Source: a virus. Taken from it: 43,102 nt of DNA. Location of the stretch: IMG/VR virus record IMGVR_UViG_3300045988_138808; one strand, 5' to 3'. The position numbers and the translations under genes were made by a program. The notes under the pieces are model-generated. The model was not told the origin of the DNA. It made no database searches and saw only the letters and a program-made list of their open reading frames with translations. Positions within the stretch are counted from its first letter, which is position 1, and every line of letters starts with the position of its first letter. This document shows, in pieces, positions 1 to 43,102 of the stretch.

Positions 1-55
1 CTCCTTCTCCTTCTCCTTCTCCTTCTCCTTCTCCTTCTCCTTCTCCTTCTCCTTC
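1..55. repeat. (CTCCTT)n hexanucleotide microsatellite, which is (AAGGAG)n on the coding minus strand. The same repeat occurs at the other window end (43051..43102).
   Basis: Nine perfect CTCCTT units are read directly at 1..54. The same periodic sequence ends the window. On the minus strand it is in frame as GGA GAA (Gly-Glu). Confidence 0.95.
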
Positions 56-361
56 AGATACTATAACATATCTATTACATATGTCATTCTCATCTATAAG
101 AGGTGTTATAGAGGTCTTACCCCATCTATTACGAACTCCCCTAGACTTAGCCTCGCATTGTTTGACAAATTCCTCATATTGCAAATCCAAATCAGGCTTT
201 ATCGTTTCAAGCCAAAGTTTACTGTTACAATCAACAGATGGATATTTTAGCAAAGCCTCTAAAATATTTATTTTTTCGTCATCTGGTATATATGACAAAA
301 CACCGCCCCAATCCGGCCTGATTGTCGGTTGAAATGTTGCTGGTTTATATTTTCTAGCCAT
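1..361 (-). CDS. Replication-organizer-like protein, N-terminal part. The gene runs off position 1 and continues at 43102.
   Basis: The minus frame is open from the ATG at 359..361 down to position 2. It is absent from the ORF track because no stop precedes the window edge. My translation is MARKYKPATFQPTIRPDWGGVLSYIPDDEKINILEALLKYPSVDCNSKLWLETIKPDLDLQYEEFVKQCEAKSRGVRNRWGKTSITPLIDENDICNRYVIVS(EG)n. The pattern resembles the DUF6291-type N-terminal domain of phage and plasmid replication proteins (recalled, not searched). Confidence 0.6.
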   Translation of the reverse strand, partial: MARKYKPATFQPTIRPDWGGVLSYIPDDEKINILEALLKYPSVDCNSKLWLETIKPDLDLQYEEFVKQCEAKSRGVRNRWGKTSITPLIDENDICNRYVIVSEGEGEGEGEGEGEGEGEG

Positions 362-510
362 TTTCCACACGTCTTTTAAAAGGAGGGGTATAGACCGCCG
401 AGCGGTTTTAATTGCGTGTGGATATAGATTAACTATACCCCATAATTATACATCATCCAACACGCACTTATTATACTAAACTCTATTCGCCCAAAGTCAA
501 GCATTTTATA

Positions 511-538
511 TTGACAATTTTATAATCTTTTATATAAT
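511..538 (+). promoter_or_regulatory. Sigma70-like promoter, TTGACA-16-TATAAT, pointing rightward
   Basis: TTGACA lies at 511..516 and TATAAT at 533..538, with a 16-nt spacer. No credible plus-strand CDS lies downstream. Confidence 0.5.
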
Positions 539-544
539 GTTCCT

Positions 545-625
545 GTATAATTTACTTGTCAGGGTTGCTTATGCAACTTTCTTAAAGACGGATATGATAT
601 CTATATATTGTGTCCGTCTTTTTTT
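545..625 (+). ncRNA. Candidate ~80-nt small RNA, defined by a promoter and an intrinsic terminator with no ORF
   Basis: It is bounded by the 511..538 promoter and the 584..625 terminator. It contains a small hairpin, GTTGC-TTAT-GCAAC, at about 565..578. Plus-strand ORFs 537..734 and 610..876 start inside the -10 element or the terminator and look spurious. Confidence 0.3.
584..625 (+). terminator. Rho-independent terminator, plus-strand polarity
   Basis: A perfect 9-bp stem pairs AAAGACGGA (584..592) with TCCGTCTTT (613..621) around a 20-nt loop. The stem runs into a T7 tract (619..625). It also sits 15 nt past the VRR-NUC stop, but on the minus strand only TTTAAG follows it. Confidence 0.6.
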
Positions 626-639
626 ATTTAAAGCAAGCG

Positions 640-1080
640 TTATCTCGGTTGAATATTGTTTTTGTGGAAATAATCCTCAACATCGGACACGCTTTTTGCC
701 ACGATATAATGGTGTCCGGGCAGTTTTTCAATAAGGGCTTGAAATTCTTTTTGCTCATCGCTCTGCGTTCCGGCTCGCTCATCAATGACCATGCGTTTGT
801 ATCTATCGCTCCAACGATATGTTGCTGGCTTCTTACATTCTATGCAGACGGTGCCGCCGTTAATCCATACGATTAAATCGGCGATTCCTGCCCGCCTACC
901 CATTGATTTTAATATTGCCCTAGTTACCCTACTTGAAACATTAACACCCGCGTCAGGAGCTGTAAAAACAAAGCCCCTGAGCTCCAAATATTGAACGATG
1001 CTTTTTTGAACCGGTTGTTCCGGGTGTGTATGCTTCCTTTTTGGCTTCATTCCCAGTTCTGGGATGTTAAACAAGCTCAT
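640..1080 (-). CDS. VRR-NUC domain nuclease
   Basis: The motif GIADLIVWINGGTVCIECKK fits the PD...(D/E)xK core of VRR-NUC. I prefer the ATG at 1078..1080 (MSLFNIPE...), which follows a purine-rich RBS, over the track start at 1167. Confidence 0.7.
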   Translation of the reverse strand: MSLFNIPELGMKPKRKHTHPEQPVQKSIVQYLELRGFVFTAPDAGVNVSSRVTRAILKSMGRRAGIADLIVWINGGTVCIECKKPATYRWSDRYKRMVIDERAGTQSDEQKEFQALIEKLPGHHYIVAKSVSDVEDYFHKNNIQPR

Positions 1081-1227
1081 TTCTTCTTTCTTCCAAAAAT
1101 AAAAGCAAAAATCAAAAATGTTATAACGATTGCGAGGTCGTCCGGATGCTCCCCGAAGTATTCGCATAATTCCAAAAGTGTACTTTTATTGTTCATTACT
1201 CATTCTCCCAAGTTTCGCACAAATATT

Positions 1228-1255
1228 AAAAAGTGGGGAGCCGGTAAAACTCCCC
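1228..1255 (-). terminator. Rho-independent terminator after recT
   Basis: The minus strand reads GGGGAG-TTTTACCGG-CTCCCC (plus-strand stems at 1235..1240 and 1250..1255), followed by ACTTTTTAATATTT. Confidence 0.55.
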
Positions 1256-1262
1256 GGATTGA

Positions 1263-2117
1263 TTAAAATGATATTGTTTGTTGTTGCTCTGCTGGTTCTT
1301 CCGGTGCCTTTGGTTCTTCCGGCTCCGGTTCTTCTATAATCTCGCCGGTTTTCTCGTCAAAGGTGGGGATTTCATCATCCAGCGGCAAGGCTTCATAGTC
1401 GGCTTCAACATAGCCCTGTTGCGGTTGCTTTGGCAGCTCATATTCTTCATTGTCAATATCAATGCCTTTTTGCAGTTCGGGGCTTAATGGCAGCCATTTG
1501 GACAATCTTTTGAACACTGTTTTTTTCGACATTTCATCCCGGTCGGTTACCCACGGGCCATTGTTCGGAGATTTTGAACGCTTGCGGATGGCATCAACCT
1601 CATCTTTGCTCATAACCTCGCATTTCTTGGTGCCGTCCTTAAATGTAACAATTGCATAATATGCGTAGGCTTCCCCTCTGGGCTTGCGGAAGTCAATGCG
1701 GTGTTTGGTGATTTCGCCGATATTGTATTCAAATTCGTCATTCTCGCATACTTTGTCGGCATGAATGTTGCTAATCATACCGCTACGCATAGCAAGCTCG
1801 GCAATGCCTTTATAATCAATAATAAGTTGAATGTCGTTTTTGTAGGGGATTAAATAAGCTCTGCGGCCGTCTGGCTCAATGCCAAGCTCGGCACATTTCA
1901 TAAATGCTTCGGCAAGGCTTTTTTTTCCCTCTTTTGTTTGCAATGCCAAAATCAATTTGCTGTTCTTTTTAATGCAGGTTACTGCCACTCTGGCAAATCT
2001 TTCCGGGGTGCAAATCTTTGGCAAAACTCGAACCCAACCGGCCGATAATTCATCCACATATTTTTGAACAACGTCAACCTTTTTTGTTTCTTGAACTACT
2101 GGAACATTTTCCGTCAT
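1263..2117 (-). CDS. recT: RecT-family single-strand annealing recombinase
   Basis: GIEPDGRRAYLIPYKNDIQLIIDYKGIAELAMRSGMISNIHADKVCENDEFEY matches the RecT core. The C-terminal tail is acidic and Pro/Glu-rich. An AGGAAA RBS precedes the start. Confidence 0.88.
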   Translation of the reverse strand: MTENVPVVQETKKVDVVQKYVDELSAGWVRVLPKICTPERFARVAVTCIKKNSKLILALQTKEGKKSLAEAFMKCAELGIEPDGRRAYLIPYKNDIQLIIDYKGIAELAMRSGMISNIHADKVCENDEFEYNIGEITKHRIDFRKPRGEAYAYYAIVTFKDGTKKCEVMSKDEVDAIRKRSKSPNNGPWVTDRDEMSKKTVFKRLSKWLPLSPELQKGIDIDNEEYELPKQPQQGYVEADYEALPLDDEIPTFDEKTGEIIEEPEPEEPKAPEEPAEQQQTISF

Positions 2118-2161
2118 CGTCTTTTCCTTTCTCTGTTATATTAAAATTAAAACACTATAAA

Positions 2162-2188
2162 ATTATAATGTTTTCTTGTAATTGTCAA
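2162..2188 (-). promoter_or_regulatory. Early promoter module for recT, TTGACA-15-TATAAT
   Basis: The minus strand reads GTGTTGACAATTACAAGAAAACATTATAATTTTATAGTGTTTTAATT. It is closely similar to the modules at 3152..3178 and 41656..41682. Confidence 0.45.
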
Positions 2189-2191
2189 CAC

Positions 2192-2230
2192 AAAAAACAA
2201 AAAAAATCCCCAGATTTTCTCCGGGGATTT
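2192..2230 (-). terminator. Rho-independent terminator after the exonuclease gene
   Basis: The minus strand reads AAATCCCC-GGAGAAAATCT-GGGGATTT, followed by TTTTTGTTTTTTG. The plus-strand stems lie at 2204..2211 and 2223..2230. Confidence 0.65.
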
Positions 2231-2237
2231 GTTAGGC

Positions 2238-3125
2238 TTATATTTCTTCCTCTGCTTGCTTGTTTGTTATCCATTGGCTTAAGTGCAGCTCAATAATGTT
2301 TGGGTATGGTTGCCAGATGCTATCGTCCATGGTTTCAGTCCATTGATAGTATTTTTCGGCAATGGTGTCTATAAGGTATCTGGCTCGGTCTTTTGCATAT
2401 TCCACGTCTTCCATGCAATATCGCAAAATGGCAATCATTTCTTCTTCGTCCGGTTTTTTGGACTGCATTATAAAAACGAACTCGCTCGGATATTCTCCGT
2501 ATTTTTCAAAAATCGCCTGACGGTAGACCGCATCTTGCAAATAATAGCTGTTTTTATGCGGCCACTTGATAAAGTTATCTATATCGCCTGATGTTTTGTA
2601 GTCAATAACCACAATGCCGTTCTTTGTGCGTTTTATAGCATCTACCTTGCATTTCATCAATAATCCGGTTTGGTCATCTCTCCACACAATTGGCATTTCT
2701 GTTTTTGCTCCGGCAATGATACTTGCGGCCAACTTATGCCCTCTTAAGTTTGCAATCATCTTTCCGGCACGTTCCCATTCTTCAGATGATACAATAATGC
2801 GTGGGTCTGCAAAATCTTTTATAAATTTTCGGTATGCGGCCGTATCTCTGCCCTTGGCTCCCCAATCGGCAACAACAAATCTTTTCTCTAATTCTTCCGG
2901 CTCAAGCAACATGCAGTGAGCCAACTTGCCAAAAACCAGAGCATCGCTTGGCTCTCTGTCCGCATTGTCTTTGCTGTTCGGGTTTAACGGCGATGTCTTC
3001 CAAAACTTATAAGCACCGCATCCGCCCTCGTTAAATTGTTTAATCTGGCTGGCCGAAAGTGCGGGCAATGCGAAATATTCGTCATCGTTGTTCATATTGT
3101 CAATTTGTTGTATTGTCATCTTCAT
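2238..3125 (-). CDS. PD-(D/E)XK (RecE/Cas4-like) exonuclease, partner of RecT
   Basis: KVDAIKRTKNGIVVIDYKTSGD fits the D...(D/E)xK nuclease motif, and a YYLQDAVYRQ segment follows. The gene is adjacent to recT. AGGAG abuts the first ATG, so the true start may be the second ATG at 3119. Confidence 0.7.
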   Translation of the reverse strand: MKMTIQQIDNMNNDDEYFALPALSASQIKQFNEGGCGAYKFWKTSPLNPNSKDNADREPSDALVFGKLAHCMLLEPEELEKRFVVADWGAKGRDTAAYRKFIKDFADPRIIVSSEEWERAGKMIANLRGHKLAASIIAGAKTEMPIVWRDDQTGLLMKCKVDAIKRTKNGIVVIDYKTSGDIDNFIKWPHKNSYYLQDAVYRQAIFEKYGEYPSEFVFIMQSKKPDEEEMIAILRYCMEDVEYAKDRARYLIDTIAEKYYQWTETMDDSIWQPYPNIIELHLSQWITNKQAEEEI

Positions 3126-3151
3126 CTCCTTTACAATTAAAACAATATAAA

Positions 3152-3178
3152 GTTATAATAAATTATTATAATTGTCAA
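3152..3178 (-). promoter_or_regulatory. Early promoter module for the exonuclease gene, TTGACA-15-TATAAC
   Basis: The minus strand reads TTGTTGACAATTATAATAATTTATTATAACTTTATATTGTTTTAATTGTAAAGGAG. It lies back to back with the plus-strand promoter at 3191..3218. Confidence 0.4.
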
Positions 3179-3190
3179 CAAATAAATGAC

Positions 3191-3218
3191 TTGAAAATAT
3201 TTTTTTTAACAATATAAT
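3191..3218 (+). promoter_or_regulatory. Sigma70-like promoter for the XRE regulator, TTGAAA-16-TATAAT
   Basis: TTGAAA lies at 3191..3196 and TATAAT at 3213..3218. It diverges from the leftward early promoter. Confidence 0.5.
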
Positions 3219-3263
3219 AAACCTGTGTTTAACATCAAGACACGAAACAACAAGGAGAAAACA

Positions 3264-3620
3264 ATGGAGTTAAAAGAATTTCGCTTAAAAAATAACCTCT
3301 CGCAAACAGAATTTGCAAAGATTATCGGAATACCTCGGCAGACTTATCAGACTTACGAATACGGCACAAGAAGCCCGTCAAATAGCAATTTAATCCTCAT
3401 TGAAAATGCAATGCGCAAAATCGAAAGCGAAAGAGCCGATATTAACGCCGCCGTTGACAGGTTGCAAGCCATTAAATCTTATAAAGAAATTCAAAAATAT
3501 TGGGATACTTACCACCAACAAATTGATGATGATTTTTTTGAAGAAGACAAATTTAATCTCTGGTTGATTAAAATTATCATGATTATCATTTTAGTCTTTA
3601 TATTTGCGGTGTTGTGGTAA
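3264..3620 (+). CDS. XRE-family HTH regulator with a C-terminal transmembrane helix
   Basis: MELKEFRLKNNLSQTEFAKIIGIPRQTYQTYEYGTRSPS is a classic HTH_XRE pattern. AAGGAG lies 7 nt upstream of the ATG at 3264. The C-terminus LWLIKIIMIIILVFIFAVLW is strongly hydrophobic. Confidence 0.8.
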   Translation: MELKEFRLKNNLSQTEFAKIIGIPRQTYQTYEYGTRSPSNSNLILIENAMRKIESERADINAAVDRLQAIKSYKEIQKYWDTYHQQIDDDFFEEDKFNLWLIKIIMIIILVFIFAVLW

Positions 3621-3862
3621 TGTTTTATAAGCTGTACATAGGCGACTACAATCCCAAAGGTGGGATGTGCGCCGCTCCGACAATGATTGAGCCAATGGTT
3701 AATTTTAATGGGCTTAGTGGACAAGTTAAGCGTTCGTTAGAGAAAGTGCACCACGGACTTGACTTGTACATAGTTAAGCCAAACGGCGAGGTTTTTGCCT
3801 GGTATCGTGATTTAAGCAAATATTCAAAAGAAGATATCCGGCGCATTTTACAATTTGAATAA
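3620..3862 (+). CDS. Hypothetical protein
   Basis: Its ATG overlaps the XRE stop (TAATG). It is co-oriented with the XRE gene and followed by a terminator. I recognised no motif. Confidence 0.45.
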   Translation: MFYKLYIGDYNPKGGMCAAPTMIEPMVNFNGLSGQVKRSLEKVHHGLDLYIVKPNGEVFAWYRDLSKYSKEDIRRILQFE

Positions 3863-3900
3863 ATTGTGTATAATATAAGAGCCTCTCTTCATCGCAGGGC

Positions 3901-3935
3901 AGACCCTCAAACCAGTAGGTGCGAGGGTCTATTTT
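3901..3935 (+). terminator. Rho-independent terminator between convergent genes
   Basis: AGACCCTC (3901..3908) pairs with GAGGGTCT (3923..3930), followed by ATTTT. The stem overlaps the RNase H stop codon. Confidence 0.6.
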
Positions 3936-4351
3936 CCCTTATATTTCAAACTTCCCAACATCGCCAGAGTATCTGCGAGTTTATTATTGCCGGCCATTTC
4001 GTTACGATGGCCGGTGTGCGCCTTTACTTTGCAAACCTCAATATGGCTTTTTCTTATCTGATAAGCCCAGTATTTGCATTCAAGATGATTGAGATATTGC
4101 TCGCGTGTTCGGGGTTTTTCTTTGATTTGATTGTTGATGTAAAATATGGCGTTTTGGCTGTCTGTACAGATTTTTGCTTGTCCGTGGGTTAAAATACTGG
4201 CCAGATGTATGGCGTGAAGCTCTGCGCCGTTAATCGTCCGGCACTTGGTAAATAAAGCGTATTCCTTTCTGCGCCCGTTGTCGATTATCACAATGCCTAT
4301 ACCGGCAATCCCTCGTTTATCTATCGTTGCATCGGTATAAGCTTCTATCAT
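3929..4351 (-). CDS. Ribonuclease H (RNase HI family)
   Basis: The segments YTDATIDKRGIAGIGIVI...NGAELHAIHLA...ICTDSQ...VKAHTGH...NNKLADTLA follow the D-E-D-H-D arrangement of RNase HI. Confidence 0.85.
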   Translation of the reverse strand: MIEAYTDATIDKRGIAGIGIVIIDNGRRKEYALFTKCRTINGAELHAIHLASILTHGQAKICTDSQNAIFYINNQIKEKPRTREQYLNHLECKYWAYQIRKSHIEVCKVKAHTGHRNEMAGNNKLADTLAMLGSLKYKGK

Positions 4352-4620
4352 TATTTGCCTTTCGTCATTTCCATAAGCGAATGATATTTGACATCATATT
4401 CAACGGCACACTCCGCCAGCTCTTGCGGCGTTGTCCACTCTTGTAGGCAGTTAATCGGCTCAACGCTTACAGGATAGGCAGTTGTCCGACAGCCGCTTAC
4501 GAACAGGACTATCAGAAAGATTAAAGCTCCAATCAAAATTAAGCTTTTCCGTTTCAACAGCCTTTTTGACCTCTGACTTTTGCTTACGGAGTTCCATTTC
4601 ATTTTTAACCAACCTTTCAT
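4351..4620 (-). CDS. o-spanin (outer-membrane lipoprotein), overlapped architecture
   Basis: It has a signal-like segment LILIGALIFLIVLFVSGC with a lipobox Cys. It starts inside the i-spanin gene in another frame and extends past it. Confidence 0.7.
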   Translation of the reverse strand: MKGWLKMKWNSVSKSQRSKRLLKRKSLILIGALIFLIVLFVSGCRTTAYPVSVEPINCLQEWTTPQELAECAVEYDVKYHSLMEMTKGK

Positions 4621-4747
4621 TGTTTATAATAAGGGCATTTTTTTCGGCCTCCAGCGCGGTATTTTCTTTCATAAGGGAATTTATGCGTAAATTTTGATAA
4701 ACGCACCACAACGCCAAAAAAGCTATAATTATGACTAAATATTTCAT
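4460..4747 (-). CDS. i-spanin (N-terminal TM helix plus coiled coil)
   Basis: MKYLVIIIAFLALWCVY forms a TM helix, followed by a heptad-like region, NSLMKENTALEAEKNALIINNERLVKNEMELRKQKSEVKK. The ATG at 4745..4747 overlaps the upstream stop (TAATG). Confidence 0.7.
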   Translation of the reverse strand: MKYLVIIIAFLALWCVYQNLRINSLMKENTALEAEKNALIINNERLVKNEMELRKQKSEVKKAVETEKLNFDWSFNLSDSPVRKRLSDNCLSCKR

Positions 4748-5355
4748 TAGTTGCCCCACTTCAGCAGATAACAACCTGCAAAGACAATCCCGCCACAAAT
4801 TATTTCTGCCCACTTTGTCGGGGCGTTAAGCCAAGAAAGATGAGGTCTTAACCAAGGCTCTTTCTCGTAAAGTGTCCAGCAAAAAGCGTAAACAGGTGAT
4901 ACAGCCAATCCGATTAAAATATATCGCCAGTCAAAAATCATCATCGGAATCATTGGGCAGGTATAACGTAACCCCATATAAATAAAATCATACATAAAAC
5001 CGTACTTATAGTCCGCAACCCCTAACTTTTCAAATAGCCAGTCGCACGGGATATGATACCACCGTTCGTTATACCTTAACAGAGTAGAAACAGCAGGACG
5101 ACCACCACGCCCGATGTCAAAACAACAGCCGTGACCTCTGCTCCAAAATTGGAACTGCAACCAGCAACTAACAACCACCGCAAGCAACCAACATTGCCAA
5201 GAATAAGGATTAATCAAGTATGTTGACATAAAGAGGATAAGCATAAAAGCCGTTTGCAGCCCTCTGTTCCCTAAAATTTTATATTTTTCTTCAGGAAACA
5301 TACCACCAAACCATCTACGAGCAAAACCGCCTAAAATAAAATAAAATAACCACAT
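4747..5355 (-). CDS. Polytopic membrane protein of unknown function within the lysis cassette
   Basis: The protein is 202 aa with several hydrophobic segments and many Trp and Cys residues. It is tightly packed between the endolysin and the spanins. I recognised no family. Confidence 0.55.
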   Translation of the reverse strand: MWLFYFILGGFARRWFGGMFPEEKYKILGNRGLQTAFMLILFMSTYLINPYSWQCWLLAVVVSCWLQFQFWSRGHGCCFDIGRGGRPAVSTLLRYNERWYHIPCDWLFEKLGVADYKYGFMYDFIYMGLRYTCPMIPMMIFDWRYILIGLAVSPVYAFCWTLYEKEPWLRPHLSWLNAPTKWAEIICGGIVFAGCYLLKWGN

Positions 5356-5832
5356 TTATATTCTCCACTCCCCTGTTTTGATAAGCCGCGCTATTCTCTG
5401 CGCTCTGGCTGGTGTTTGTTTTGCATAATCTGAATTTAGGCACTCTTTGCTTGCTTTTTCAAAGTCGCCCTTGTCCATGGCGGCAAGCATATTTTTGAAT
5501 TTTAATAATCCGTTAATGCCTAACTGAAAACACATGTCAATCAAAACATATTGACGCTCTTCGTCTAATTTACGCCACCAGGGCAAACGCTTATCCAAGT
5601 TATTTTTTACACCTTCGACATCATGTTTCAACAAATAAATAGCCTGTTCTTCGGTTATGCTCTTCTCCCGACAATTATGCCCAATGTAGCATACTTCCTC
5701 ATCAGTCAACGGGTTTGTATCAACACACCGGCCAACACCGATTGTCAATTTTCCCTCTGTGCAACGATAAGGCTTTAATCTTAAAGATTCATTTACAACT
5801 AAACGCTGAATTATATCAAACTCATTACTCAT
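5356..5832 (-). CDS. T4-type lysozyme (GH24) endolysin
   Basis: [22 protein letters not shown] aligns with T4 lysozyme [22 protein letters not shown]. The C-terminal [21 protein letters not shown] aligns with [21 protein letters not shown]. Confidence 0.9.
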
Positions 5833-6457
5833 ATGTACGTAACTCCAAACTATTATTTTTTATAAACTCATCTCTCTTAACAACAGCTTCTTCATATGTA
5901 TCAAAACGGCCAACATAAATTCCCCTTACTTGAACTTGCCAATTTTTACCTCTTTTATGAAAAGCTATGTATTTAGATAGCTTAGGACGCCTGTTGTTAT
6001 TTTGCTCTTTTACGGTTGCCCATCTACAATTGTTTGGCTCATAATTTCCATTAACATCTATTCTATCAATAGTTAATCCATTTGAACGACCCATGTCTGC
6101 GATAAAATTATCAAAACTCTCTAACCATCTGTCACAAACTTTTATCCCTCTACCACCATAATCCATATAATGATGCTCTCTTTTATTTTTGCATCTCTGA
6201 ATCATTCCGTTATATATCCCATATTCAGGCATATCTTTTCTAAACTCTCCAAATAATTTATTCTTTTTATTTTCTACAGCACATTTTCTACACCCGTTAG
6301 TTTTTCCCCTCCTCATCTCATTGCCGCTAACAACTTGTTTAGCTCCACAAGAAACACACTGACACAAAAAAGCCGGTCTACCATATAAATTTCCGCAACG
6401 CTCTAAAACAAGCCAGTTGCCAAAACTCCTACCAATCATATCTATAGGTTTATTCAT
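5825..6457 (-). CDS. Free-standing HNH homing endonuclease with an AP2-like DNA-binding domain
   Basis: [29 protein letters not shown] is an HNH_3-type motif. [34 protein letters not shown] resembles AP2. The N-terminus carries CxxC pairs. The gene sits between the holin and the endolysin. Confidence 0.8.
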
Positions 6458-6546
6458 TTTATATCTCCATATAAAAAACTCATTAAACTAATCGTGGCAG
6501 GATTGTGAGTTGCAATCTTTTCGGGAGCGACCCTAGCCACAAAAAA

Positions 6547-6574
6547 ATTATAATTTATAAGAATAAAAAGTCAA
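6547..6574 (-). promoter_or_regulatory. Sigma70-like promoter, TTGACT-16-TATAAT, upstream of the HNH and endolysin genes
   Basis: The minus strand reads TTGTTGACTTTTTATTCTTATAAATTATAATTTTTTTG. A GTGGC...GCCAC structured leader follows at about 6494..6540. Confidence 0.4.
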
Positions 6575-6643
6575 CAATCCTTCATTCATGACCAATCTTT
6601 TTAATATCTCGTCCATAATCCCTCCAATCAAAAAAGCCCGAAT

Positions 6644-6958
6644 TTAATCGAGCTTATCTTTTATCTTGTCAATTACAATATCAGGATTTTGTTCGACTCT
6701 TTTCAAAATACTTTCAATTATCATATAAATCCTTACAGCAAACAAGCCGACAATCCCCGAAAAACCAACTTTGACGCTATACGGAATTTCGACATACTCA
6801 AGCAATAAGCCTGATAACATTGAAAACACAAACGATATTGAGGCATCTCTTATTAATTGCTTTACTGATACAAATGGTTTAATTATCACTGATACACCTC
6901 CGATAAAAAAGCCGACTATTGCATAATCCTTGATTGTTTCTCCAATATCCTTAAACAA
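6644..6958 (-). CDS. Putative holin (three TM segments)
   Basis: The protein is 104 aa, with hydrophobic segments YAIVGFFIGGVSVIIKPFV, ISFVFSMLSGLLLEY and VGFSGIVGLFAVRIYMII and a charged C-terminal tail. It uses a TTG start with a GGAGAG RBS and heads the lysis cluster. Confidence 0.55.
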   Translation of the reverse strand: MFKDIGETIKDYAIVGFFIGGVSVIIKPFVSVKQLIRDASISFVFSMLSGLLLEYVEIPYSVKVGFSGIVGLFAVRIYMIIESILKRVEQNPDIVIDKIKDKLD

Positions 6959-7044
6959 TTTTACTCTCCGGTTTTTTATTTTACCCCCTGTATAAAAGAT
7001 AAACTAACGAGGGCGGACTTGTCAACCAGATTAAACTTTTACAT

Positions 7045-7083
7045 AAAAAAGACAGGATACAGCTTAAAATCTGCCGTATCCTG
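7045..7083 (-). terminator. Rho-independent terminator after the fiber genes
   Basis: The minus strand reads CAGGATAC-(15 nt)-GTATCCTG, followed by TCTTTTTTATG. The plus-strand stems lie at 7053..7060 and 7076..7083. Confidence 0.6.
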
Positions 7084-7184
7084 ACCTTTGAGGGCTTAAA
7101 TTAAGACGTAGCCAGAGAGATGGCTCGTATTGTTTTGCGGGGGATTAAATCCGTTTTTAATTTTTGCCCTCATTGCTTTTCACC

Positions 7185-7781
7185 TTAGATAGAAACAACA
7201 CCGCTAACGGTTACGGTGGCATTTGCTGTCAGAGTGAGATTGTTTTCATCAACGTAGTTGACTTGAACATCAACGGCATCGCCTGTTGCATCTGCCACAG
7301 AAACGTGAACAAACTTATATCCAAGTCCATGATTTACAGTTTCCGGTGTGTCGGCTGTCAATGCCAAGTTGGTAATTGCAAAGCGGCTGTCTGCGTCATG
7401 ATAGCTGTGCAAAACTTTCCAATCGGTATTGGCAGCGGTGTTGTCTGCCGTGTCTGGATTGTCAACCATGGCCTGCAAGCGGTCGCCTTTGTGAACAGGA
7501 ATACCAAGCAAAGTGCCATCTGTTGAAATATACCACCAGTCGCCGCCGTCAATTGCACCTGCCGCACCGGAGCCTGCCGTTGGCAAACCAAGAGAGGGGT
7601 CTAACTCGCCGACAAATGAACCCAAGCCCAAAATCTCGGCATCAATATAGGCTCGCAAGGCGGTGTCTTGCGCGTCAAGCTGCCCCTTGGTTACGGCGTC
7701 TGTTGCGTTTGTACCGTTGGCTATGCCGGTGATAGTGCCGCCATTAAGGTTCATGTCATAATAAAAATTTTTCTCTGCCAT
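7185..7781 (-). CDS. Short tail fiber or receptor-binding protein
   Basis: The N-terminus NLNGGTITGIANGTNATDAVTKGQLD is the conserved fiber motif (xITGLxxPxxxxDAxxKxYVD type). The gene is distal in the tail module. Confidence 0.7.
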   Translation of the reverse strand: MAEKNFYYDMNLNGGTITGIANGTNATDAVTKGQLDAQDTALRAYIDAEILGLGSFVGELDPSLGLPTAGSGAAGAIDGGDWWYISTDGTLLGIPVHKGDRLQAMVDNPDTADNTAANTDWKVLHSYHDADSRFAITNLALTADTPETVNHGLGYKFVHVSVADATGDAVDVQVNYVDENNLTLTANATVTVSGVVSI

Positions 7782-7791
7782 TGTTTTTCTC

Positions 7792-8109
7792 CTATTTTAT
7801 AATTAAATATCCGGTTATCGGTTTTGATGTTTCAATCATAATAATTCGGGTGCTTTCTAGGTTTTTTACCTTGATGTCGCACTCAATTTTTTTGAAAACA
7901 TTGTCCGATAGTTTCTCAAAGACCTGCACGCTCGGATTGCTGATGTTGGTTTCAAACTCCAAATATCTGATGTTTGCAAACTCGTGTTTTAGCCCTATGA
8001 CGTGGTCAATCTCCAAAAGCAAAGGGGCGTTGTCTTTGTTCACAAAGATTGCATAGAACTTTCCGGCTGCAATCTTTTCATCATCAAAAGTTACAATTTG
8101 CTGTGTCAT
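7792..8109 (-). CDS. Hypothetical protein, possibly a fiber accessory protein or chaperone judging by position
   Basis: The ORF is 105 aa. Its start overlaps the stop of the large fiber gene. I recognised no motif. Confidence 0.45.
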   Translation of the reverse strand: MTQQIVTFDDEKIAAGKFYAIFVNKDNAPLLLEIDHVIGLKHEFANIRYLEFETNISNPSVQVFEKLSDNVFKKIECDIKVKNLESTRIIMIETSKPITGYLIIK

Positions 8110-11100
8110 TATGCGTTGTCCTCAAGTTTGAATTTCCCGTCATCTACGTTATAGACAAGGATTTTGTTTGTTACTTCCTCTCCGTCCGCTTTGACAAACT
8201 TTATCTCATTGGTTTTTGAAAAGGCATCATCTAACGCCAATTTTATAACTTCCGACAATTCCTCAAATTCATAATCAAAACGAATAAGGGGGTTTGCAAC
8301 GGTTGAAGTCTGCAAATAAAAGCCGTCATCTTTGTTTGATTTTCCATAAAATCGGTAGGTTTCATTTGCCTTTACGCTAAATGTAAACTTCGGGCTTGTG
8401 ATATTCTTTGGTGTTGTCCGTTGTGCCTCAATCGTGGTCGCATAGTGCGAGCCTGCCACTTCTGAGCTGTCCGACACTTTTTCAAGCCAAAACTCAACAT
8501 TGTTTATTGTTCCTTGCTCGTTATAGCATTGCGCCTGATAGCTCATTGTTACAACGCCGTCGGCCAAGAACTTAATATCGCCTTGCGTTTTGTTTGGGTC
8601 GGTGCTTCCGGCGTCTGTCCAAGCGTTATTATTGACAATTTTGTTATCACCGCCGCTAAACACCCCAACCGGAAGTTTTGTTTTTGCGCTGTTTACGGTG
8701 TAGCGATAGCTTGCATATCCGGCAGGCACGGCAACAATACTCCGATAAACATAATCAAGGTTGCGCAAATACTGCTCGCTAATATGCGAATTGTCGGTTA
8801 TCATCACTCGGTTAAACCAAGGTGTTATATCCGCCTCAAAGTCTTTTAATTTTAAGGTTGTCGGGCTTTGCGAATTGTTGGGGTATAAGCTAATTGCAAG
8901 CCCTTTTGCATTTGTTGGCAAAGTGAAAGTTTTAGATTGCTTATGCTCGCCTGATACGACATCTTCGGAAATAAACATCGTGTCAATCACGCTCCAACCT
9001 GCCGCAAATACCGGCACTGTGTTATTATATGACAACAATTTAGGTTGCGGGGTGGGTTGCGTTCCGGTATATTCAAGCAAGGAAACATCAAAGGCGTTGT
9101 CCTTGTCGGTTAAAGTTACGGTTACAAGCGCATTTTTGCCGCCTATGTTTTGGCAATCGTACTCACTGTAAACCTTGTAAATATTCCAAACCGGCAATTC
9201 TAGACCTGTATTTTCAATAATAAGATTATAGCCGGATACTTGCACCTCTGAATTTGTGGCAAAATTTATAAAGGTATTATCGCCAAGCGGCATTTCTCCG
9301 CTTACGGTTTCTTGTGGTTGGTCAAAGACTAAAAACCTCGCCAAGTTTAAGGAATTAAAACCATAATAAAGCGTGTCAAACCCGATTTTGTAGCCTGTAA
9401 ACGCCATAAAGGAAAGCAGTGCAAGTCCCGAACTTTCATCTTTGGTTATGGATTGCAGGCAAATTTGAGTATTTGCGCCAACGGGGATAACTTCTTCATT
9501 TGCAAAAACCGGCTCAATTTTGAGGTGAACTCTTGTAAAGGCTTTTGCTTGAAACTCGCCGACATAAAATTCCGGCTTGATTGTGTCGCCTGCTTTGTAG
9601 TCAATTTGAACCGCTATCGGGTTGCCGTCATTGCCGGTTATCGGCGTGTCGGTATCGTCCACCAATTCAAGCCTTATTGCGCCGTCTTGCGTTACGGTGT
9701 TTTGAGTTGTTGTAGTCGGCTCATAATAAAGCCCGCAAATAAAGGTCGTGCCGCCGCTTATGTTTGGGTCGTCCTGTGGGTCTGTATCTTGCACAACAAA
9801 GGATTTATTTTGCATATTGGCGTGAACGAACGCACCGCCCTTTACCCGAATATCGCCAAAGTAAAGTTTAGAACGTCCGAATTTTGAGTTTATAAGCTGG
9901 TCGCTGCCTAATACGGCGTGAATACCCTCGTTATGGTCTGTAAGCCCTTTTGATAAGTCCGCAACGCCTGAAAGGTTAGATATTCGCAAAGACTTGTCCA
10001 AAGATTGGATTTTGTTTGCTGTGAAGTCCCGCCCCTCAAAATCGGTAAAGGTTACAGCTCCGCCACTGTCCGGCGTTACTTCAACTGTTCCATTTTTATC
10101 TTCAATGGTCGCTTTATTAAATTTAAGCATATTCTGCCCGATGACAACATTGTCTTTATCATCACTCACGCCAAGGCTAAAATCGTGCGTTATCTCGTGC
10201 GGGAAGTATTCGTAATTTCCATTGTTCGCAATAGGCAATAAATAGCCCACATATCCGGTATTTTTAATTATGAGTGGTTGTGCCGCTCCGTTGATATGGT
10301 CGCCGCTTGCAGGGGTTAAAATAAGCGTGGGATTAGTTATTCCGGTTGCTGGCAATACCTTAATCATCAGAGTTTTGTTTTGGCTGATAGGCGGTAAAGC
10401 CTGCGTGATTGTTTCATTATCTGTATTGAACTGATAAGCAAGCACAAGCGTTGTTGCGGTAAATGGTGCTTGTGTTAAGTCAACCGCTCCGACTTCTTCA
10501 AAATAGTTTGCCTCAAACAAAGCCCGTACTTCGTCGGGGGTCAAACCGCCACCAGTGCGCCCAGCCATATCTTTATAAGCATTTGTTAGCTTTATTTTCT
10601 CGGATAAATTAGAGGCTAAAACATTGTTAAGGCTTGTTTCTGCTTTATTGCCTAAATCTCTTGCAGTATCAACCAAAGTCGTATGAGATGGCGTCTTTTC
10701 AAAAGCCGTTTCTAAGTCCATTGTGTCAACGTCCGACAAGTCTTTGCTTGCCTTTGTGCTGATTGCGGCCGCTTGTCTTTGCAACTCTTTTCCGCTGTCT
10801 GTGTCTTGGAACTTCTCATCCAACTTGTCAAGGTCAACGTCTGCAAGGTCAGCTGTCAAGCAATTCTTGACAGCTGAGCTATCCAATCTGGCATCGGCTT
10901 TGAGGGTTTGGAGCTTATCTCGGATTTTCTCCGGGGTATCATCTTCGCTCACACCCATGGCAGATAATTTTGCCTTAAATGCTACGTCATCAACGTTTGA
11001 CATATCTCTGTTGAGCTTTTTGGGGAGTTCTGCCACAAGGGAATTATATGCCGGCAGGTTGTTCGGGGTTGCTTGCGGATTGTACGCTTCGTTTTTAATA

Positions 11101-11462
11101 ACCTCATAATCCATAGCGAGCGCGTATGATGTGTTTGTATCCACAATCTTCAAAAACAGCTTGTGCGTGCCGAATACGGTCGTCATCATCTCGTTAAATT
11201 TGATAATAAGCGAACCATCGCTTTCAATGGTTATCGGGAAGTCCTGATCTGTTTTATCCGTGTGGTAGGTTTGGGCTGTTCCGCCGTTGTAAAGAACGGA
11301 CAACTCAATATCCGCGCTTGTGTCAATTTGGATATTTTTGCCGTCTTGCTGGATTACGGCTTTTATGGCGGTATCCTCAGAGCCTTGCACCAAAGTCTGA
11401 AAAAGTTTGTTGTTTAGGGATTGTGTTTGCAAAAGAGCGTCAAATTGCCGAATTGGTATCAT
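8109..11462 (-). CDS. Large tail fiber or receptor-binding protein (1117 aa)
   Basis: I prefer the ATG at 11460..11462 (MIPIRQFDALLQ...), which follows an AGGGGG RBS. The 53-codon track extension covers regulatory hairpins. The N-terminus resembles a BppU-like Ig domain and is followed by a repetitive, Asp/Lys-rich coiled segment and a large beta-rich C-terminal region. Confidence 0.7.
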   Translation of the reverse strand: MIPIRQFDALLQTQSLNNKLFQTLVQGSEDTAIKAVIQQDGKNIQIDTSADIELSVLYNGGTAQTYHTDKTDQDFPITIESDGSLIIKFNEMMTTVFGTHKLFLKIVDTNTSYALAMDYEVIKNEAYNPQATPNNLPAYNSLVAELPKKLNRDMSNVDDVAFKAKLSAMGVSEDDTPEKIRDKLQTLKADARLDSSAVKNCLTADLADVDLDKLDEKFQDTDSGKELQRQAAAISTKASKDLSDVDTMDLETAFEKTPSHTTLVDTARDLGNKAETSLNNVLASNLSEKIKLTNAYKDMAGRTGGGLTPDEVRALFEANYFEEVGAVDLTQAPFTATTLVLAYQFNTDNETITQALPPISQNKTLMIKVLPATGITNPTLILTPASGDHINGAAQPLIIKNTGYVGYLLPIANNGNYEYFPHEITHDFSLGVSDDKDNVVIGQNMLKFNKATIEDKNGTVEVTPDSGGAVTFTDFEGRDFTANKIQSLDKSLRISNLSGVADLSKGLTDHNEGIHAVLGSDQLINSKFGRSKLYFGDIRVKGGAFVHANMQNKSFVVQDTDPQDDPNISGGTTFICGLYYEPTTTTQNTVTQDGAIRLELVDDTDTPITGNDGNPIAVQIDYKAGDTIKPEFYVGEFQAKAFTRVHLKIEPVFANEEVIPVGANTQICLQSITKDESSGLALLSFMAFTGYKIGFDTLYYGFNSLNLARFLVFDQPQETVSGEMPLGDNTFINFATNSEVQVSGYNLIIENTGLELPVWNIYKVYSEYDCQNIGGKNALVTVTLTDKDNAFDVSLLEYTGTQPTPQPKLLSYNNTVPVFAAGWSVIDTMFISEDVVSGEHKQSKTFTLPTNAKGLAISLYPNNSQSPTTLKLKDFEADITPWFNRVMITDNSHISEQYLRNLDYVYRSIVAVPAGYASYRYTVNSAKTKLPVGVFSGGDNKIVNNNAWTDAGSTDPNKTQGDIKFLADGVVTMSYQAQCYNEQGTINNVEFWLEKVSDSSEVAGSHYATTIEAQRTTPKNITSPKFTFSVKANETYRFYGKSNKDDGFYLQTSTVANPLIRFDYEFEELSEVIKLALDDAFSKTNEIKFVKADGEEVTNKILVYNVDDGKFKLEDNA

Positions 11463-11557
11463 GATAAAGCCCCCTAAAAAATTTTTACAATAAAATTGTA
11501 GCAGGTTTTTATTGTATCGTCTTAGCAAATAATTGGCAGATTTTAGGCAGTTAAATC

Positions 11558-11574
11558 GGTGACAAAATGTCACC
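11558..11574. promoter_or_regulatory. Perfect palindrome GGTGACA-AAA-TGTCACC, a candidate operator upstream of the large fiber gene
   Basis: The 7-bp arms and 3-bp spacer are read directly. The palindrome lies between the 11750..11782 terminator and the 11462 start. A TAAAAT -10-like hexamer lies just downstream on the minus strand. Confidence 0.35.
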
Positions 11575-11749
11575 AACTCATCGAAATTTTCAAGTTGTTC
11601 GAAAAACCGAACTGTTTCCAAAATGGAAACTGTTACATCTACAATTTGCGTATCAAAAACGGCGGAAAACTTTACGCAAACGAATTTGTGTATCGTGCAT
11701 TATCTACAAAATCGGGAAACAACATTTACAAAAGCACATCATTGTCAAC

Positions 11750-11782
11750 AAAAAAACCGCCCATAAAGGAGAAAATGGGCGG
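11750..11782 (-). terminator. Strong Rho-independent terminator
   Basis: The minus strand reads CCGCCCAT-TTTCTCCTTT-ATGGGCGG, followed by T7. TTGACA follows immediately (plus-strand tgtcaa at 11743..11748). Confidence 0.7.
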
Positions 11783-11829
11783 CGGAGTTAGGAGCTTAAG
11801 ACGAATATAAACGAATTAACATAATTATA

Positions 11830-12099
11830 TTACTCTTTATTTGCGTAAAAGTCAAGATTTGATTTGCGGAACATCTGGAGCGATGCTTTTAGTCTTCTTC
11901 CATAAGTCCAATATCCCATGTGGATGCTGAACTTCTCGGCTAGATAATCCAACGCTTCGTATCCCTCTTTGCGGTTCACAAGGGCAATTAAGATTTCCCT
12001 GTACGGTGTCGGAATTTTGTAGTCGTCTATCTTTTGCAGCGCGGTCATTGGAGCTAAGTTTTTGATGTAAATTTTTATCGCCCTGTTTTCTGGATTCAT
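11830..12099 (-). CDS. Hypothetical protein
   Basis: The ORF is 89 aa and is followed by the strong terminator. YREILIALVNRKEGYEALDYLAEKFSI could be a small HTH, but I am not confident. Confidence 0.45.
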   Translation of the reverse strand: MNPENRAIKIYIKNLAPMTALQKIDDYKIPTPYREILIALVNRKEGYEALDYLAEKFSIHMGYWTYGRRLKASLQMFRKSNLDFYANKE

Positions 12100-12232
12100 C
12101 TCTCTTGATCCTGATTGTTGTGTTGCGGTTGACTTTTAGCTGAATATTATGCTTGCCGTTTCCACCGACATTTATTTCTTTTTTAGAAAGCAACGGTGCG
12201 TTTGTTTTTATGGTGGAGCGGTTCGCCATTTA

Positions 12233-12436
12233 TTATTTTCCTTTTACAGAACTAATGTTGTTATCTGAGTTCGAGAAATACGAGTCGCTATCAATTAAAA
12301 CAGGTATCTCTTTCAATGACAAATAAATATTGCCGGCAACCGACAAAGCCAATAATCCGGCAAGAACCCAAGTGGCAATAACCCATGGCTTGGCGACTAC
12401 TTTGGATAATGCGATAAGTTTTTCTAAATCGTTCAT
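12233..12436 (-). CDS. Small single-pass membrane protein
   Basis: The ORF is 67 aa. The hydrophobic core is PWVIATWVLAGLLALSVAGNIYL. Confidence 0.45.
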   Translation of the reverse strand: MNDLEKLIALSKVVAKPWVIATWVLAGLLALSVAGNIYLSLKEIPVLIDSDSYFSNSDNNISSVKGK

Positions 12437-12599
12437 TGTTTATATCCCCCCATTACAAATTATTATTACCAAGTTGTTTTATCAAGTTCTTCTTTAGTTT
12501 GGGCTTTTTCAATCTCTGCCTTAAGAGCCGTTGCTTTTTGGTGGCATGTGTTGGAGTGCATGTCCAAACGATAGAGCTTTCTTATCCTTGCAAGCCATT

Positions 12600-13136
12600 T
12601 TAATCACCACCTTTCAAAATAGATTTAATTTCATTAACTCGAGCAGCAAGCTCATTCATTCTCTCAATCTGCTCAGCATACTCCTCTTTACTTGCTCGAC
12701 CAGTGGCAATTTTAACGCCGATGTAATCAAGGCTTCTCAATTCGTTTTCGCAGCTTGCCAACTCAGTCTCTAGGTTTTGTCTTGCTTTGTTATTGTCGTA
12801 TTCAGCCTTTTCTTCCTCGCTCATAGCGTCATAGTGGATTTTCTCAATCTCGGAAGACTTGCGGACTGTATAGCGACCTTGGAAACAGTCAATAGAGTAT
12901 TCGCCACTTTCATTGCATTGCTTAGCAACCTCAAAATAGATAGCTTCATATTCTTTTTCAGAGTAGTTATCGTCACCGTGCAGATAGGACTCAATATCAA
13001 TATCAAACTCTCTGAAATCAATATTGAGCGAGCAAATCATCTGCCCGTTTTCATCAAGCGAAAAGTCGGCAAGCTCGGTATGCTTTGGATATTCCGGGGT
13101 GATAACCTCATTTTCTTCAAAATTTTCTTCTGTCAT
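12600..13136 (-). CDS. Acidic protein, a possible tail-fiber assembly or chaperone protein judging by position
   Basis: It lies immediately downstream of the fiber gene 13156..14196. The C-terminal segment LDYIGVKIATGRASKEEYAEQI loosely recalls fiber-assembly proteins. Confidence 0.35.
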   Translation of the reverse strand: MTEENFEENEVITPEYPKHTELADFSLDENGQMICSLNIDFREFDIDIESYLHGDDNYSEKEYEAIYFEVAKQCNESGEYSIDCFQGRYTVRKSSEIEKIHYDAMSEEEKAEYDNNKARQNLETELASCENELRSLDYIGVKIATGRASKEEYAEQIERMNELAARVNEIKSILKGGD

Positions 13137-13155
13137 AATTTAATCTCCATATTTA

Positions 13156-14196
13156 TTACAAGAACGGAAAGAAATACAACTGTACATTTTTATTCAATTC
13201 GATGACCTTATATGATTGACCTTTGTTCATAGGCAAATAGCATTGTGACATGTGGTTGTTATCTTCTCCACTATTTCCAGGACTAAAGTAGAAGGTCTTA
13301 TTGCCTATAGAAATTTTTAGTGTTTCTGATGAATTGTTATTAATCGGCGTACCAATCAACACGCCTTTACTTGGTGTTGTATAAGTTCCGGTCGCTGTAA
13401 TAGCTACGCCTGCGGCATAATTCGGTATTCCGGCCGTACTTGTACGCACCCAAGACGTTGTGGCAATATTAGTATTATCGCTGGAACTAGGAGGAGTAGG
13501 CACACTCGTAAAAAGATTATCATTTTTAGTAAAACCCAAATCGATAGATTTCCAATCGGTATTGGCATGGTTTCTGACCGCCATTATCATAACCGTATCC
13601 CCGTTAGTTCGATTTTGGTGTTCTACAATTCCCTGCACTATACCATTCTTGTCAATAAAGTGAATTTCAGTCATACCAGAAACCGAACCGTCTGTAACCG
13701 ATAAATCAACGGCTTTGTTCTGAATGTCAATAGCCGCACCGGATTTGATGATGCTAATTCCCGAGCCATTAAAAGTCTTTCGGCCGTTAATTGTTTCATT
13801 TCCGGTTTTGTGAACAATATCGGCATCAATAGCAAATGGAATTTTCCAATCATCTGTGCTTGATGTTGGTTCTTTGCCTTTGTTATCTCTTTTGGCTTGA
13901 TAGAGCTTTCCGTCTTGGCCCAAGCAAAAACCGCCCTCTTTGTAGCTGGTGGTATTGTTCCAGCGCATGATGCCATATTGCTCGGATTCTTTGATAAGGG
14001 TGTCTTGCAAAAATGCGTGCTGGTTAAAGTCCGAGCTATCCACAATTGTTTTGAATGGCCATGCTTTGTCAATGGCTGTGGAGTTCAGCGTTGTATCTCG
14101 ATATGTTACTCCGGCAACCGGCGGTGTGGGAATGGTGGTCTGTGCAGTTGATGCCCAAATCCCTGGAAGCGTTGTATTTCTGTTTTGTATCGCCAT
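13156..14196 (-). CDS. Tail fiber protein
   Basis: VHKTGNETINGRKTF is a recurrent phage-fiber motif. The gene follows the baseplate genes. Confidence 0.7.
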   Translation of the reverse strand: MAIQNRNTTLPGIWASTAQTTIPTPPVAGVTYRDTTLNSTAIDKAWPFKTIVDSSDFNQHAFLQDTLIKESEQYGIMRWNNTTSYKEGGFCLGQDGKLYQAKRDNKGKEPTSSTDDWKIPFAIDADIVHKTGNETINGRKTFNGSGISIIKSGAAIDIQNKAVDLSVTDGSVSGMTEIHFIDKNGIVQGIVEHQNRTNGDTVMIMAVRNHANTDWKSIDLGFTKNDNLFTSVPTPPSSSDNTNIATTSWVRTSTAGIPNYAAGVAITATGTYTTPSKGVLIGTPINNNSSETLKISIGNKTFYFSPGNSGEDNNHMSQCYLPMNKGQSYKVIELNKNVQLYFFPFL

Positions 14197-14199
14197 TTT

Positions 14200-14847
14200 T
14201 TAGCCCTTTCTTTCAATAACATTTCTTATGTTCATAGTTGCAGGATACGGAATATTTGCCGTTTGGTCAACTTGGTTGTTGTCGGCAAAATATGTGAGGT
14301 AGTTTCGGTCTGTTTTGCTTATGGATTCCGGAACAATCAAATCTACATCGCATTTGTCCGCATCGGAGAAAGATACATAAATTTCCATAATCTCAAATAT
14401 GATTCTTTGCAGTTCTTCCCTTGACGCAAATTTGGTGTGGTTTTTAAGAGCCTTGCCCCATAAATAACGGCGGTACATATCATCGCTCATATTTTCAAAA
14501 ACAGCTTGCTCGGCGTTCTTTACCCAAGCAGAGCCTTTATCGGGTGCAGAGCCGTCAATATCGGGAGCAAACCAGAAAGATGTATCATAGTTTAAAAATG
14601 TTCTGTTTTGCCCCAAAATCTCGCCAATGAGGTCTAAGTCTTGCCCCTCTCCATAAAAGATAAAACTTCTTTTCTGTAAGTCAATTATGGCATCATATAG
14701 CTCTTGGATTTCTTCCATATAGGCTTTGATAATTTTGAGGAATATCGGCTTTTGCGAATATTGGTATAAAACCCTTTTTTTTGCCTGCTCATAAAGGCTT
14801 TTATCCTCATATTGAGAAAAATCAAGCTCCAAATTTTGAACTGTCAT
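14200..14847 (-). CDS. Baseplate-associated protein (DUF2612-like, from recollection)
   Basis: It sits directly after the baseplate J-like gene. The N-terminal pattern resembles DUF2612 members found at this position. Confidence 0.45.
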   Translation of the reverse strand: MTVQNLELDFSQYEDKSLYEQAKKRVLYQYSQKPIFLKIIKAYMEEIQELYDAIIDLQKRSFIFYGEGQDLDLIGEILGQNRTFLNYDTSFWFAPDIDGSAPDKGSAWVKNAEQAVFENMSDDMYRRYLWGKALKNHTKFASREELQRIIFEIMEIYVSFSDADKCDVDLIVPESISKTDRNYLTYFADNNQVDQTANIPYPATMNIRNVIERKG

Positions 14848-14858
14848 CTTTTTTCTCC

Positions 14859-16070
14859 CTACGCAACAACAACGCTGATATTTGCTTCCTTAAACTTGGC
14901 AACTTGGTTCCATGCAATTGTTATATCGTTTTCGCTTGTTGTTTGCCCATGCTTGCCAATCTTTAGGCTGTTGACCTTAAAGCCGGGGACTTCATTGATC
15001 GGAGTATATAACCTTGTGCGAACAACGTCCACACCGGGAGCAAAGCCCTCTGTGGCTTGCAAATTATACTCGGAATAAGTGATTATGTTTTGTTTTATCT
15101 GGTCAATGGCATCTTGTGTTGAGGCAGGAAACAAAGAGGAATCTGTAACTGTGATATTGACTTCAACATCAATTTCAACTTCTTCCGGTCGGCTGAATTT
15201 TATTTTATTCACTTGGCCTTGGTTGTCTGTTACATCTACCTCGGTTGTGCCAAAAAAGCTGTTGATATTTGCAGATTTTTTTGCAATGGCTTGAGCAATG
15301 TCTTCGTTGGTGCCGCCAACAACAACCACCGCCACGCTTTTGGCTTCAATTCCTCGGCTATCAGTGGTCATGCCGGTGTTTTGATATACACGAGCAAATT
15401 CCACACCGGAAACATTAAGCAAGCCGGAATAAATCGCGTCAATCTGGCGATATGCGGTGTTTGAGGTGGCTCTTTGTTGCTCAAGATGAAGTTCCTCATC
15501 TGTTTGAGGTTCTGCTCCCACAACCACAACACCGGTGTTTGTGACGTTTGTCCAGCCGTATGTTGGTGTTTTAATCACAATGACCGTGTTGTTTTTTGGA
15601 TTGATTGGTCCTTTGGTTTGTGCGGTTGCGGTGCCGGTTGCCGTGCCATCGGCTCCGATTGTTACCGACTTATCCACAGAATAAAGCACAGAGTTTTCCA
15701 CATCTGTTATCAATGAGCCGGCCGGAATGGTTGCATCTTTCAAGCCGGTGAATTTGACGTTGATTTGTGTTTGGCTGCCAAACTTGGCCAACAAGCCGTT
15801 GAGCTGGATTAACCCTCTCAAAATGGCTCCCTTGGCATTTCTGGGTCTGCGTACGTTTGAGGCTTGGAACGCTTGCTCCCAGCTCTCGGCGATTGCTTCC
15901 GACACAATAAAGCTGAACTGCATAAACAAGCTATCGTCACTCTCGTTTTGAAAAACCTTTTCGCCGGTTTTATCATCGGTGATTTCGGTTATTCTGGCTT
16001 TGATGCTCTCATATACATCTGCAATTCTTTTTGGCTTAAAGCCGGTGTCTGTCATTCCAAATTGTGCCAT
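14859..16070 (-). CDS. Baseplate J-like protein
   Basis: I prefer the ATG at 16068..16070 (MAQFGMTDTGFKPKRIADVYESIKARI...). Size, the N-terminal pattern and its position after the W-like gene fit gpJ/gp47. Confidence 0.72.
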   Translation of the reverse strand: MAQFGMTDTGFKPKRIADVYESIKARITEITDDKTGEKVFQNESDDSLFMQFSFIVSEAIAESWEQAFQASNVRRPRNAKGAILRGLIQLNGLLAKFGSQTQINVKFTGLKDATIPAGSLITDVENSVLYSVDKSVTIGADGTATGTATAQTKGPINPKNNTVIVIKTPTYGWTNVTNTGVVVVGAEPQTDEELHLEQQRATSNTAYRQIDAIYSGLLNVSGVEFARVYQNTGMTTDSRGIEAKSVAVVVVGGTNEDIAQAIAKKSANINSFFGTTEVDVTDNQGQVNKIKFSRPEEVEIDVEVNITVTDSSLFPASTQDAIDQIKQNIITYSEYNLQATEGFAPGVDVVRTRLYTPINEVPGFKVNSLKIGKHGQTTSENDITIAWNQVAKFKEANISVVVA

Positions 16071-16072
16071 TT

Positions 16073-16429
16073 TTATAAATCCTCGCTGATTGTGAAAAAC
16101 TCGCCTTTTACTTTGATTTCGGCATAGACGGAGCATTTGTTGGTTTTGTTGTCAAATAGCAAATTCAATTTGCGGATTTCTTCAACCCCCTCGGTATTAA
16201 AAATTTCTTTCCTCAACAACAAATTAAATCTTTGCACGTCTTTTTTGCCTAAAATTTCGGTATAATAAGGCATTCCGGCCGGCGTATAGTTTATCCACTC
16301 GCCTTTTAAGCGGCGGATGCGTGTGACAACCCTTTGCGCAACCTCATTACCACCGGTCACATAATACATCTTGCCGTCTTTGGTGGCAATGTCGCCTGTT
16401 TTTTCGTTTATTGCCATGTCAATGCTCAT
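16073..16429 (-). CDS. Small baseplate wedge protein (gpW/gp25 or XkdS-like)
   Basis: The protein is 118 aa. GDIATKDGKMYYVTGGNEVAQRVVTRIRRLKGEW fits the conserved GD...L..V.G.E...Q.I...L.T..GEW pattern. Confidence 0.55.
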   Translation of the reverse strand: MSIDMAINEKTGDIATKDGKMYYVTGGNEVAQRVVTRIRRLKGEWINYTPAGMPYYTEILGKKDVQRFNLLLRKEIFNTEGVEEIRKLNLLFDNKTNKCSVYAEIKVKGEFFTISEDL

Positions 16430-16438
16430 TATATTCTC

Positions 16439-17146
16439 CTATTCCGGCGGTTGTGTTGGTGTTGGAGCTCCTGGTCCGGGGTTATATTTGTGTGTGTGTC
16501 CTGTTAGGCTAATGCCACTAGCAACAACATCACCGCTTGTTGTTTGGCTTCCGGTATGCTCAATATCGCCTACCATGGTTATTTTGCCGCCTGCTATGGT
16601 TATACTAGCCGAACCCTGTTTCATTGTCAAACTGGTGTTTGATAGGCTGAACAATGAGCTTTTGTCTGCGTTGCGTATCTCTACCGCATCAGGGCTATAG
16701 TTTGGAATTTTTGCCTTTGTGATAATTCCGGGGAAGCACATGGCATCGGTTTCATCAAAACAACGGATTGTGCAAGTTTCCGGTGTTGGTCCATCTGCCG
16801 GTGGAGATATTTCTCCGGTGATTAAAAAGTTGTCCAACGAACGCTCGGCAAATATGAGCGTGCATTTGTCGCCAACCCTATACGGCATGGTTGTGCCTAT
16901 GCCCAAGCCCTCGCTCCATGATAAAGCCATGGGGATATTTGTGATTAATGGTCGGTTGATGTATCTGACCAGCTTGGTGTTTGGATCAACGATTTTTATC
17001 TGAGTTGCCGGAATGGCTGACACCACCTGATTGGCATAGTCCACGCTTTTGATGATGGCCGGTATTGATGTGTGAATGTCTGCCGCTTTGCGGTCAAACT
17101 GTATATTAAATTCTATGCCGGCATTTTTGTTACCGCTGTAATCCAT
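16439..17146 (-). CDS. Baseplate assembly/spike protein (gpV / Mu gp45-like)
   Basis: GDVVASGISLTGHTHKYNPGPGAPTPTQPP is the characteristic C-terminal motif. Confidence 0.7.
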   Translation of the reverse strand: MDYSGNKNAGIEFNIQFDRKAADIHTSIPAIIKSVDYANQVVSAIPATQIKIVDPNTKLVRYINRPLITNIPMALSWSEGLGIGTTMPYRVGDKCTLIFAERSLDNFLITGEISPPADGPTPETCTIRCFDETDAMCFPGIITKAKIPNYSPDAVEIRNADKSSLFSLSNTSLTMKQGSASITIAGGKITMVGDIEHTGSQTTSGDVVASGISLTGHTHKYNPGPGAPTPTQPPE

Positions 17147-17149
17147 TTT

Positions 17150-18028
17150 TTATAACCCCACCGTGAAGCATTGCAAACTCATATCCCAACTGTTTGACCT
17201 TGTGTCTAGGTCAAAGTCGGCATTGTGTATCTTGTATGTTCCGTCTAAGAGCGGATTAACGCTGCTCTTTACCTTTACTGTATTGGCAGGGGAGACACCC
17301 AGCACATACATTGCTTGGATGTCCACCCCTATTTGTGCTTGTGCCGGCCCAGAAAGCAATGGGGCGACTTTCTTTAGCCTTGACGAGCTATCAAGCACAA
17401 CTATATTGCTGAAAGCTTTTTTATCGCCCACAGCCTTAAAGTTTCCGTTTTCAATAAACCAGTTAAAACCGTATTGCTGGCCGAGCTTGTCCAAAACGGC
17501 TCTTGCGTTGCCGCTTGCCACAATGCCGGAATATCCGGTTTTGCCGTCAATGTTGATGTCATCGGGGTTAACGCCCACGCCCTCGATTGATGCGGCAATC
17601 TTTTTTATCACTTCTTTTAATTCTACCTGTTGTTCAACTGATTGCGAAACAACCGACCGCAATAGATTGCTTTGCCCATCAAGTCCGTTCAAATGCGTGA
17701 TAATGTCGGCTCCGCTTCTTTCAACAACAACCGACAAAACACCGCCTGAAAATAAAAGCTCTTTTTTCTGCCCTTTGTATCCGGCATAGACTTTCATGCT
17801 GAGTTGGCTCTGGCAAATGGAATTTCTTGTTTCTCGGCTCAGGTTCCAGATAGAAACAGAGCTTGAGTTTGGCACGCCAAGCATGGTCTTTGATACGTTT
17901 GCCCGAACTCGCAATGTGTTTGGTGTGCCGTCAGATAAAATCCGAACAAGCGGATTTTTCCCCTCGTTTTTCTCCCAATCTTTAAGCGGGCCAAAAATAA
18001 CCTCAATTTCTCGGCAAAAATCTGTCAT
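17150..18028 (-). CDS. Baseplate hub-like protein
   Basis: The 292-aa ORF lies between the tape-measure-proximal genes and the gpV-like gene. The assignment is positional. Confidence 0.45.
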   Translation of the reverse strand: MTDFCREIEVIFGPLKDWEKNEGKNPLVRILSDGTPNTLRVRANVSKTMLGVPNSSSVSIWNLSRETRNSICQSQLSMKVYAGYKGQKKELLFSGGVLSVVVERSGADIITHLNGLDGQSNLLRSVVSQSVEQQVELKEVIKKIAASIEGVGVNPDDINIDGKTGYSGIVASGNARAVLDKLGQQYGFNWFIENGNFKAVGDKKAFSNIVVLDSSSRLKKVAPLLSGPAQAQIGVDIQAMYVLGVSPANTVKVKSSVNPLLDGTYKIHNADFDLDTRSNSWDMSLQCFTVGL

Positions 18029-18378
18029 ATCATTTTATCCTCAAAAGCTACCGGCACTTTTTCGCCTTTGGCATAATAAATCAAAAATGCGGTTGTTCCA
18101 AGGCTGTCGGGCGTGTCGTTGTTTCCGCCATCTGTGGTCTGCACTTGGAACGCCTGCTCGTCAAACTCAATGCATAAGCCTTTAACCAAGTTATCCACAC
18201 CGGGGAGAAGACTGATGCCGGTCAAAATCGGATTTTCGTTAATGTCATAAATGTCCATCAGCCAAGTCTGGGTTTTGGGCAAATAATAGGTTTCAATGAT
18301 ATAATCCTTGCCGCCAAGGTTATATGTTGCTCTGCGCGAGCCGTCATTGGTAACTGGAACAATAAAAGGCATCTGCAA
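18025..18378 (-). CDS. Tail/baseplate protein, function unknown
   Basis: The ORF is 117 aa and translationally coupled to the genes on both sides. Confidence 0.45.
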   Translation of the reverse strand: MQMPFIVPVTNDGSRRATYNLGGKDYIIETYYLPKTQTWLMDIYDINENPILTGISLLPGVDNLVKGLCIEFDEQAFQVQTTDGGNNDTPDSLGTTAFLIYYAKGEKVPVAFEDKMI

Positions 18379-18383
18379 TTCTC

Positions 18384-18956
18384 CTAATCAAAAAATCCCG
18401 ACAAAGTGCTTTTTAAGTTTCCGGTCATTTTCTGCGCTTGCTGTTTGCCGGCGTTTACGGTGCTTGTCAAAGACTTTCCTATGCCGCCCGCTTGCGACAC
18501 GACATCTGCGTTTTTTATGACTTGCAAGTCGGAGAAGTTAAGCTCCTCAAAATCACAGGCAATTTGCAAAGCCCCTTTATATGGCGCGGAGTGAAGCATA
18601 CGGACGTTTGAAATCATCATATTCTGGTAGGAATAATGCTCGGTTGTAACGGTTATAAGCTCTTGCGTGCGACTGATGTTGTCCAGCTTGTCAAATATCT
18701 CTTGGCTGCGGCTTTCAAGTAAACTTGTCCAGCCGGTATTAGTCACTCCAAAATTGATGGATAAAATCCGCGGATGTATGATGACATGATCGGCAATAAC
18801 CGCACCACTCTCAAGCGTGTTTTGCGTTACCTCGTTTTTGCGCGTGTGGTCTTCCGACATTTTAACATCGGCCATAATATCGCCGTATGTCGGGGAGCTG
18901 ATGAGAGCTTGCCCAAATAAAAAGTTGCTGATGGTGTTTAATGAAATAAAGCCCAT
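18384..18956 (-). CDS. Tail/baseplate protein, function unknown
   Basis: The 190-aa ORF lies immediately downstream of the tape measure gene. Confidence 0.45.
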   Translation of the reverse strand: MGFISLNTISNFLFGQALISSPTYGDIMADVKMSEDHTRKNEVTQNTLESGAVIADHVIIHPRILSINFGVTNTGWTSLLESRSQEIFDKLDNISRTQELITVTTEHYSYQNMMISNVRMLHSAPYKGALQIACDFEELNFSDLQVIKNADVVSQAGGIGKSLTSTVNAGKQQAQKMTGNLKSTLSGFFD

Positions 18957-18959
18957 GTC

Positions 18960-20324
18960 TTACCTCACAAATGGTGTAAATTGTCCGGGGGTGTTGGTTT
19001 GAGCCGTGCTGATGTATGGTGTCATCACGTTCATAACCTCTTGTGCGTTGGCTCCGGTCATGATGGTTATTTGCGGAGAGTTGTTGATGGTGGTGCTTCC
19101 TTGGCCTTGCAACATTGCTTGATATGCTCCCTTGCCCTCGTATCCATCAAGCCATGATGCACCTGTGGCAAAGGCTTCTCCCATCTGTTGAGGCAACGTG
19201 GCAATGCCGGCAATGGCAGCTTTCCACCAACTCTCTTTTTTCCAACGCTCCGCCCAGTTATCCCATTTATCAATGAGCTTTCCAAGAGCGGATTCTCCGT
19301 TCATGCACCAAATAACAAAATCTTCAATAACCAATGCGGCAACTGTGAACGCCATTCCAATCAAAGCCAACTTGGCAAGCAGGAGCGTAAAGACAACCAC
19401 CAAGCCGAGCAAAGCACCGCGCAATGTTCCGCTGATAATCTTGGCAAGGTCTAATTTATCGGTAAATTCGCCCAAGTCAGGCAAAAATCCACGAACCCAT
19501 TTTATAAATTTTTCTAAAATATAAGTTGTTCCGGTTAAGCCCTCGCCCAATCCTTTGGCGGTTTTTTCTATGCCTTGTCTTAAAATCTGCGAGTTTGCGA
19601 CAATCCAGTCTTTTATCTTGTTGACAACGTTTGTTAAGCCGGGAGCAACCGACAACGCGACCGTGCGCCCCACTCCCTTAAACGCAAATTCCAAAGCGTT
19701 GAGCGACTTCTTAAATTCCGCCCCTCGTTTTAATGTTTCTTCAGGGATAACCGCGCCAAGGGCGTTTGCTTCCTTGCGGAGCTGCTCAAGGCTCAAGCGG
19801 CCTTGCTTGATTAAAACAAGCGTGTCATTGCTCAAGCCGAGGCGGTTTGCCCATTGCAGGGCTTTTTGCTCGTTCATTCCGTTTAATTTGTCCGCAATGT
19901 CGCCAAGCAGAGAATCCGCTGATTTCATTTTACCGGATGCGTCCCTTATGCCGATACCCATCATAAACAAAGCTTCGTTAAACTCTCCGGGAATTGGCGA
20001 TGACATTGTTTCCATCAGCATTTTAAGGTCTGATGTTACGGCATCGGCAGATACGCCGACACTCTCGGCCGCATATTTGTATTCCTGCAGGGTTTTTGTG
20101 GCGATACCGGTTGTCTTGCTTAAGTTGGTTAACTCTACAGCTCCGTCTGACACGGATTTAATGGTGTAGGCGATAGCCGTTCCGGCGACGGTTGCTGCGG
20201 TTGCAACCGTCTTCATTCCGGTTCTTAAATCGTCAAGCCCTTTTTTGAATGTTTCAAACGCCGCTTTGGACTGGTCGCTCAATTTGAAACTCAAAAGCTG
20301 GACAAGCTCGTTTGCTATCGCCAT
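18960..20324 (-). CDS. Tail tape measure protein
   Basis: The 454-aa protein is Ala/Gly/Leu-rich and helical, with hydrophobic segments (LGLVVVFTLLLAKLALIGMAFTVAALVI). It follows the G/GT chaperone pair. Confidence 0.8.
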   Translation of the reverse strand: MAIANELVQLLSFKLSDQSKAAFETFKKGLDDLRTGMKTVATAATVAGTAIAYTIKSVSDGAVELTNLSKTTGIATKTLQEYKYAAESVGVSADAVTSDLKMLMETMSSPIPGEFNEALFMMGIGIRDASGKMKSADSLLGDIADKLNGMNEQKALQWANRLGLSNDTLVLIKQGRLSLEQLRKEANALGAVIPEETLKRGAEFKKSLNALEFAFKGVGRTVALSVAPGLTNVVNKIKDWIVANSQILRQGIEKTAKGLGEGLTGTTYILEKFIKWVRGFLPDLGEFTDKLDLAKIISGTLRGALLGLVVVFTLLLAKLALIGMAFTVAALVIEDFVIWCMNGESALGKLIDKWDNWAERWKKESWWKAAIAGIATLPQQMGEAFATGASWLDGYEGKGAYQAMLQGQGSTTINNSPQITIMTGANAQEVMNVMTPYISTAQTNTPGQFTPFVR

Positions 20325-20327
20325 TTG

Positions 20328-20600
20328 TTATTCCCCTCTTGATTGGCTGTCTAAATAATCAAGCCAATTTTCTATTTTTTTGGCGGTGTAAAATGTTTTT
20401 ACATCGCTGGTTTTGGTCAAATAATCAAGGCTTATCAGCCCTCGTTTGACAGGACCGGATAAGAAGCTGACAGCTCGGTATCCGTCTGGGATGTCGATAA
20501 GCTTGCCACCAGTGATTTCAAGCCTGCTACTGCTGTATTCAGAGTAACAGGCAATTGTTCCCCCAATAGTTCGACCATTGCGGACACAATAACCAGCCAA
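20328..20600 (-). CDS. -1 frame extension of the tail assembly chaperone (the T part of a G-T fusion). Probably not an independent gene.
   Basis: The ORF lies in the -1 frame relative to 20435..20923 and overlaps it by 166 nt. It sits at the canonical position between tube and tape measure. Confidence 0.5.
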   Translation of the reverse strand: MAGYCVRNGRTIGGTIACYSEYSSSRLEITGGKLIDIPDGYRAVSFLSGPVKRGLISLDYLTKTSDVKTFYTAKKIENWLDYLDSQSRGE

Positions 20601-20923
20601 AGCTCGTGGCAGTTATCCGGTTTTGAAAACCAGTTTTGAATAACAAGCTCGTTGTCCAAGCGGACATTTTCCGGAGTGATTACCCTTTGCAAAACCTTAT
20701 CAATAATTTGTTTTGTTTCCTCGGGCTTTAGGGATGCAAACATCGCCATAAAGTCCGTGTCGTCAACCTTTTTGTTTTTTTCTGTTACAATCTTTGTTAT
20801 TCCGGCAAGGACACCCCCGAATTTGCTTATAAATTCGAGATGATAAATCAGAGCGTCCATAACCGAATATTTTTCAACTTTGTAAACGTGGTTATTGACT
20901 GTTATTTTTGAAAAATCCCCCAT
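20435..20923 (-). CDS. Tail assembly chaperone (gpG-like)
   Basis: The 162-aa ORF lies between the tube and tape measure genes and has an overlapping -1 ORF. Confidence 0.65.
   Translation of the reverse strand: MGDFSKITVNNHVYKVEKYSVMDALIYHLEFISKFGGVLAGITKIVTEKNKKVDDTDFMAMFASLKPEETKQIIDKVLQRVITPENVRLDNELVIQNWFSKPDNCHELWLVIVSAMVELLGEQLPVTLNTAVAGLKSLVASLSTSQTDTELSASYPVLSNEG
20558..20566 (-). other. Candidate -1 slippage site TTGGGGGAA (G5 run)
   Basis: The zero frame reads CTA TTG GGG GAA and the -1 frame reads ATT GGG GGA. This is the only homopolymeric run I found inside the window where both frames are open. It is not a canonical X XXY YYZ heptamer. Confidence 0.3.
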
Positions 20924-20945
20924 TTTTTTCTCCTATGATTTTTCG

Positions 20946-21353
20946 TTAGTTCATCAAATAATCCGTGCCGACAAAGGTGTATGTAATACCGCCTTGCTTT
21001 TTGTCGCCCGTGCTAAGGCTTGACGGATTGCTTACCATTGCGTTGGTAATTGTTACTAGCATATCGGCACCGGTTCGCAAAACAAAGACAGATGTTACAC
21101 CGGTTCTTTGCTGCAATGTCTTTGCGGTTTCAAGCATAGAAATTGATTGAGATGTTTCTCTGAATGTGATTGACACTCTTACACCTTGGTCGGTGGCTTG
21201 GTTTAATCCGCCGCCATCCGTTCCCTCGGTGATGTCTACTTCGCCGCCAACGCGCTCTATAACGATTGAAGTTCCGTCCATAAAGCCTTTCAAATCAATT
21301 CCGTTAAAAGTGGCGGAACAGTTGCGTTGGTTATAAACTTTTTTAATTGCCAT
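20946..21353 (-). CDS. Tail tube protein (DUF3277-like, from recollection)
   Basis: The 135-aa ORF lies directly after the sheath gene. The pattern TEGTDGGGLNQATDQGVRVSITFRETSQS resembles DUF3277 tube proteins. Confidence 0.6.
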   Translation of the reverse strand: MAIKKVYNQRNCSATFNGIDLKGFMDGTSIVIERVGGEVDITEGTDGGGLNQATDQGVRVSITFRETSQSISMLETAKTLQQRTGVTSVFVLRTGADMLVTITNAMVSNPSSLSTGDKKQGGITYTFVGTDYLMN

Positions 21354-21365
21354 TGTTTTTTCTCC

Positions 21366-22835
21366 TTACTCTGTAACAGTGATGTTCAAAGCAATGGTTC
21401 TCATTGAACCGCTGTCATTAACATTGATTTGGATCGGCGTGCCAATACCGGCTTTGCGCTGTGCTGATGTGGTTTCGGAAATTTCCTGCGGAATAATCTC
21501 GACAGCCGGTACCAAAGACAAGCCGTTTTCCGAATTGTCGTCTGATTCTTCACGGTCTGCGAATGAGCCGTTTTTGGTGTATTTTTTGCCGATTTTAGAC
21601 GCGGCTGAAATAAGCAGGTTTTGACCTGACGGCGTATAAGCAACCTTTTTATTGCGCAAAAATACATTCAGCGTTTCAATCTCTAATTCTGAGATGAAGT
21701 TGCAGATATTGATCCAGCTATCGGTTCTCCAGTCAATAGATGATTGGTCGCCGTTGCGAACACACTTTTTGCCGGTGTCGCCAACGTATAAAATGGTGTT
21801 TGCTCTCTTGCTTTCAAGAACAGTCCAGTTTGCTTCCACATCCGGCAGGTTTACGGCCACAATGCCGATGTCTTTGTATTTACCATCAATAACTTGGTCG
21901 TCCAAGCTGTAATTTACAGCCAAAAATTCAGCCAGATAAGCAACATCAGGATAAATCTGCGCGTTGTCGTGGTAGAATGTCGCAACATTGGCAATGTCTT
22001 TTTTGTTGCAATAATCAACAATATTTGTTGTGTCGGTTGCTGAATATGCGGTCGGGTTGTTTGAAACAAGCGCGCAGTCAGCACGATAAGAGCGGGCATT
22101 TACCCAGTCGGCAAAATCTTTCTGGTCTTGCGTATCTCTGTATGAGGTATCAAGAACAAAGCCAAAGATATTAACGCCCATTTTACCGGCAAATTTCAAA
22201 CATTCGTTGACTTCCTCCAAGAATGTGCCGTGCGCGTATCCGTCAACAACTGATGCGCCCGCGCTTTCGGATAAGCCAAGCATACTGGAAACATCTGTGC
22301 CGGTTGTCGGTGCTAAAGCATAGCTGATTGTCGAATTTGCGCCCTGCGTGGTCGATTTAACAAGCAACTGCCCGTTGTAATCGCTGGCGACAAACGCACC
22401 GCTGGCGGCCGTGTTCAAAACTTCGGCGACATTGGCAACTGATTTAACGGTGCTAAAGTTCAGGCTTGCAACATCTTTCACAGTGCCGTCAACCGTGATT
22501 TTGAAAGCTCCGTCCGTAACAGACTTTAACGCGTCCAGTTTAACAGACGGCGACAAGTTATAAGCTGCTTGGTCTGTTTCATAAATGGCGGACACGGCCA
22601 TTCTTTTCGGTCTGTTTGTTTTTGAAAAGAAAGCGTTGCCAGCCCAATAAACTGAATCGCCAACCGTGCAAAGTTTTTGATATCCGTCCCAGGTTGATGA
22701 CAGCTTTACTCTTTCGCCGTGCAAAAAGTTCGTTTTGTTTGAAAACAAACTCAACAATGTCATATCTCTTGCAGCCGCTCCGCTTGCTTTGGAAAGGCTG
22801 AATTGAATGTCATAAGAAATTGGTAATTGAGACAT
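21366..22835 (-). CDS. Tail sheath protein (DUF3383-like, from recollection)
   Basis: The 489-aa ORF starts MSQLPISYDIQFSLSKASGAAARDMTLLSLF and lies upstream of the tube gene. Confidence 0.6.
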   Translation of the reverse strand: MSQLPISYDIQFSLSKASGAAARDMTLLSLFSNKTNFLHGERVKLSSTWDGYQKLCTVGDSVYWAGNAFFSKTNRPKRMAVSAIYETDQAAYNLSPSVKLDALKSVTDGAFKITVDGTVKDVASLNFSTVKSVANVAEVLNTAASGAFVASDYNGQLLVKSTTQGANSTISYALAPTTGTDVSSMLGLSESAGASVVDGYAHGTFLEEVNECLKFAGKMGVNIFGFVLDTSYRDTQDQKDFADWVNARSYRADCALVSNNPTAYSATDTTNIVDYCNKKDIANVATFYHDNAQIYPDVAYLAEFLAVNYSLDDQVIDGKYKDIGIVAVNLPDVEANWTVLESKRANTILYVGDTGKKCVRNGDQSSIDWRTDSWINICNFISELEIETLNVFLRNKKVAYTPSGQNLLISAASKIGKKYTKNGSFADREESDDNSENGLSLVPAVEIIPQEISETTSAQRKAGIGTPIQINVNDSGSMRTIALNITVTE

Positions 22836-22836
22836 T

Positions 22837-23433
22837 TTATTCTCCTACTTGGTTTTTATTAATTTCAAGCACAAATTTGTTATTATTATTTATGCTTTCC
22901 ACAGATATGTCAACCTTATCAAAACTGTCAACTTCTGATTTCGGTTGCTTCTCTTGCCATAGGGCATTCATATAAATTGTTACGATTGCCCTAGGCTGCG
23001 CGGCTCCCATAAACGGCATTGATATATCCTGAATACTGTCGTGTCCGCCTAAGCCCATATATTCCCATAATGGAGCGTTTTTGAACTTCTGCTCCAAGTC
23101 TGGATCATCATTTGCTCCATAGAAGCGTTCATCATGTTTGAGCTTGGCAATAAAAGATTTGAGCTTGTCCATGGCTCCCTTGCCGTATGCCTGAACTTCA
23201 AACTCCATGATGGTTTCTTGGATTTCGTCATATATCATGTTGCCATCGTCATCTACGCTTTCTTCGCTGATGTCGTATTGATATGGCTGGTCATCTTTTA
23301 AGCGAACGGTGCAATATTGGTTGGCGGCTTGCGGACCTTGCGATGGCCACAGGATTGTTTCCCATCCGGTGGCAAGTTTAACCGCCGCCCGGATAAGTTC
23401 TTTTGCTTCCTCTGTCGTTACTGTCTTAACCAT
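22837..23433 (-). CDS. Neck or tail-terminator-like protein
   Basis: I prefer the ATG at 23431..23433 (MVKTVTTEEAK...), which overlaps the upstream stop (ATGGTTAA). The assignment is positional. Confidence 0.4.
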   Translation of the reverse strand: MVKTVTTEEAKELIRAAVKLATGWETILWPSQGPQAANQYCTVRLKDDQPYQYDISEESVDDDGNMIYDEIQETIMEFEVQAYGKGAMDKLKSFIAKLKHDERFYGANDDPDLEQKFKNAPLWEYMGLGGHDSIQDISMPFMGAAQPRAIVTIYMNALWQEKQPKSEVDSFDKVDISVESINNNNKFVLEINKNQVGE

Positions 23434-23830
23434 TGGCAATATCCTTGAACTTAATCGCATAATAGCTTCGGAAGTTTGAATTTTTGGCGGTTTTCGGGTT
23501 TCTTTTTACAATAAACTCTTTGCCGTCAATAACAACATAGGTCTGTTTGTTCTGAATTGTGGCGTTGTTTTGGTCCATGATAAAAAACTCATCATAGTCT
23601 TTGGCAAACATGATGCTGTATGCTTCATCTACCAAATTACCCTCGGTTAAGATTTCAAGAATTTCTTCTTCCACATCGAGCAAAATGGCTTCATCAATGG
23701 TGCGTTCGTTTTCCTTTGTCATAACCCATTCGCCACGGATATATTGTCCGACCATTTCATAGGCGGTGAAGCTTTCCGGACAAGCAAATTCTGCTAACGT
23801 TTGGCTAAAATCAAAAGGAAGTATTGACAT
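23426..23830 (-). CDS. Head-tail joining protein, function unknown
   Basis: The ORF is 134 aa and lies in the neck module. Confidence 0.4.
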   Translation of the reverse strand: MSILPFDFSQTLAEFACPESFTAYEMVGQYIRGEWVMTKENERTIDEAILLDVEEEILEILTEGNLVDEAYSIMFAKDYDEFFIMDQNNATIQNKQTYVVIDGKEFIVKRNPKTAKNSNFRSYYAIKFKDIANG

Positions 23831-23832
23831 GG

Positions 23833-24084
23833 CTATTTTAACCCCTCAATAATGCCATCATAATCTTGCATGGTCAAAAATGAGCGTGGCTCTCCGCTTT
23901 CCTCATAGCCTTGCAAAATTCTATTGATATTCTCGGTTATGATGTGCAAATCAACGTCATCTTTGGCTTCTTCTCTGGCAAACTCTAAAAGACGGATAAA
24001 CAACGGCACGTCTAAATGCACACCGTCTATGCCTTTCATGGAGTTTTTAACCCGAATTGTTTTTGAGAAATCACGCATATTCAT
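23833..24084 (-). CDS. Hypothetical protein
   Basis: The ORF is 83 aa and lies in the neck module. Confidence 0.4.
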   Translation of the reverse strand: MNMRDFSKTIRVKNSMKGIDGVHLDVPLFIRLLEFAREEAKDDVDLHIITENINRILQGYEESGEPRSFLTMQDYDGIIEGLK

Positions 24085-24139
24085 CTCCTATTATTGTTTT
24101 TCTCAAGTTTACCCCACAAAAAATACAAAGTCAAAAGAA

Positions 24140-24712
24140 CTATTTTTTCTTTTTTCGGACAACGTAGGTTGCCGCGTTGGCCATCGCTCCGGTATCCACA
24201 AGCGGATTATTGCTTTTTTTGCCCTCAACCTTGAACAATTTACCGCTTTTTTTATTGCGCATCCATCCACCATTAATGGTTATGGGTGCGTTTGCCGGTG
24301 TTTTGAGGTCAACAATCGCTTTTTTTATCTCGGTTGCTCCAATCTGTCCGGCATTCTCTAACGCTTCCACAGCGTCCAATTTTCCGTTTACAACCTCATT
24401 ATAAAGGTCAGGAGCGATTTTGTTCCACCGCTCCTTGGCTTTTTTTCCTGATGGGGTCATGAAATCACGGGCAGGAGAATTATATGTTCCATAATTATTC
24501 CAGAGTGCCACGTCTATGATGCTGGCCCCGTTGTCATAGTGTGGTGTGTTGAGTTCTTTTTGTCCGGACGGAAATCCGGCGGCTGCTTCTATCTCGGTAA
24601 GTTTTACCGCTTTGGCCATGACCTTATCAAGCCAATCGGGATTGTTTTCTTTGTTTATCTTTGCCGACATAGAAACATTTGCCATTTTACCCTCAGCAAT
24701 AATTTGGGCCAC
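24140..24712 (-). CDS. HK97 gp10-like neck protein
   Basis: The C-terminal segment NNPLVDTGAMANAATYVV resembles the gp10-family PL(I/V)DTG motif. Confidence 0.45.
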   Translation of the reverse strand: MAQIIAEGKMANVSMSAKINKENNPDWLDKVMAKAVKLTEIEAAAGFPSGQKELNTPHYDNGASIIDVALWNNYGTYNSPARDFMTPSGKKAKERWNKIAPDLYNEVVNGKLDAVEALENAGQIGATEIKKAIVDLKTPANAPITINGGWMRNKKSGKLFKVEGKKSNNPLVDTGAMANAATYVVRKKKK

Positions 24713-25109
24713 TTAAAACCACATATCCGGCTGGCATTACCATGTTTATCAATGATAAAAACTCCAAGCCGTAGCTTGTGCGTGCGTAGTCGGCTTCCAT
24801 CGGGTTTTCTGATGAAACCATCGCGCTGTGGCTGTATGAATTTGACAGGCTGGCATTGCTTGCGCTTTGCGAGTTTACTAAGCCCGGATTAATAGAATTT
24901 TTTTTGTTGTTTTTTAGTGCCTTTGCAATGTTATATTCCAAAGCAAGGCGGTGAGCAGTCCACAAGAACAGAGCTTCATCACGCACATCGCCCCAAGACG
25001 TATCGCTCAAGACTTTGTCGCCCAGATTTCCCTTAAATTCAACAGTTGCTTGTGGAATGTCGGAAAATTCGGGATATACGGCAATAAATTGTGCATAATC
25101 AAAACTCAT
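24693..25109 (-). CDS. Head-tail connector (DUF4054-like, from recollection)
   Basis: The N-terminus reads FDYAQFIAVYPEFSDIP, and the gene lies after the capsid genes. Confidence 0.5.
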   Translation of the reverse strand: MSFDYAQFIAVYPEFSDIPQATVEFKGNLGDKVLSDTSWGDVRDEALFLWTAHRLALEYNIAKALKNNKKNSINPGLVNSQSASNASLSNSYSHSAMVSSENPMEADYARTSYGLEFLSLINMVMPAGYVVLSGPNYC

Positions 25110-25134
25110 GTTCTTGCTTCCTACTTTTGGCTAC

Positions 25135-25560
25135 TTAATCCAATGTAATTGAACCAGCGGCTTCTTTCTTCTTTACTTCTGCGGACACGGTGCGACCGTC
25201 TTCATGCTTTTCAACCGGATTTGTTAATTCGGCCGGCGCATTATCCGGGGTAACGGAGATTTCTCTGCTCGCTTCCTCTTGTGCATCTGCTTGGTAATTA
25301 CACCGCAAAAGCCCTTTATCAAGCCATATTTTAATCATGTCGTTTTTCTGCAATGCTTGAAAAACAGTTTTATCCACAGATTTTAATTCTTTCGGATAAA
25401 TCATAATTTTATGAGCACCCTCGTTTAAGAGCATCGGGTTTGTGGTTGTGTTGGTCAAAACCACAGTGCCGGTTGCTGCGACAATGTTCTTTGCGGTTTG
25501 GTTTGCGGGAGCCGCTTTTGGTGCGGCGGCTCCGTTATTTTGTTTTTTTTGAAAAGCCAT
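25135..25560 (-). CDS. Hypothetical head-associated protein
   Basis: I prefer the ATG at 25558..25560 (MAFQKKQNNG...), which follows a GGAGA RBS. The track start would overlap the capsid gene. Confidence 0.45.
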   Translation of the reverse strand: MAFQKKQNNGAAAPKAAPANQTAKNIVAATGTVVLTNTTTNPMLLNEGAHKIMIYPKELKSVDKTVFQALQKNDMIKIWLDKGLLRCNYQADAQEEASREISVTPDNAPAELTNPVEKHEDGRTVSAEVKKKEAAGSITLD

Positions 25561-25588
25561 ATTGGTATCTCCCCATTGAATTAATTTA

Positions 25589-26572
25589 TTAGATGCCATC
25601 TACATATAATGTAGACAACGGCTGACGGATTACATAAGAACCATGCTTCTGTTCCGAATAGAACTCTGCGCCCAGCGGAACCGGAACTGGTGCCTGCAAG
25701 GTGTAGCCCATCGGGAACGGCAAAGCCTGATTGCGTTTGCTTCTGTCCTGCAAAATCATGCGCCCTTTGTCGCTGGAAGCGTTTGCGTTCTTCAGGTAAC
25801 GGATAGGAATGATTTCGAGTTCTTTTCCGCGCTGATTTGTGTAGATGTTGTATTTCTTCACATAATCCAAAGCAGATTGGAACACAGCGGCAGAAGCTCC
25901 CAAGGTGTACGGAGTGGTCGCCAAGAGGTTGAACTGCTCTAACGGCAAGAATACCGTGTTGGGCAGGAACACGCCTCTGGAGTTGGTCCATACAGCCGCC
26001 AAGCCGTCATTGATATCTTTTACCATTTCGGCAGCGGTTTTCTTGCTCCATTCCGTTCCGCCGGCGGCCGCAGTTGAAGCGGGTGATACAGTTACACCGG
26101 GGAAGTTCATAAAGCCTTTGAAGCCTACGGAATCATCACCGAAGAATACGGTGCGTTCAACCAAGTTATCGCAAGCAAAACGCATACATTCGCCCAAATC
26201 CTGAGCCAAGTTTCCGTTAAAGCCCATCTGATACTGGCGAGCGTCTTCGTTGTCGATTTTTGCTCCGACATTAGAAGCACACAACGGAACAGTGGACGAA
26301 CCGGCCGTCTGGCTTACCATCGGGATGTTGTTGTTTTCAGCCTGGCCTCTGAATGCGGCGGCACCCTGGCGGTCACGGCTGATGAATGCATACTGAGTTG
26401 CACCGGCGTTAATATCAGAAAGCACCTGATCTTCTTTTACGACTTTATACCAGTCATGCTCCGGATATTCGACATCATAAAACGCAGAATCAACAGCGGT
26501 ATAGATGCTGAATGCGATTTCCTGCATATTTACGTTTGCTTGTCCGCCGTATGTGAAAGAACCTTTAGACAT
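25589..26572 (-). CDS. Major capsid protein (DUF2184-like, from recollection)
   Basis: The 327-aa ORF has a GGGGAG RBS and follows the scaffold gene and a small structural gene. Confidence 0.75.
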   Translation of the reverse strand: MSKGSFTYGGQANVNMQEIAFSIYTAVDSAFYDVEYPEHDWYKVVKEDQVLSDINAGATQYAFISRDRQGAAAFRGQAENNNIPMVSQTAGSSTVPLCASNVGAKIDNEDARQYQMGFNGNLAQDLGECMRFACDNLVERTVFFGDDSVGFKGFMNFPGVTVSPASTAAAGGTEWSKKTAAEMVKDINDGLAAVWTNSRGVFLPNTVFLPLEQFNLLATTPYTLGASAAVFQSALDYVKKYNIYTNQRGKELEIIPIRYLKNANASSDKGRMILQDRSKRNQALPFPMGYTLQAPVPVPLGAEFYSEQKHGSYVIRQPLSTLYVDGI

Positions 26573-26585
26573 GTTTTATTCTCCC

Positions 26586-27143
26586 CTACGCTACGATTTC
26601 GATTAAAGCCAAATCATCCTTAGAACCTGAGTTGCGGATTTTCAGCTTGGTTAATTCAAAGTTTTTGCTTTCTTCGGTCGTTACAGTCAGATGACCTTTG
26701 CCACCGGCAGCGGCATCATCGGTATAAGCGATATAAACTTTTGAATCCGGAGTAAATTCGGCCGGCATTTTATACCAGAAACGACCGCCTACTCTGTCGT
26801 ATCTCAAGACAGTGGCCTGACGTTTTGCCGGAACATAGTTTTTGCCGGATGCATCGGTGCATCCTGCTTGTGTTCTGACAACAAAGCCATAGATTGCATC
26901 GGATTCGCTTGTCGGCAATTTAGCTTCCAAGTCATTAATGCCGGAAATTTTTGCGGATGCAATAGCACTGGCTACAACACCCAAGCCGACATCAATTCCG
27001 TTTGCTTCGCCAACAGAAATGGCATCGCAAAGGTTGATGTCGCTGGCTGCGTAAAGCCCACCGTGAACACCTGCCGCCGGCTGATCGAATACTGCGCCCT
27101 GAATAGGACCGAAAGCAGTACCCATATAAACACCTCTAGACAT
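26586..27143 (-). CDS. Head structural or decoration-like protein
   Basis: The 185-aa Gly/Ala-rich ORF lies between the scaffold and capsid genes. Confidence 0.4.
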   Translation of the reverse strand: MSRGVYMGTAFGPIQGAVFDQPAAGVHGGLYAASDINLCDAISVGEANGIDVGLGVVASAIASAKISGINDLEAKLPTSESDAIYGFVVRTQAGCTDASGKNYVPAKRQATVLRYDRVGGRFWYKMPAEFTPDSKVYIAYTDDAAAGGKGHLTVTTEESKNFELTKLKIRNSGSKDDLALIEIVA

Positions 27144-27161
27144 GTTTGTTTCTCCTACTTG

Positions 27162-28352
27162 TTATTTGTGTTTCCAAGAAAACATACGGTCTTTGGCAGA
27201 CACGCCGCTGTTTCCGGTTTTTGAGTTTACAACCTTAGTGCCGTTGACGGTGCCGTGGTTGTTGCTCAAAGCTTTTTTATTCTGCACTTTCCGCTTTGCT
27301 TCTGCCGCAATAGTCATGAAAGATGCAATTTTAGAATTGTCATCCCATTCTTTGATGTCTAAGCCGCGCTTGTTCATAACATGGGCAGCCAAGAACATGG
27401 CACGCTCAGAGCGCTTCAGAGCTTTCAAAGAGTTTTTGACTTCTTCTTTGTCCTTTTCCTCGACTTCTTCCTCAACGACAGCTTCCTCAGCCTCTTTCTG
27501 AGCGATTAAGTCTTCGGCAATTTCTTCCTGTGCTTCTTCAGACAAAGCATTTTCAAGTTTTTCTTTGTATTCCTCAATAGATGATTTCTTTTCATCCAAA
27601 TCAGCATTCAAAGCGGCAACCTGCTCTTTCAAAGAAGTTACTTCTTCAACGGCCTTGTCAATATCGGCTTGCTTAGCTTCACCGGCGGCATTAGCCATCT
27701 CTTGAGCCTTATCGGCATCTTCTTTGGAAGAAAATTCCATTTCTTTGTCTTTATTGCCAATTTTCATACGAATTGTATAAGACATTTTGTTTTCTCCTGT
27801 TTTTTTGTTGATAACTTTAACATCGGCTCCGCATCTGCCCTCGCCTTTACGGCAAAGCAAGATATGGTTAAACACAATGTTTTTCTGAACATAAGAATAT
27901 GGCTGGCCGTTTAGCTCGCCCTCTTCTTTTTCAAAATCTGCTCGATATCCGGCAGAAATTTCCACCAAGATATGATTTTTCACATCTTCAATGGTTTGTG
28001 CGTCCAAAATTGTGAGGTCGCACAAAATGCCTTTGTCTTCAACTGTCATTTCTCCGGCAACAGAGCCTTTGGTATAGCCGTCTGTCAAGGCATTTTCAAC
28101 AGTTCGCCATTCATGTTCATCAATGACTACGGGCTTACCCTCGCCGGTTTTTAACGCTTCGGGGGTGAATTCGCTTGCCGGAATAAGAACATCTATTTTG
28201 TCGCCCGGAATATTCAGGCCTGTCAGCTCACTGGCATAATAGGGGAATACTCCCTCTTTTAACACCCTAGCTCTAACGGTCATAATGCCGTCGTCATCAA
28301 TCTGCCATTTATTGCCAATAGGTATTCTTACTTTGTTTGAAACTTTAACCAA
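27162..28352 (-). CDS. Scaffold or prohead-protease-like protein (DUF2213-like, from recollection)
   Basis: It uses a TTG start with an AAGGA RBS. The N-terminal domain is globular. The central and C-terminal part is a Glu/Lys-rich coiled coil (EEAQEEIAEDLIAQKEAEEAVVEEEVEEKDKEE). Confidence 0.6.
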   Translation of the reverse strand: MVKVSNKVRIPIGNKWQIDDDGIMTVRARVLKEGVFPYYASELTGLNIPGDKIDVLIPASEFTPEALKTGEGKPVVIDEHEWRTVENALTDGYTKGSVAGEMTVEDKGILCDLTILDAQTIEDVKNHILVEISAGYRADFEKEEGELNGQPYSYVQKNIVFNHILLCRKGEGRCGADVKVINKKTGENKMSYTIRMKIGNKDKEMEFSSKEDADKAQEMANAAGEAKQADIDKAVEEVTSLKEQVAALNADLDEKKSSIEEYKEKLENALSEEAQEEIAEDLIAQKEAEEAVVEEEVEEKDKEEVKNSLKALKRSERAMFLAAHVMNKRGLDIKEWDDNSKIASFMTIAAEAKRKVQNKKALSNNHGTVNGTKVVNSKTGNSGVSAKDRMFSWKHK

Positions 28353-28382
28353 TTTTTTAATCCTTTTTTTGTTTCTGCAGAT

Positions 28383-28412
28383 AGATTAACACCCCAAGCC
28401 GACAGTTGTCAA
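28383..28412 (-). promoter_or_regulatory. Candidate promoter for the head genes, TTGACA-18-TAATCT with an upstream TG
   Basis: The minus strand reads TTTGTTGACAACTGTCGGCTTGGGGTGTTAATCT. An ACACCC/GGGTGT-type inverted repeat flanks the -35 element. Confidence 0.3.
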
Positions 28413-28453
28413 CAAAGGGTGTTTTTGTGGGTTTGTGGCGGGGTTTTTACCAT

Positions 28454-28660
28454 TCAGGCGCGCGGTTTAACCTTTCCGCATTTAAGACAAACGGTTGAAC
28501 CATCTTCATAAAAATGACACCTATCTCTAATACAAGATTTACGCCAACAAGAAAGCTTATCAGGATTTTTACACTTGATAAGAGTATACCATTCGTGCCA
28601 ATCATGATTGAGTAAATCTCCAAGCCAACAAAGCAAGCGTCTAATCATCTTGCACCTCAA
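28454..28660 (-). CDS. Small Cys/His/Trp-rich protein, probably a zinc ribbon
   Basis: The sequence reads CWLGDLLNHDWHEWYTLIKCKNPDKLSCWRKSCIRDRCHFYEDGSTVCLKCGK. Confidence 0.5.
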   Translation of the reverse strand: MRCKMIRRLLCWLGDLLNHDWHEWYTLIKCKNPDKLSCWRKSCIRDRCHFYEDGSTVCLKCGKVKPRA

Positions 28661-28868
28661 ACAAACGGCTAAATTTTTTTGCTAATTTCCTATACATAGA
28701 GCGGCCTAAGTCTTCTTTAACCTCATCGGTATTAGTGCTAAAATTATTAAAAGACCATAGGTAAATAAGAGCCTCCAATCTTGAGAAATTATATTCTTTT
28801 ATAAAATACTCAATTTGGTCCTCTCGGAAATTCTTGGATAGAGTTTCTTCATCAATTACATATTTCAT
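28641..28868 (-). CDS. Hypothetical protein
   Basis: The ORF is 75 aa and overlaps the downstream gene. Confidence 0.4.
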   Translation of the reverse strand: MKYVIDEETLSKNFREDQIEYFIKEYNFSRLEALIYLWSFNNFSTNTDEVKEDLGRSMYRKLAKKFSRLFEVQDD

Positions 28869-28957
28869 TTTATAAATTCCTTTGCGTTAATGAGGCGAAT
28901 CGGCGTTGAGGCTAAAGTTATTACTGATTTAAATATTCCCATTCTAAATACCTTTCT

Positions 28958-29338
28958 TTACAAATTACTATCTACAAACCTATTGTTTGGACATGTTAAA
29001 AATGGATGTCCACCCTTTCCAAATAGCCGACATATTTCAGGACGCATTTCATAAATTGTACATCGGCTTTTTCCATTTCTGTCATATTCAAGAAAAGGGC
29101 AAACAATGCTATCAATTTGATTATCAATATCTCTATTTTGAGTTTTTATGCTTTCAACTGCATTTAAAAATTCCCTATAAGCGCTTTTAGGAAAGTAAAC
29201 AGTTTTTCCCGCCATTTCATACTTAGTAAATCCGATATGACGTTGCTGCGCTATTTTTCGGACGGCATTATATTCTTTTTTGGTAAATGGAACAATACCA
29301 CAGCATTTTCCGCATCTTTGGCAAACAAATTTTGTCAT
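28958..29338 (-). CDS. YkgJ-family cysteine-cluster (putative Zn/Fe-binding) protein
   Basis: It has an N-terminal CQRCGKCC motif and C-terminal CPFL...CTIYEMRPEICRLF, the CxxCxxCC pattern of UPF0153/YkgJ. Confidence 0.65.
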   Translation of the reverse strand: MTKFVCQRCGKCCGIVPFTKKEYNAVRKIAQQRHIGFTKYEMAGKTVYFPKSAYREFLNAVESIKTQNRDIDNQIDSIVCPFLEYDRNGKSRCTIYEMRPEICRLFGKGGHPFLTCPNNRFVDSNL

Positions 29339-29661
29339 TTTTCCTCACTTTCGCCGTTTAAGGCTTTCTCAGCCACATCTGCACAGCAATAAATCATTCT
29401 ACACGGCTTACCATTGCGAACACTTTTTATCATTGTTTTCTGCGTAGCATAAAAACTTAAAGCCTCCCTAAGCCTGTTAATCTCGGCTTGTTGTTCTTGT
29501 ATTTTTAACTTTCTATTGAAAGAAAGCTGAAACATCTCATTAGCTCTTTTAGTTTCCTTTATGATGATTTCATTTTTACCTTTTAACTGATTTTCAAGGC
29601 TTTTTATGATTTCCTTTTGCTCATCGCATAAGACTTCACATATCACACCTTTCATTCCCAT
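29335..29661 (-). CDS. Hypothetical coiled-coil protein
   Basis: The ORF is 108 aa and heptad-rich. It is translationally coupled to its neighbours. Confidence 0.4.
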   Translation of the reverse strand: MGMKGVICEVLCDEQKEIIKSLENQLKGKNEIIIKETKRANEMFQLSFNRKLKIQEQQAEINRLREALSFYATQKTMIKSVRNGKPCRMIYCCADVAEKALNGESEEK

Positions 29662-29834
29662 TCTGCAATCTCCAAAAGTTTACTTTCATTTTCGGTTTTG
29701 AAAAATAAATCAACAGCTTGTTTTGCAAATTCAATTTTTTCTTTCAACTTGTTATTCTCAATCTGCAACTCATAAGCCGTCTTATCGTGGCGGGGCGGAA
29801 AGACTAAATCATTTTCATAATCTGGTGCAGGCAT
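29652..29834 (-). CDS. Hypothetical protein
   Basis: The ORF is 60 aa and overlaps the downstream gene. Confidence 0.35.
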   Translation of the reverse strand: MPAPDYENDLVFPPRHDKTAYELQIENNKLKEKIEFAKQAVDLFFKTENESKLLEIAEWE

Positions 29835-29867
29835 AATTTTCTCCTTGTTGTAAAAATAGTTAAATGG

Positions 29868-30254
29868 TTAAAAAGCGAGGACACACCTGACGTATCCGGT
29901 GTAGTAGTGCTTAGTGTGCCAGCCCACAAGGCCGTTATTGGCGGTCACTTCCCACGCGCCGTAGTTCGTGTACTCGGACGAAGACCAGTACCAACCTCTT
30001 TCCCAGGCTTTACCCTCGTGTTCTTCCAAAGCAGCATTTAATTTTTCTTGCTGCGCAAACATAAGCATCAGTTCGCGCTGCGAAGGGAGACGTTTTCCTT
30101 CTTTTTGAGCATATTCTTTCGCCTCGTCCCAAGTCATCGTTTTGGAGGCATCGTGCAAATCGACGATAACCGGGCCGTTGTCAGCTTCCCCGATATAGAT
30201 TCCCCGATGGTCGTCTTTTTCGACCAGTTCAAACATTTGATAATTTTGTACCAT
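29868..30254 (-). CDS. DUF1566 (Lcl C-terminal domain)-like protein, paralog 1
   Basis: I prefer the ATG at 30252..30254, which follows an AGGAG RBS. The C-terminus reads GWYWSSSEYTNYGAWEVTANNGLVGWHTKHYYTGYVRCVLAF. Confidence 0.65.
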   Translation of the reverse strand: MVQNYQMFELVEKDDHRGIYIGEADNGPVIVDLHDASKTMTWDEAKEYAQKEGKRLPSQRELMLMFAQQEKLNAALEEHEGKAWERGWYWSSSEYTNYGAWEVTANNGLVGWHTKHYYTGYVRCVLAF

Positions 30255-30295
30255 TTTTTTACTCCTTATTATAAAAATAGCGAAATAGACAATGA

Positions 30296-30652
30296 TTAAA
30301 TGAGGACACACCTGACGTAATTGAGGCCGTAGCCCTTACCGTACCAGTCCACATGGCCGTTACTGGCGTCCACGCCCCACGCGGTGCCGCTCGTGTACTC
30401 GGACGAAGACCAGTACCACCCCTCTAATGGAGTTCCGCCCGCGCGAATTAATGCCGCGTCAACCGCTTCTTTGTTTTCCAGTATTGCCAGCCATTCGGCG
30501 AGCGAGGGAATACCCTTTTTAACAGCTTCGTTCCAGTTTGACGGATTTTCGTCGGTTAAGGCAATGGAGATAATTTTTCTGTTCAAGGCTGCTGCCCGGA
30601 CACCGACCGGCTTGCCGCTCTTTTTAACAACCATTACTCGAAATTTTGACAT
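30296..30652 (-). CDS. DUF1566-like protein, paralog 2
   Basis: I prefer the ATG at 30650..30652, which follows a GAGGAAAG RBS. The C-terminus reads GWYWSSSEYTSGTAWGVDASNGHVDWYGKGYGLNYVRCVLI. Confidence 0.65.
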   Translation of the reverse strand: MSKFRVMVVKKSGKPVGVRAAALNRKIISIALTDENPSNWNEAVKKGIPSLAEWLAILENKEAVDAALIRAGGTPLEGWYWSSSEYTSGTAWGVDASNGHVDWYGKGYGLNYVRCVLI

Positions 30653-30683
30653 TGTTCTTTCCTCTAAATAAATAGCCAAATAG

Positions 30684-31169
30684 TTAAGCGAGGACACACC
30701 TGACGTAACCGTTGGTGTACTTAGTGCTGTAGTACACATTGCCGTTATTGGCGTGTACTTCCCACGCGTTGCCGCTGCTATACTCGGACGAAGACCAGTA
30801 CCAATCATCTTCGCTTAATTTTTTTCCGCCGTGTTTTTCTAATGCAGCATTGATTTTGTCTTTATTTTCCAGAATGATTAACCATTCAATCCGATTCGGA
30901 ACACGCCATCCCTCTGGAGTAGATTTCATCGCTGTATCCCAATTTTTCTTCTTTCGCCAGTCATTCAATGCCAAAATCAGCGGTTTTGGATTCTCACCGT
31001 TTTCGTCATACAGCACGCCGGCATAAATGCCCTTGCCCTCCACAAAATCGCCAATTTTTAAATGTTTTACATTTTCAAGTTTCCCAGTATAATAAACTGT
31101 TTGTTTTTTGATTTTTTGACCTCTTTTTACAGCGTCTGCAAAATCTTTATCTGTTGTTAATATCATCAT
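30684..31169 (-). CDS. DUF1566-like protein, paralog 3
   Basis: It has an AGGAG RBS. It contains EGWRVPNRIEWLIILENKDKINAALEKHGG and ends ...DWYWSSSEYSSGNAWEVHANNGNVYYSTKYTNGYVRCVLA. Confidence 0.65.
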   Translation of the reverse strand: MMILTTDKDFADAVKRGQKIKKQTVYYTGKLENVKHLKIGDFVEGKGIYAGVLYDENGENPKPLILALNDWRKKKNWDTAMKSTPEGWRVPNRIEWLIILENKDKINAALEKHGGKKLSEDDWYWSSSEYSSGNAWEVHANNGNVYYSTKYTNGYVRCVLA

Positions 31170-31318
31170 TTACTCCTGTTTACATTTATACGAAACTGTT
31201 TCCAGTTGTTTTTCTTTGTGAACTTTTCTTTAATTTCTTCTTCGCTTTTGGCTTTTATAACTTTTCGGCGAAGATTTTCAATATTTTTAGCTAGTTGTTC
31301 GATTGTGTCCTTTTTCAT
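31166..31318 (-). CDS. Small hypothetical protein
   Basis: I prefer the internal ATG at 31316..31318 (MKKDTIEQLAKNIENLRRKV...). It overlaps the stop of an upstream 49-codon ORF (ATGA). Confidence 0.4.
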   Translation of the reverse strand: MKKDTIEQLAKNIENLRRKVIKAKSEEEIKEKFTKKNNWKQFRINVNRSK

Positions 31319-31464
31319 AGCACCACTCTTGTAATCTGGCAAATTAAATAAAGTAGAACAACACCGCTGCACCAGAAAGTTATTTTATCGGCTTTTGTGT
31401 ATTTATGTTCTGATTTTCCGTGTGCATCAAATTGTTGGATTGTTTGCCATTGATGTTCTGTCAT
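31315..31464 (-). CDS. Unlisted 49-aa ORF with a hydrophobic C-terminus
   Basis: My translation is MTEHQWQTIQQFDAHGKSEHKYTKADKITFWCSGVVLLYLICQITRVVL. GGAGAA lies 5 nt upstream. The ORF is ATGA-coupled to the next gene and falls below the ORF-track size cutoff. Confidence 0.35.
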   Translation of the reverse strand: MTEHQWQTIQQFDAHGKSEHKYTKADKITFWCSGVVLLYLICQITRVVL

Positions 31465-31465
31465 C

Positions 31466-31798
31466 TTAATTCTCCAAGGTTGAAAGATAGTTGATACATT
31501 CGTTTGTCAGGGTGGTGCAGTCGTTTTCGTCCTGATTATCCCAGTCATCATCGGCAAGGGTCAAATATTCTCCGGCTCCGTCCGCTTCTAAATATTTTTT
31601 CATCTTTTTTATTTGTTCCTGCCATTCCTCATTTTCATCCCATTGTCCCTCGCCGCTTGTTCCAATAAGTTGCGTCTCTACGCCGTAGGGATTTTTTTCA
31701 AAATGGTAGCTGTTCAGTTCCTCAATGTTGATTTCGATTTCATCAACTTTCTTGAGAAGCTCTTTTTTTAATGCTTCATTTAATTTTTTGTATGCCAT
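31466..31798 (-). CDS. Acidic hypothetical protein
   Basis: The protein is 110 aa, and by my count 27 residues are Asp or Glu. The C-terminal half reads EADGAGEYLTLADDDWDNQDENDC. Confidence 0.5.
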   Translation of the reverse strand: MAYKKLNEALKKELLKKVDEIEINIEELNSYHFEKNPYGVETQLIGTSGEGQWDENEEWQEQIKKMKKYLEADGAGEYLTLADDDWDNQDENDCTTLTNECINYLSTLEN

Positions 31799-31908
31799 GT
31801 TTCATCTCCTTTACGTTCTTTACGTTATAACAAATAATTGTAATATGCAAGCACTTTTTTATAATTTATGCAAAAAAATGCACTCTTTTTACGGAGTGCT
31901 TGATTTTC

Positions 31909-32805
31909 TTAGGCTACAACAAGATTTTTCTTGACGGCTTCCCAATATAAAACCGGTTCGGCAAAGCATCGGCATTGAATATCTGTCCCCGGCTCGCCCT
32001 TTGGCATTGTCGCCGTCCTTTTCCGCCATGTCTTGCCGTCGGTAGAAAATACTGTCGGGTCGCTGTATTTGCAGTATAAACCCTGCATAATGTAGTGGTT
32101 GCCGTGCGCGTCATTGCCTTTAGGGTATAATCCGCCCGGCTTTCCGACAACCCGGCTATCTCTCATTGTCTGCCAGATGTAAATATCAACGCCGAGTTTC
32201 TGTTGCCTGATTTTATTTAAGGAAGCGTTAATTTTTGCGGTTTGGTCGCGCGCGATAACTTTAGCTTGCCGGTATGTGGTTTTGAACTCTTGGCTTATTT
32301 GTTGCTGGAGCGTGCGGTTTTCCGGCATAGGTATCCCTTGGTAGTTTTCATAAATACGCAGAGAAACCCTTTTTAATGCTTCTTCCGGTATGGTTACAAT
32401 CAGGTTTACCATGTTGAGGCGCATGGCTTCAAGCGTGTCGGCGATGTCTTTGTCTTCCAATATAGTGACAATATCTACGCCAAAGGCTTTACGAAGCATA
32501 GCCATTGTTTTTTCATAGTTGTTTTCATCAATGGCTTTTACCCACTCTTTGCTGATTTTATCGGCTATTGGCTCAATAATGGCTCGCCATCTGCGTTTGA
32601 AGTCGTTTAAGAGCGCGGCGGTCTGCTCCGGCGTGTTCGTCTTCGCATTATCCGAAATGGCGCGGAGTTCGGCGTTTACCTCACGCACAATCTTGTTAAT
32701 GCTTATCCGAGCGTCATCTTCCAAAGTCTTCGGGGTTTTTATCGGATTAGCCTTTTGGCTCTTTTTAACCTTGTCCGGTTTCTTGTTTAACACCGCTATC
32801 GACAT
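31909..32805 (-). CDS. Head morphogenesis protein (SPP1 gp7 / Mu F family)
   Basis: RDSRVVGKPGGLYPKGNDAHGNHYIMQG...KGEPGTDIQCRCFAEPV fits the conserved C-terminal core. The gene follows the portal gene. Confidence 0.78.
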   Translation of the reverse strand: MSIAVLNKKPDKVKKSQKANPIKTPKTLEDDARISINKIVREVNAELRAISDNAKTNTPEQTAALLNDFKRRWRAIIEPIADKISKEWVKAIDENNYEKTMAMLRKAFGVDIVTILEDKDIADTLEAMRLNMVNLIVTIPEEALKRVSLRIYENYQGIPMPENRTLQQQISQEFKTTYRQAKVIARDQTAKINASLNKIRQQKLGVDIYIWQTMRDSRVVGKPGGLYPKGNDAHGNHYIMQGLYCKYSDPTVFSTDGKTWRKRTATMPKGEPGTDIQCRCFAEPVLYWEAVKKNLVVA

Positions 32806-34228
32806 TCGGCTTAGCTCCTATGGTATCAATTACTCGGTCGGTTTCATCTCTCAGGCTTGGAATATCGGAGCCGTCAATCATTTCTTCTCGGTCTTCGTCA
32901 TATTCATCAATATCAAGCTCAATATCAAGAATTTTCTTGCTGTTGATTTCTTCGGCATATTGCTTATCGCTGATGATGCCGTCTTCTTTGAACTGACGGA
33001 GTATGTCGGCTCTGGTCTTGTCAACGGTTGCTTGGTCCATTTTGTTAATGTTCCAAAGCGGCTCAAAATCAAGCTCTAAGTTTTGAGATTTTTCCGTCCA
33101 AACATCAAAGCCCCAAATGCAAGATCCAATGATGTCAAGCATCTTGCGATATTTTGGCTCAAGGCGTGTTGTTTGATAGCTGTCGATGTTGTTGTAGTAG
33201 TTTTCAAGGTCGCTTTCTCCGGTCGCACTCAAACCATCGGGAGATTTCCCCAAAAAACGAGTTGCCGGAATATCAGAGCCGGCCGCAAGGATTTGCAGGT
33301 AAGTGTTCAAAAGCTCCGGCACACTTCCAAATGTTGCGGAGTGCTGGGCTATCTCTGTTCCTTTGCCGTCAATGACCGCTCCACGGTATATGCTCAGTTG
33401 CTCGGCAATTTTATCGAGCATGTTTAATGCGGCATTGCCTTGCTTGGTGCTTTGCAAATCAATAAAACGCTCACATTTTACCAACAACACGCTGGCAAGG
33501 TTTACGAGGTGATATGCGCCCTCTTGCGTTCCGGTTGCACGAACAAGGCTGTCATATACTCTGGACAACACGCTCTCGCCAAAGCCTGCCGGATTGTAGC
33601 GGAAGTTTTGCATAAGGTTCATGGATGTGTGATTAAATAATGGGTCGCCATCAAAGACAATTAATCGGCTGACGTGGGTCTTTATGCCGTTTATCATGTA
33701 ATATTTCGGCTTGTCATATTGCGGACTGAATACGTCTGTTTCATATTCGCATTTTGTGATTTTTTCTGTACTAATGACATTTAAGAAAGAAATATCGCTT
33801 TTTTTAAGAGTTTTAAGATTCAAAACTTCTTCGGGGCTGTCGTTTTCATCTTTAACGCCAATAACAATGACGCAACCACCAAGCAATCTCTCTATGGTGG
33901 CCGCACGCTTAAAGTTGTTGTTTACATCGAGATATTTCATATATCTTTCGATGGCTTCAATGTCCGGTTGTTCTAGTCCGGTAATCTTTACCGGAATACG
34001 GAATGCATCCTGAACCGGAATATCCACAATTTTTCCGGCCTCCCAACTGGTATTGTACCAACGCACCCACTCTTGCCACCGGCTGTAAAAGTCGTTTCGA
34101 TAATATGGGTTGCGCGTGTATATGGCGGCCGTTTGCAGGCTTCCGCGGTCTTGTTTTGTGTTTGCACCGGCTCCGGTCAAAATGGTATTAACAACTTTTT
34201 GCGATTTTCTTTTGTTTCTTCGTGTCAT
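32765..34228 (-). CDS. Portal protein (DUF1073-like, from recollection)
   Basis: The 487-aa ORF lies immediately after TerL. The N-terminal region reads WQEWVRWYNTSWEAGKIVDIPVQDAFR and the C-terminus is acidic. Confidence 0.8.
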   Translation of the reverse strand: MTRRNKRKSQKVVNTILTGAGANTKQDRGSLQTAAIYTRNPYYRNDFYSRWQEWVRWYNTSWEAGKIVDIPVQDAFRIPVKITGLEQPDIEAIERYMKYLDVNNNFKRAATIERLLGGCVIVIGVKDENDSPEEVLNLKTLKKSDISFLNVISTEKITKCEYETDVFSPQYDKPKYYMINGIKTHVSRLIVFDGDPLFNHTSMNLMQNFRYNPAGFGESVLSRVYDSLVRATGTQEGAYHLVNLASVLLVKCERFIDLQSTKQGNAALNMLDKIAEQLSIYRGAVIDGKGTEIAQHSATFGSVPELLNTYLQILAAGSDIPATRFLGKSPDGLSATGESDLENYYNNIDSYQTTRLEPKYRKMLDIIGSCIWGFDVWTEKSQNLELDFEPLWNINKMDQATVDKTRADILRQFKEDGIISDKQYAEEINSKKILDIELDIDEYDEDREEMIDGSDIPSLRDETDRVIDTIGAKPNVDSGVKQETGQG

Positions 34229-34240
34229 TTTGTTTTTCCT

Positions 34241-37200
34241 TTATTGTCCGCCCCCAGCATATCGCCAAATTGAATGTGCCATTGATGCGGCATCACAATT
34301 TGATACTAAAATATTATTTGCATAATAGCAACCAGCTCGAACTGTTATATTATAAACCCTTTTCTTTTGCTTTCCTGCGTAGTTCTCTTTTAAGGTACTT
34401 ATCTCGACACCATCGACATATTGTCTGCTCTCTGTGGTCGTTTGGGGTATTAAATCTTCTTCCGCAATCGGGACATATTTTAGTAATATGAAGTTTGGCA
34501 ATGTATTCTTTTTGATGTTTTGAGTGCCAATCTCTTCCCTCTTTTGAGCGATGCCACTCTTTGCACATTTCTCTACCTCTTTTATTTGCTTCTTGCATTT
34601 CAGGTCTTTTCCAAATTTCAGCGGTTTTTTTGCCATGAAGTTTAGCGTGTTCGCTGTGTGATAAAAGCACCAAATTGCTAAAGTCGTTATTATCTTTATT
34701 TTCGTCTTTGTGATGAACGTGATAGCCTTTAGGAATTTCTTTTCCCGAATAAAATTCATAAACAACCCGATGAAGCCGGAATGTTTTTCTTTTTCCGTCA
34801 GCAAAGATTTTATTTTCATAATATCCTGTCTTTGGGTTACGATAGTATTTTTTGCCATTGAACAGTATAAAGATTTTATTTGCCATGAGATTAATTCCTT
34901 TATGGTCAACTTGCTAACCATAGAATAATCAACATTTTCAAGGTTGTCAAAAGAATAGTCGTGTGTTGTATATATTTTGTGGTCTTTAGTTCCGGTTAAT
35001 CCAATATTATCAATAACCGGCTTCATTCTGCTTGTTGTTCGTGTTATTGGAGAAACACCCCAAGGAGTTATGACTAAATCACCAACTTTTAATTCCTCTA
35101 TATTTTTATTTCCCAAAATTGTGGCTACTTTTGTTCCTGCAACAAAACAGCTGTCGTCGTGCGCGTGCGACATGTCTTCGGCAAACAATGCCGCTTCATT
35201 GACTAGATACTGGCTCATTTTATCATCTTTTTTCAATTTTACAAGACCACGATAAACATCCCATGAAAGCTCTCTTGTTCTGCCTACCTTGTCCTCTGGG
35301 TAGTCATATTCTTTTGGCTTCCAACAAATGGCATTGATGCCAGATTGGATGAGCGTTTGCTCCAAGCTGATTCCTGATGCCTTGTCTTCAATGTACATAA
35401 ATGCGGCCGGATTAATTAAGCTGTCGTCCGTCCACTTCCGCCATATCTGAATGGCTTTTTCCAAAAGTTCGGGGAATTCCCACTTGCCGACAATCATATC
35501 ACGCAAACGCATCTCTTTGCGTAAAAGCTCCCAAACTTGGAAGCATGAATAGTCGGCGGTCTTGGTCTTTTTGTATGCGGTGTCGGCCGTTATTATCAGT
35601 TTGCCATCAATTGCGGTATGGTCGGCATCGTACATTACCCACCAATCACGTTGGATGATGTTTCCTTTTTCGGCTACCGGCGATTGCTGATATTGTGCTT
35701 GAAACATGGTATCATTGAATGAGATTTCTTTGATACGCTCGGGGGTGTATTGACTGGCGATGTTGCAAGTGCCGTCCGGCTCAAGCAACGGGCGTATAAT
35801 GCTGTCGAATTTGTATTGCTCAAGCAAATATCCGGATAAGTCTTCCAGATGGAGCCTTTGCTGAATGTTAAATATCGGCACGTTACTATCGTTCAAGCGT
35901 GAGAGCAAGGTTTCATCGTAATACTTGCGGACTTTTTCGCGCATAACCTCAGATTGAATGTCGGCTGGCTTGTTGGCATCATCGCAATTAGAAACTAATA
36001 CTTGACATTTACCAACATACAGATTATGATTTTCATACACAGTAAGACAATAAGAGGTGTGATTATGACAAACAACGCTAATATTATTTACAAAGACATC
36101 CCCGGATATGATGGACTTTATAGAGTTTCCAATTTTGGAGATGTTATAAGCTGCTCTAGAGATGTATTTACGGGAAGCGGAGATAAAAGAAGAATTATTA
36201 AGCTCAAAGAAAAACGACTTAATCCCTCTAATAGAAAAGGTTACAAGGTTGTTAATCTTCGAAAAGATAATAAAACCCTTACCATTGGTGTTCATCAACT
36301 TGTTTTGTGGGCTTTCGTTGGCGTGCAACAAAAAGGAATAGAAGTTAGACACCTTAATAGCAATCCATCTGACGATCGTCTTGAAAATTTGCGATATGGC
36401 ACTAAATCGGAAAATATGCAAGATGCTGTTGAACTTGGTACTTTGGTTTTTTCTCGTTCCAAACTTTCTCGAAAAGATGTTGAAGAAATTGCTAAAGCAA
36501 AAGGAAGTTTGAAAGAGATTGCTCTTGCTTTTAATTGTCATCCCGGAACTGTTCAAGCAATCAAAACAAGAAAAAGTTTCAAAAATTTTGTTAAAGAAAT
36601 TAACTATACGCCCAGAAAAAAGATTGAACTTTCTTCTGATGCTTTGGAAAAAATCAGAGATAAGAACATTCCCAGACAAGAAGTTGCAAAAATTTTTAAC
36701 CTTAGTATTAACCAAATAAAAAGGATTAGAAAAGGTAACAACACAATCTATACTTGTTAAATCCTTTGCTTCAACATAGCCCCTATTCTTTGTCCATACT
36801 TTGTGATTATCTGTGCAAATAAAGCTCTTTCCATTACTTAATTTGACTTCAACAAAGCATTGTTTAGTAGGGGTTATGTTTTTAATATGTCTTTCTATGC
36901 GTTTAAGCTCTGGTCTTTCTTTCTCAAAATTATAACTCCAAACTTTTATATCCTCTTTATTTTCAACAATTTCGCCAATCTTTCTATATCCTTTTTCCGT
37001 TAAAACTAATTCGTCGTACGGAAAACAGATTAACGCCCCGGAGAAGCCTTTTGCTCCTCTTATTCCGCAATTATGAACCAATATTTGACTTTTGGTTACA
37101 AATAGGTTATTGTTGCGACATAAGGTAACACAATAACTGGGGGCGCTATGATTACAGTTGACAATATTGACTATTTTCCTATTCCCGAATTTATTAGACA

Positions 37201-38077
37201 TTATTTCGCTACCCACGGATAAAAAGTCGGCTCTCCGCTCCTCTCCGTTTTTCAAATAAAAGACGTGGTCAGGCGTGCAGTTTATTTTTTCTCCGTTGTC
37301 TAGCTCAACCTTTATATAGGGCGAATTTTCGTTTTTGACATAATCGTATATTGGCTGCAACTCTTTCTGCCTTTTATCAAAATTATAGCTCCAAACTTTC
37401 ACGTCTATTTTGTTTTCTACAATATATCCGAGTTTCATAAATCCCTTTTCTGTTAAGACTTCTGTGTTATAGTCAAAACAGCCAAACCCGGTGATTGTCG
37501 AGCCGATGGACGCAAACAGAATTTGTCCGCCTTTTGCGGTGATGATGCGTTTGCTTGCATATACCGCCTTGCCGGTTTCTTTCAAGAGATATTCTCGCCA
37601 AAAGTCATCAATCGGGTTCTCTTCTTTTTCTTCAACGCCGAACAAGCCGCTACCGTATAGCTCTTTGTATATCGGATGTTCTAAAATCTGAGCCACTTCT
37701 CTGGCAATGTCTGACAAGAGCATTTGCGAGAATGATGTATAAATAAAATTACACCGTGGGTTTTTGGTTAGGCAATAAATGAGCCAATATTTGCAGAGGG
37801 TTGTTTTTCCGGCGCGGGGCGGGATGTTCATACATTCACGGGTTATTCTCAGGTTGTATAGGTCATCAAAAACATTGAACATATCCTTGTGGATACGGTC
37901 CATGATGAAAGGCTTGCCCTCAAGAACTCGGAACATATAACGAAACCAAACCTCAAAACCTGTATCAAGCAATGTCTTGCCTAGATATTCCCGATTGATT
38001 TCGCCCGATAAAACGGTATTATTTTTTTGTTCCTTTTTGGGGCTTGCTTGTTTTTTCTGTTTTTGACTGGCCATCAT
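34241..38077 (-). CDS. terL: Terminase large subunit precursor (1278 aa) containing three inteins. The predicted spliced product is 510 aa.
   Basis: A Walker A motif, PPRAGKTT, occupies residues 86-93. After removing the inteins, a Walker-B-like GALI-CDDANKP is restored, and the nuclease motif HAHDDS-CDAASMA is restored. The exteins are residues 1-199, 337-350, 698-976 and 1261-1278 by my count. Confidence 0.9.
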   Translation of the reverse strand: MMASQKQKKQASPKKEQKNNTVLSGEINREYLGKTLLDTGFEVWFRYMFRVLEGKPFIMDRIHKDMFNVFDDLYNLRITRECMNIPPRAGKTTLCKYWLIYCLTKNPRCNFIYTSFSQMLLSDIAREVAQILEHPIYKELYGSGLFGVEEKEENPIDDFWREYLLKETGKAVYASKRIITAKGGQILFASIGSTITGFGCFDYNTEVLTEKGFMKLGYIVENKIDVKVWSYNFDKRQKELQPIYDYVKNENSPYIKVELDNGEKINCTPDHVFYLKNGEERRADFLSVGSEIMSNKFGNRKIVNIVNCNHSAPSYCVTLCRNNNLFVTKSQILVHNCGIRGAKGFSGALICFPYDELVLTEKGYRKIGEIVENKEDIKVWSYNFEKERPELKRIERHIKNITPTKQCFVEVKLSNGKSFICTDNHKVWTKNRGYVEAKDLTSIDCVVTFSNPFYLVNTKVKNFCNFLSGNVLISDFFQSIRRKFNLFSGRIVNFFNKIFETFSCFDCLNSSGMTIKSKSNLFQTSFCFSNFFNIFSRKFGTRKNQSTKFNSILHIFRFSAISQIFKTIVRWIAIKVSNFYSFLLHANESPQNKLMNTNGKGFIIFSKINNLVTFSIRGIKSFFFELNNSSFISASRKYISRAAYNISKIGNSIKSIISGDVFVNNISVVCHNHTSYCLTVYENHNLYVGKCQVLVSNCDDANKPADIQSEVMREKVRKYYDETLLSRLNDSNVPIFNIQQRLHLEDLSGYLLEQYKFDSIIRPLLEPDGTCNIASQYTPERIKEISFNDTMFQAQYQQSPVAEKGNIIQRDWWVMYDADHTAIDGKLIITADTAYKKTKTADYSCFQVWELLRKEMRLRDMIVGKWEFPELLEKAIQIWRKWTDDSLINPAAFMYIEDKASGISLEQTLIQSGINAICWKPKEYDYPEDKVGRTRELSWDVYRGLVKLKKDDKMSQYLVNEAALFAEDMSHAHDDSCFVAGTKVATILGNKNIEELKVGDLVITPWGVSPITRTTSRMKPVIDNIGLTGTKDHKIYTTHDYSFDNLENVDYSMVSKLTIKELISWQIKSLYCSMAKNTIVTQRQDIMKIKSLLTEKEKHSGFIGLFMNFIREKKFLKAITFITKTKIKIITTLAIWCFYHTANTLNFMAKKPLKFGKDLKCKKQIKEVEKCAKSGIAQKREEIGTQNIKKNTLPNFILLKYVPIAEEDLIPQTTTESRQYVDGVEISTLKENYAGKQKKRVYNITVRAGCYYANNILVSNCDAASMAHSIWRYAGGGQ
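34298..35149 (-). mobile_element. Intein 3 (284 aa) in the TerL nuclease motif
   Basis: It starts CFVAGTKVATILGNKNIEELKVGDLV (block A). Block B is TGTKDHKIY. It ends KRVYNITVRAGCYYANNILVSN, followed by Cys+1 (CDAAS). The boundary codons were checked on the sequence: TGT at 35147..35149, AAT at 34298..34300, TGT at 34295..34297. Confidence 0.8.
34350..34886 (-). CDS. HNH homing endonuclease encoded in the -1 frame inside intein 3
   Basis: LHRVVYEFYSGKEIPKGYHVHHKDENKDNNDFSNLVLLSHSEHAKLH is an HNH motif. The C-terminal CPDCGRRF...CRWC is a zinc ribbon. It has its own ATG, with AAGGA about 10 nt upstream, and its own stop. Confidence 0.8.
   Translation of the reverse strand: MANKIFILFNGKKYYRNPKTGYYENKIFADGKRKTFRLHRVVYEFYSGKEIPKGYHVHHKDENKDNNDFSNLVLLSHSEHAKLHGKKTAEIWKRPEMQEANKRGREMCKEWHRSKEGRDWHSKHQKEYIAKLHITKICPDCGRRFNTPNDHREQTICRWCRDKYLKRELRRKAKEKGL
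36002..36030 (+). promoter_or_regulatory. Sigma70-like promoter TTGACA-17-TATGAT for the antisense HNH gene
   Basis: TTGACA lies at 36002..36007 and TATGAT at 36025..36030. AAGAGGTG then precedes the ATG at 36065. All three elements lie inside the minus-strand intein coding sequence. Confidence 0.55.
36065..36760 (+). CDS. NUMOD4-HNH-NUMOD1-type homing endonuclease, antisense within intein 2
   Basis: IYKDIPGYDGLYRVSNFGDVIS resembles NUMOD4. HQLVLWAFVG...VRHLNSNPSDDRLENLRYGTKSENMQDA is an HNH_3 motif. Two HTH-like segments follow: LKEIALAFNCHPGTVQAIK and RQEVAKIFNLSINQIKRIR. I prefer the ATG at 36065, which has a strong RBS, over the track TTG at 36002. Confidence 0.85.
   Translation: MTNNANIIYKDIPGYDGLYRVSNFGDVISCSRDVFTGSGDKRRIIKLKEKRLNPSNRKGYKVVNLRKDNKTLTIGVHQLVLWAFVGVQQKGIEVRHLNSNPSDDRLENLRYGTKSENMQDAVELGTLVFSRSKLSRKDVEEIAKAKGSLKEIALAFNCHPGTVQAIKTRKSFKNFVKEINYTPRKKIELSSDALEKIRDKNIPRQEVAKIFNLSINQIKRIRKGNNTIYTC
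37070..37480 (-). mobile_element. Intein 1 (137-aa mini-intein) in the TerL ATPase domain
   Basis: It starts CFDYNTEVLTEKGFMKLGYIVENKIDVKVW. Block B is CTPDHVFY. It ends SYCVTLCRNNNLFVTKSQILVHN, followed by Cys+1 (CGIRG). The boundary codons were checked: TGT at 37478..37480, AAT at 37070..37072, TGC at 37067..37069. Confidence 0.8.
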
Positions 38078-38483
38078 TTAATACTTCTTGAATATGCTTG
38101 ATGATATTGTTTTGGTCTTGCTCGGTAACAAAGACAGTTGATTGCCCAAGGTTGCCGCTTATGACCTGCTCCGGCATCTCTCCGGCCGTATCTCTCACAA
38201 ACTGAGCCGCTTTTACATCTTGGTCTTTTATCGCCTTGTCGAACATAGCCATTGCCAACACCATGCCATTGGTCAAATCTTCCGGGTTGATTTCGGGGAA
38301 TAGCTGTTTTGACTTTGCAGCGATGATTTCGTGCGGTTTCATCTCAAGCAATGCCTGTGTCAGTTCTTTCAGGCTTTTCTTTCGTCTTCTGGCATCGGCT
38401 GATGCTTTGCCGCCCATAGAACCATAAAAGTGAGCTTCTTCCGAGGTGTAGACTTTTAGTGTGTTCTTATTTCCTCTTGCCAT
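38019..38483 (-). CDS. terS: Terminase small subunit (putative)
   Basis: The ATG at 38481..38483 follows GGAGG (MARGNKNTLKVYTSEEAHFYGSMGGKASADARRRKK...). The gene lies directly upstream of TerL and overlaps it. Confidence 0.6.
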   Translation of the reverse strand: MARGNKNTLKVYTSEEAHFYGSMGGKASADARRRKKSLKELTQALLEMKPHEIIAAKSKQLFPEINPEDLTNGMVLAMAMFDKAIKDQDVKAAQFVRDTAGEMPEQVISGNLGQSTVFVTEQDQNNIIKHIQEVLNDGQSKTEKTSKPQKGTKK

Positions 38484-38521
38484 AATTTCCTCCAATATTA
38501 CTATATAAACCCGATAAGATT

Positions 38522-39004
38522 TTACAAAATATTCAGGTGCATGATGTCTGACACGGCGACAAAACCGAGTTTTTGATGTGCTCTTTTGCTGGCTTTATTC
38601 ACTTTAAACACCCCAGACACAATCCGCTTATACCCGATTTGCTTTGTAAATATCTTTAAGCGTTCAATCATTTCTTTATACACGCCCTTTCTTCTGAACT
38701 CGGGCATTGTGTAAACATGGCAAGCCCAAACTTCCTTGGTCGGGTGTCCGAACCCAACCGATATAAACCCGATGACGCGGTTATTAATATCTTGGGCGAC
38801 AACATAGATTTGCGTTTCGTCCGCAAAGTCTTCTTTTGGCATGTTGCATATTTTGGATATTTCCTCAAGATAATCTTCTTTAAGCTGGTTAATTTGGGCT
38901 AGCATGTTTTTGTCTTTGAGGTTGTTAAAGATTGAAGCCTTAAATATCAAAGGTTCTTCAAGTGCGTATTTGTCCGGATTAACGTCTTCTTCTTTTTCAA
39001 GCAT
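38522..39004 (-). CDS. GNAT-family N-acetyltransferase
   Basis: RVIGFISVGFG...VYTMPEFRRKGVYKEMIERLKIFTKQIGYKRIVSGVFKVNKASKRAHQKLGF fits the GNAT acetyl-CoA motif A (R/Q-x-x-G-x-G/A type). I prefer the ATG at 39002..39004, which follows GGGGGG. Confidence 0.8.
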   Translation of the reverse strand: MLEKEEDVNPDKYALEEPLIFKASIFNNLKDKNMLAQINQLKEDYLEEISKICNMPKEDFADETQIYVVAQDINNRVIGFISVGFGHPTKEVWACHVYTMPEFRRKGVYKEMIERLKIFTKQIGYKRIVSGVFKVNKASKRAHQKLGFVAVSDIMHLNIL

Positions 39005-39191
39005 CTTTCCCCCCTTTATTAAAGATTTCATCAAATCGTTTTTTGGATATTCCAACGGCAACAAGGGAAGCCGACCCTGTGGTCAAATCCCCTTGTTCTT
39101 CGTTTTTATACCTATTTTCGTCATAGTCTTTTAAGTCTTCAACAAATCGGAATGTTGTTTTACCATTCTTTTTGACCTCAACAAACGGCAT
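38997..39191 (-). CDS. Small hypothetical protein, translationally coupled to the GNAT gene
   Basis: The ORF is 64 aa and its 3' end overlaps the GNAT start by 8 nt. I recognised no motif. Confidence 0.4.
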   Translation of the reverse strand: MPFVEVKKNGKTTFRFVEDLKDYDENRYKNEEQGDLTTGSASLVAVGISKKRFDEIFNKGGKDA

Positions 39192-39247
39192 TTTCTATTT
39201 CTCCCACGGGTGCCCATCATCGATGATACAGAATAATCCTCTTTTGC

Positions 39248-39275
39248 ATAATAACGCAAATTTTTGATTTTGCAA
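39248..39275 (-). promoter_or_regulatory. Sigma70-like promoter TTGCAA-16-TATTAT upstream of the small ORF, GNAT and terminase block
   Basis: The minus-strand -35 corresponds to plus-strand 39270..39275 and the -10 to 39248..39253. An AT-only palindrome, AACAAAAA-TG-TTTTTGTT, lies just upstream, after the MTase stop. Confidence 0.4.
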
Positions 39276-39290
39276 ACAAAAACATTTTTG

Positions 39291-40037
39291 TTAAATAGGT
39301 AATTCATATTCGATGTGTTTGTTTATCTTTTCTTCAACAGCCTTGTAAAATTCTTTTTTAATCTCAAAACCGTATGCTTTTCTTCCCAATTGCTCGGCCG
39401 CAAGCAAGGTTGAGCCGCTACCGGCGCACGGGTCAATTACCACATCGCCCCTGTCTGTGAATGTCTCAATCAGGTGTTTTAAAAGAGATATGGGCTTTTG
39501 CGTTGGATGAATGCGCGGTGTGTCCGTATCTCTGTCCATCGGCATAGTATTAAATATCATACGGCCGTTATTGTTAAACTTTGGCAGCTTTTCACGATAA
39601 AGCAAAAGAGCATATTCAGTGTTTCCAACAATTCTCATATTTGCTTTCAAAACTTGGGCTGAATAGTTTTTGTAAAACGTCAATGGAATGTAGTTTTTGA
39701 ATCCATATTTTTTGGCTTCTTCAATCAATTCAAATTGTTGCTCAAAAGCACAAAAAACAATCATACATCCGGCTTTATTGGTTTCTTTAGGCTCAGGTTT
39801 GACCATTTTTGAACAAAAATGAAAGAACTCGGGAATGCGGAAGTCTTTATCCGTATCAAAAAATTCTTTTCCGGCAAGTTTGCTTTCGCCTTTTGAGTTG
39901 TCGCCGTCAATATACCATTTCGGATTGCTCCCATAAGCGTTTTTTCCAATGTTGTATGGAATATCGGCAATCACCAATTGAGCCTTTGGAATGTTATATT
40001 GCTTCCTATTCTGCATGTGGTCGTTTATAAGTTGCAT
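39291..40037 (-). CDS. DNA methyltransferase (N6-adenine/N4-cytosine, beta class). No cognate endonuclease is present.
   Basis: The N-terminal motif IV-like segment is ADIPYNIG. The C-terminal motif I is VVIDPCAGSGSTLLAAEQLGRKAYGFEI. This motif order is typical of the PF01555-type family. Confidence 0.8.
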   Translation of the reverse strand: MQLINDHMQNRKQYNIPKAQLVIADIPYNIGKNAYGSNPKWYIDGDNSKGESKLAGKEFFDTDKDFRIPEFFHFCSKMVKPEPKETNKAGCMIVFCAFEQQFELIEEAKKYGFKNYIPLTFYKNYSAQVLKANMRIVGNTEYALLLYREKLPKFNNNGRMIFNTMPMDRDTDTPRIHPTQKPISLLKHLIETFTDRGDVVIDPCAGSGSTLLAAEQLGRKAYGFEIKKEFYKAVEEKINKHIEYELPI

Positions 40038-40237
40038 TATCTTCTCACTTCGTGAATTTCGTTATAAAGCTCGTGCCATTTTTTGGCTCTTTCCATTATA
40101 ATATCCGGCGGATTAACAGAGCCGTCCTCGTATTTGATGACTGACGGCTCGCTCCGTCTAAGACAAACAGCGGCAAAGGCTTTGCGCCCCATTCGCATAA
40201 GTTTTCGGATTTTTAAGATTTCTTCTCCTCGTGTCAT
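40037..40237 (-). CDS. Small HTH-like protein coupled to the methyltransferase
   Basis: The ORF is 66 aa. ILKIRKLMRMGRKAFAAVCLRRSEPSVIKYEDGSVNP is a degenerate XRE-like pattern. Its stop overlaps the MTase ATG (TAATG). Confidence 0.45.
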   Translation of the reverse strand: MTRGEEILKIRKLMRMGRKAFAAVCLRRSEPSVIKYEDGSVNPPDIIMERAKKWHELYNEIHEVRR

Positions 40238-40383
40238 TTTATCTCTTTCCTAAATTAAAAAAATTATGGCGGTTGGTATAATTTAGCTGTATATGATACT
40301 TTTGTGGCCCAGCGTTTGCGTTTCCGATTATACCGTTATAGGTTGCCGCCACCCAACCTTTGGAATTAGCCACTATGAAAAAA

Positions 40384-40794
40384 TTAGATGTGGTGAAACC
40401 TGCCATCTTCGGTCTTTTCCCATTTCCTTTTTCGGTTCTTATTCATTTTTTGTATTATTGCCAAATCTATAACTGACAAAATATCCAGGGTTGCGTTGTT
40501 AAGATAATTATTTTCAGTGGAAATTCCGATTTTACTGTCAAATCGGCGAAGACCGGCACAAACTATCAAAATATCGGCTATTTCTTCAAATAAAGCAGCT
40601 TTATCTTTTTTACCAACTTTAAGAAATTCACAGATTTCTTCTTCAAGTTTGGCAAGCTGTCCGGCAAGGGTTGCATCCGGGAATGTTTTCTCATGCCATA
40701 TTTTTATAGAATTTAACCTATTATCAATATTTTCCAAAATAAGTGCTTTTGAAAGTTTATCTAATGATTTTTGTTTTTTGGAAAAAATAAACAT
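40384..40794 (-). CDS. MazG-like nucleotide pyrophosphohydrolase
   Basis: LAKLEEEICEF...ALFEEIADILIV fits the EExxE...ExxD MazG metal-binding pattern. I prefer the ATG at 40792..40794, which follows GGGGG. Confidence 0.6.
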   Translation of the reverse strand: MFIFSKKQKSLDKLSKALILENIDNRLNSIKIWHEKTFPDATLAGQLAKLEEEICEFLKVGKKDKAALFEEIADILIVCAGLRRFDSKIGISTENNYLNNATLDILSVIDLAIIQKMNKNRKRKWEKTEDGRFHHI

Positions 40795-40804
40795 TTGATA
40801 CCCC

Positions 40805-41404
40805 CTAAATATCCAATGCTTTGCGGTAGGTTTCGATGAGATATTCTTGCTCATCTCGGTCGGCCGCATTCATCTTGCGAAGCTTAATCATTGCACGCAA
40901 GATTTTAACGTCAAATCCGGCTGACTTGGCTTCGGCAAATATATCTCTGATGTCTGATGTAATACCGGCTTTTTCTTCTTCTAAGCGTTCGATACGTTCA
41001 ATTATTGAACGCAAGCGGTTTGCATCGATACCGCCGATGATATTATTTTTTTCATCATCTTCTTTGGTTATCATCGATGTTTGTTGTGGTTCTGACATTT
41101 TCATCTCCTTTGTCTTTTTGGTTAATATTTCGCATAAAACTTTGCGGCTTTCTTCTTCGGTTTTTTGCTCGCAAATGTTTTTATAATCCTCTGCAGTGAA
41201 TGGTATAATTGGCATTCCGACATCTTTTAAGACTTCGCACTTCATCATGTTGAAGTGTATTAAATCGTTGATAAAAATACCATATTCTGTAACGGCTCGC
41301 ATAACCTCATCTTGGTCCACCTCACAGGCTTCATTCAAAAACTTAACCTGATTCAAGGTCGCTTGCTTTTCGGATTTAGTCATATGAGATATTGCATTAA
41401 GCAT
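40805..41404 (-). CDS. Protein with a C-terminal GapR/DUF2312-like DNA-binding domain
   Basis: The C-terminal segment LRSIIERIERLEEEKAGITSDIRDIFAEAKSAGFDVKILRAMIKLRKMNAADRDEQEYLIETYRKALDI closely follows the DUF2312/GapR consensus as I recall it. The N-terminal ~120 aa are unrecognised. Confidence 0.65.
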   Translation of the reverse strand: MLNAISHMTKSEKQATLNQVKFLNEACEVDQDEVMRAVTEYGIFINDLIHFNMMKCEVLKDVGMPIIPFTAEDYKNICEQKTEEESRKVLCEILTKKTKEMKMSEPQQTSMITKEDDEKNNIIGGIDANRLRSIIERIERLEEEKAGITSDIRDIFAEAKSAGFDVKILRAMIKLRKMNAADRDEQEYLIETYRKALDI

Positions 41405-41601
41405 TACATTCCCCTTTTAAGTTGTTTATACAAGGCTCTGGTACAGGTGTCTTTGAGTTCGACAGTGCCGCACATTATCGGTTTTTGGAGTTCCGGCCGG
41501 CTGATAAGATGTTTTTTTGTCAGGTTATATTTCACTTCCGGCATCCCGACAGAATATTCTCTGGCTTGTCTGCGGAGTTTCTTTGCTTTTTTACCGTTCA
41601 T
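41404..41601 (-). CDS. Small basic hypothetical protein
   Basis: The ORF is 65 aa and Lys/Arg-rich. A GGAGAA RBS lies upstream. Confidence 0.45.
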   Translation of the reverse strand: MNGKKAKKLRRQAREYSVGMPEVKYNLTKKHLISRPELQKPIMCGTVELKDTCTRALYKQLKRGM

Positions 41602-41655
41602 TCATTTCTCCTTTTTGGTGTTTCTCAAAAAAATTTACTATAAAAACATAAAAAT

Positions 41656-41682
41656 ATTATAACCCTTTATTGTAGTTGTCAA
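41656..41682 (-). promoter_or_regulatory. Early promoter module, TTGACA-15-TATAAT
   Basis: The minus strand reads TTTGACAACTACAATAAAGGGTTATAATATTTTTATGTTTTTATAG. It has the same architecture as 2162..2188 and 3152..3178. The -35 element overlaps the upstream stop codon. Confidence 0.45.
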
Positions 41683-42215
41683 ACATAAATTTGTTTGATT
41701 ATGCAGTTTTTATAATCTGGGATTTTTTTCATTTTGCATCTGTCTTTGATTAAATTGATGATTTCCTTGGTGCTTTCGTCAGGAATGTCCACGTTGAGGC
41801 ATATTTCTTCATCGCTCATGCCGGAATTGATTAATTTTTTTATTTGGTCATAGAGCTTGTTTTTTTGCTCTCCTATGCGGTATTCATCTATGGCGGCATC
41901 TTGTTCCTCTATGCTTTTGAGTTTTGCGTTTACGATGTTTGCAATGACCATACACTCCGGCATATTTTTTGATTTCTTAATTGCATGCATGATTGAAGTA
42001 TGATCCCTTTTAAACTTTCTTCCTATCTGTGGAAAACTTAAACCCCTTTCATAAAGCACATAATAACAAACAAATTTAGGTAAAATATAAGCACGCTCAA
42101 AGCTAGAAAATATTTTTTTGTATTGATGAATTTGCATTATTTCGCTAACTGTTCGAATAATCTCTTGCGTTTTGCGGTCAAATTCTTCAAATTCTATTGC
42201 TTTTTTACCGGCCAT
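41679..42215 (-). CDS. DnaA domain IV-like HTH protein
   Basis: ILPKFVCYYVLYERGLSFPQIGRKFKRDHTSIMHAIKKSK parallels the DnaA C-terminal segment (R..AMYL.RE.T..S...IG..FG.RDHTTV.HA..K). I prefer the ATG at 42213..42215, which follows GGGGG. Confidence 0.6.
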   Translation of the reverse strand: MAGKKAIEFEEFDRKTQEIIRTVSEIMQIHQYKKIFSSFERAYILPKFVCYYVLYERGLSFPQIGRKFKRDHTSIMHAIKKSKNMPECMVIANIVNAKLKSIEEQDAAIDEYRIGEQKNKLYDQIKKLINSGMSDEEICLNVDIPDESTKEIINLIKDRCKMKKIPDYKNCIIKQIYV

Positions 42216-42260
42216 ATTTTTATCCCCCTGTTGTTTCAAAATAATGTTAATTGTCCTTTT

Positions 42261-42581
42261 TCATCTCCAACCTGCCATCTTGATACCGCGCTCTAAGAGG
42301 TTGCGATATGCGACCTCATTGTCGCAGTTGTCTAAAACCTCGGAGAGCGCCGGAAACCATTTGTATCTCATTTTTAAGGCGTAAGTAACCACATCTGCCG
42401 GATACTTGCTTAATTCCTCAACCCATATGGATGTTCTGGCTTCTGTGTCATATTGAGTTTTGTTTTTTTCTGGGCATATTATCTGAAGCCGTGCGATTAG
42501 CTTAATGATTTGTTGGCTTGGAAGAGGTTTGTAAAATTCTCTTAAAACTTGTTTTGCCTGTTCAACTTGCTCATCGGTCAT
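42261..42581 (-). CDS. Hypothetical protein, a possible G39P-like helicase loader
   Basis: I prefer the internal ATG at 42579..42581 (MTDEQVEQAKQVLREFY...). The longer track ORF overlaps the organizer gene in another frame. The loader assignment rests on position and a weak resemblance. Confidence 0.35.
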   Translation of the reverse strand: MTDEQVEQAKQVLREFYKPLPSQQIIKLIARLQIICPEKNKTQYDTEARTSIWVEELSKYPADVVTYALKMRYKWFPALSEVLDNCDNEVAYRNLLERGIKMAGWR

Positions 42582-42621
42582 TTTACCAAACTTAACCTCA
42601 TCAACAAATTCAGCTCCATAT

Positions 42622-43102
42622 TCAGTAAAGATTGTCTTCCGCTGCGTATTTAGCGGCAATTTCAGCGTATGTTTCAACAATCGACTTAGGCTCCTGTCGT
42701 TTTCTTGCGGTGTCTTCTGCGATAATTGTTGAGGTGTTATAATCATCTGCCCACCGTTGCTGGTTAAGGAAGACTGGGACGGTGCAAGTGAGTTGTTTGT
42801 TTTCTCGGCAATGGTTAAGATAGGCGTGCAAGCCTGTGATAATGTCTTCATATTTCACTCCTGATTTCAGTATTCTTACAAATTTTTCAAACGATAGTTT
42901 TTTGCTTCCTTTATCGACAAATCTGCCGTCGCATTTTACTGGGATATAATTTTGCCAAAAATCAAAAAATAAAGTTTCGTAATTTAATTTTACAATACTT
43001 TCTTTTTTATCTTCTCTTTCCTCTATTCCTATTCCTTCTCTTTCTCTTTCTCCTTCTCCTTCTCCTTCTCCTTCTCCTTCTCCTTCTCCTTCTCCTTCTC
43101 CT
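42622..43102 (-). CDS. Replication-organizer-like protein, C-terminal part (continuation of 1..361)
   Basis: I checked codon by codon that the frame is open from 43102 to the stop at 42622..42624. The translation reads ...(GE)nRERE GIGIEEREEDKKESIVKLNYETLFFDFWQNYIPVKCDGRFVDKGSKKLSFEKFVRILKSGVKYEDIITGLHAYLNHCRENKQLTCTVPVFLNQQRWADDY... The track entry 42622..42858 is only its tail. Confidence 0.6.
   Translation of the reverse strand, partial: GEGEGEGEGEGEGEGEGEREREGIGIEEREDKKESIVKLNYETLFFDFWQNYIPVKCDGRFVDKGSKKLSFEKFVRILKSGVKYEDIITGLHAYLNHCRENKQLTCTVPVFLNQQRWADDYNTSTIIAEDTARKRQEPKSIVETYAEIAAKYAAEDNLY
43051..43102. repeat. (TCCTTC)n microsatellite, the same repeat as 1..55. Degenerate TCTTTC/TATTCC units lie at 43021..43050.
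   Basis: The repeat is read directly. It is in the Gly-Glu frame on the minus strand, the same frame as at the left end. Confidence 0.95.

Follow-up and report, generated by a model that had tools for sequence, protein, structure and literature searches.

The DNA analysed here, referred to as the window, is a viral stretch of 43,102 nucleotides (IMG/VR record IMGVR_UViG_3300045988_138808). Its minus strand encodes the large subunit of the phage terminase (terL) as a precursor with three inteins. Endonuclease genes are nested in inteins 2 and 3; these genes are called HEG1 and HEG2, respectively (Table 1). Removal of the three inteins in silico yields a predicted spliced TerL of 510 amino acids, which matched phrog_38 'terminase large subunit' in PHROGs (E 1.5e-78) as well as Pfam Terminase_6C. 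The portal gene downstream of terL matched Phage_portal_3 (E 7e-68). An earlier interpretation, made from the letters and open reading frames without database searches (hereafter the sequence-only reading), had described the minus-strand frame as open, and the precursor indeed runs over its full length without any stop codon. With the exception of one domain label (NUMOD1), all its checkable statements on what is seen in the sequence held. In a megablast search, the terL region had no match among GenBank phages.

Table 1. Features of the terL region in the window, with positions numbered from the first nucleotide of the window.
Feature	Position	Strand	Description
terL precursor ORF	34241..38077	minus	1278 aa, three inteins, stop-free (ORF list)
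Intein 3	34298..35149	minus	284 aa, nuclease-domain motif HDDS/C...VSN/C
HEG2	34350..34886	minus	HNH_3 gene, 178 aa, nested in intein 3, on the terL strand in a shifted frame
Promoter-like TTGACA-17-TATTCT	34922..34950	minus	Upstream of HEG2; 10/12, consensus match only
Intein 2	35987..37027	minus	347 aa, precursor residues 351-697, PF14890 match
C-terminal splicing region, intein 2	35987..36064	minus	H..SYCLTV..NHN....VSN, then Cys+1
Candidate sigma-70-like promoter TTGACA-17-TATGAT	36002..36030	plus	11/12 matches; antisense to codons of the C-terminal splicing block
Shine-Dalgarno-like AAGAGGTG	36052..36059	plus	Ends 5 nt before the HEG1 ATG; read off the sequence
HEG1	36065..36760	plus	NUMOD4-HNH_3, I-HmuI-like, 231 aa; Pfam, PHROGs and PDB matches
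Intein-frame linker	36065..36760	minus	Precursor residues 440-671, intein residues 90-321; codon-for-codon antisense of HEG1
N-terminal splicing region, intein 2	36761..37027	minus	Cys1; block B C-T-D-N-H; confidently modelled beta structure
Intein 1	37070..37480	minus	137-aa mini-intein; PF14890, E 5e-11
Remnant 5' end of deleted antisense HEG, MITVDNIDYFPIPEF	37148..37192	plus	Identical to the start of the L019 ORF

Intein 2 interrupts the Walker B motif of TerL (GALI/C...VSN/CDD). The Pfam profile PF14890 (Intein_splicing) matched its residues 8-339 (E 2.2e-13; 50.7 bits versus a cut-off of 35.8), which bears out the normal N- and C-terminal splicing blocks recognised by the sequence-only reading. 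The intein starts with CFPYDELV… and ends with …VLVSN/CDD. In an alignment of 10 intein sequences, C1, the block B residues T72 and H75, C327 and N347 showed no variation, and all copies have Cys+1. AlphaFold2 modelled residues 1-100 and 306-347 with a pLDDT of 74-89, and the C-terminal splicing region with 73-86. A Foldseek search of the PDB with the intein 2 model gave intein splicing domains for all top matches (E 4e-7 and weaker), the best being the split-intein fusion 8UBS, and a protein homology search gave two weak Hint matches only. The relative L019 has a colinear allele without intein 2 (FSGALVLDDANKP, versus FSGALI/[intein]/CDDANKP in the window). The empty-site allele reads …GCGTTAGTCCTGGACGATGCAAAC…, and the L019 sequence around the empty site is GCGTTAGTC/CTGGACGATGCAAAC. 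By its Cys1, TxxH and terminal Asn/Cys+1 residues, its profile match, its modelled fold and the empty allele, intein 2 is assigned to the class 1 inteins and is predicted to splice.

Between the two splicing regions of intein 2, the opposite strand carries HEG1. Its product matched the Pfam families NUMOD4 (E 1.9e-11; 44.4 bits versus a cut-off of 23.4) and HNH_3 (E 9.6e-11; 41.6 bits versus a cut-off of 24.8), phrog_59 HNH endonuclease in PHROGs (E 3.9e-41) and, over residues 9-134, I-HmuI (PDB 1U3E; E 3.6e-9). I-HmuI, an HNH nicking enzyme from a group I intron of Bacillus phage SPO1, is the closest solved relative of HEG1. H96 and N117 of HEG1 align with the DH…N residues of 1U3E, i.e. the catalytic His and the metal-ligand Asn of the beta-beta-alpha-metal motif, and H96, N108 and N117 are identical in a two-sequence alignment of the HEG1 copies of the window and the cultured Escherichia phage BUCT618. 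Profile searches of HEG1 found no NUMOD1 match at E <= 0.01, and its C-terminal part gave sub-threshold helix-turn-helix matches only (residues 130-166 and 196-224). Hence, of the NUMOD4-HNH-NUMOD1 architecture assigned by the sequence-only reading, NUMOD4 and HNH_3 are well founded but NUMOD1 is not.

The frames of HEG1 and terL are both 2 mod 3, so that the two genes share their triplet boundaries, and the ATG of HEG1 is the antisense of His671, as had been read from the sequence. HEG1 is preceded by a Shine-Dalgarno-like motif and a candidate sigma-70-like promoter. GGAG/AGG-type motifs occur at the same place in HEG1 homologs, and the candidate promoter is the top-scoring site within 34000..38300. 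Moreover, all eight nested genes that were scanned have a promoter-like site (9-11/12) with a 17-nt spacer, located 34 or 46-47 nt upstream of the ATG. The conservation of this site is confounded and gives no proof of function, because the -10 box overlaps the conserved 'NHN' codons of the intein. A group I intron with an intron-encoded endonuclease was also considered, and was rejected in view of the open host frame and the Hint blocks on both flanks. An Rfam search of 34000..38300 gave no match at E <= 0.1.

In agreement with the sequence-only reading, HEG1 contains no TTA, CTA or TCA codons, and its Leu residues are encoded by CTT (12), CTC (1) and TTG (5). Because these three codons are never used, the intein frame is kept stop-free at no amino-acid cost. 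We calculated a chance of 3.7e-4 for an open antisense frame opposite the window HEG1 from the codon frequencies of the window, and of 7.9e-5 from synonymous choice. The rough value of the sequence-only reading, uncorrected for composition, was 1e-5. That reading had also raised the possibility that long antisense runs are common in this genome; in the other 57 genes of the window, codon-aligned antisense frames stay open for at most 178 codons.

A comparative test, much stronger than these estimates, was based on a nested set of 14 copies, consisting of the window and 13 others from phage contigs and BUCT618, with 29-93% identity. None of the 3174 codons in these diverged copies was TTA, CTA or TCA (0/3174). 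In contrast, eight free-standing relatives had 23 such codons among 1348, with 1-7 in each. Every full-length HEG1 homolog found lies in the same register inside a long open terL ORF, and the host frame runs on uninterrupted in all 14 nested copies, the window included. The chance of an open antisense frame per lineage ranged from 7e-3 to 7e-7 for the nested genes, and was about 1e-2 per gene in high-GC lineages. Despite many codon turnovers, these copies do not represent independent origins and probably go back to one or two insertions.

Comparison of L004 and L006 revealed 66 nucleotide differences, 53 of which are at third codon positions of the endonuclease gene. In the endonuclease frame, 47 changes are synonymous and 16 non-synonymous, versus 4 synonymous and 59 non-synonymous in the intein frame (59 of the 63 differing codons), where no stop arose. 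The pattern reverses in the flanking splicing regions, which favour the terL frame. Since substitutions accumulate at the third positions of the endonuclease gene, the endonuclease frame is the one under purifying selection; HEG1 is an intact gene whose own frame is maintained in this way. The intein is 10-13% diverged, versus 29% for the C-extein, and this much lower divergence of the intein than of the exteins reads as a signature of transfer. Judged by these sequence comparisons, the antisense layout is real, rare and old, and diverged TerL lineages have retained it.

The linker, i.e. the stretch of the intein frame opposite HEG1, consists of 15% Ser, 15% Phe, 12% Ile and 12% Asn. It had been described as devoid of a recognisable domain, and it matched no family in Pfam or PHROGs. 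AlphaFold2 draws helices in the linker, with a pLDDT of 26-48 for intein residues 101-305, which lie within it. A phmmer search with the linker found 15 proteins at E <= 1e-3, of which 6 at E <= 1e-10 (best 3e-29), and a tblastn search against phages gave no match, owing either to the divergence of the linker or to low-complexity masking. The linker is an unconserved peptide, and the absence of stops is its sole detectable constraint. A Phe/Ser/Ile-rich loop of ~230 residues might hinder folding of the precursor; splicing efficiency lies beyond the reach of AlphaFold2.

Intein 1, which is paralogous to the splicing domain of intein 2, precedes intein 2 by 14 codons. Relative to its counterpart in L019, an intein 1 of 328 aa, it lacks 573 bp (191 codons) through an in-frame deletion, with 277 of 287 and 118 of 124 nucleotides matching in the two flanks of the deletion. 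The L019 intein carries an antisense NUMOD4-HNH ORF of 215 aa, the start of which is retained in the window (Table 1). Intein 1 of the window is a derivative from which the endonuclease gene has been lost.

Intein 3 matched Hint_2 with E 6.9e-6 and 26.9 bits, under the Pfam cut-off of 28.4 bits, and L002 has an empty intein 3 site (HKNDDSVDSASM). The ATG of HEG2 lies 2 nt past a terL codon start. HEG2 matched HNH_3 (E 2.9e-16) and phrog_15471 (E 3.2e-28), and its nested offset recurs in L018-L020, L031 and L032. Substitutions in HEG2 favour its own third codon positions, with 8 amino-acid differences in the HEG2 frame versus 19 in the overlapping frame. When HEG2 alone was resampled synonymously, 5.5% of the trials kept the terL register free of stops, so that the case for HEG2 rests on conservation rather than on this statistic. 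The sequence-only reading was silent on both HEG2 and the lost endonuclease gene of intein 1.

The inteins are unevenly distributed among near-identical phages. In L002 only intein 2 is present, in L003 inteins 2 and 3, and in L019 inteins 1 and 3 with site 2 empty; the window combines the mini-intein 1 with inteins 2 and 3. BUCT618 carries the antisense arrangement within its single terL, and since this phage has been cultured, the arrangement does not preclude viability. The gene is annotated as one terminase CDS, the only CDS in the BUCT618 record across the HEG region, and a literature search found no publication naming this phage. Gene calls of the five metagenomic contigs that were checked list terL only and miss the antisense gene. 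Across the family, the insertion point within Walker B appears to vary by 0-3 codons (C/DD, C/IDD, C/LVDD, C/IIIDD). At locus L034, an HNH domain related to HEG2 lies in-frame in an intein of a large ORF that, judged by eye, resembles a ribonucleotide reductase.

The sequence-only reading considered an antisense endonuclease gene in a translatable intein to be a new arrangement. This is not the case, as earlier publications describe open inteins whose endonuclease genes are antisense or out of frame. Actinophage inteins, many of which reside in terminase large subunits, were reported to contain antisense ORFs of LAGLIDADG or VSR-like endonucleases as well as frame-shifted EndoVII-like ORFs, and the proposed origin is that a free-standing endonuclease gene invaded a mini-intein (Gosselin, Arsenault & Gogarten 2025, bioRxiv 10.1101/2025.01.02.630785). 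Earlier antisense cases concern dnaX of Synechocystis and a SpoVR-like protein of Chloroflexus (Gorbalenya 1998; Gogarten 2002, as cited in Gosselin et al. 2025). The inteins studied here share with the actinophage inteins an opposite-strand endonuclease gene between the splicing blocks, an open frame, terminase hosts, evidence of ongoing transfer and the proposed origin. In contrast to them, HEG1 is of the NUMOD4-HNH_3 type, whereas HNH endonucleases were in-frame only in the survey of Gosselin et al. (2025), and the carriers are an E. coli phage and metagenomic phages instead of actinophages. Furthermore, stop avoidance, register and frame-specific selection are here quantified over 14 copies.

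Intein 3 with HEG2 resembles the EndoVII-like ORFs (frame 3), the +2 ORF LAGLIDADG in a cyanobacterial dnaX intein (Phillips et al. 2026, bioRxiv 10.64898/2026.09.14.751524) and the hidden HNH of ShiLan, which lies in a phage methylase without a splicing domain (Arsenault et al. 2025, PMC11855218). All have a shifted frame, with purifying selection acting on the endonuclease and relaxed on the host frame. Unlike in ShiLan, HEG2 is an HNH_3 gene within a bona fide intein, and it shares its gene with an antisense case. Fractured genes, in which a free-standing GIY-YIG or VSR-like gene lies between the halves of a split intein (Dassa et al. 2009, PMC2677866), similarly have a free-standing type of endonuclease gene with its own control elements in the endonuclease loop, and fit the same evolutionary model. 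They consist of two ORFs and are trans-spliced, whereas the host frame is continuous in every nested copy here.

The I-HmuI gene lies in an intron loop in sense orientation, and hence imposes no coding constraint on its host. HEG1, in contrast, is antisense within a translated intein. Canonical in-frame HNH inteins such as that of L034 are a single polypeptide for which separate expression signals are unneeded, whereas HEG1 and HEG2 are out of frame. An antisense HNH of the I-HmuI type is absent among the architectures described in the consulted papers on out-of-frame intein endonucleases. From its sequence features, HEG1/intein 2 is a non-canonical intein sensu Gosselin et al. (2025), and its new part is the type of endonuclease.

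We consider it highly probable that intein 2 is a class 1 intein whose endonuclease loop has been filled by an inverted, self-contained NUMOD4-HNH homing gene, with both frames coexisting. The sigma-70-like promoter and ribosome-binding site opposite the C-terminal splicing block suggest that HEG1 would be made from its own antisense transcript. The enzyme may nick or cut intein-less terL alleles at co-infection, and repair would then copy the intein and HEG1 together into the cut allele. The terminase would be translated as a single precursor, in which the Hint halves would associate around a junk loop of ~230 residues and splice, restoring TerL. Because TerL is essential, only stop-free insertions would survive, and the codon-aligned register would be the easiest antisense register to hold open, because each forbidden codon has synonyms. 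Gosselin et al. (2025) put forward such a model for other types of endonuclease.

Alternatively, the open antisense frame might be a coincidence of composition or codon bias without selective meaning. The window alone gives a chance of only about 1e-4, for a case that emerged from a scan for oddities, and the per-gene chance is about a hundredth in high-GC lineages. Coincidence is nevertheless effectively refuted by the complete lack of forbidden codons in the nested copies, given that all eight free-standing relatives carry them, by the 59 linker changes between L004 and L006 that yield no stop, and by the shorter antisense runs in the other genes of the window. It is very unlikely that the linker is a functional domain, which would make this a true dual-coding region. 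Its weak conservation in the phmmer search and the helices drawn by AlphaFold2 would fit such a domain, but the conservation mirrors that of the endonuclease and synonymous changes are scarce in the linker frame. Moreover, the linker matches no family, has a low pLDDT, and window intein 1 lost 191 such codons while being kept in an intact terL ORF. We regard as equally improbable a 'fractured' terL, in which two separately translated halves trans-splice while the continuous frame is tolerated and unused. Such a reading has a precedent in split inteins that harbour a free-standing endonuclease gene between their halves (Dassa et al. 2009), and the best Foldseek match was a split-intein fusion. 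Yet there is neither a stop after the N-half nor an evident restart, and such a split gives no reason for the 220-244 stop-free antisense codons in every lineage.

The endonuclease might also have been domesticated and no longer home, for instance as a packaging-associated HNH protein or as antisense RNA that regulates terL. In some cos phages, HNH proteins encoded beside the terminase genes help packaging, and a perfectly complementary transcript of 696 nt would inevitably pair with the terL mRNA. The adjacency of HNH and terminase genes is among the observations in PMC3592412. However, HEG1 has the architecture of I-HmuI-type homing enzymes with C-terminal HTH-like matches, and intein divergence is far below that of the exteins, as expected from transfer. 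Furthermore, HEG1 is dispensable, because the close relative L019 lacks intein 2 and its gene. Domestication is thus quite unlikely.

There is a small chance that the antisense layout is more than a tolerated accident. As the HEG1 mRNA is complementary to 696 nt of the terL mRNA, the element could exert antisense or temporal control of the terminase, and early transcription of the endonuclease could oppose late transcription of terL. A single endonuclease could mobilise sites 1 and 2, which are 42 bp apart, by co-conversion, letting the mini-intein persist without an endonuclease gene. The apparent shift of the insertion point by 0-3 codons in Walker B goes beyond what ordinary homing explains.

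With these findings, the recently recognised class of inteins with hidden endonucleases also covers I-HmuI-like HNH enzymes and occurs in phages other than actinophages. Such nested endonuclease genes are likely under-annotated, and BUCT618 is a cultured phage that offers a test of the predictions. The overlap of HEG1 and terL provides a quantitative example in which one gene keeps its protein while the other is just kept stop-free via a ban on three codons. A single gene displays several stages of the intein life cycle, including a full antisense element, a version with a deleted endonuclease gene and a frame-shifted endonuclease gene, with empty sites in relatives. The findings support the model of intein origin in which the splicing domain came first and the endonuclease invaded later.

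The window resembles a phage genome, with ~58 ORFs located nearly all on the minus strand and the gene order terS-like gene, terL (large terminase), portal. After in-silico excision of three inteins, numbered in the reading direction of terL, the 510-aa product matched phrog_38 'terminase large subunit' (E 1.5e-78) as well as Pfam Terminase_6C. Profile searches on both translations recovered Intein_splicing (PF14890) at both ends of intein 2 (E 2.2e-13), and NUMOD4 and HNH_3, above the Pfam cut-offs, in the opposite-strand gene HEG1. HEG1 further matched PHROG HNH families and, among solved structures, I-HmuI (1U3E, E 3.6e-9). Its C-terminal part gave only sub-threshold helix-turn-helix matches; the proposed label NUMOD4-HNH-NUMOD1 is confirmed for NUMOD4 and HNH, but not for NUMOD1. 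No match to RNA families, including group I introns, was found in the terL/intein region. Both frames are 2 mod 3, and the ATG and TAA stop of HEG1 complement His671 and Leu440 of the precursor, respectively. The open terL ORF, profiles, register and codon counts all agree with the sequence-only reading of intein 2 as carrying a codon-aligned antisense endonuclease gene.

Features of the terL region and their coordinates in the window
Feature	Coordinates	Strand	Description
terL precursor ORF	34241..38077	minus	1278 aa, stop-free
Intein 1	37070..37480		137-aa mini-intein; equals L019 intein 1 minus in-frame 573 bp
Endonuclease-gene remnant in intein 1	37148..37192	plus	first 15 codons, left by the 573-bp deletion
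Intein 2	35987..37027	minus	347 aa, precursor residues 351-697
HEG1	36065..36760	plus	231 aa; NUMOD4 + HNH_3
Promoter-like site of HEG1	36002..36030		TTGACA-17-TATGAT
Intein 3	34298..35149	minus	contains HEG2
HEG2	34350..34886	minus	178 aa, HNH_3 E 2.9e-16; terL strand, frame shifted 2 nt
Promoter-like site of HEG2	34950..34922	minus	

In this register, TTA, CTA and TCA codons of the endonuclease complement stops in the intein frame. As had been claimed, none of these forbidden codons occurred among the 231 codons of HEG1 (18 Leu, 16 Ser). They were used freely elsewhere, as the sequence-only reading had noted for the XRE-like gene: they made up 3.4% of codons in the window's other genes, with the highest density (14 of 83) in a short plus-strand ORF at 81..332. 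The probability of 231 clean codons was ~3.7e-4 from window codon frequencies, and that of a clean HEG1 was 7.9e-5 when synonymous choice at Leu and Ser alone was counted. The longest comparable open antisense run among 57 other window genes was 178 codons. For a hand-picked oddity such within-window probabilities are suggestive, not overwhelming, and it is the comparative evidence that settles that the open frame is no chance outcome. Nested copies, i.e. endonuclease genes inside inteins, were gathered by an endonuclease search of IMG/VR, a phmmer search with the linker (the intein-frame peptide antisense to HEG1) against 1.84 billion representative proteins, and retrieval of the encoding contigs. 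This yielded 13 further nested copies, one of them in the cultured Escherichia phage BUCT618. Nested copies shared 29-93% identity with one another. In all of them the endonuclease ORF was intact, at 215-244 aa, and ran antisense and codon-aligned to a long open terL ORF. Together they contained 0 forbidden codons in 3174 (223 Leu, 196 Ser), against 23 in 1348 for eight free-standing relatives, each of which had at least one and an antisense frame open for at most 141 codons. The codon-aligned register was probably favoured because all three forbidden codons have synonyms, so that the endonuclease pays no amino-acid cost.

We compared the overlap in contigs L004 and L006, where 66 of 690 nucleotides differed; read in the endonuclease frame, 53 of these were third-position differences. 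Codon differences were 47 synonymous and 16 non-synonymous in the endonuclease frame, versus 4 and 59 in the intein frame. Outside the overlap, in the splicing regions that flank it and in the extein, the bias towards third positions was that of the terL frame instead. The bias within the overlap therefore indicates that the endonuclease protein is conserved, while the linker peptide drifts freely yet never gains a stop. Ser, Phe, Ile and Asn were abundant in the linker, which had no family match in profile searches. An AlphaFold2 model of intein 2, built on a 10-sequence alignment, gave pLDDT values of 26-48 for residues 101-305, inside the linker (intein residues 90-321), and of 74-89 for residues 1-100 and 306-347. 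With the confident part, Foldseek retrieved intein splicing domains only (NrdJ-1, Ssp DnaE, DnaB and RecA mini-inteins, and others). Block 36001..37000, which spans HEG1, combined the lowest GC content (0.327) with the one clearly non-negative AT skew of that part of the window, as would fit a foreign gene lying on the opposite strand.

Divergence between L004 and L006 was 10-13% in the intein and 29% in the C-extein; the lower divergence of the intein is the classical signature of horizontal transfer. Intein content varied among contigs whose exteins nearly match the window's. Contig L002 had intein 2 only, L003 had inteins 2 and 3, and L019 had a full-size intein 1, intein 3 and an empty intein 2 site (FSGALVLDDANKP); the window has all three, intein 1 as a mini-intein. 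An antisense NUMOD4-HNH gene also sits in the L019 intein 1 (328 aa), codon-aligned like HEG1 and 33% identical to it. The window's mini-intein 1 derives from this full antisense-endonuclease intein by an in-frame deletion that took out the endonuclease gene except for its first 15 codons. The terL of contig L044 (1501..6081, protein P0001, 1526 aa) has inteins of the antisense-endonuclease type at sites 1 and 2, and a third intein, of LAGLIDADG type, within the P-loop of Walker A (PPRSAK/C…HN/T). In the window, L001, L004, L005 and proteins P0002-P0012, the +1 Cys of the homologous inteins preceded the Walker B Asp-Asp pair by 0-3 residues (C/DD, C/IDD, C/LVDD, C/IIIDD). From one lineage to another the point of insertion thus seems to have moved by as many as three codons, and this apparent sliding lies outside what ordinary homing explains.

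HEG2 is a second hidden endonuclease gene in the same terL. When its synonymous codons were resampled, 5.5% of trials kept the terL frame open, which taken by itself is weak evidence. The offset was kept in loci L018-L020, L031 and L032, and was also visible in proteins P0004 and P0007. In L031 and L032 the endonucleases have diverged (62% and 44% identity), and the offset recurs at the equivalent HDD/C site of unrelated terminases that look T4-like by eye. Substitutions in the HEG2 region again favoured the endonuclease frame, and no open alternative frame was found in free-standing HEG2 relatives. In L034 (343..4872), an ORF of 1509 aa that looks ribonucleotide-reductase-like by eye has a canonical intein with a HEG2-related HNH in-frame, a possible counterpart of the shifted-frame layout.

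Anatomy, stop avoidance, frame-specific selection, and transfer and loss are shown by these comparisons, and the mechanistic part of the sequence-only reading is supported; the steps of expression, splicing and homing we infer as follows. HEG1 would be expressed from its own signals, a putative promoter (the top promoter-like site of the region scanned) and AAGAGGTG, which ends 5 nt 5' of the ATG. A comparable promoter-like site, with a 17-nt spacer and at a fixed distance from the ATG, was present in 8 of 8 nested genes scanned. Because its -10 box complements the conserved NHN codons of the intein, conservation of the site is not independent proof of a promoter. In co-infecting phages, empty Walker B sites would be the targets that the enzyme nicks or cuts, and the intein would be copied during repair. 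Translation would give TerL as a single precursor, from which cis-splicing would restore the terminase, with a junk loop tolerated at the usual position of the endonuclease domain. BUCT618 was isolated as a phage whose sole terL has the antisense-endonuclease intein structure, which argues that the precursor gives a working terminase.

The supposed novelty of an antisense endonuclease in an open intein was not borne out, as the same layout has been published for actinophage inteins. Gosselin, Arsenault & Gogarten (bioRxiv 10.1101/2025.01.02.630785) classified 63 of 784 actinophage inteins as non-canonical, with antisense LAGLIDADG, antisense VSR-like and frame-3 EndoVII-like endonuclease ORFs. 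Terminase large subunits were among the four host proteins, HNH endonucleases in the survey were in-frame only, and earlier antisense cases are cited there (Gorbalenya 1998; Gogarten 2002). For the origin of the layout they, too, propose that a mini-intein was invaded by a free-standing endonuclease. Furthermore, an out-of-frame dnaX endonuclease under frame-specific selection (Phillips et al. 2026), a methylase with a hidden HNH that is out of frame (Arsenault et al. 2025) and a split version of the layout (Dassa et al. 2009) have been described. A full-text search of the antisense and out-of-frame intein literature, with subscription journals mostly outside its reach, found no antisense NUMOD4-HNH intein. 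Gene calls on the five metagenomic contigs L040-L044 and the BUCT618 GenBank record annotated terL alone across these regions, and the antisense endonuclease genes in none of them. For the specialist, this case is a neat extension of very recent work and no surprise; it brings a new endonuclease family and new phages into the antisense layout, together with explicit quantification and an unusually full range of life-cycle states.

Follow-up and report, generated by a model that had tools for sequence, protein, structure and literature searches.

The TerL gene and its three inteins

The DNA analysed here is a viral stretch of 43,102 nucleotides (the window), in which the gene for the terminase large subunit (TerL) is interrupted by three inteins. 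The gene and its main parts are listed below, with a slash marking each insertion site.

34241..38077, minus strand: TerL precursor ORF, 1278 aa, with three inteins inside and the terminal stop as its sole stop
37070..37480, minus strand: intein 1, a 137-aa mini-intein without an endonuclease gene, site GFG/CGIRG; NCBIfam intein_Nterm, E=3e-13
35987..37027, minus strand: intein 2, 347 aa, in the Walker B motif at site ALI/CDD; Pfam Intein_splicing, E=2.9e-21
36002..36760, plus strand: antisense NUMOD4+HNH_3 homing endonuclease gene in intein 2, 252 aa; Pfam NUMOD4, E=2e-11, and HNH_3, E=1.1e-10
34298..35149, minus strand: intein 3, 284 aa (852 nt), TerL residues 977-1260, reading CFVAGTK...NILVSN and followed by Cys
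34241..34297, minus strand: C-extein, the final 18 TerL codons and the stop

When the three inteins were subtracted from the ORF the spliced TerL was computed to be 510 aa long, the same length as given in a preliminary description of this DNA. Across 91% of the spliced protein, identity to coliphage TerLs is ~30%. A megablast search of TerL against GenBank phages matched nothing, so that searches at the protein level were needed. Each of the three inteins comes and goes independently across the sister phages: intein 2 is missing in L008 and L034-L037, and the L008 allele of intein 1 contains an antisense HNH gene at the identical internal position. The TerL of another relative, L021, also houses a canonical in-frame LAGLIDADG intein. 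The TerL frame of the window runs open through the antisense gene of intein 2 (P(0)=1.5e-4 by synonymous resampling), which agrees with the previous reading of intein 2 as an intein with a homing endonuclease gene that lies out of frame.

Insertion site and splicing scaffold of intein 3

Intein 3 lies in the TerL nuclease motif HAHDDS/CDAASMA. The reference for the empty site was provided by the five sister phages L034-L038, the exteins of which are 92-100% identical to those of the window. The empty alleles read HAHDDS/VD(S/A)ASMA, the DNA ending in ...CACGACGACAGC before the junction and continuing with GTTGATAGTGCA... after it. The insertion is exactly 852 nt and the +1 residue is changed from Val to Cys. 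The interruption of the nuclease motif, as first described, was therefore retained with boundaries that the empty-site alleles set exactly. Within these boundaries the TerL frame is divided into three parts:

34886..35149, minus strand: N-terminal splicing part, residues 1-88, blocks A and B, ending where the HNH gene starts
34424..34885, minus strand: spacer, TerL-frame translation across the HNH gene, ~155 codons, Lys/Ile/Thr-rich, 0 stops
34298..34423, minus strand: C-terminal splicing part, ~42 aa, blocks F and G, ...VYNITV...NILVSN, which aligns to family members and to solved mini-inteins after removal of the spacer

The intein residues C1, T54...H57 of block B and N284 followed by Cys are all present in the window copy and are invariant in the family alignments. 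The penultimate residue is Ser (VSN) and not His; the penultimate His of inteins is a position known to vary. The N-terminal splicing part is 88-93 aa long across six lineages, and dN/dS is 0.10 in the Hint-N part and 0.03 in the extein. The window's own copy matched Pfam Hint_2 with E=1e-5 and 26.4 bits, just below the cut-off of 28.4, and the NCBIfam intein models matched neither intein 3 nor a construct from which the spacer had been removed. A single-sequence search of the PDB with the spacer-less construct gave E values of only 0.08-0.4, and a profile built from six lineages was therefore needed. This spacer-less profile of N- and C-terminal parts matched solved mini-inteins end to end, the top match being gp41-1 (6QAZ) with E=1.1e-17 over profile positions 5-132 of 133, and matches to the gp41-1, DnaX, RecA and DnaB inteins ranged from E=1e-17 to 1e-11. 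By these profile matches the two halves of intein 3, with the spacer removed, are predicted to be a complete mini-intein with a class-1-type Hint scaffold.

The HNH gene inside intein 3

The spacer is occupied by a second gene on the same strand, the features of which are as follows:

34350..34886, minus strand: HNH homing endonuclease gene, 178 aa, in the -1 frame (offset +2) relative to TerL, with an H-N-H motif and a C-terminal CxxC...CxxC
34896..34900, minus strand: Shine-Dalgarno-like AAGGA, 9 nt ahead of the HNH ATG at 34884-34886
34350..34423, minus strand: dual-coding stretch, in which the C-terminal tail of the HNH protein (...RDKYLKRELRRKAKEKGL, followed by the stop) lies over the start of the C-terminal splicing part

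The ORF matched Pfam HNH_3 with E=2.9e-16 and 59.3 bits (cut-off 24.8) and falls in PHROG HNH endonuclease families (phrog_15471, E=3e-28). Its sole match among solved structures was I-HmuI (PDB 1U3E, E=1.2e-8), an intron-encoded homing nickase, and the protein is accordingly annotated here as a predicted homing-type nuclease. The ORF has its own stop, and its frame is closed by an upstream stop that precedes the ATG by 9 codons. A Shine-Dalgarno-like motif with ATG or GTG is found at the equivalent position in L021, L020, L029, L030, L032 and L033, and the start signal is weaker in L031/phage TJE1, where it is reduced to GGA. The preliminary description had presented this ORF as an HNH protein one nucleotide out of the TerL/intein frame, with its own ATG, AAGGA ribosome-binding site and stop. 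The profile search bore out the assignment, the -1 frame was confirmed, and the start was read as AAGGA-N9-ATG, with start signals recurring across the nested lineages examined.

No RNA hairpin masking the HNH ribosome-binding site, as in the endonuclease genes of T4-type phages, was found near the start (fold z=0.39). A candidate promoter, TTGACA-17-TATTCT at 34950..34922 on the minus strand, 36 nt before the ATG, was rejected because such sites are no commoner than in shuffled sequence. Among the sister phages intein 3 is always accompanied by the HNH gene, and L034-L038 lack intein 3 and have no HNH gene in the examined 4-kb flanks. The closest free-standing homologues, with 51-59% identity, lie 13-63 nt past the TerL stop, with the portal gene on their other side. 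In a neighbour-joining tree of HNH proteins, which is without support values, the HNH gene of the window clusters with these free-standing genes behind TerL and not with the other nested copies.

Stop codons and selection in the overlapping frames

Across the 537-nt HNH region the TerL frame contains 0 stops and the third frame 20. All eight nested copies examined individually have no stop in the TerL frame, compared to 6-16 stops in eleven free-standing homologues. When codons were resampled synonymously with the codon usage of the window, so that the HNH protein remained fixed, a single copy had 2.1 stops on average, with P(0)=0.06. A chance of 2e-4 had been estimated earlier; this is of the right order when measured against the free-standing homologues, but too small once the HNH protein is fixed. 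With a single-copy probability of ~0.06 the window alone is not decisive, and the significance of the open frame therefore rests on replication (8/8 nested copies, and 64/64 loci in the survey described below).

In the overlap, where both frames read the same bases, dN/dS came to 0.11-0.24 for the HNH frame and to 1.0-2.8 for the TerL frame. Of 67 variable sites, 19 lie at HNH codon position 1, 10 at position 2 and 38 at position 3. Selection in the overlap acts on the HNH frame, and the TerL-frame spacer is free of amino-acid constraint and is only kept without stops. The spacer peptide 'ITKTKIKIITT', for example, is the +1-frame reading of the conserved HNH sequence HHKDENKDNN. An AlphaFold2 prediction of the in-frame intein 3 from a four-sequence alignment had a mean pLDDT of 39.9 and no confident fold for the spacer, and was uninformative. 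The dual-coding end of the HNH ORF has few variable sites between close relatives. The intein frame had been described as open but lacking any domain, of which the first part stands, with 0 stops; the second does not hold for the last ~23 codons under the HNH tail, which belong to the C-terminal splicing part. If the HNH gene were placed in the unused +1 frame, the TerL reading would carry 9-34 stops in all homologues, compared to 0-16 in the frame that is used. The -1 frame is fixed because the +1 option is laden with stops and effectively unavailable.

Recurrence across phages

In a survey of 79 loci with a related intein, 64 combine an HNH gene at -1 with an open intein frame, and at none of these 64 is the HNH gene in frame with the intein. 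The nested layout occurs in the isolated phages phiCDHM19, TJE1, Highwayman and LS06-2018-MD07 and in a second TerL lineage (L021/L020), and the layout of the window is matched base for base in frame by L003, L004, L007, L008 and L009. The frame stays open among family members that share just ~30-45% protein identity. In 7 of the 64 nested copies the HNH frame has stops and the TerL frame is still open, a pattern which is expected if TerL is essential and the endonuclease gene dispensable.

An HMMER search with the spacer peptide identified 54 clusters among 1.84 billion proteins. Each of the ten clusters tested had a Hint or an intein domain, and terminase Pfam domains were matched by eight of them as well. 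The in-frame intein translation as a database query gave only 4 matches, since gene callers usually pick the HNH ORF. The hosts of the intein family are mainly outside the actinophages and include Clostridium, Acinetobacter, Rhodobacteraceae and Vibrio phages along with many metagenomic phages. Vibrio phage 1.238.A (L033) has a fractured TerL with a split intein and the same HNH family.

The earlier contention that the layout is not a frameshift error is upheld by the two frames being open in many independent assemblies as well as in isolated phages. None of the relatives has the HNH gene in frame, and the intein frame is broken only in L005, where the break was traced to a sequencing artefact. 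The sequence arrangement described is confirmed as real, and the empty-site alleles, the replication, the codon-position and dN/dS patterns and the start signals support its reading as an intein scaffold with a homing endonuclease gene that lies out of frame and would be translated separately.

Proposed mechanism and alternative explanations

Intein 3 is very probably a composite homing element, comprising a splicing scaffold and a separately translated, I-HmuI-like HNH homing endonuclease. The scaffold, with ~88 aa on the N-terminal side and ~42 aa on the C-terminal side in the TerL frame, would excise itself after translation and join HAHDDS to CDAASMA, restoring the nuclease motif. The HNH gene, which lies in the -1 frame where inteins usually have their endonuclease insertion or split, would be translated from its own AAGGA-N9-ATG. 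The spacer across it would have just one requirement to satisfy, to be free of stop codons, since any stop would abolish the essential terminase. During co-infection the HNH protein would cut intein-free TerL alleles (HAHDDS/VDSASMA), and with the occupied allele as repair template the intein would be copied along with the HNH gene, resulting in homing. We infer splicing of intein 3, independent translation of the HNH protein and cleavage of the empty site from the DNA; the grounds for splicing are two: TerL is essential, and the insert lies within the nuclease motif.

A sequencing or assembly frameshift, by which two indels displaced a canonical in-frame HNH intein, would account for the two frames, and L005 lends this some colour: there an A7 run differs by 1 nt, with the result that the TerL frame is broken and the N-terminus of the HNH protein is joined to the C-terminus of the intein. 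However, L005 is itself erroneous: its TerL, intein and portal gene together show five deletions of 1 nt, each of them within a poly-A run. The layout recurs in the five base-for-base relatives, the four isolates and 64/64 of the HNH-carrying survey loci, and the HNH frame is provided with its own Shine-Dalgarno motif behind the upstream stop. A frameshift error is refuted in practice and its probability is close to nil. Programmed -1 ribosomal frameshifting would instead produce the HNH domain fused to Hint-N and the TerL N-extein rather than from its own start. The position of the HNH gene at -1 in every family member is the direction of the commonest programmed frameshifts, but the fixed frame is explained more simply by the stop-laden +1 alternative. 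The same upstream stop closes the HNH frame, no slippery site of the form X XXY YYZ occurs in the 27 nt between it and the ATG (AAG TTG ACC ATA AAG GAA TTA ATC TCA), and the start codon and Shine-Dalgarno-like motif are kept in place across otherwise diverged lineages, which makes such frameshifting very improbable.

The element could also be a dead relic, in which the intein does not splice or the HNH protein is inactive and the open frames are left from a recent insertion. Close relatives differ by 2-8% of nucleotides in this region, leaving little time for stops to appear, but the frame is open even at the lowest protein identities in the family, the HNH frame is under purifying selection, and a non-splicing insert should be lethal where it interrupts an essential enzyme in its catalytic HDD..D motif. 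This explanation is highly unlikely, if slightly less so than programmed frameshifting. HNH genes adjoining terminase genes are known packaging factors (see also PMC3592412). The HNH protein might likewise be an accessory packaging nuclease, as beside the terminase genes of HK97-like phages, its housing in an intein being incidental, and the location of its nearest free-standing homologues between TerL and the portal gene is in keeping with that role. Against it, L034-L038, with TerL 92-100% identical, lack the gene in their 4-kb flanks, so the HNH gene is dispensable, and in the lineage of the window the gene is strictly tied to the intein. The only structural match is a homing nickase, and 7 of the 64 nested copies are decaying. 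A packaging role is thus unlikely, though less remote than the preceding three explanations.

For the composite homing element a history may be proposed, in which the -1 layout is a lasting design shared by the whole family rather than a passing step toward an in-frame intein, and in which the stages are preserved side by side. This proposal is tentative, with a probability slightly below even. The first stage appears to be represented by the free-standing HNH genes 13-63 nt past the TerL stop and ~70-125 nt from the intein site, and the second by mini-inteins of the same Hint family without endonuclease in other phages. The nested, overlapping-frame composite appears to be the third stage, followed by copies in which the HNH frame decays and the TerL frame is kept open. 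The fifth stage appears to be the fractured TerL with split intein of the isolated Vibrio phage.

If this history is true, the family would be a natural system for studying how inteins gain endonucleases and how split inteins arise. It would offer unusually direct evidence for an origin of mobile inteins with the splicing scaffold first and the endonuclease gene later, and a route from a nested gene to a split intein. As overlapping genes, in which selection preserves the protein of one frame and just the lack of stops in the other, these loci are a useful test of overlap-detection methods. Such genes are deposited as a single long 'terminase large subunit' and the inner endonuclease gene is overlooked; at least part of the PHROG terminase family phrog_30251 rests on meaningless spacer translation, as probably does all of phrog_35162. 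On the practical side, the nearest solved relative of intein 3 is gp41-1, a widely used fast split intein, and an unstructured insert of 150 aa at the split site is tolerated in the family.

Comparison with known systems

Actinobacteriophage inteins whose homing endonuclease is encoded in a separate frame, many of them in TerL and with a stop-free, structureless intein read-through, have been described by Gosselin, Arsenault and Gogarten (bioRxiv 10.1101/2025.01.02.630785), who proposed that a free-standing endonuclease gene invades the intein and suggested that such ORFs may drift into frame via indels. As in those inteins, intein 3 (-1 frame) and intein 2 (antisense) carry an endonuclease ORF between the splicing blocks with the intein frame free of stops. 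The endonucleases are set apart, judging by the published descriptions, and match none of the types reported there: the same-strand enzyme of the window is HNH_3/I-HmuI-like with a zinc ribbon, while theirs is endonuclease VII-like, and the antisense genes in intein 1 (L008 allele) and intein 2 are NUMOD4+HNH_3 while theirs are LAGLIDADG or VSR-like. The HNH-nested family is found mainly outside actinophages, and 0/64 copies have moved into frame, in contrast to the suggested drift. An antisense LAGLIDADG endonuclease in the Synechocystis DnaX intein is cited by Gosselin et al. from Gorbalenya (1998), and a 2026 preprint on cyanobacterial dnaX inteins proposes secondary invasion of a mini-intein (10.64898/2026.09.14.751524). 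Those inteins share the endonuclease read from another frame and the sporadic distribution, but differ in host gene, host organisms (cellular cyanobacteria), endonuclease family and strand.

In the fractured genes reported by Dassa et al. (2009, PMC2677866) a free-standing endonuclease gene lies between the halves of a split intein, its 3' end overlapping the downstream intein part by 6-69 bp; the enzymes are GIY-YIG and Vsr-like, one locus is a terminase, and the gp41 helicase is among the fractured genes. Intein 3 resembles these loci in having the endonuclease gene at the split site with a 3' overlap, and in its best profile match, gp41-1. It differs in that the TerL of the window is unbroken, the intein frame is continuous through the endonuclease gene and the enzyme is HNH; the fracture itself is seen in the relative Vibrio phage 1.238.A. 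The free-standing HNH genes near the intein site resemble 'collaborative homing', in which an endonuclease gene and a splicing element act together. Phage ShiLan has an out-of-frame HNH gene inside a stop-free DNA methylase gene (Arsenault et al., 2025, PMC11855218), which is likewise a gene hidden in another frame of a stop-free host ORF, but one without a splicing domain, whereas the HNH gene of the window is flanked by a complete intein. Canonical in-frame HNH and LAGLIDADG inteins share with intein 3 the homing logic and the position of the endonuclease between blocks B and F; there the intein polypeptide includes the endonuclease as one of its domains, while that of intein 3 would be a separate polypeptide from an overlapping frame. 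The arrangement is common in phages, and its kind, the general form of which was first reported in 2025, is already known from the 2025-2026 preprints and from the antisense case of 1998 cited in them. The novel features are the endonuclease family (HNH_3), the breadth of phages and the -1 frame fixed throughout the family.

Inteins of the terminase gene

The large terminase precursor (TerL) was encoded by a single minus-strand ORF of 1278 codons (34241..38077) with no internal stops. Removal of its three inteins gave a protein of 510 aa that aligned with coliphage large terminases at ~30% identity over 91% of the length.

Intein-related features of the TerL gene
37070-37480, minus: intein 1, TerL residues 200-336, a 137-aa mini-intein
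35987-37027, minus: intein 2, TerL residues 351-697
36002-36760, plus (antisense to TerL): NUMOD4+HNH_3 gene inside intein 2, 252 aa
34298-35149, minus: intein 3, TerL residues 977-1260
34350..34886, minus: HNH endonuclease ORF nested in intein 3, 178 aa, frame +2 (= -1) relative to TerL
34424-34885, minus: spacer, the TerL-frame reading over the HNH gene

Intein 2 is positioned at the Walker B motif, and the TerL frame runs without a stop through the antisense strand of its endonuclease gene; resampling gave a chance probability of 1.5e-4 for an open antisense frame across these 252 codons. Inteins 1 and 2 share 48% identity in their Hint parts, so one of them is probably derived from the other. 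In the sister locus L008/L039, the allele of intein 1 (L008 3875-4858) contains, at the matching internal position, an antisense NUMOD4-HNH gene of ~230 aa that is 33% identical to the antisense gene of intein 2, and the TerL frame is open through it.

The intein content of sister phages from IMG/VR, with TerL exteins 92-100% identical to that of the window, revealed a presence/absence pattern typical of homing elements.

Inteins in the window and its sister phages
L034-L036: inteins 1, 2 and 3 absent
L037: intein 1 a mini-intein; inteins 2 and 3 absent
L038: intein 1 absent; intein 2 present with antisense gene; intein 3 absent
L007/L040: intein 1 absent; intein 2 present with antisense gene; intein 3 present with HNH
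L008/L039: intein 1 present with antisense HNH gene; intein 2 absent; intein 3 present with HNH
Window: intein 1 a mini-intein; intein 2 present with antisense gene; intein 3 present with HNH

Empty alleles read HAHDDS/VD(S/A)ASMA (first slash, insertion point) and occupied alleles HAHDDS[852 nt]CDAASMA, a comparison that fixed the ends of intein 3 exactly where the preliminary description had placed them. No HNH gene was found in the 4-kb flanks examined of the five sisters lacking intein 3 (L034-L038).

The nested HNH gene

The HNH ORF matched Pfam HNH_3 (E=2.9e-16), several PHROG HNH families and the homing nickase I-HmuI (PDB 1U3E, E=1.2e-8). The motif AAGGA lies 9 nt 5' of its ATG, and an ATG or GTG start with a Shine-Dalgarno-like motif (AAGGA, GAGG, GGAGG or AAGGAG) is kept at the equivalent place in otherwise diverged nested lineages, although reduced to GGA in Tetrasphaera phage TJE1. 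Nothing stands out in the window as a promoter for the gene or as RNA structure near its start. Synthesis of HNH by programmed frameshifting from the TerL frame is unlikely, because a stop 9 codons before the ATG closes the HNH frame in the window and the stretch between the two contains no slippery heptamer. The HNH ORF ends 17 codons short of the end of intein 3; the HNH tail and the beginning of the C-terminal splicing part therefore share ~74 nt (34350-34423) of coding sequence.

Over the 537 nt of the HNH gene the TerL frame contains 0 stops and the third frame 20. The ORFs, frames, HNH motif and AAGGA-ATG had all been described correctly from the sequence, as had the two open frames; the accompanying chance estimate of 2e-4 assumed uniform codons, and two better baselines disagree with each other. 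With the HNH protein fixed and codons resampled from window usage, 2.1 stops were expected in the TerL frame and P(0) was 0.06, whereas 11 free-standing homologues have 6-16 stops in the corresponding frame. The window on its own is thus suggestive and the case is made by replication, with 0 stops in the TerL frame in 8/8 nested copies examined. The expected stop count is lower for nested than for free-standing HNH proteins, so the amino-acid sequences of the nested proteins have been shaped as well.

The same arrangement, open in both frames, was recovered in Logan contigs L003 and L004 (HNH 90% identical), in IMG/VR contigs L007-L009 (96-98%) and in a different TerL lineage, L021 and L020 (44-62%). 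It is also present in four isolates, Clostridium phage phiCDHM19, Tetrasphaera phage TJE1, Acinetobacter phage Highwayman and Rhodobacteraceae phage LS06-2018-MD07, in all of which the annotation gives just 'terminase large subunit' for the entire region. A frameshift or assembly error was rejected as the source, the same layout occurring in independent contigs and four isolates, which bears out the preliminary description: in the related genomes checked HNH was never in frame. The TerL frame was broken only in L005 (Logan ERR4088665), which has lost single nucleotides at five places within 2.5 kb. All five are A5-A7 runs; they interrupt TerL and the intein/HNH region and also split the portal gene. 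L005 therefore reflects homopolymer sequencing errors that imitate an HNH-intein fusion.

L021 (3239-6793) combines two kinds of intein in one TerL: at the Walker A motif (GLGKA/LALDE...ITHN/S) a canonical intein with its LAGLIDADG endonuclease in frame, and at the nuclease motif a non-canonical intein with HNH in the -1 frame.

Selection on the two frames

Among the window, L003 and L007-L009, 67 variable sites were distributed 19/10/38 over HNH codon positions 1/2/3. Nei-Gojobori dN/dS was 0.11-0.24 in the HNH frame and 1.0-2.8 for the same bases in the TerL frame, compared with 0.10 in the Hint-N part and 0.03 in the extein. The HNH protein is therefore conserved, while the overlying TerL-frame peptide is free to vary as long as it remains stop-free; values above 1 are an expected artefact of gene overlap. 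The spacer contains 'ITKTKIKIITT', which results from reading the codons of the conserved HHKDENKDNN in the +1 frame, and similar 'shadow' peptides recur among database TerLs. Spacer translations of this kind also seem to underlie the family phrog_35162 ('unknown function') and positions ~540-677 of phrog_30251.

Intein 3 family

In six lineages 88-93 aa of N-terminal splicing part precede the HNH start, and the C-terminal ~42 aa of the intein carry blocks F and G. A profile joining the two parts with the spacer removed matched solved mini-inteins over their full length (gp41-1, 6QAZ, E=1.1e-17; DnaX, RecA and DnaB inteins, E 1e-13 to 1e-11), which places the HNH gene at what appears to be the usual endonuclease-insertion and split site of inteins. 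Because the window copy alone is a weak intein match, its predicted membership is based on the family profile and the conserved C1, T54/H57 and terminal Asn-Cys.

A search of 1.84 billion representative proteins with the spacer peptide (E<=1e-3) gave 54 clusters, most of 640-1217 aa. A Hint or intein domain was present in 10/10 tested clusters and terminase Pfam domains in 8/10; where a nuclease domain was detected, the Hint domain followed directly. An IMG/VR pattern scan with the Hint profile gave 79 usable loci, whose Pfam-recognisable hosts are mostly terminase nuclease domains (Terminase_6C and Terminase_3C), with a few other proteins. An HNH homologue lay inside the intein at 64 loci, always in the -1 frame (64/64; in frame, 0/64) and with the intein frame open to the C-terminal splice motif (64/64). 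The HNH frame was intact in ~57 of these and held 1-3 stops, beneath an open TerL/intein frame, in seven (L042, L060, L064, L079, L087, L091, L101). These seven, together with L088 (175 aa), which retains only an HNH C-terminal remnant, appear to be stages of endonuclease decay. Ten loci were endonuclease-free mini-inteins of 124-162 aa.

Three large related inteins, L100 and L102 (383 aa) and L111 (342 aa), lack a -1-frame HNH and may carry other endonuclease types; L100 and L102 gave weak antisense matches to the zinc-ribbon part of the HNH profile, and L111 gave no match.

Common descent of the composite is one possible cause of the fixed -1 frame; another is that the other out-of-frame placement cannot be used, the frame then left to the TerL reading containing 9-34 stops in all homologues. 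Since in-frame copies are entirely absent, the overlapping layout seems to be stable.

The closest free-standing homologues (51-59% identity; L001 295-858, L002 5001-5606, L006 2400-2966) lie between an intein-free TerL and the portal gene, 13-63 nt past the TerL stop and ~70-125 nt from the HDDx/VD insertion point of intein 3. In the isolated Vibrio phage 1.238.A (L033, NC_055735; 200-3928) the TerL frame closes soon after the HNH start: the N-extein and N-intein ORF ends at 3076, HNH occupies 2962-3672, and a C-intein and C-extein ORF (3611-3928), in the same frame as the N part, has its own GGAGGA-ATG. The arrangement resembles a natural split intein of TerL whose halves flank an HNH gene.

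Proposed mechanism and comparison with known systems

The observed anatomy, selection pattern and distribution are very probably best explained by intein 3 and HNH forming a composite homing element, for which we infer splicing, expression and cleavage. TerL would be translated straight through the spacer, kept stop-free by selection on the essential terminase. The two splicing parts would fold together and excise the 284-aa intein, restoring the TerL nuclease motif with Cys in place of Val. HNH, translated separately, would cut or nick empty TerL alleles of co-infecting phage, and repair would copy the whole element into them.

The kind of arrangement, an intein with its endonuclease in a separate frame, is already known. 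Gosselin, Arsenault & Gogarten (bioRxiv 10.1101/2025.01.02.630785) described it for inteins of actinophages, many of them in TerL. The endonucleases they list are LAGLIDADG or VSR-like when antisense and endonuclease VII-like when on the same strand ('frame 3'), and the origin they propose is invasion by free-standing genes. The dnaX intein is covered by Gorbalenya 1998, here as cited in Gosselin et al. 2025, and by a 2026 preprint (10.64898/2026.09.14.751524), and Arsenault et al. 2025 (PMC11855218) reported an out-of-frame HNH without an intein. The following were not found in these papers: an HNH_3/I-HmuI-like enzyme in this role, same-strand and antisense; spread of such inteins outside actinophages; a -1 frame kept strictly throughout a family; three sites of this sort within a single TerL lineage; and a tie to post-TerL free-standing genes and an HNH-type fractured TerL. 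An antisense HNH-type endonuclease, as in intein 2, does not appear in the list of intein types of Gosselin et al. 2025. The Vibrio phage TerL corresponds to a fractured gene as described by Dassa et al. 2009 (PMC2677866), its own enzyme being an HNH endonuclease.

Follow-up and report, generated by a model that had tools for sequence, protein, structure and literature searches.

The window analysed here is a 43,102-nt stretch of DNA from a gut-metagenome phage. It contains a gene for the large terminase (TerL) in which three inteins together account for 768 of 1278 residues (60%), and the spliced-out TerL is 510 residues long. The central parts of inteins 2 and 3 are occupied by HNH genes that are read antisense or out of frame relative to TerL. 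The positions of all features are listed in Table 1. The initial annotation, made from the sequence alone, had described the reading frame, its three inteins, the Walker A motif and the 510-residue extein product; its coordinates proved exact, and its size and percentage were reproduced.

Table 1. Features of the TerL locus (positions in the window; sites a, b and c are numbered as in the spliced TerL, and arrows mark splice junctions)
Feature	Position	Strand	Basis or remarks
TerL precursor gene	34241..38077	-	1278 codons + stop; ORF list, Pfam and PHROG matches
Extein 1, aa 1-199, Walker A PPRAGKTT	37481..38077	-	PHROG TerL match on aa 38-199
Intein 1, 137 aa (aa 200-336), site a G199↓C200	37070..37480	-	mini-intein without endonuclease
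Extein 2, aa 337-350, CGIRGAKGFSGALI	37028..37069	-	invariant R203 and G204, Walker B strand
Intein 2, 347 aa (aa 351-697), site b I213↓C214	35987..37027	-	Pfam Intein_splicing match on aa 358-689
Extein 3, aa 698-976	35150..35986	-	PHROG TerL match on aa 698-975; Terminase_6C
Intein 3, 284 aa (aa 977-1260), site c S492↓C493	34298..35149	-	Hint_2 match
Extein 4, aa 1261-1278, CDAASMAHSIWRYAGGGQ + stop codon	34241..34297	-	
HNH_A, 231 aa, NUMOD4 + HNH_3 + HTH	36065..36760	+	codon-aligned antisense within intein 2
Promoter-like TTGACA-17-TATGAT for HNH_A	36002-36030	+	11/12 consensus
Shine-Dalgarno AAGAGGTG for HNH_A	36052-59	+	sequence
HNH_B, 178 aa, HNH_3	34350..34886	-	TerL frame -1, within intein 3

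The assignment of the gene to TerL, already made in the initial annotation, is supported by PHROG, Pfam and structural matches. PHROG terminase families match the exteins (E 2e-65). Terminase_6C matches the spliced sequence with an E-value of 8e-5, and only with intein 3 taken out does the match run end to end (profile positions 1–152 of 155). The extein sequence and the extein profile gave no TerL match by sequence in the PDB. Solved TerLs were found only through the predicted structure: the model of an intein-free allele matches D6E (5oea, E 1e-12), T4 gp17 and HK97 in Foldseek, with E-values from 1e-12 to 1e-9. The protein has the TerL fold, and in addition to Walker A it shows the Walker B motif ALI(I/C)DD and an RNase H-like C-terminal nuclease. 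Extein 3 comprises the two Walker B aspartates, what is left of the ATPase domain and the greater part of the nuclease domain. The best relatives among cultured phages are only 30% identical, and megablast of the gene against GenBank phages gave no match.

The junctions read ITGFG↓CFDYN...ILVHN↓CGIRGA for intein 1, SGALI↓CFPYD...VLVSN↓CDDANK for intein 2 and AHDDS↓CFVAG...ILVSN↓CDAASM for intein 3. Each intein begins with Cys1, contains the TxxH motif of block B (TPDH, TDNH and TKDH, respectively) and ends in Asn followed by a +1 Cys (HN↓C, SN↓C and SN↓C), all as noted in the initial annotation. The penultimate residue of an intein is usually His; only intein 1 has it, and the Ser at this position in inteins 2 and 3 is conserved across both families. 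Hint-type profiles match all three segments. PF14890 Intein_splicing is found in intein 2 (E 3e-21) and intein 1 (E 5e-11), PF01079 Hint in intein 1 (E 2.9e-8), and PF13403 Hint_2 in intein 3 at 26.4–26.9 bits, slightly below the cut-off of 28.4. The closest solved structures to intein 1 are DnaE-type mini-inteins (E 2e-5), and intein 3 minus its nested part has no significant match among PDB sequences. These features support the prediction that all three segments are class 1 inteins. A class 3 assignment, prompted by an F:4 Cys that is conserved in inteins 1 and 2 and their relatives (SYCLTV, SYCVTL), was rejected: class 3 requires Trp at B:12 and Thr at G:5 and usually has no position-1 nucleophile, whereas these inteins have Phe or Val at B:12, Val at G:5, and Cys1. 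A split intein or fractured gene was likewise rejected, as the precursor is a single ORF of 1278 codons.

All three sites adjoin invariant TerL residues (alignment A1), which agrees with the earlier placement of the inteins in active-site motifs. Site a has G199 on one side and R203/G204 on the other. Site b directly precedes D215 and D216 of Walker B, and site c lies inside the HDDS↓xD motif of the nuclease domain, between D490/D491 and D494.

Intein 2 has splicing blocks at both ends; in the middle, ~231 codons are HNH_A read antisense. The middle part of intein 3, 178 codons long, is HNH_B read in the +1 frame. These nested stretches are not intein-coding in origin. The TerL frame stays open through both endonuclease ORFs, which lie between the splicing blocks, as in non-canonical inteins. 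Both nested genes had been overlooked in the initial annotation. The linker that the TerL frame encodes across HNH_A is 231 residues long and rich in Phe, Ser, Asn and Ile; it could impede folding. The single-sequence AlphaFold model of intein 2 has a pLDDT of 33.8 and is uninformative as to fold and linker. In intein 1, what remains of an HNH gene is a piece of its 5' end in antisense orientation; the long form of this intein, with the antisense HNH gene present, is found at locus L006.

HNH_A is an intact ORF and the only long plus-strand gene of the window. Its domains are matched by Pfam with E-values of 2e-11 and 1e-10, PHROG HNH families match with 1e-41, and R108, H109, N121 and N130 are invariant among 33 relatives. 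HNH_B has the core motif HVHHKD...N...H and is matched by Pfam HNH_3 (E 3e-16) and PHROG HNH (E 3e-28). With an HNH core including His and Asn in both, and with the NUMOD4 and HTH modules of HNH_A, these proteins are predicted to be HNH homing endonucleases similar to I-HmuI. HNH_A matches I-HmuI itself (PDB entry 1U3E, E 3.6e-9), the HNH nicking homing endonuclease encoded by a group I intron of Bacillus phage SPO1. The two proteins align over the NUMOD4-like N-terminus and the HNH core; unlike intron-encoded I-HmuI, HNH_A lies antisense in an intein and has two extra HTH modules.

The promoter-like element and the Shine-Dalgarno sequence of HNH_A are embedded in the codons of blocks F and G of intein 2, and the former is the best promoter match of the 4.6-kb region. 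Both hexamers are kept in the divergent allele L011. Because they overlap conserved intein codons (xQ, NHN), this conservation may stem from the protein rather than from transcription. A similar element is located 34 nt 5' of the ATG in L006, L019 and L029; the survey covered these three loci and the window, as the automatic choice of start codons is unreliable in about half of the loci. For HNH_B, a ribosome-binding site (AAGGA) and, at 34950-34922, a TTGACA-17-TATTCT element were identified.

In other metagenomes, alleles of 92–98% identity have two of the inteins, one or none, always at exactly the junctions seen here. The combinations seen are no intein, intein 1, intein 2, intein 3, inteins 1 and 3, inteins 2 and 3, and the long form of intein 1 with intein 3. 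The initial annotation had proposed comparison with intein-free terminases as a check, and each segment is precisely absent from close homologues. P0022 and P0024 (475 aa, 94% identity), together with another 33 homologues that lack inteins (58–64% identity), align without gaps across the junctions, and the absence is exact at the DNA level. Since close natural alleles lack one, two or all segments at these junctions, the pattern is far beyond chance. In P0024-type DNA, site b reads ...GCGTTAATC↓ATAGATGAT... and site c reads ...GACGACAGC↓GTTGATAGTGCA...; intein-free alleles differ by few bases at the insertion sites. The one earlier claim that fails concerns the +1 Cys, which had been read as part of the restored native motifs. 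Intein-free alleles have Ala200 (31/35), Ile214 (28/35) and Val493 (30/35) instead.

Each intein is always accompanied by the same short extein flank and the same non-native +1 Cys codon. Between the window and an allele with intein 1 only (L004), there are 25 differences in 1533 extein nucleotides, and 23 of them cluster at sites b and c. Intein 2 is identical (347/347 aa) in most carrier alleles, whose exteins differ by 2–5%. A deletion variant without the HNH catalytic core and with a mutated -35 element occurs in six contigs. The sampling of gene presence is biased toward alleles with intact ORFs. The triple-intein protein was found, identical over 1278 residues, in two independent ENA assemblies (contigs of 43 kb and 28 kb).

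The reading frame under selection changes along the gene. In the Hint-only parts, 24/35, 9/13 and 21/27 substitutions fall on TerL codon position 3, and substitutions in intein 1 are enriched at this position as well; the Hint parts are under purifying selection. Within the nested parts, substitutions concentrate at the wobble positions of the HNH frame: 54/94 for intein 2, and 21/42, 9/13 and 6/10 for intein 3. Over their shared region, HNH_A is 87% conserved and the TerL frame 75%, and at the distant locus L015 HNH_B is 72% conserved versus 52% for the TerL-frame reading of the whole intein 3. The openness of the TerL frame was assessed by exact calculations. None of the three antisense HNH genes tested has a TTA, CTA or TCA codon, and the probabilities of an open TerL frame are 1.5e-4 (HNH_A), 4e-4 and 1.6e-3. 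All 15 nested relatives are free of these codons, whereas 31 non-nested relatives (GC < 0.5) have 3.4–4.7 of them per 100 codons and none of the 31 has zero. For the -1-frame type, the probabilities in four diverged lineages are 0.07, 0.027, 0.0024 and 0.29; in intein 3 alone, the open frame is marginally unexpected (P 0.06–0.07).

Both nested layouts recur in very different TerLs, including those of cultured, viable phages: E. coli phage BUCT618, C. difficile phage phiCDHM19 and a Rhodobacteraceae phage. These cultured phages encode one TerL each, in which the same intein types are found as single copies. At identities of 41–45% (antisense type) and 39–72% (-1-frame type), the relatives still have intact HNH ORFs. 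Free-standing relatives are also found. One in L017 is 50% identical to HNH_A, and another in L100, 53% identical to HNH_B, lies directly 3' of an intein-free TerL, ~20 codons from site c; relatives of HNH_B are positioned between TerL and portal. Apparent splits of TerL in L018 and L019 are gene-calling artefacts, with ORFs of 826 and 834 codons reading through. The nested-endonuclease layout, a rare one, proves to be widespread in phage TerL genes, where it goes unannotated.

Our preferred reading, to which we assign a probability of about 0.85, is that the gene encodes a TerL precursor with three class 1 inteins that were gained through separate homing events, and that the HNH genes nested in inteins 2 and 3 are maintained by selection. 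We infer splicing because TerL is essential, the Hint parts are under purifying selection and cultured, viable phages carry the same intein types. Each Hint domain would excise itself after translation by an acyl shift at Cys1, trans-thioesterification to the +1 Cys and Asn cyclisation, and the 510-residue product would keep three Cys 'scars', A200C, I214C and V493C. Inteins 2 and 3 are non-canonical, with endonucleases encoded by separate HNH genes between splicing blocks B and F. HNH_A would be expressed from its own promoter and ribosome-binding site on the opposite strand, in codon alignment with TerL, and HNH_B from an internal ribosome-binding site on the same strand in frame -1. Selection preserves the HNH proteins and separately keeps the TerL frame stop-free, so that the out-of-frame translation would be a mere linker. 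The presence/absence polymorphism, the identical intein 2 in diverged exteins and the co-converted flanks point indirectly to homing. The HNH enzymes presumably cut or nick, near sites b and c, the intein-free TerL of phages that infect the same cell; in the course of repair the intein would then be copied together with its endonuclease gene, the Cys codon and a short stretch of flanking extein. Intein 1 would be a deletion derivative of a paralogous intein with an antisense HNH gene.

The alternative that survives best, itself improbable, is that the nested HNH ORFs are decaying passengers. Inteins 2 and 3 would then amount to mini-inteins with a junk linker each, and the intact HNH ORFs and the open TerL frame would be recent accidents. 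The deletion variant in six contigs is consistent with decay, as is mini-intein 1, which is such a remnant. However, the concentration of substitutions at HNH wobble positions, the intact ORFs of far relatives in very different TerLs and the identity of intein 2 across diverged exteins all argue for maintenance. Slightly less probable is that the triple-intein gene is a non-functional pseudogene in a defective phage or arose as a chimera during assembly. With inteins making up 60% of its length and with long, hydrophobic nonsense linkers, this TerL does look hard to mature, but the same protein occurs in two independent assemblies, double-intein combinations are found elsewhere, the Hint parts are under purifying selection, and cultured phages have these intein types in their sole TerL.

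We consider it just as doubtful that the nested HNH proteins act in DNA packaging rather than homing, like the HNH terminase partners of cos phages. HNH genes beside terminase genes are described in PMC3592412 as packaging components, and the position of HNH_B relatives between TerL and portal would fit such a role. Near-identical phages, however, lack either or both HNH genes, so these genes are dispensable, and their presence is strictly tied to that of the intein. HNH_A, moreover, resembles the intron homing nickase I-HmuI and has NUMOD4 and HTH modules, which are typical of homing enzymes. RNA splicing of the inserts as group I or II introns, of which such HNH genes are typical phage passengers, can practically be dismissed: no Rfam family matches positions 33800-38600 at E-values up to 1, the reading frame is continuous, and Hint blocks with Cys1 and Asn↓Cys, matched by Pfam Hint and Intein profiles, bound every insert.

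Related arrangements have been described. Antisense and out-of-frame endonucleases were reported in 2025 for inteins of actinobacteriophages (Gosselin, Arsenault and Gogarten, bioRxiv 10.1101/2025.01.02.630785), with antisense LAGLIDADG and VSR-like genes, an EndoVII-like gene in frame 3, and HNH only as an in-frame domain; an earlier antisense LAGLIDADG gene, in the DnaX intein of Synechocystis, is cited there (Gorbalenya 1998). As in the present case, an endonuclease gene of the free-standing type lies between the splicing blocks in another frame or strand, and the intein frame is open. Many of those inteins are in TerL, and they are proposed to have arisen when a free-standing endonuclease gene invaded a mini-intein. 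The genes described here belong to none of those nested types: an antisense NUMOD4-HNH-HTH gene and a -1-frame HNH gene, both HNH_3 in Pfam, are present in one TerL, and the nested-HNH inteins occur in non-actinobacterial phages. Searching the literature for inteins with an antisense HNH gene yielded no relevant report, and the codon-avoidance and frame-specific selection statistics for nested inteins are new. Fractured genes, in which a free-standing endonuclease gene lies between the halves of a split intein (Dassa et al. 2009, as cited in the same preprint), are similar in that an endonuclease gene of this kind invaded the intein at the usual endonuclease position. Unlike fractured genes as presented in that source, the host gene here is unsplit and the precursor frame reads through the endonuclease gene.

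The inteins of mycobacteriophage TerLs (Kelley et al. 2016, PMC5050341) are likewise located at functional motifs, one of them (TerL1-e) at Walker B. Their splicing has been demonstrated by experiment, as has cleavage of intein-free TerL DNA by two of them, TerL1-b and TerL1-c. All of them are in the ATPase domain, and the text of that paper does not mention two or multiple inteins per protein; here there are three, one of them in the nuclease catalytic motif, and the HNH genes are separately encoded. Two inteins in one TerL have been reported for another human-gut phage, the crAss-like Delta-group contig OBYQ01000140 (Yutin et al. 2021, PMC7886860). Those are Hint-Hop inteins, a different type, and no nested out-of-frame endonuclease is described for them. 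We found no report of three inteins in one TerL in the literature.

One phage population displays all stages of endonuclease-intein association. An HNH gene may stand free next to its target, or be nested in an intein, antisense or in another frame, where both reading frames are then under selection; in further alleles the HNH gene is deleted or only a mini-intein is left, and intein-free alleles may bear Cys 'footprints'. These intein-free alleles supply natural homing substrates, and BUCT618 and phiCDHM19 supply cultured models. Gene callers hide the nested genes or fragment TerL, and such elements are therefore systematically missed in phage annotation. On balance, we lean toward the view that the TerL genes of unrelated phages host two old, stable and unannotated HNH/mini-intein lineages in a durable dual-coding partnership. 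In one lineage, at Walker B, the NUMOD4-HNH gene would run antisense in codon alignment, with its promoter and ribosome-binding site in blocks F and G; in the other, inserted at the nuclease HDD↓xD motif, the HNH gene would occupy frame -1. Collaborative homing is known between group I introns and free-standing endonucleases, and these lineages would be its intein counterpart rather than a brief step toward inteins of the split or canonical kind. If so, the triple-intein allele illustrates independent stacking of such lineages in one essential gene. Maturation of the essential packaging motor would hinge on three splicing reactions at its ATPase and nuclease centres.

The 1278-codon ORF of the large terminase (TerL) is present in the ORF listing of the window and carries three inteins at the residues proposed by the initial annotation. 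When the translation is cut at these residues, all three segments are bounded by Cys1 and (H/S)N/C (the slash marks the junction), each contains a TxxH block B, and the Pfam models Intein_splicing, Hint and Hint_2 match them. Removal of the segments reproduces the predicted 510-aa product. The exteins are matched by PHROG terminase families, and Terminase_6C aligns end to end only with the spliced sequence. Two database relatives, P0022 and P0024, are insert-free and align without a break over residues 36–510. The exact triple-intein protein is found in two independent ENA assemblies, so the gene is not an assembly artefact; the sample name of ERZ28660179 suggests a human gut metagenome. An intron reading was rejected, being without support because the region gives no Rfam match. 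The observation is genuine and the intein interpretation holds, with splicing, endonuclease expression and cleavage as predicted activities of the locus. TerL relatives in databases have three called starts, at residues 1, 36 and 48, and we favor the upstream ATG since conservation with homologues of 58–64% identity starts near residue 26. Upstream of the terminase genes, close relatives vary (L008, the window, 1041–1787 versus L010:1–721 and L100:300–1094), with an N6/N4 DNA methyltransferase in the window and an S-adenosylmethionine synthetase gene in other alleles.

Features of the TerL locus and of related loci
Feature	Position	Strand	Length	Characteristics
TerL precursor ORF	34241-38077	-	1278 codons	
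Intein 1	aa 200-336		137 aa	ITGFG/CFDYN...ILVHN/CGIRGA; block B TPDH
Intein 2	aa 351-697		347 aa	SGALI/CFPYD...VLVSN/CDDANK; block B TDNH
Intein 3	aa 977-1260		284 aa	AHDDS/CFVAG...ILVSN/CDAASM; block B TKDH
HNH_A	ATG 36065 to stop 36760	+	231 aa	NUMOD4, HNH_3 and HTH modules
HNH_B	34350-34886	-	178 aa	HNH_3, E 3e-16; frame -1 relative to TerL
HNH_A promoter-like element	36002-36030	+		TTGACA-17-TATGAT
Upstream ORF	38019-38495		158 aa	Probably small terminase; overlaps TerL start (38077) by 59 nt
Intein 2 deletion variant (L012-L014)	Intein 2 region 999-1703			P0069, 698-aa TerL
Triple-intein protein, ERZ28660179	scaffold_680		43,110 bp	
Triple-intein protein, ERZ1689228	NODE_749		28,318 bp	
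Escherichia phage BUCT618			TerL 789 aa	...FGG/C...VVSN/CIIIDDPHK; antisense HNH
Clostridium phage phiCDHM19			TerL 799 aa	...KHDDA/C...LVSN/CDATTG; HNH in same -1 frame
Rhodobacteraceae phage				-1-frame HNH layout as in phiCDHM19

In structure comparison, the model of the intein-free allele resembles solved large terminases (D6E, 5oea, E 1e-12; T4 gp17; HK97). The insertion sites were positioned on an alignment of 35 intein-free homologues, whose numbering plus 35 gives the extein number. Site a (intein 1, G199/C200) is between invariant G199 and R203/G204, site b (intein 2, I213/C214) is directly ahead of invariant D215/D216 of Walker B, and site c (intein 3, S492/C493) is between D490/D491 and D494 of the HDDxxD nuclease motif. 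R203 is a candidate arginine finger, judged by its spacing to Walker B. The +1 cysteines are non-native: intein-free alleles have Ala (31/35), Ile (28/35) and Val (30/35) at sites a, b and c. Cysteine replaces the usual Ala or Val in 4/35 intein-free homologues at position 200 and in 3/35 at position 493. Such alleles may have lost an intein precisely, leaving a footprint, or may be pre-adapted for invasion.

Two HNH genes inside the inteins were overlooked by the initial annotation. Because the genes are nested, intein 2 consists in its central 231 codons of the antisense reading of HNH_A, and intein 3 includes 178 central codons that are the +1 reading of HNH_B. HNH_A scores E 2e-11 and 1e-10 with Pfam and 1e-41 with PHROG, and among solved structures it is closest to I-HmuI, an intron homing nickase (1U3E, E 3.6e-9). 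All 38 window ORFs that span 120 codons or more, selected as non-overlapping, are on the minus strand, which makes HNH_A the sole long plus-strand gene. Its region has the lowest GC of the window (0.327 at 36001–37000). Cumulative GC skew falls monotonically across 1–43102, and positions 6001–7000 combine low GC (0.338) with the strongest skew (-0.41).

The codons of HNH_A are in exact antisense register with those of TerL, so a TerL stop can arise only from TTA, CTA or TCA in HNH_A. None is found among its 18 Leu and 16 Ser codons. At genome usage (TTA 0.215, CTA 0.045, TCA 0.189), 7.7 stops are expected and the frame would be open with a probability of 1.5e-4; the corresponding values are 4e-4 for L011, a divergent allele of intein 2, and 1.6e-3 for the HNH gene of the long intein 1. 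HNH_B, which is free of this constraint, uses such codons for 3/10 Leu and 3/6 Ser. Their count is zero in 15 nested relatives and in none of 31 non-nested relatives (GC < 0.5), which have 3.4–4.7 per 100 codons. For the -1 frame, synonymous-codon permutation in four diverged lineages gives P(open) of 0.07, 0.027, 0.0024 and 0.29, values that are singly weak and jointly persuasive.

Substitution patterns change where the genes overlap. Between the window and L011, substitutions in the two Hint-only parts of intein 2 fall mostly at TerL codon position 3 (24/35 and 9/13), while 54/94 in the nested part are at TerL position 1, the wobble position of HNH_A. Residue differences number 29/231 in HNH_A and 57/231 in the TerL-frame reading. 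Intein 3 shows the same frame switch in three comparisons, from TerL position 3 in the Hint part (21/27, 9/12 and 19/26) to position 2, the HNH_B wobble, in the nested part (21/42, 9/13 and 6/10). In the distant locus L015 (exteins 56–64% identical), HNH_B is 72% conserved, compared with 52% for intein 3 as a whole when read in the TerL frame; the TerL ORF there remains uninterrupted.

The promoter-like element of HNH_A is the top sigma-70-like match (11/12) in the 4.6-kb region and is followed by AAGAGGTG and the ATG. Both the element and AAGAGGTG sit within the codons for intein 2 blocks F and G. The -35 and -10 hexamers are kept in L011, and a comparable element is found 34 nt upstream of the ATG in loci L006, L019 and L029. 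Since the hexamers overlap conserved intein residues, we infer their promoter role with caution. For HNH_B, the signals are an AAGGA ribosome-binding site and a 10/12 promoter-like site. Position 4 of block F is Asp in most class 1 inteins. Cys is kept there across the whole Walker-B intein family (SYCLTV, SYCVTL, TFCLEV etc.), as seen in intein 1, intein 2 and relatives (window about 36040–36060 and 37100–37130). The neighboring codons double, on the opposite strand, as the 5' untranslated region and ribosome-binding site of the HNH gene.

The extein search gives 1364 relatives. Among the best 120, mapped onto the extein, those with 92–98% identity fall into discrete length classes, with intein 1, 2 or 3 alone or inteins 1 and 3, besides the insert-free class. 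IMG/VR adds L007 with inteins 2 and 3, and L006 (TerL 1122 aa) with a long-form intein 1 and intein 3. Among the matches listed, about 35 more homologues (58–64% identity) have no intein, and four of about 61% identity have a relative of intein 3 at the identical site. Intein 2 is identical (347/347 aa) in most carrier alleles, whose exteins differ by 2–5%. The extein DNA of the window and of L004, an allele with intein 1 only, differs at 25/1533 nt; 13 of these differences occupy the 27 nt preceding site b and the +1 codon, and 10 are within 12 nt of site c. In the multi-allele alignment, alleles that carry a given intein all have one short flank and one Cys codon in common, and all non-carriers have another version there, as expected for homing with short co-conversion tracts. 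This indicates that the triple allele is an L004-like backbone with two more invasions.

Inteins 1 and 2 are paralogues (43% identity across the first ~110–115 residues). The long intein 1 of L006 also houses a NUMOD4-HNH gene in antisense. This gene is distinct from HNH_A (33% identity), shares its codon register, and has an ATG that faces the same His codon of block F. Mini-intein 1 is a deletion derivative, since its antisense strand retains the coding sequence for the first 15 HNH residues. An intein 2 variant found in different samples, on six contigs, lacks HNH_A residues 62–168, the catalytic core; its TerL frame is open and its -35 TTGACA is changed to TCGACA, Gln to Arg in block G. 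Free-standing relatives of HNH_A and HNH_B are found in L017 (50% identical) and L100 (53%), respectively; the L100 gene directly follows a TerL without inteins, at a distance of about 20 codons from site c.

A full-length HNH_A-type match is codon-aligned antisense in all 13 IMG/VR loci having one, each nested in a TerL ORF of 680–900 codons whose intein lies at Walker B or a few residues from it. Two more metagenomic TerLs (826 and 834 aa), split by gene callers, share this layout. In the records of three cultured phages (BUCT618 and phiCDHM19, both in GenBank, and the Rhodobacteraceae phage) the HNH match is under a feature labelled only 'terminase large subunit'. BUCT618 and phiCDHM19 appear from their records to be propagated isolates, and therefore TerL maturation through such inteins must work there; this is the strongest indirect indication of splicing. 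Gene calls differ among loci. The window has TerL called whole and its nested HNH genes unlisted; L018:1993–4473 and L019:1975–4479 have only an HNH gene and a C-terminal TerL fragment despite ORFs of 826 and 834 codons that read through. Gene calling in a distant phage (L102:684–3023) breaks a putative TerL into parts of 131 and 395 aa that flank a NUMOD4-HNH gene; an intron or a fractured gene may explain this arrangement. An Intein_splicing match is also seen in a downstream Mu F-like head protein (636–639 aa; L101/L102:5234–6645).

Inteins in TerL are well documented, one of them at Walker B, and they splice in reporter constructs; those of mycobacteriophages are in the ATPase domain in every case, and the text does not mention two or multiple inteins per protein (PMC5050341). 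One crAss-like genome has a TerL with two inteins (PMC7886860). We found no report of three in one TerL in the literature searched, which is incomplete, so an earlier mention is possible. Splicing occurs in in-frame HNH_3 inteins (PMC6293099). Antisense or out-of-frame endonucleases in inteins were described in 2025 as LAGLIDADG, VSR-like and EndoVII-like, with HNH solely as an in-frame domain (10.1101/2025.01.02.630785), whereas the nested genes here are HNH, in the antisense or -1 frame; the same incomplete search gave no report of such HNH genes. This rare type of intein architecture was recognised recently; the locus represents a variant of it, stacked three times over in a single essential gene, and the population-level evidence points to homing that is ongoing.
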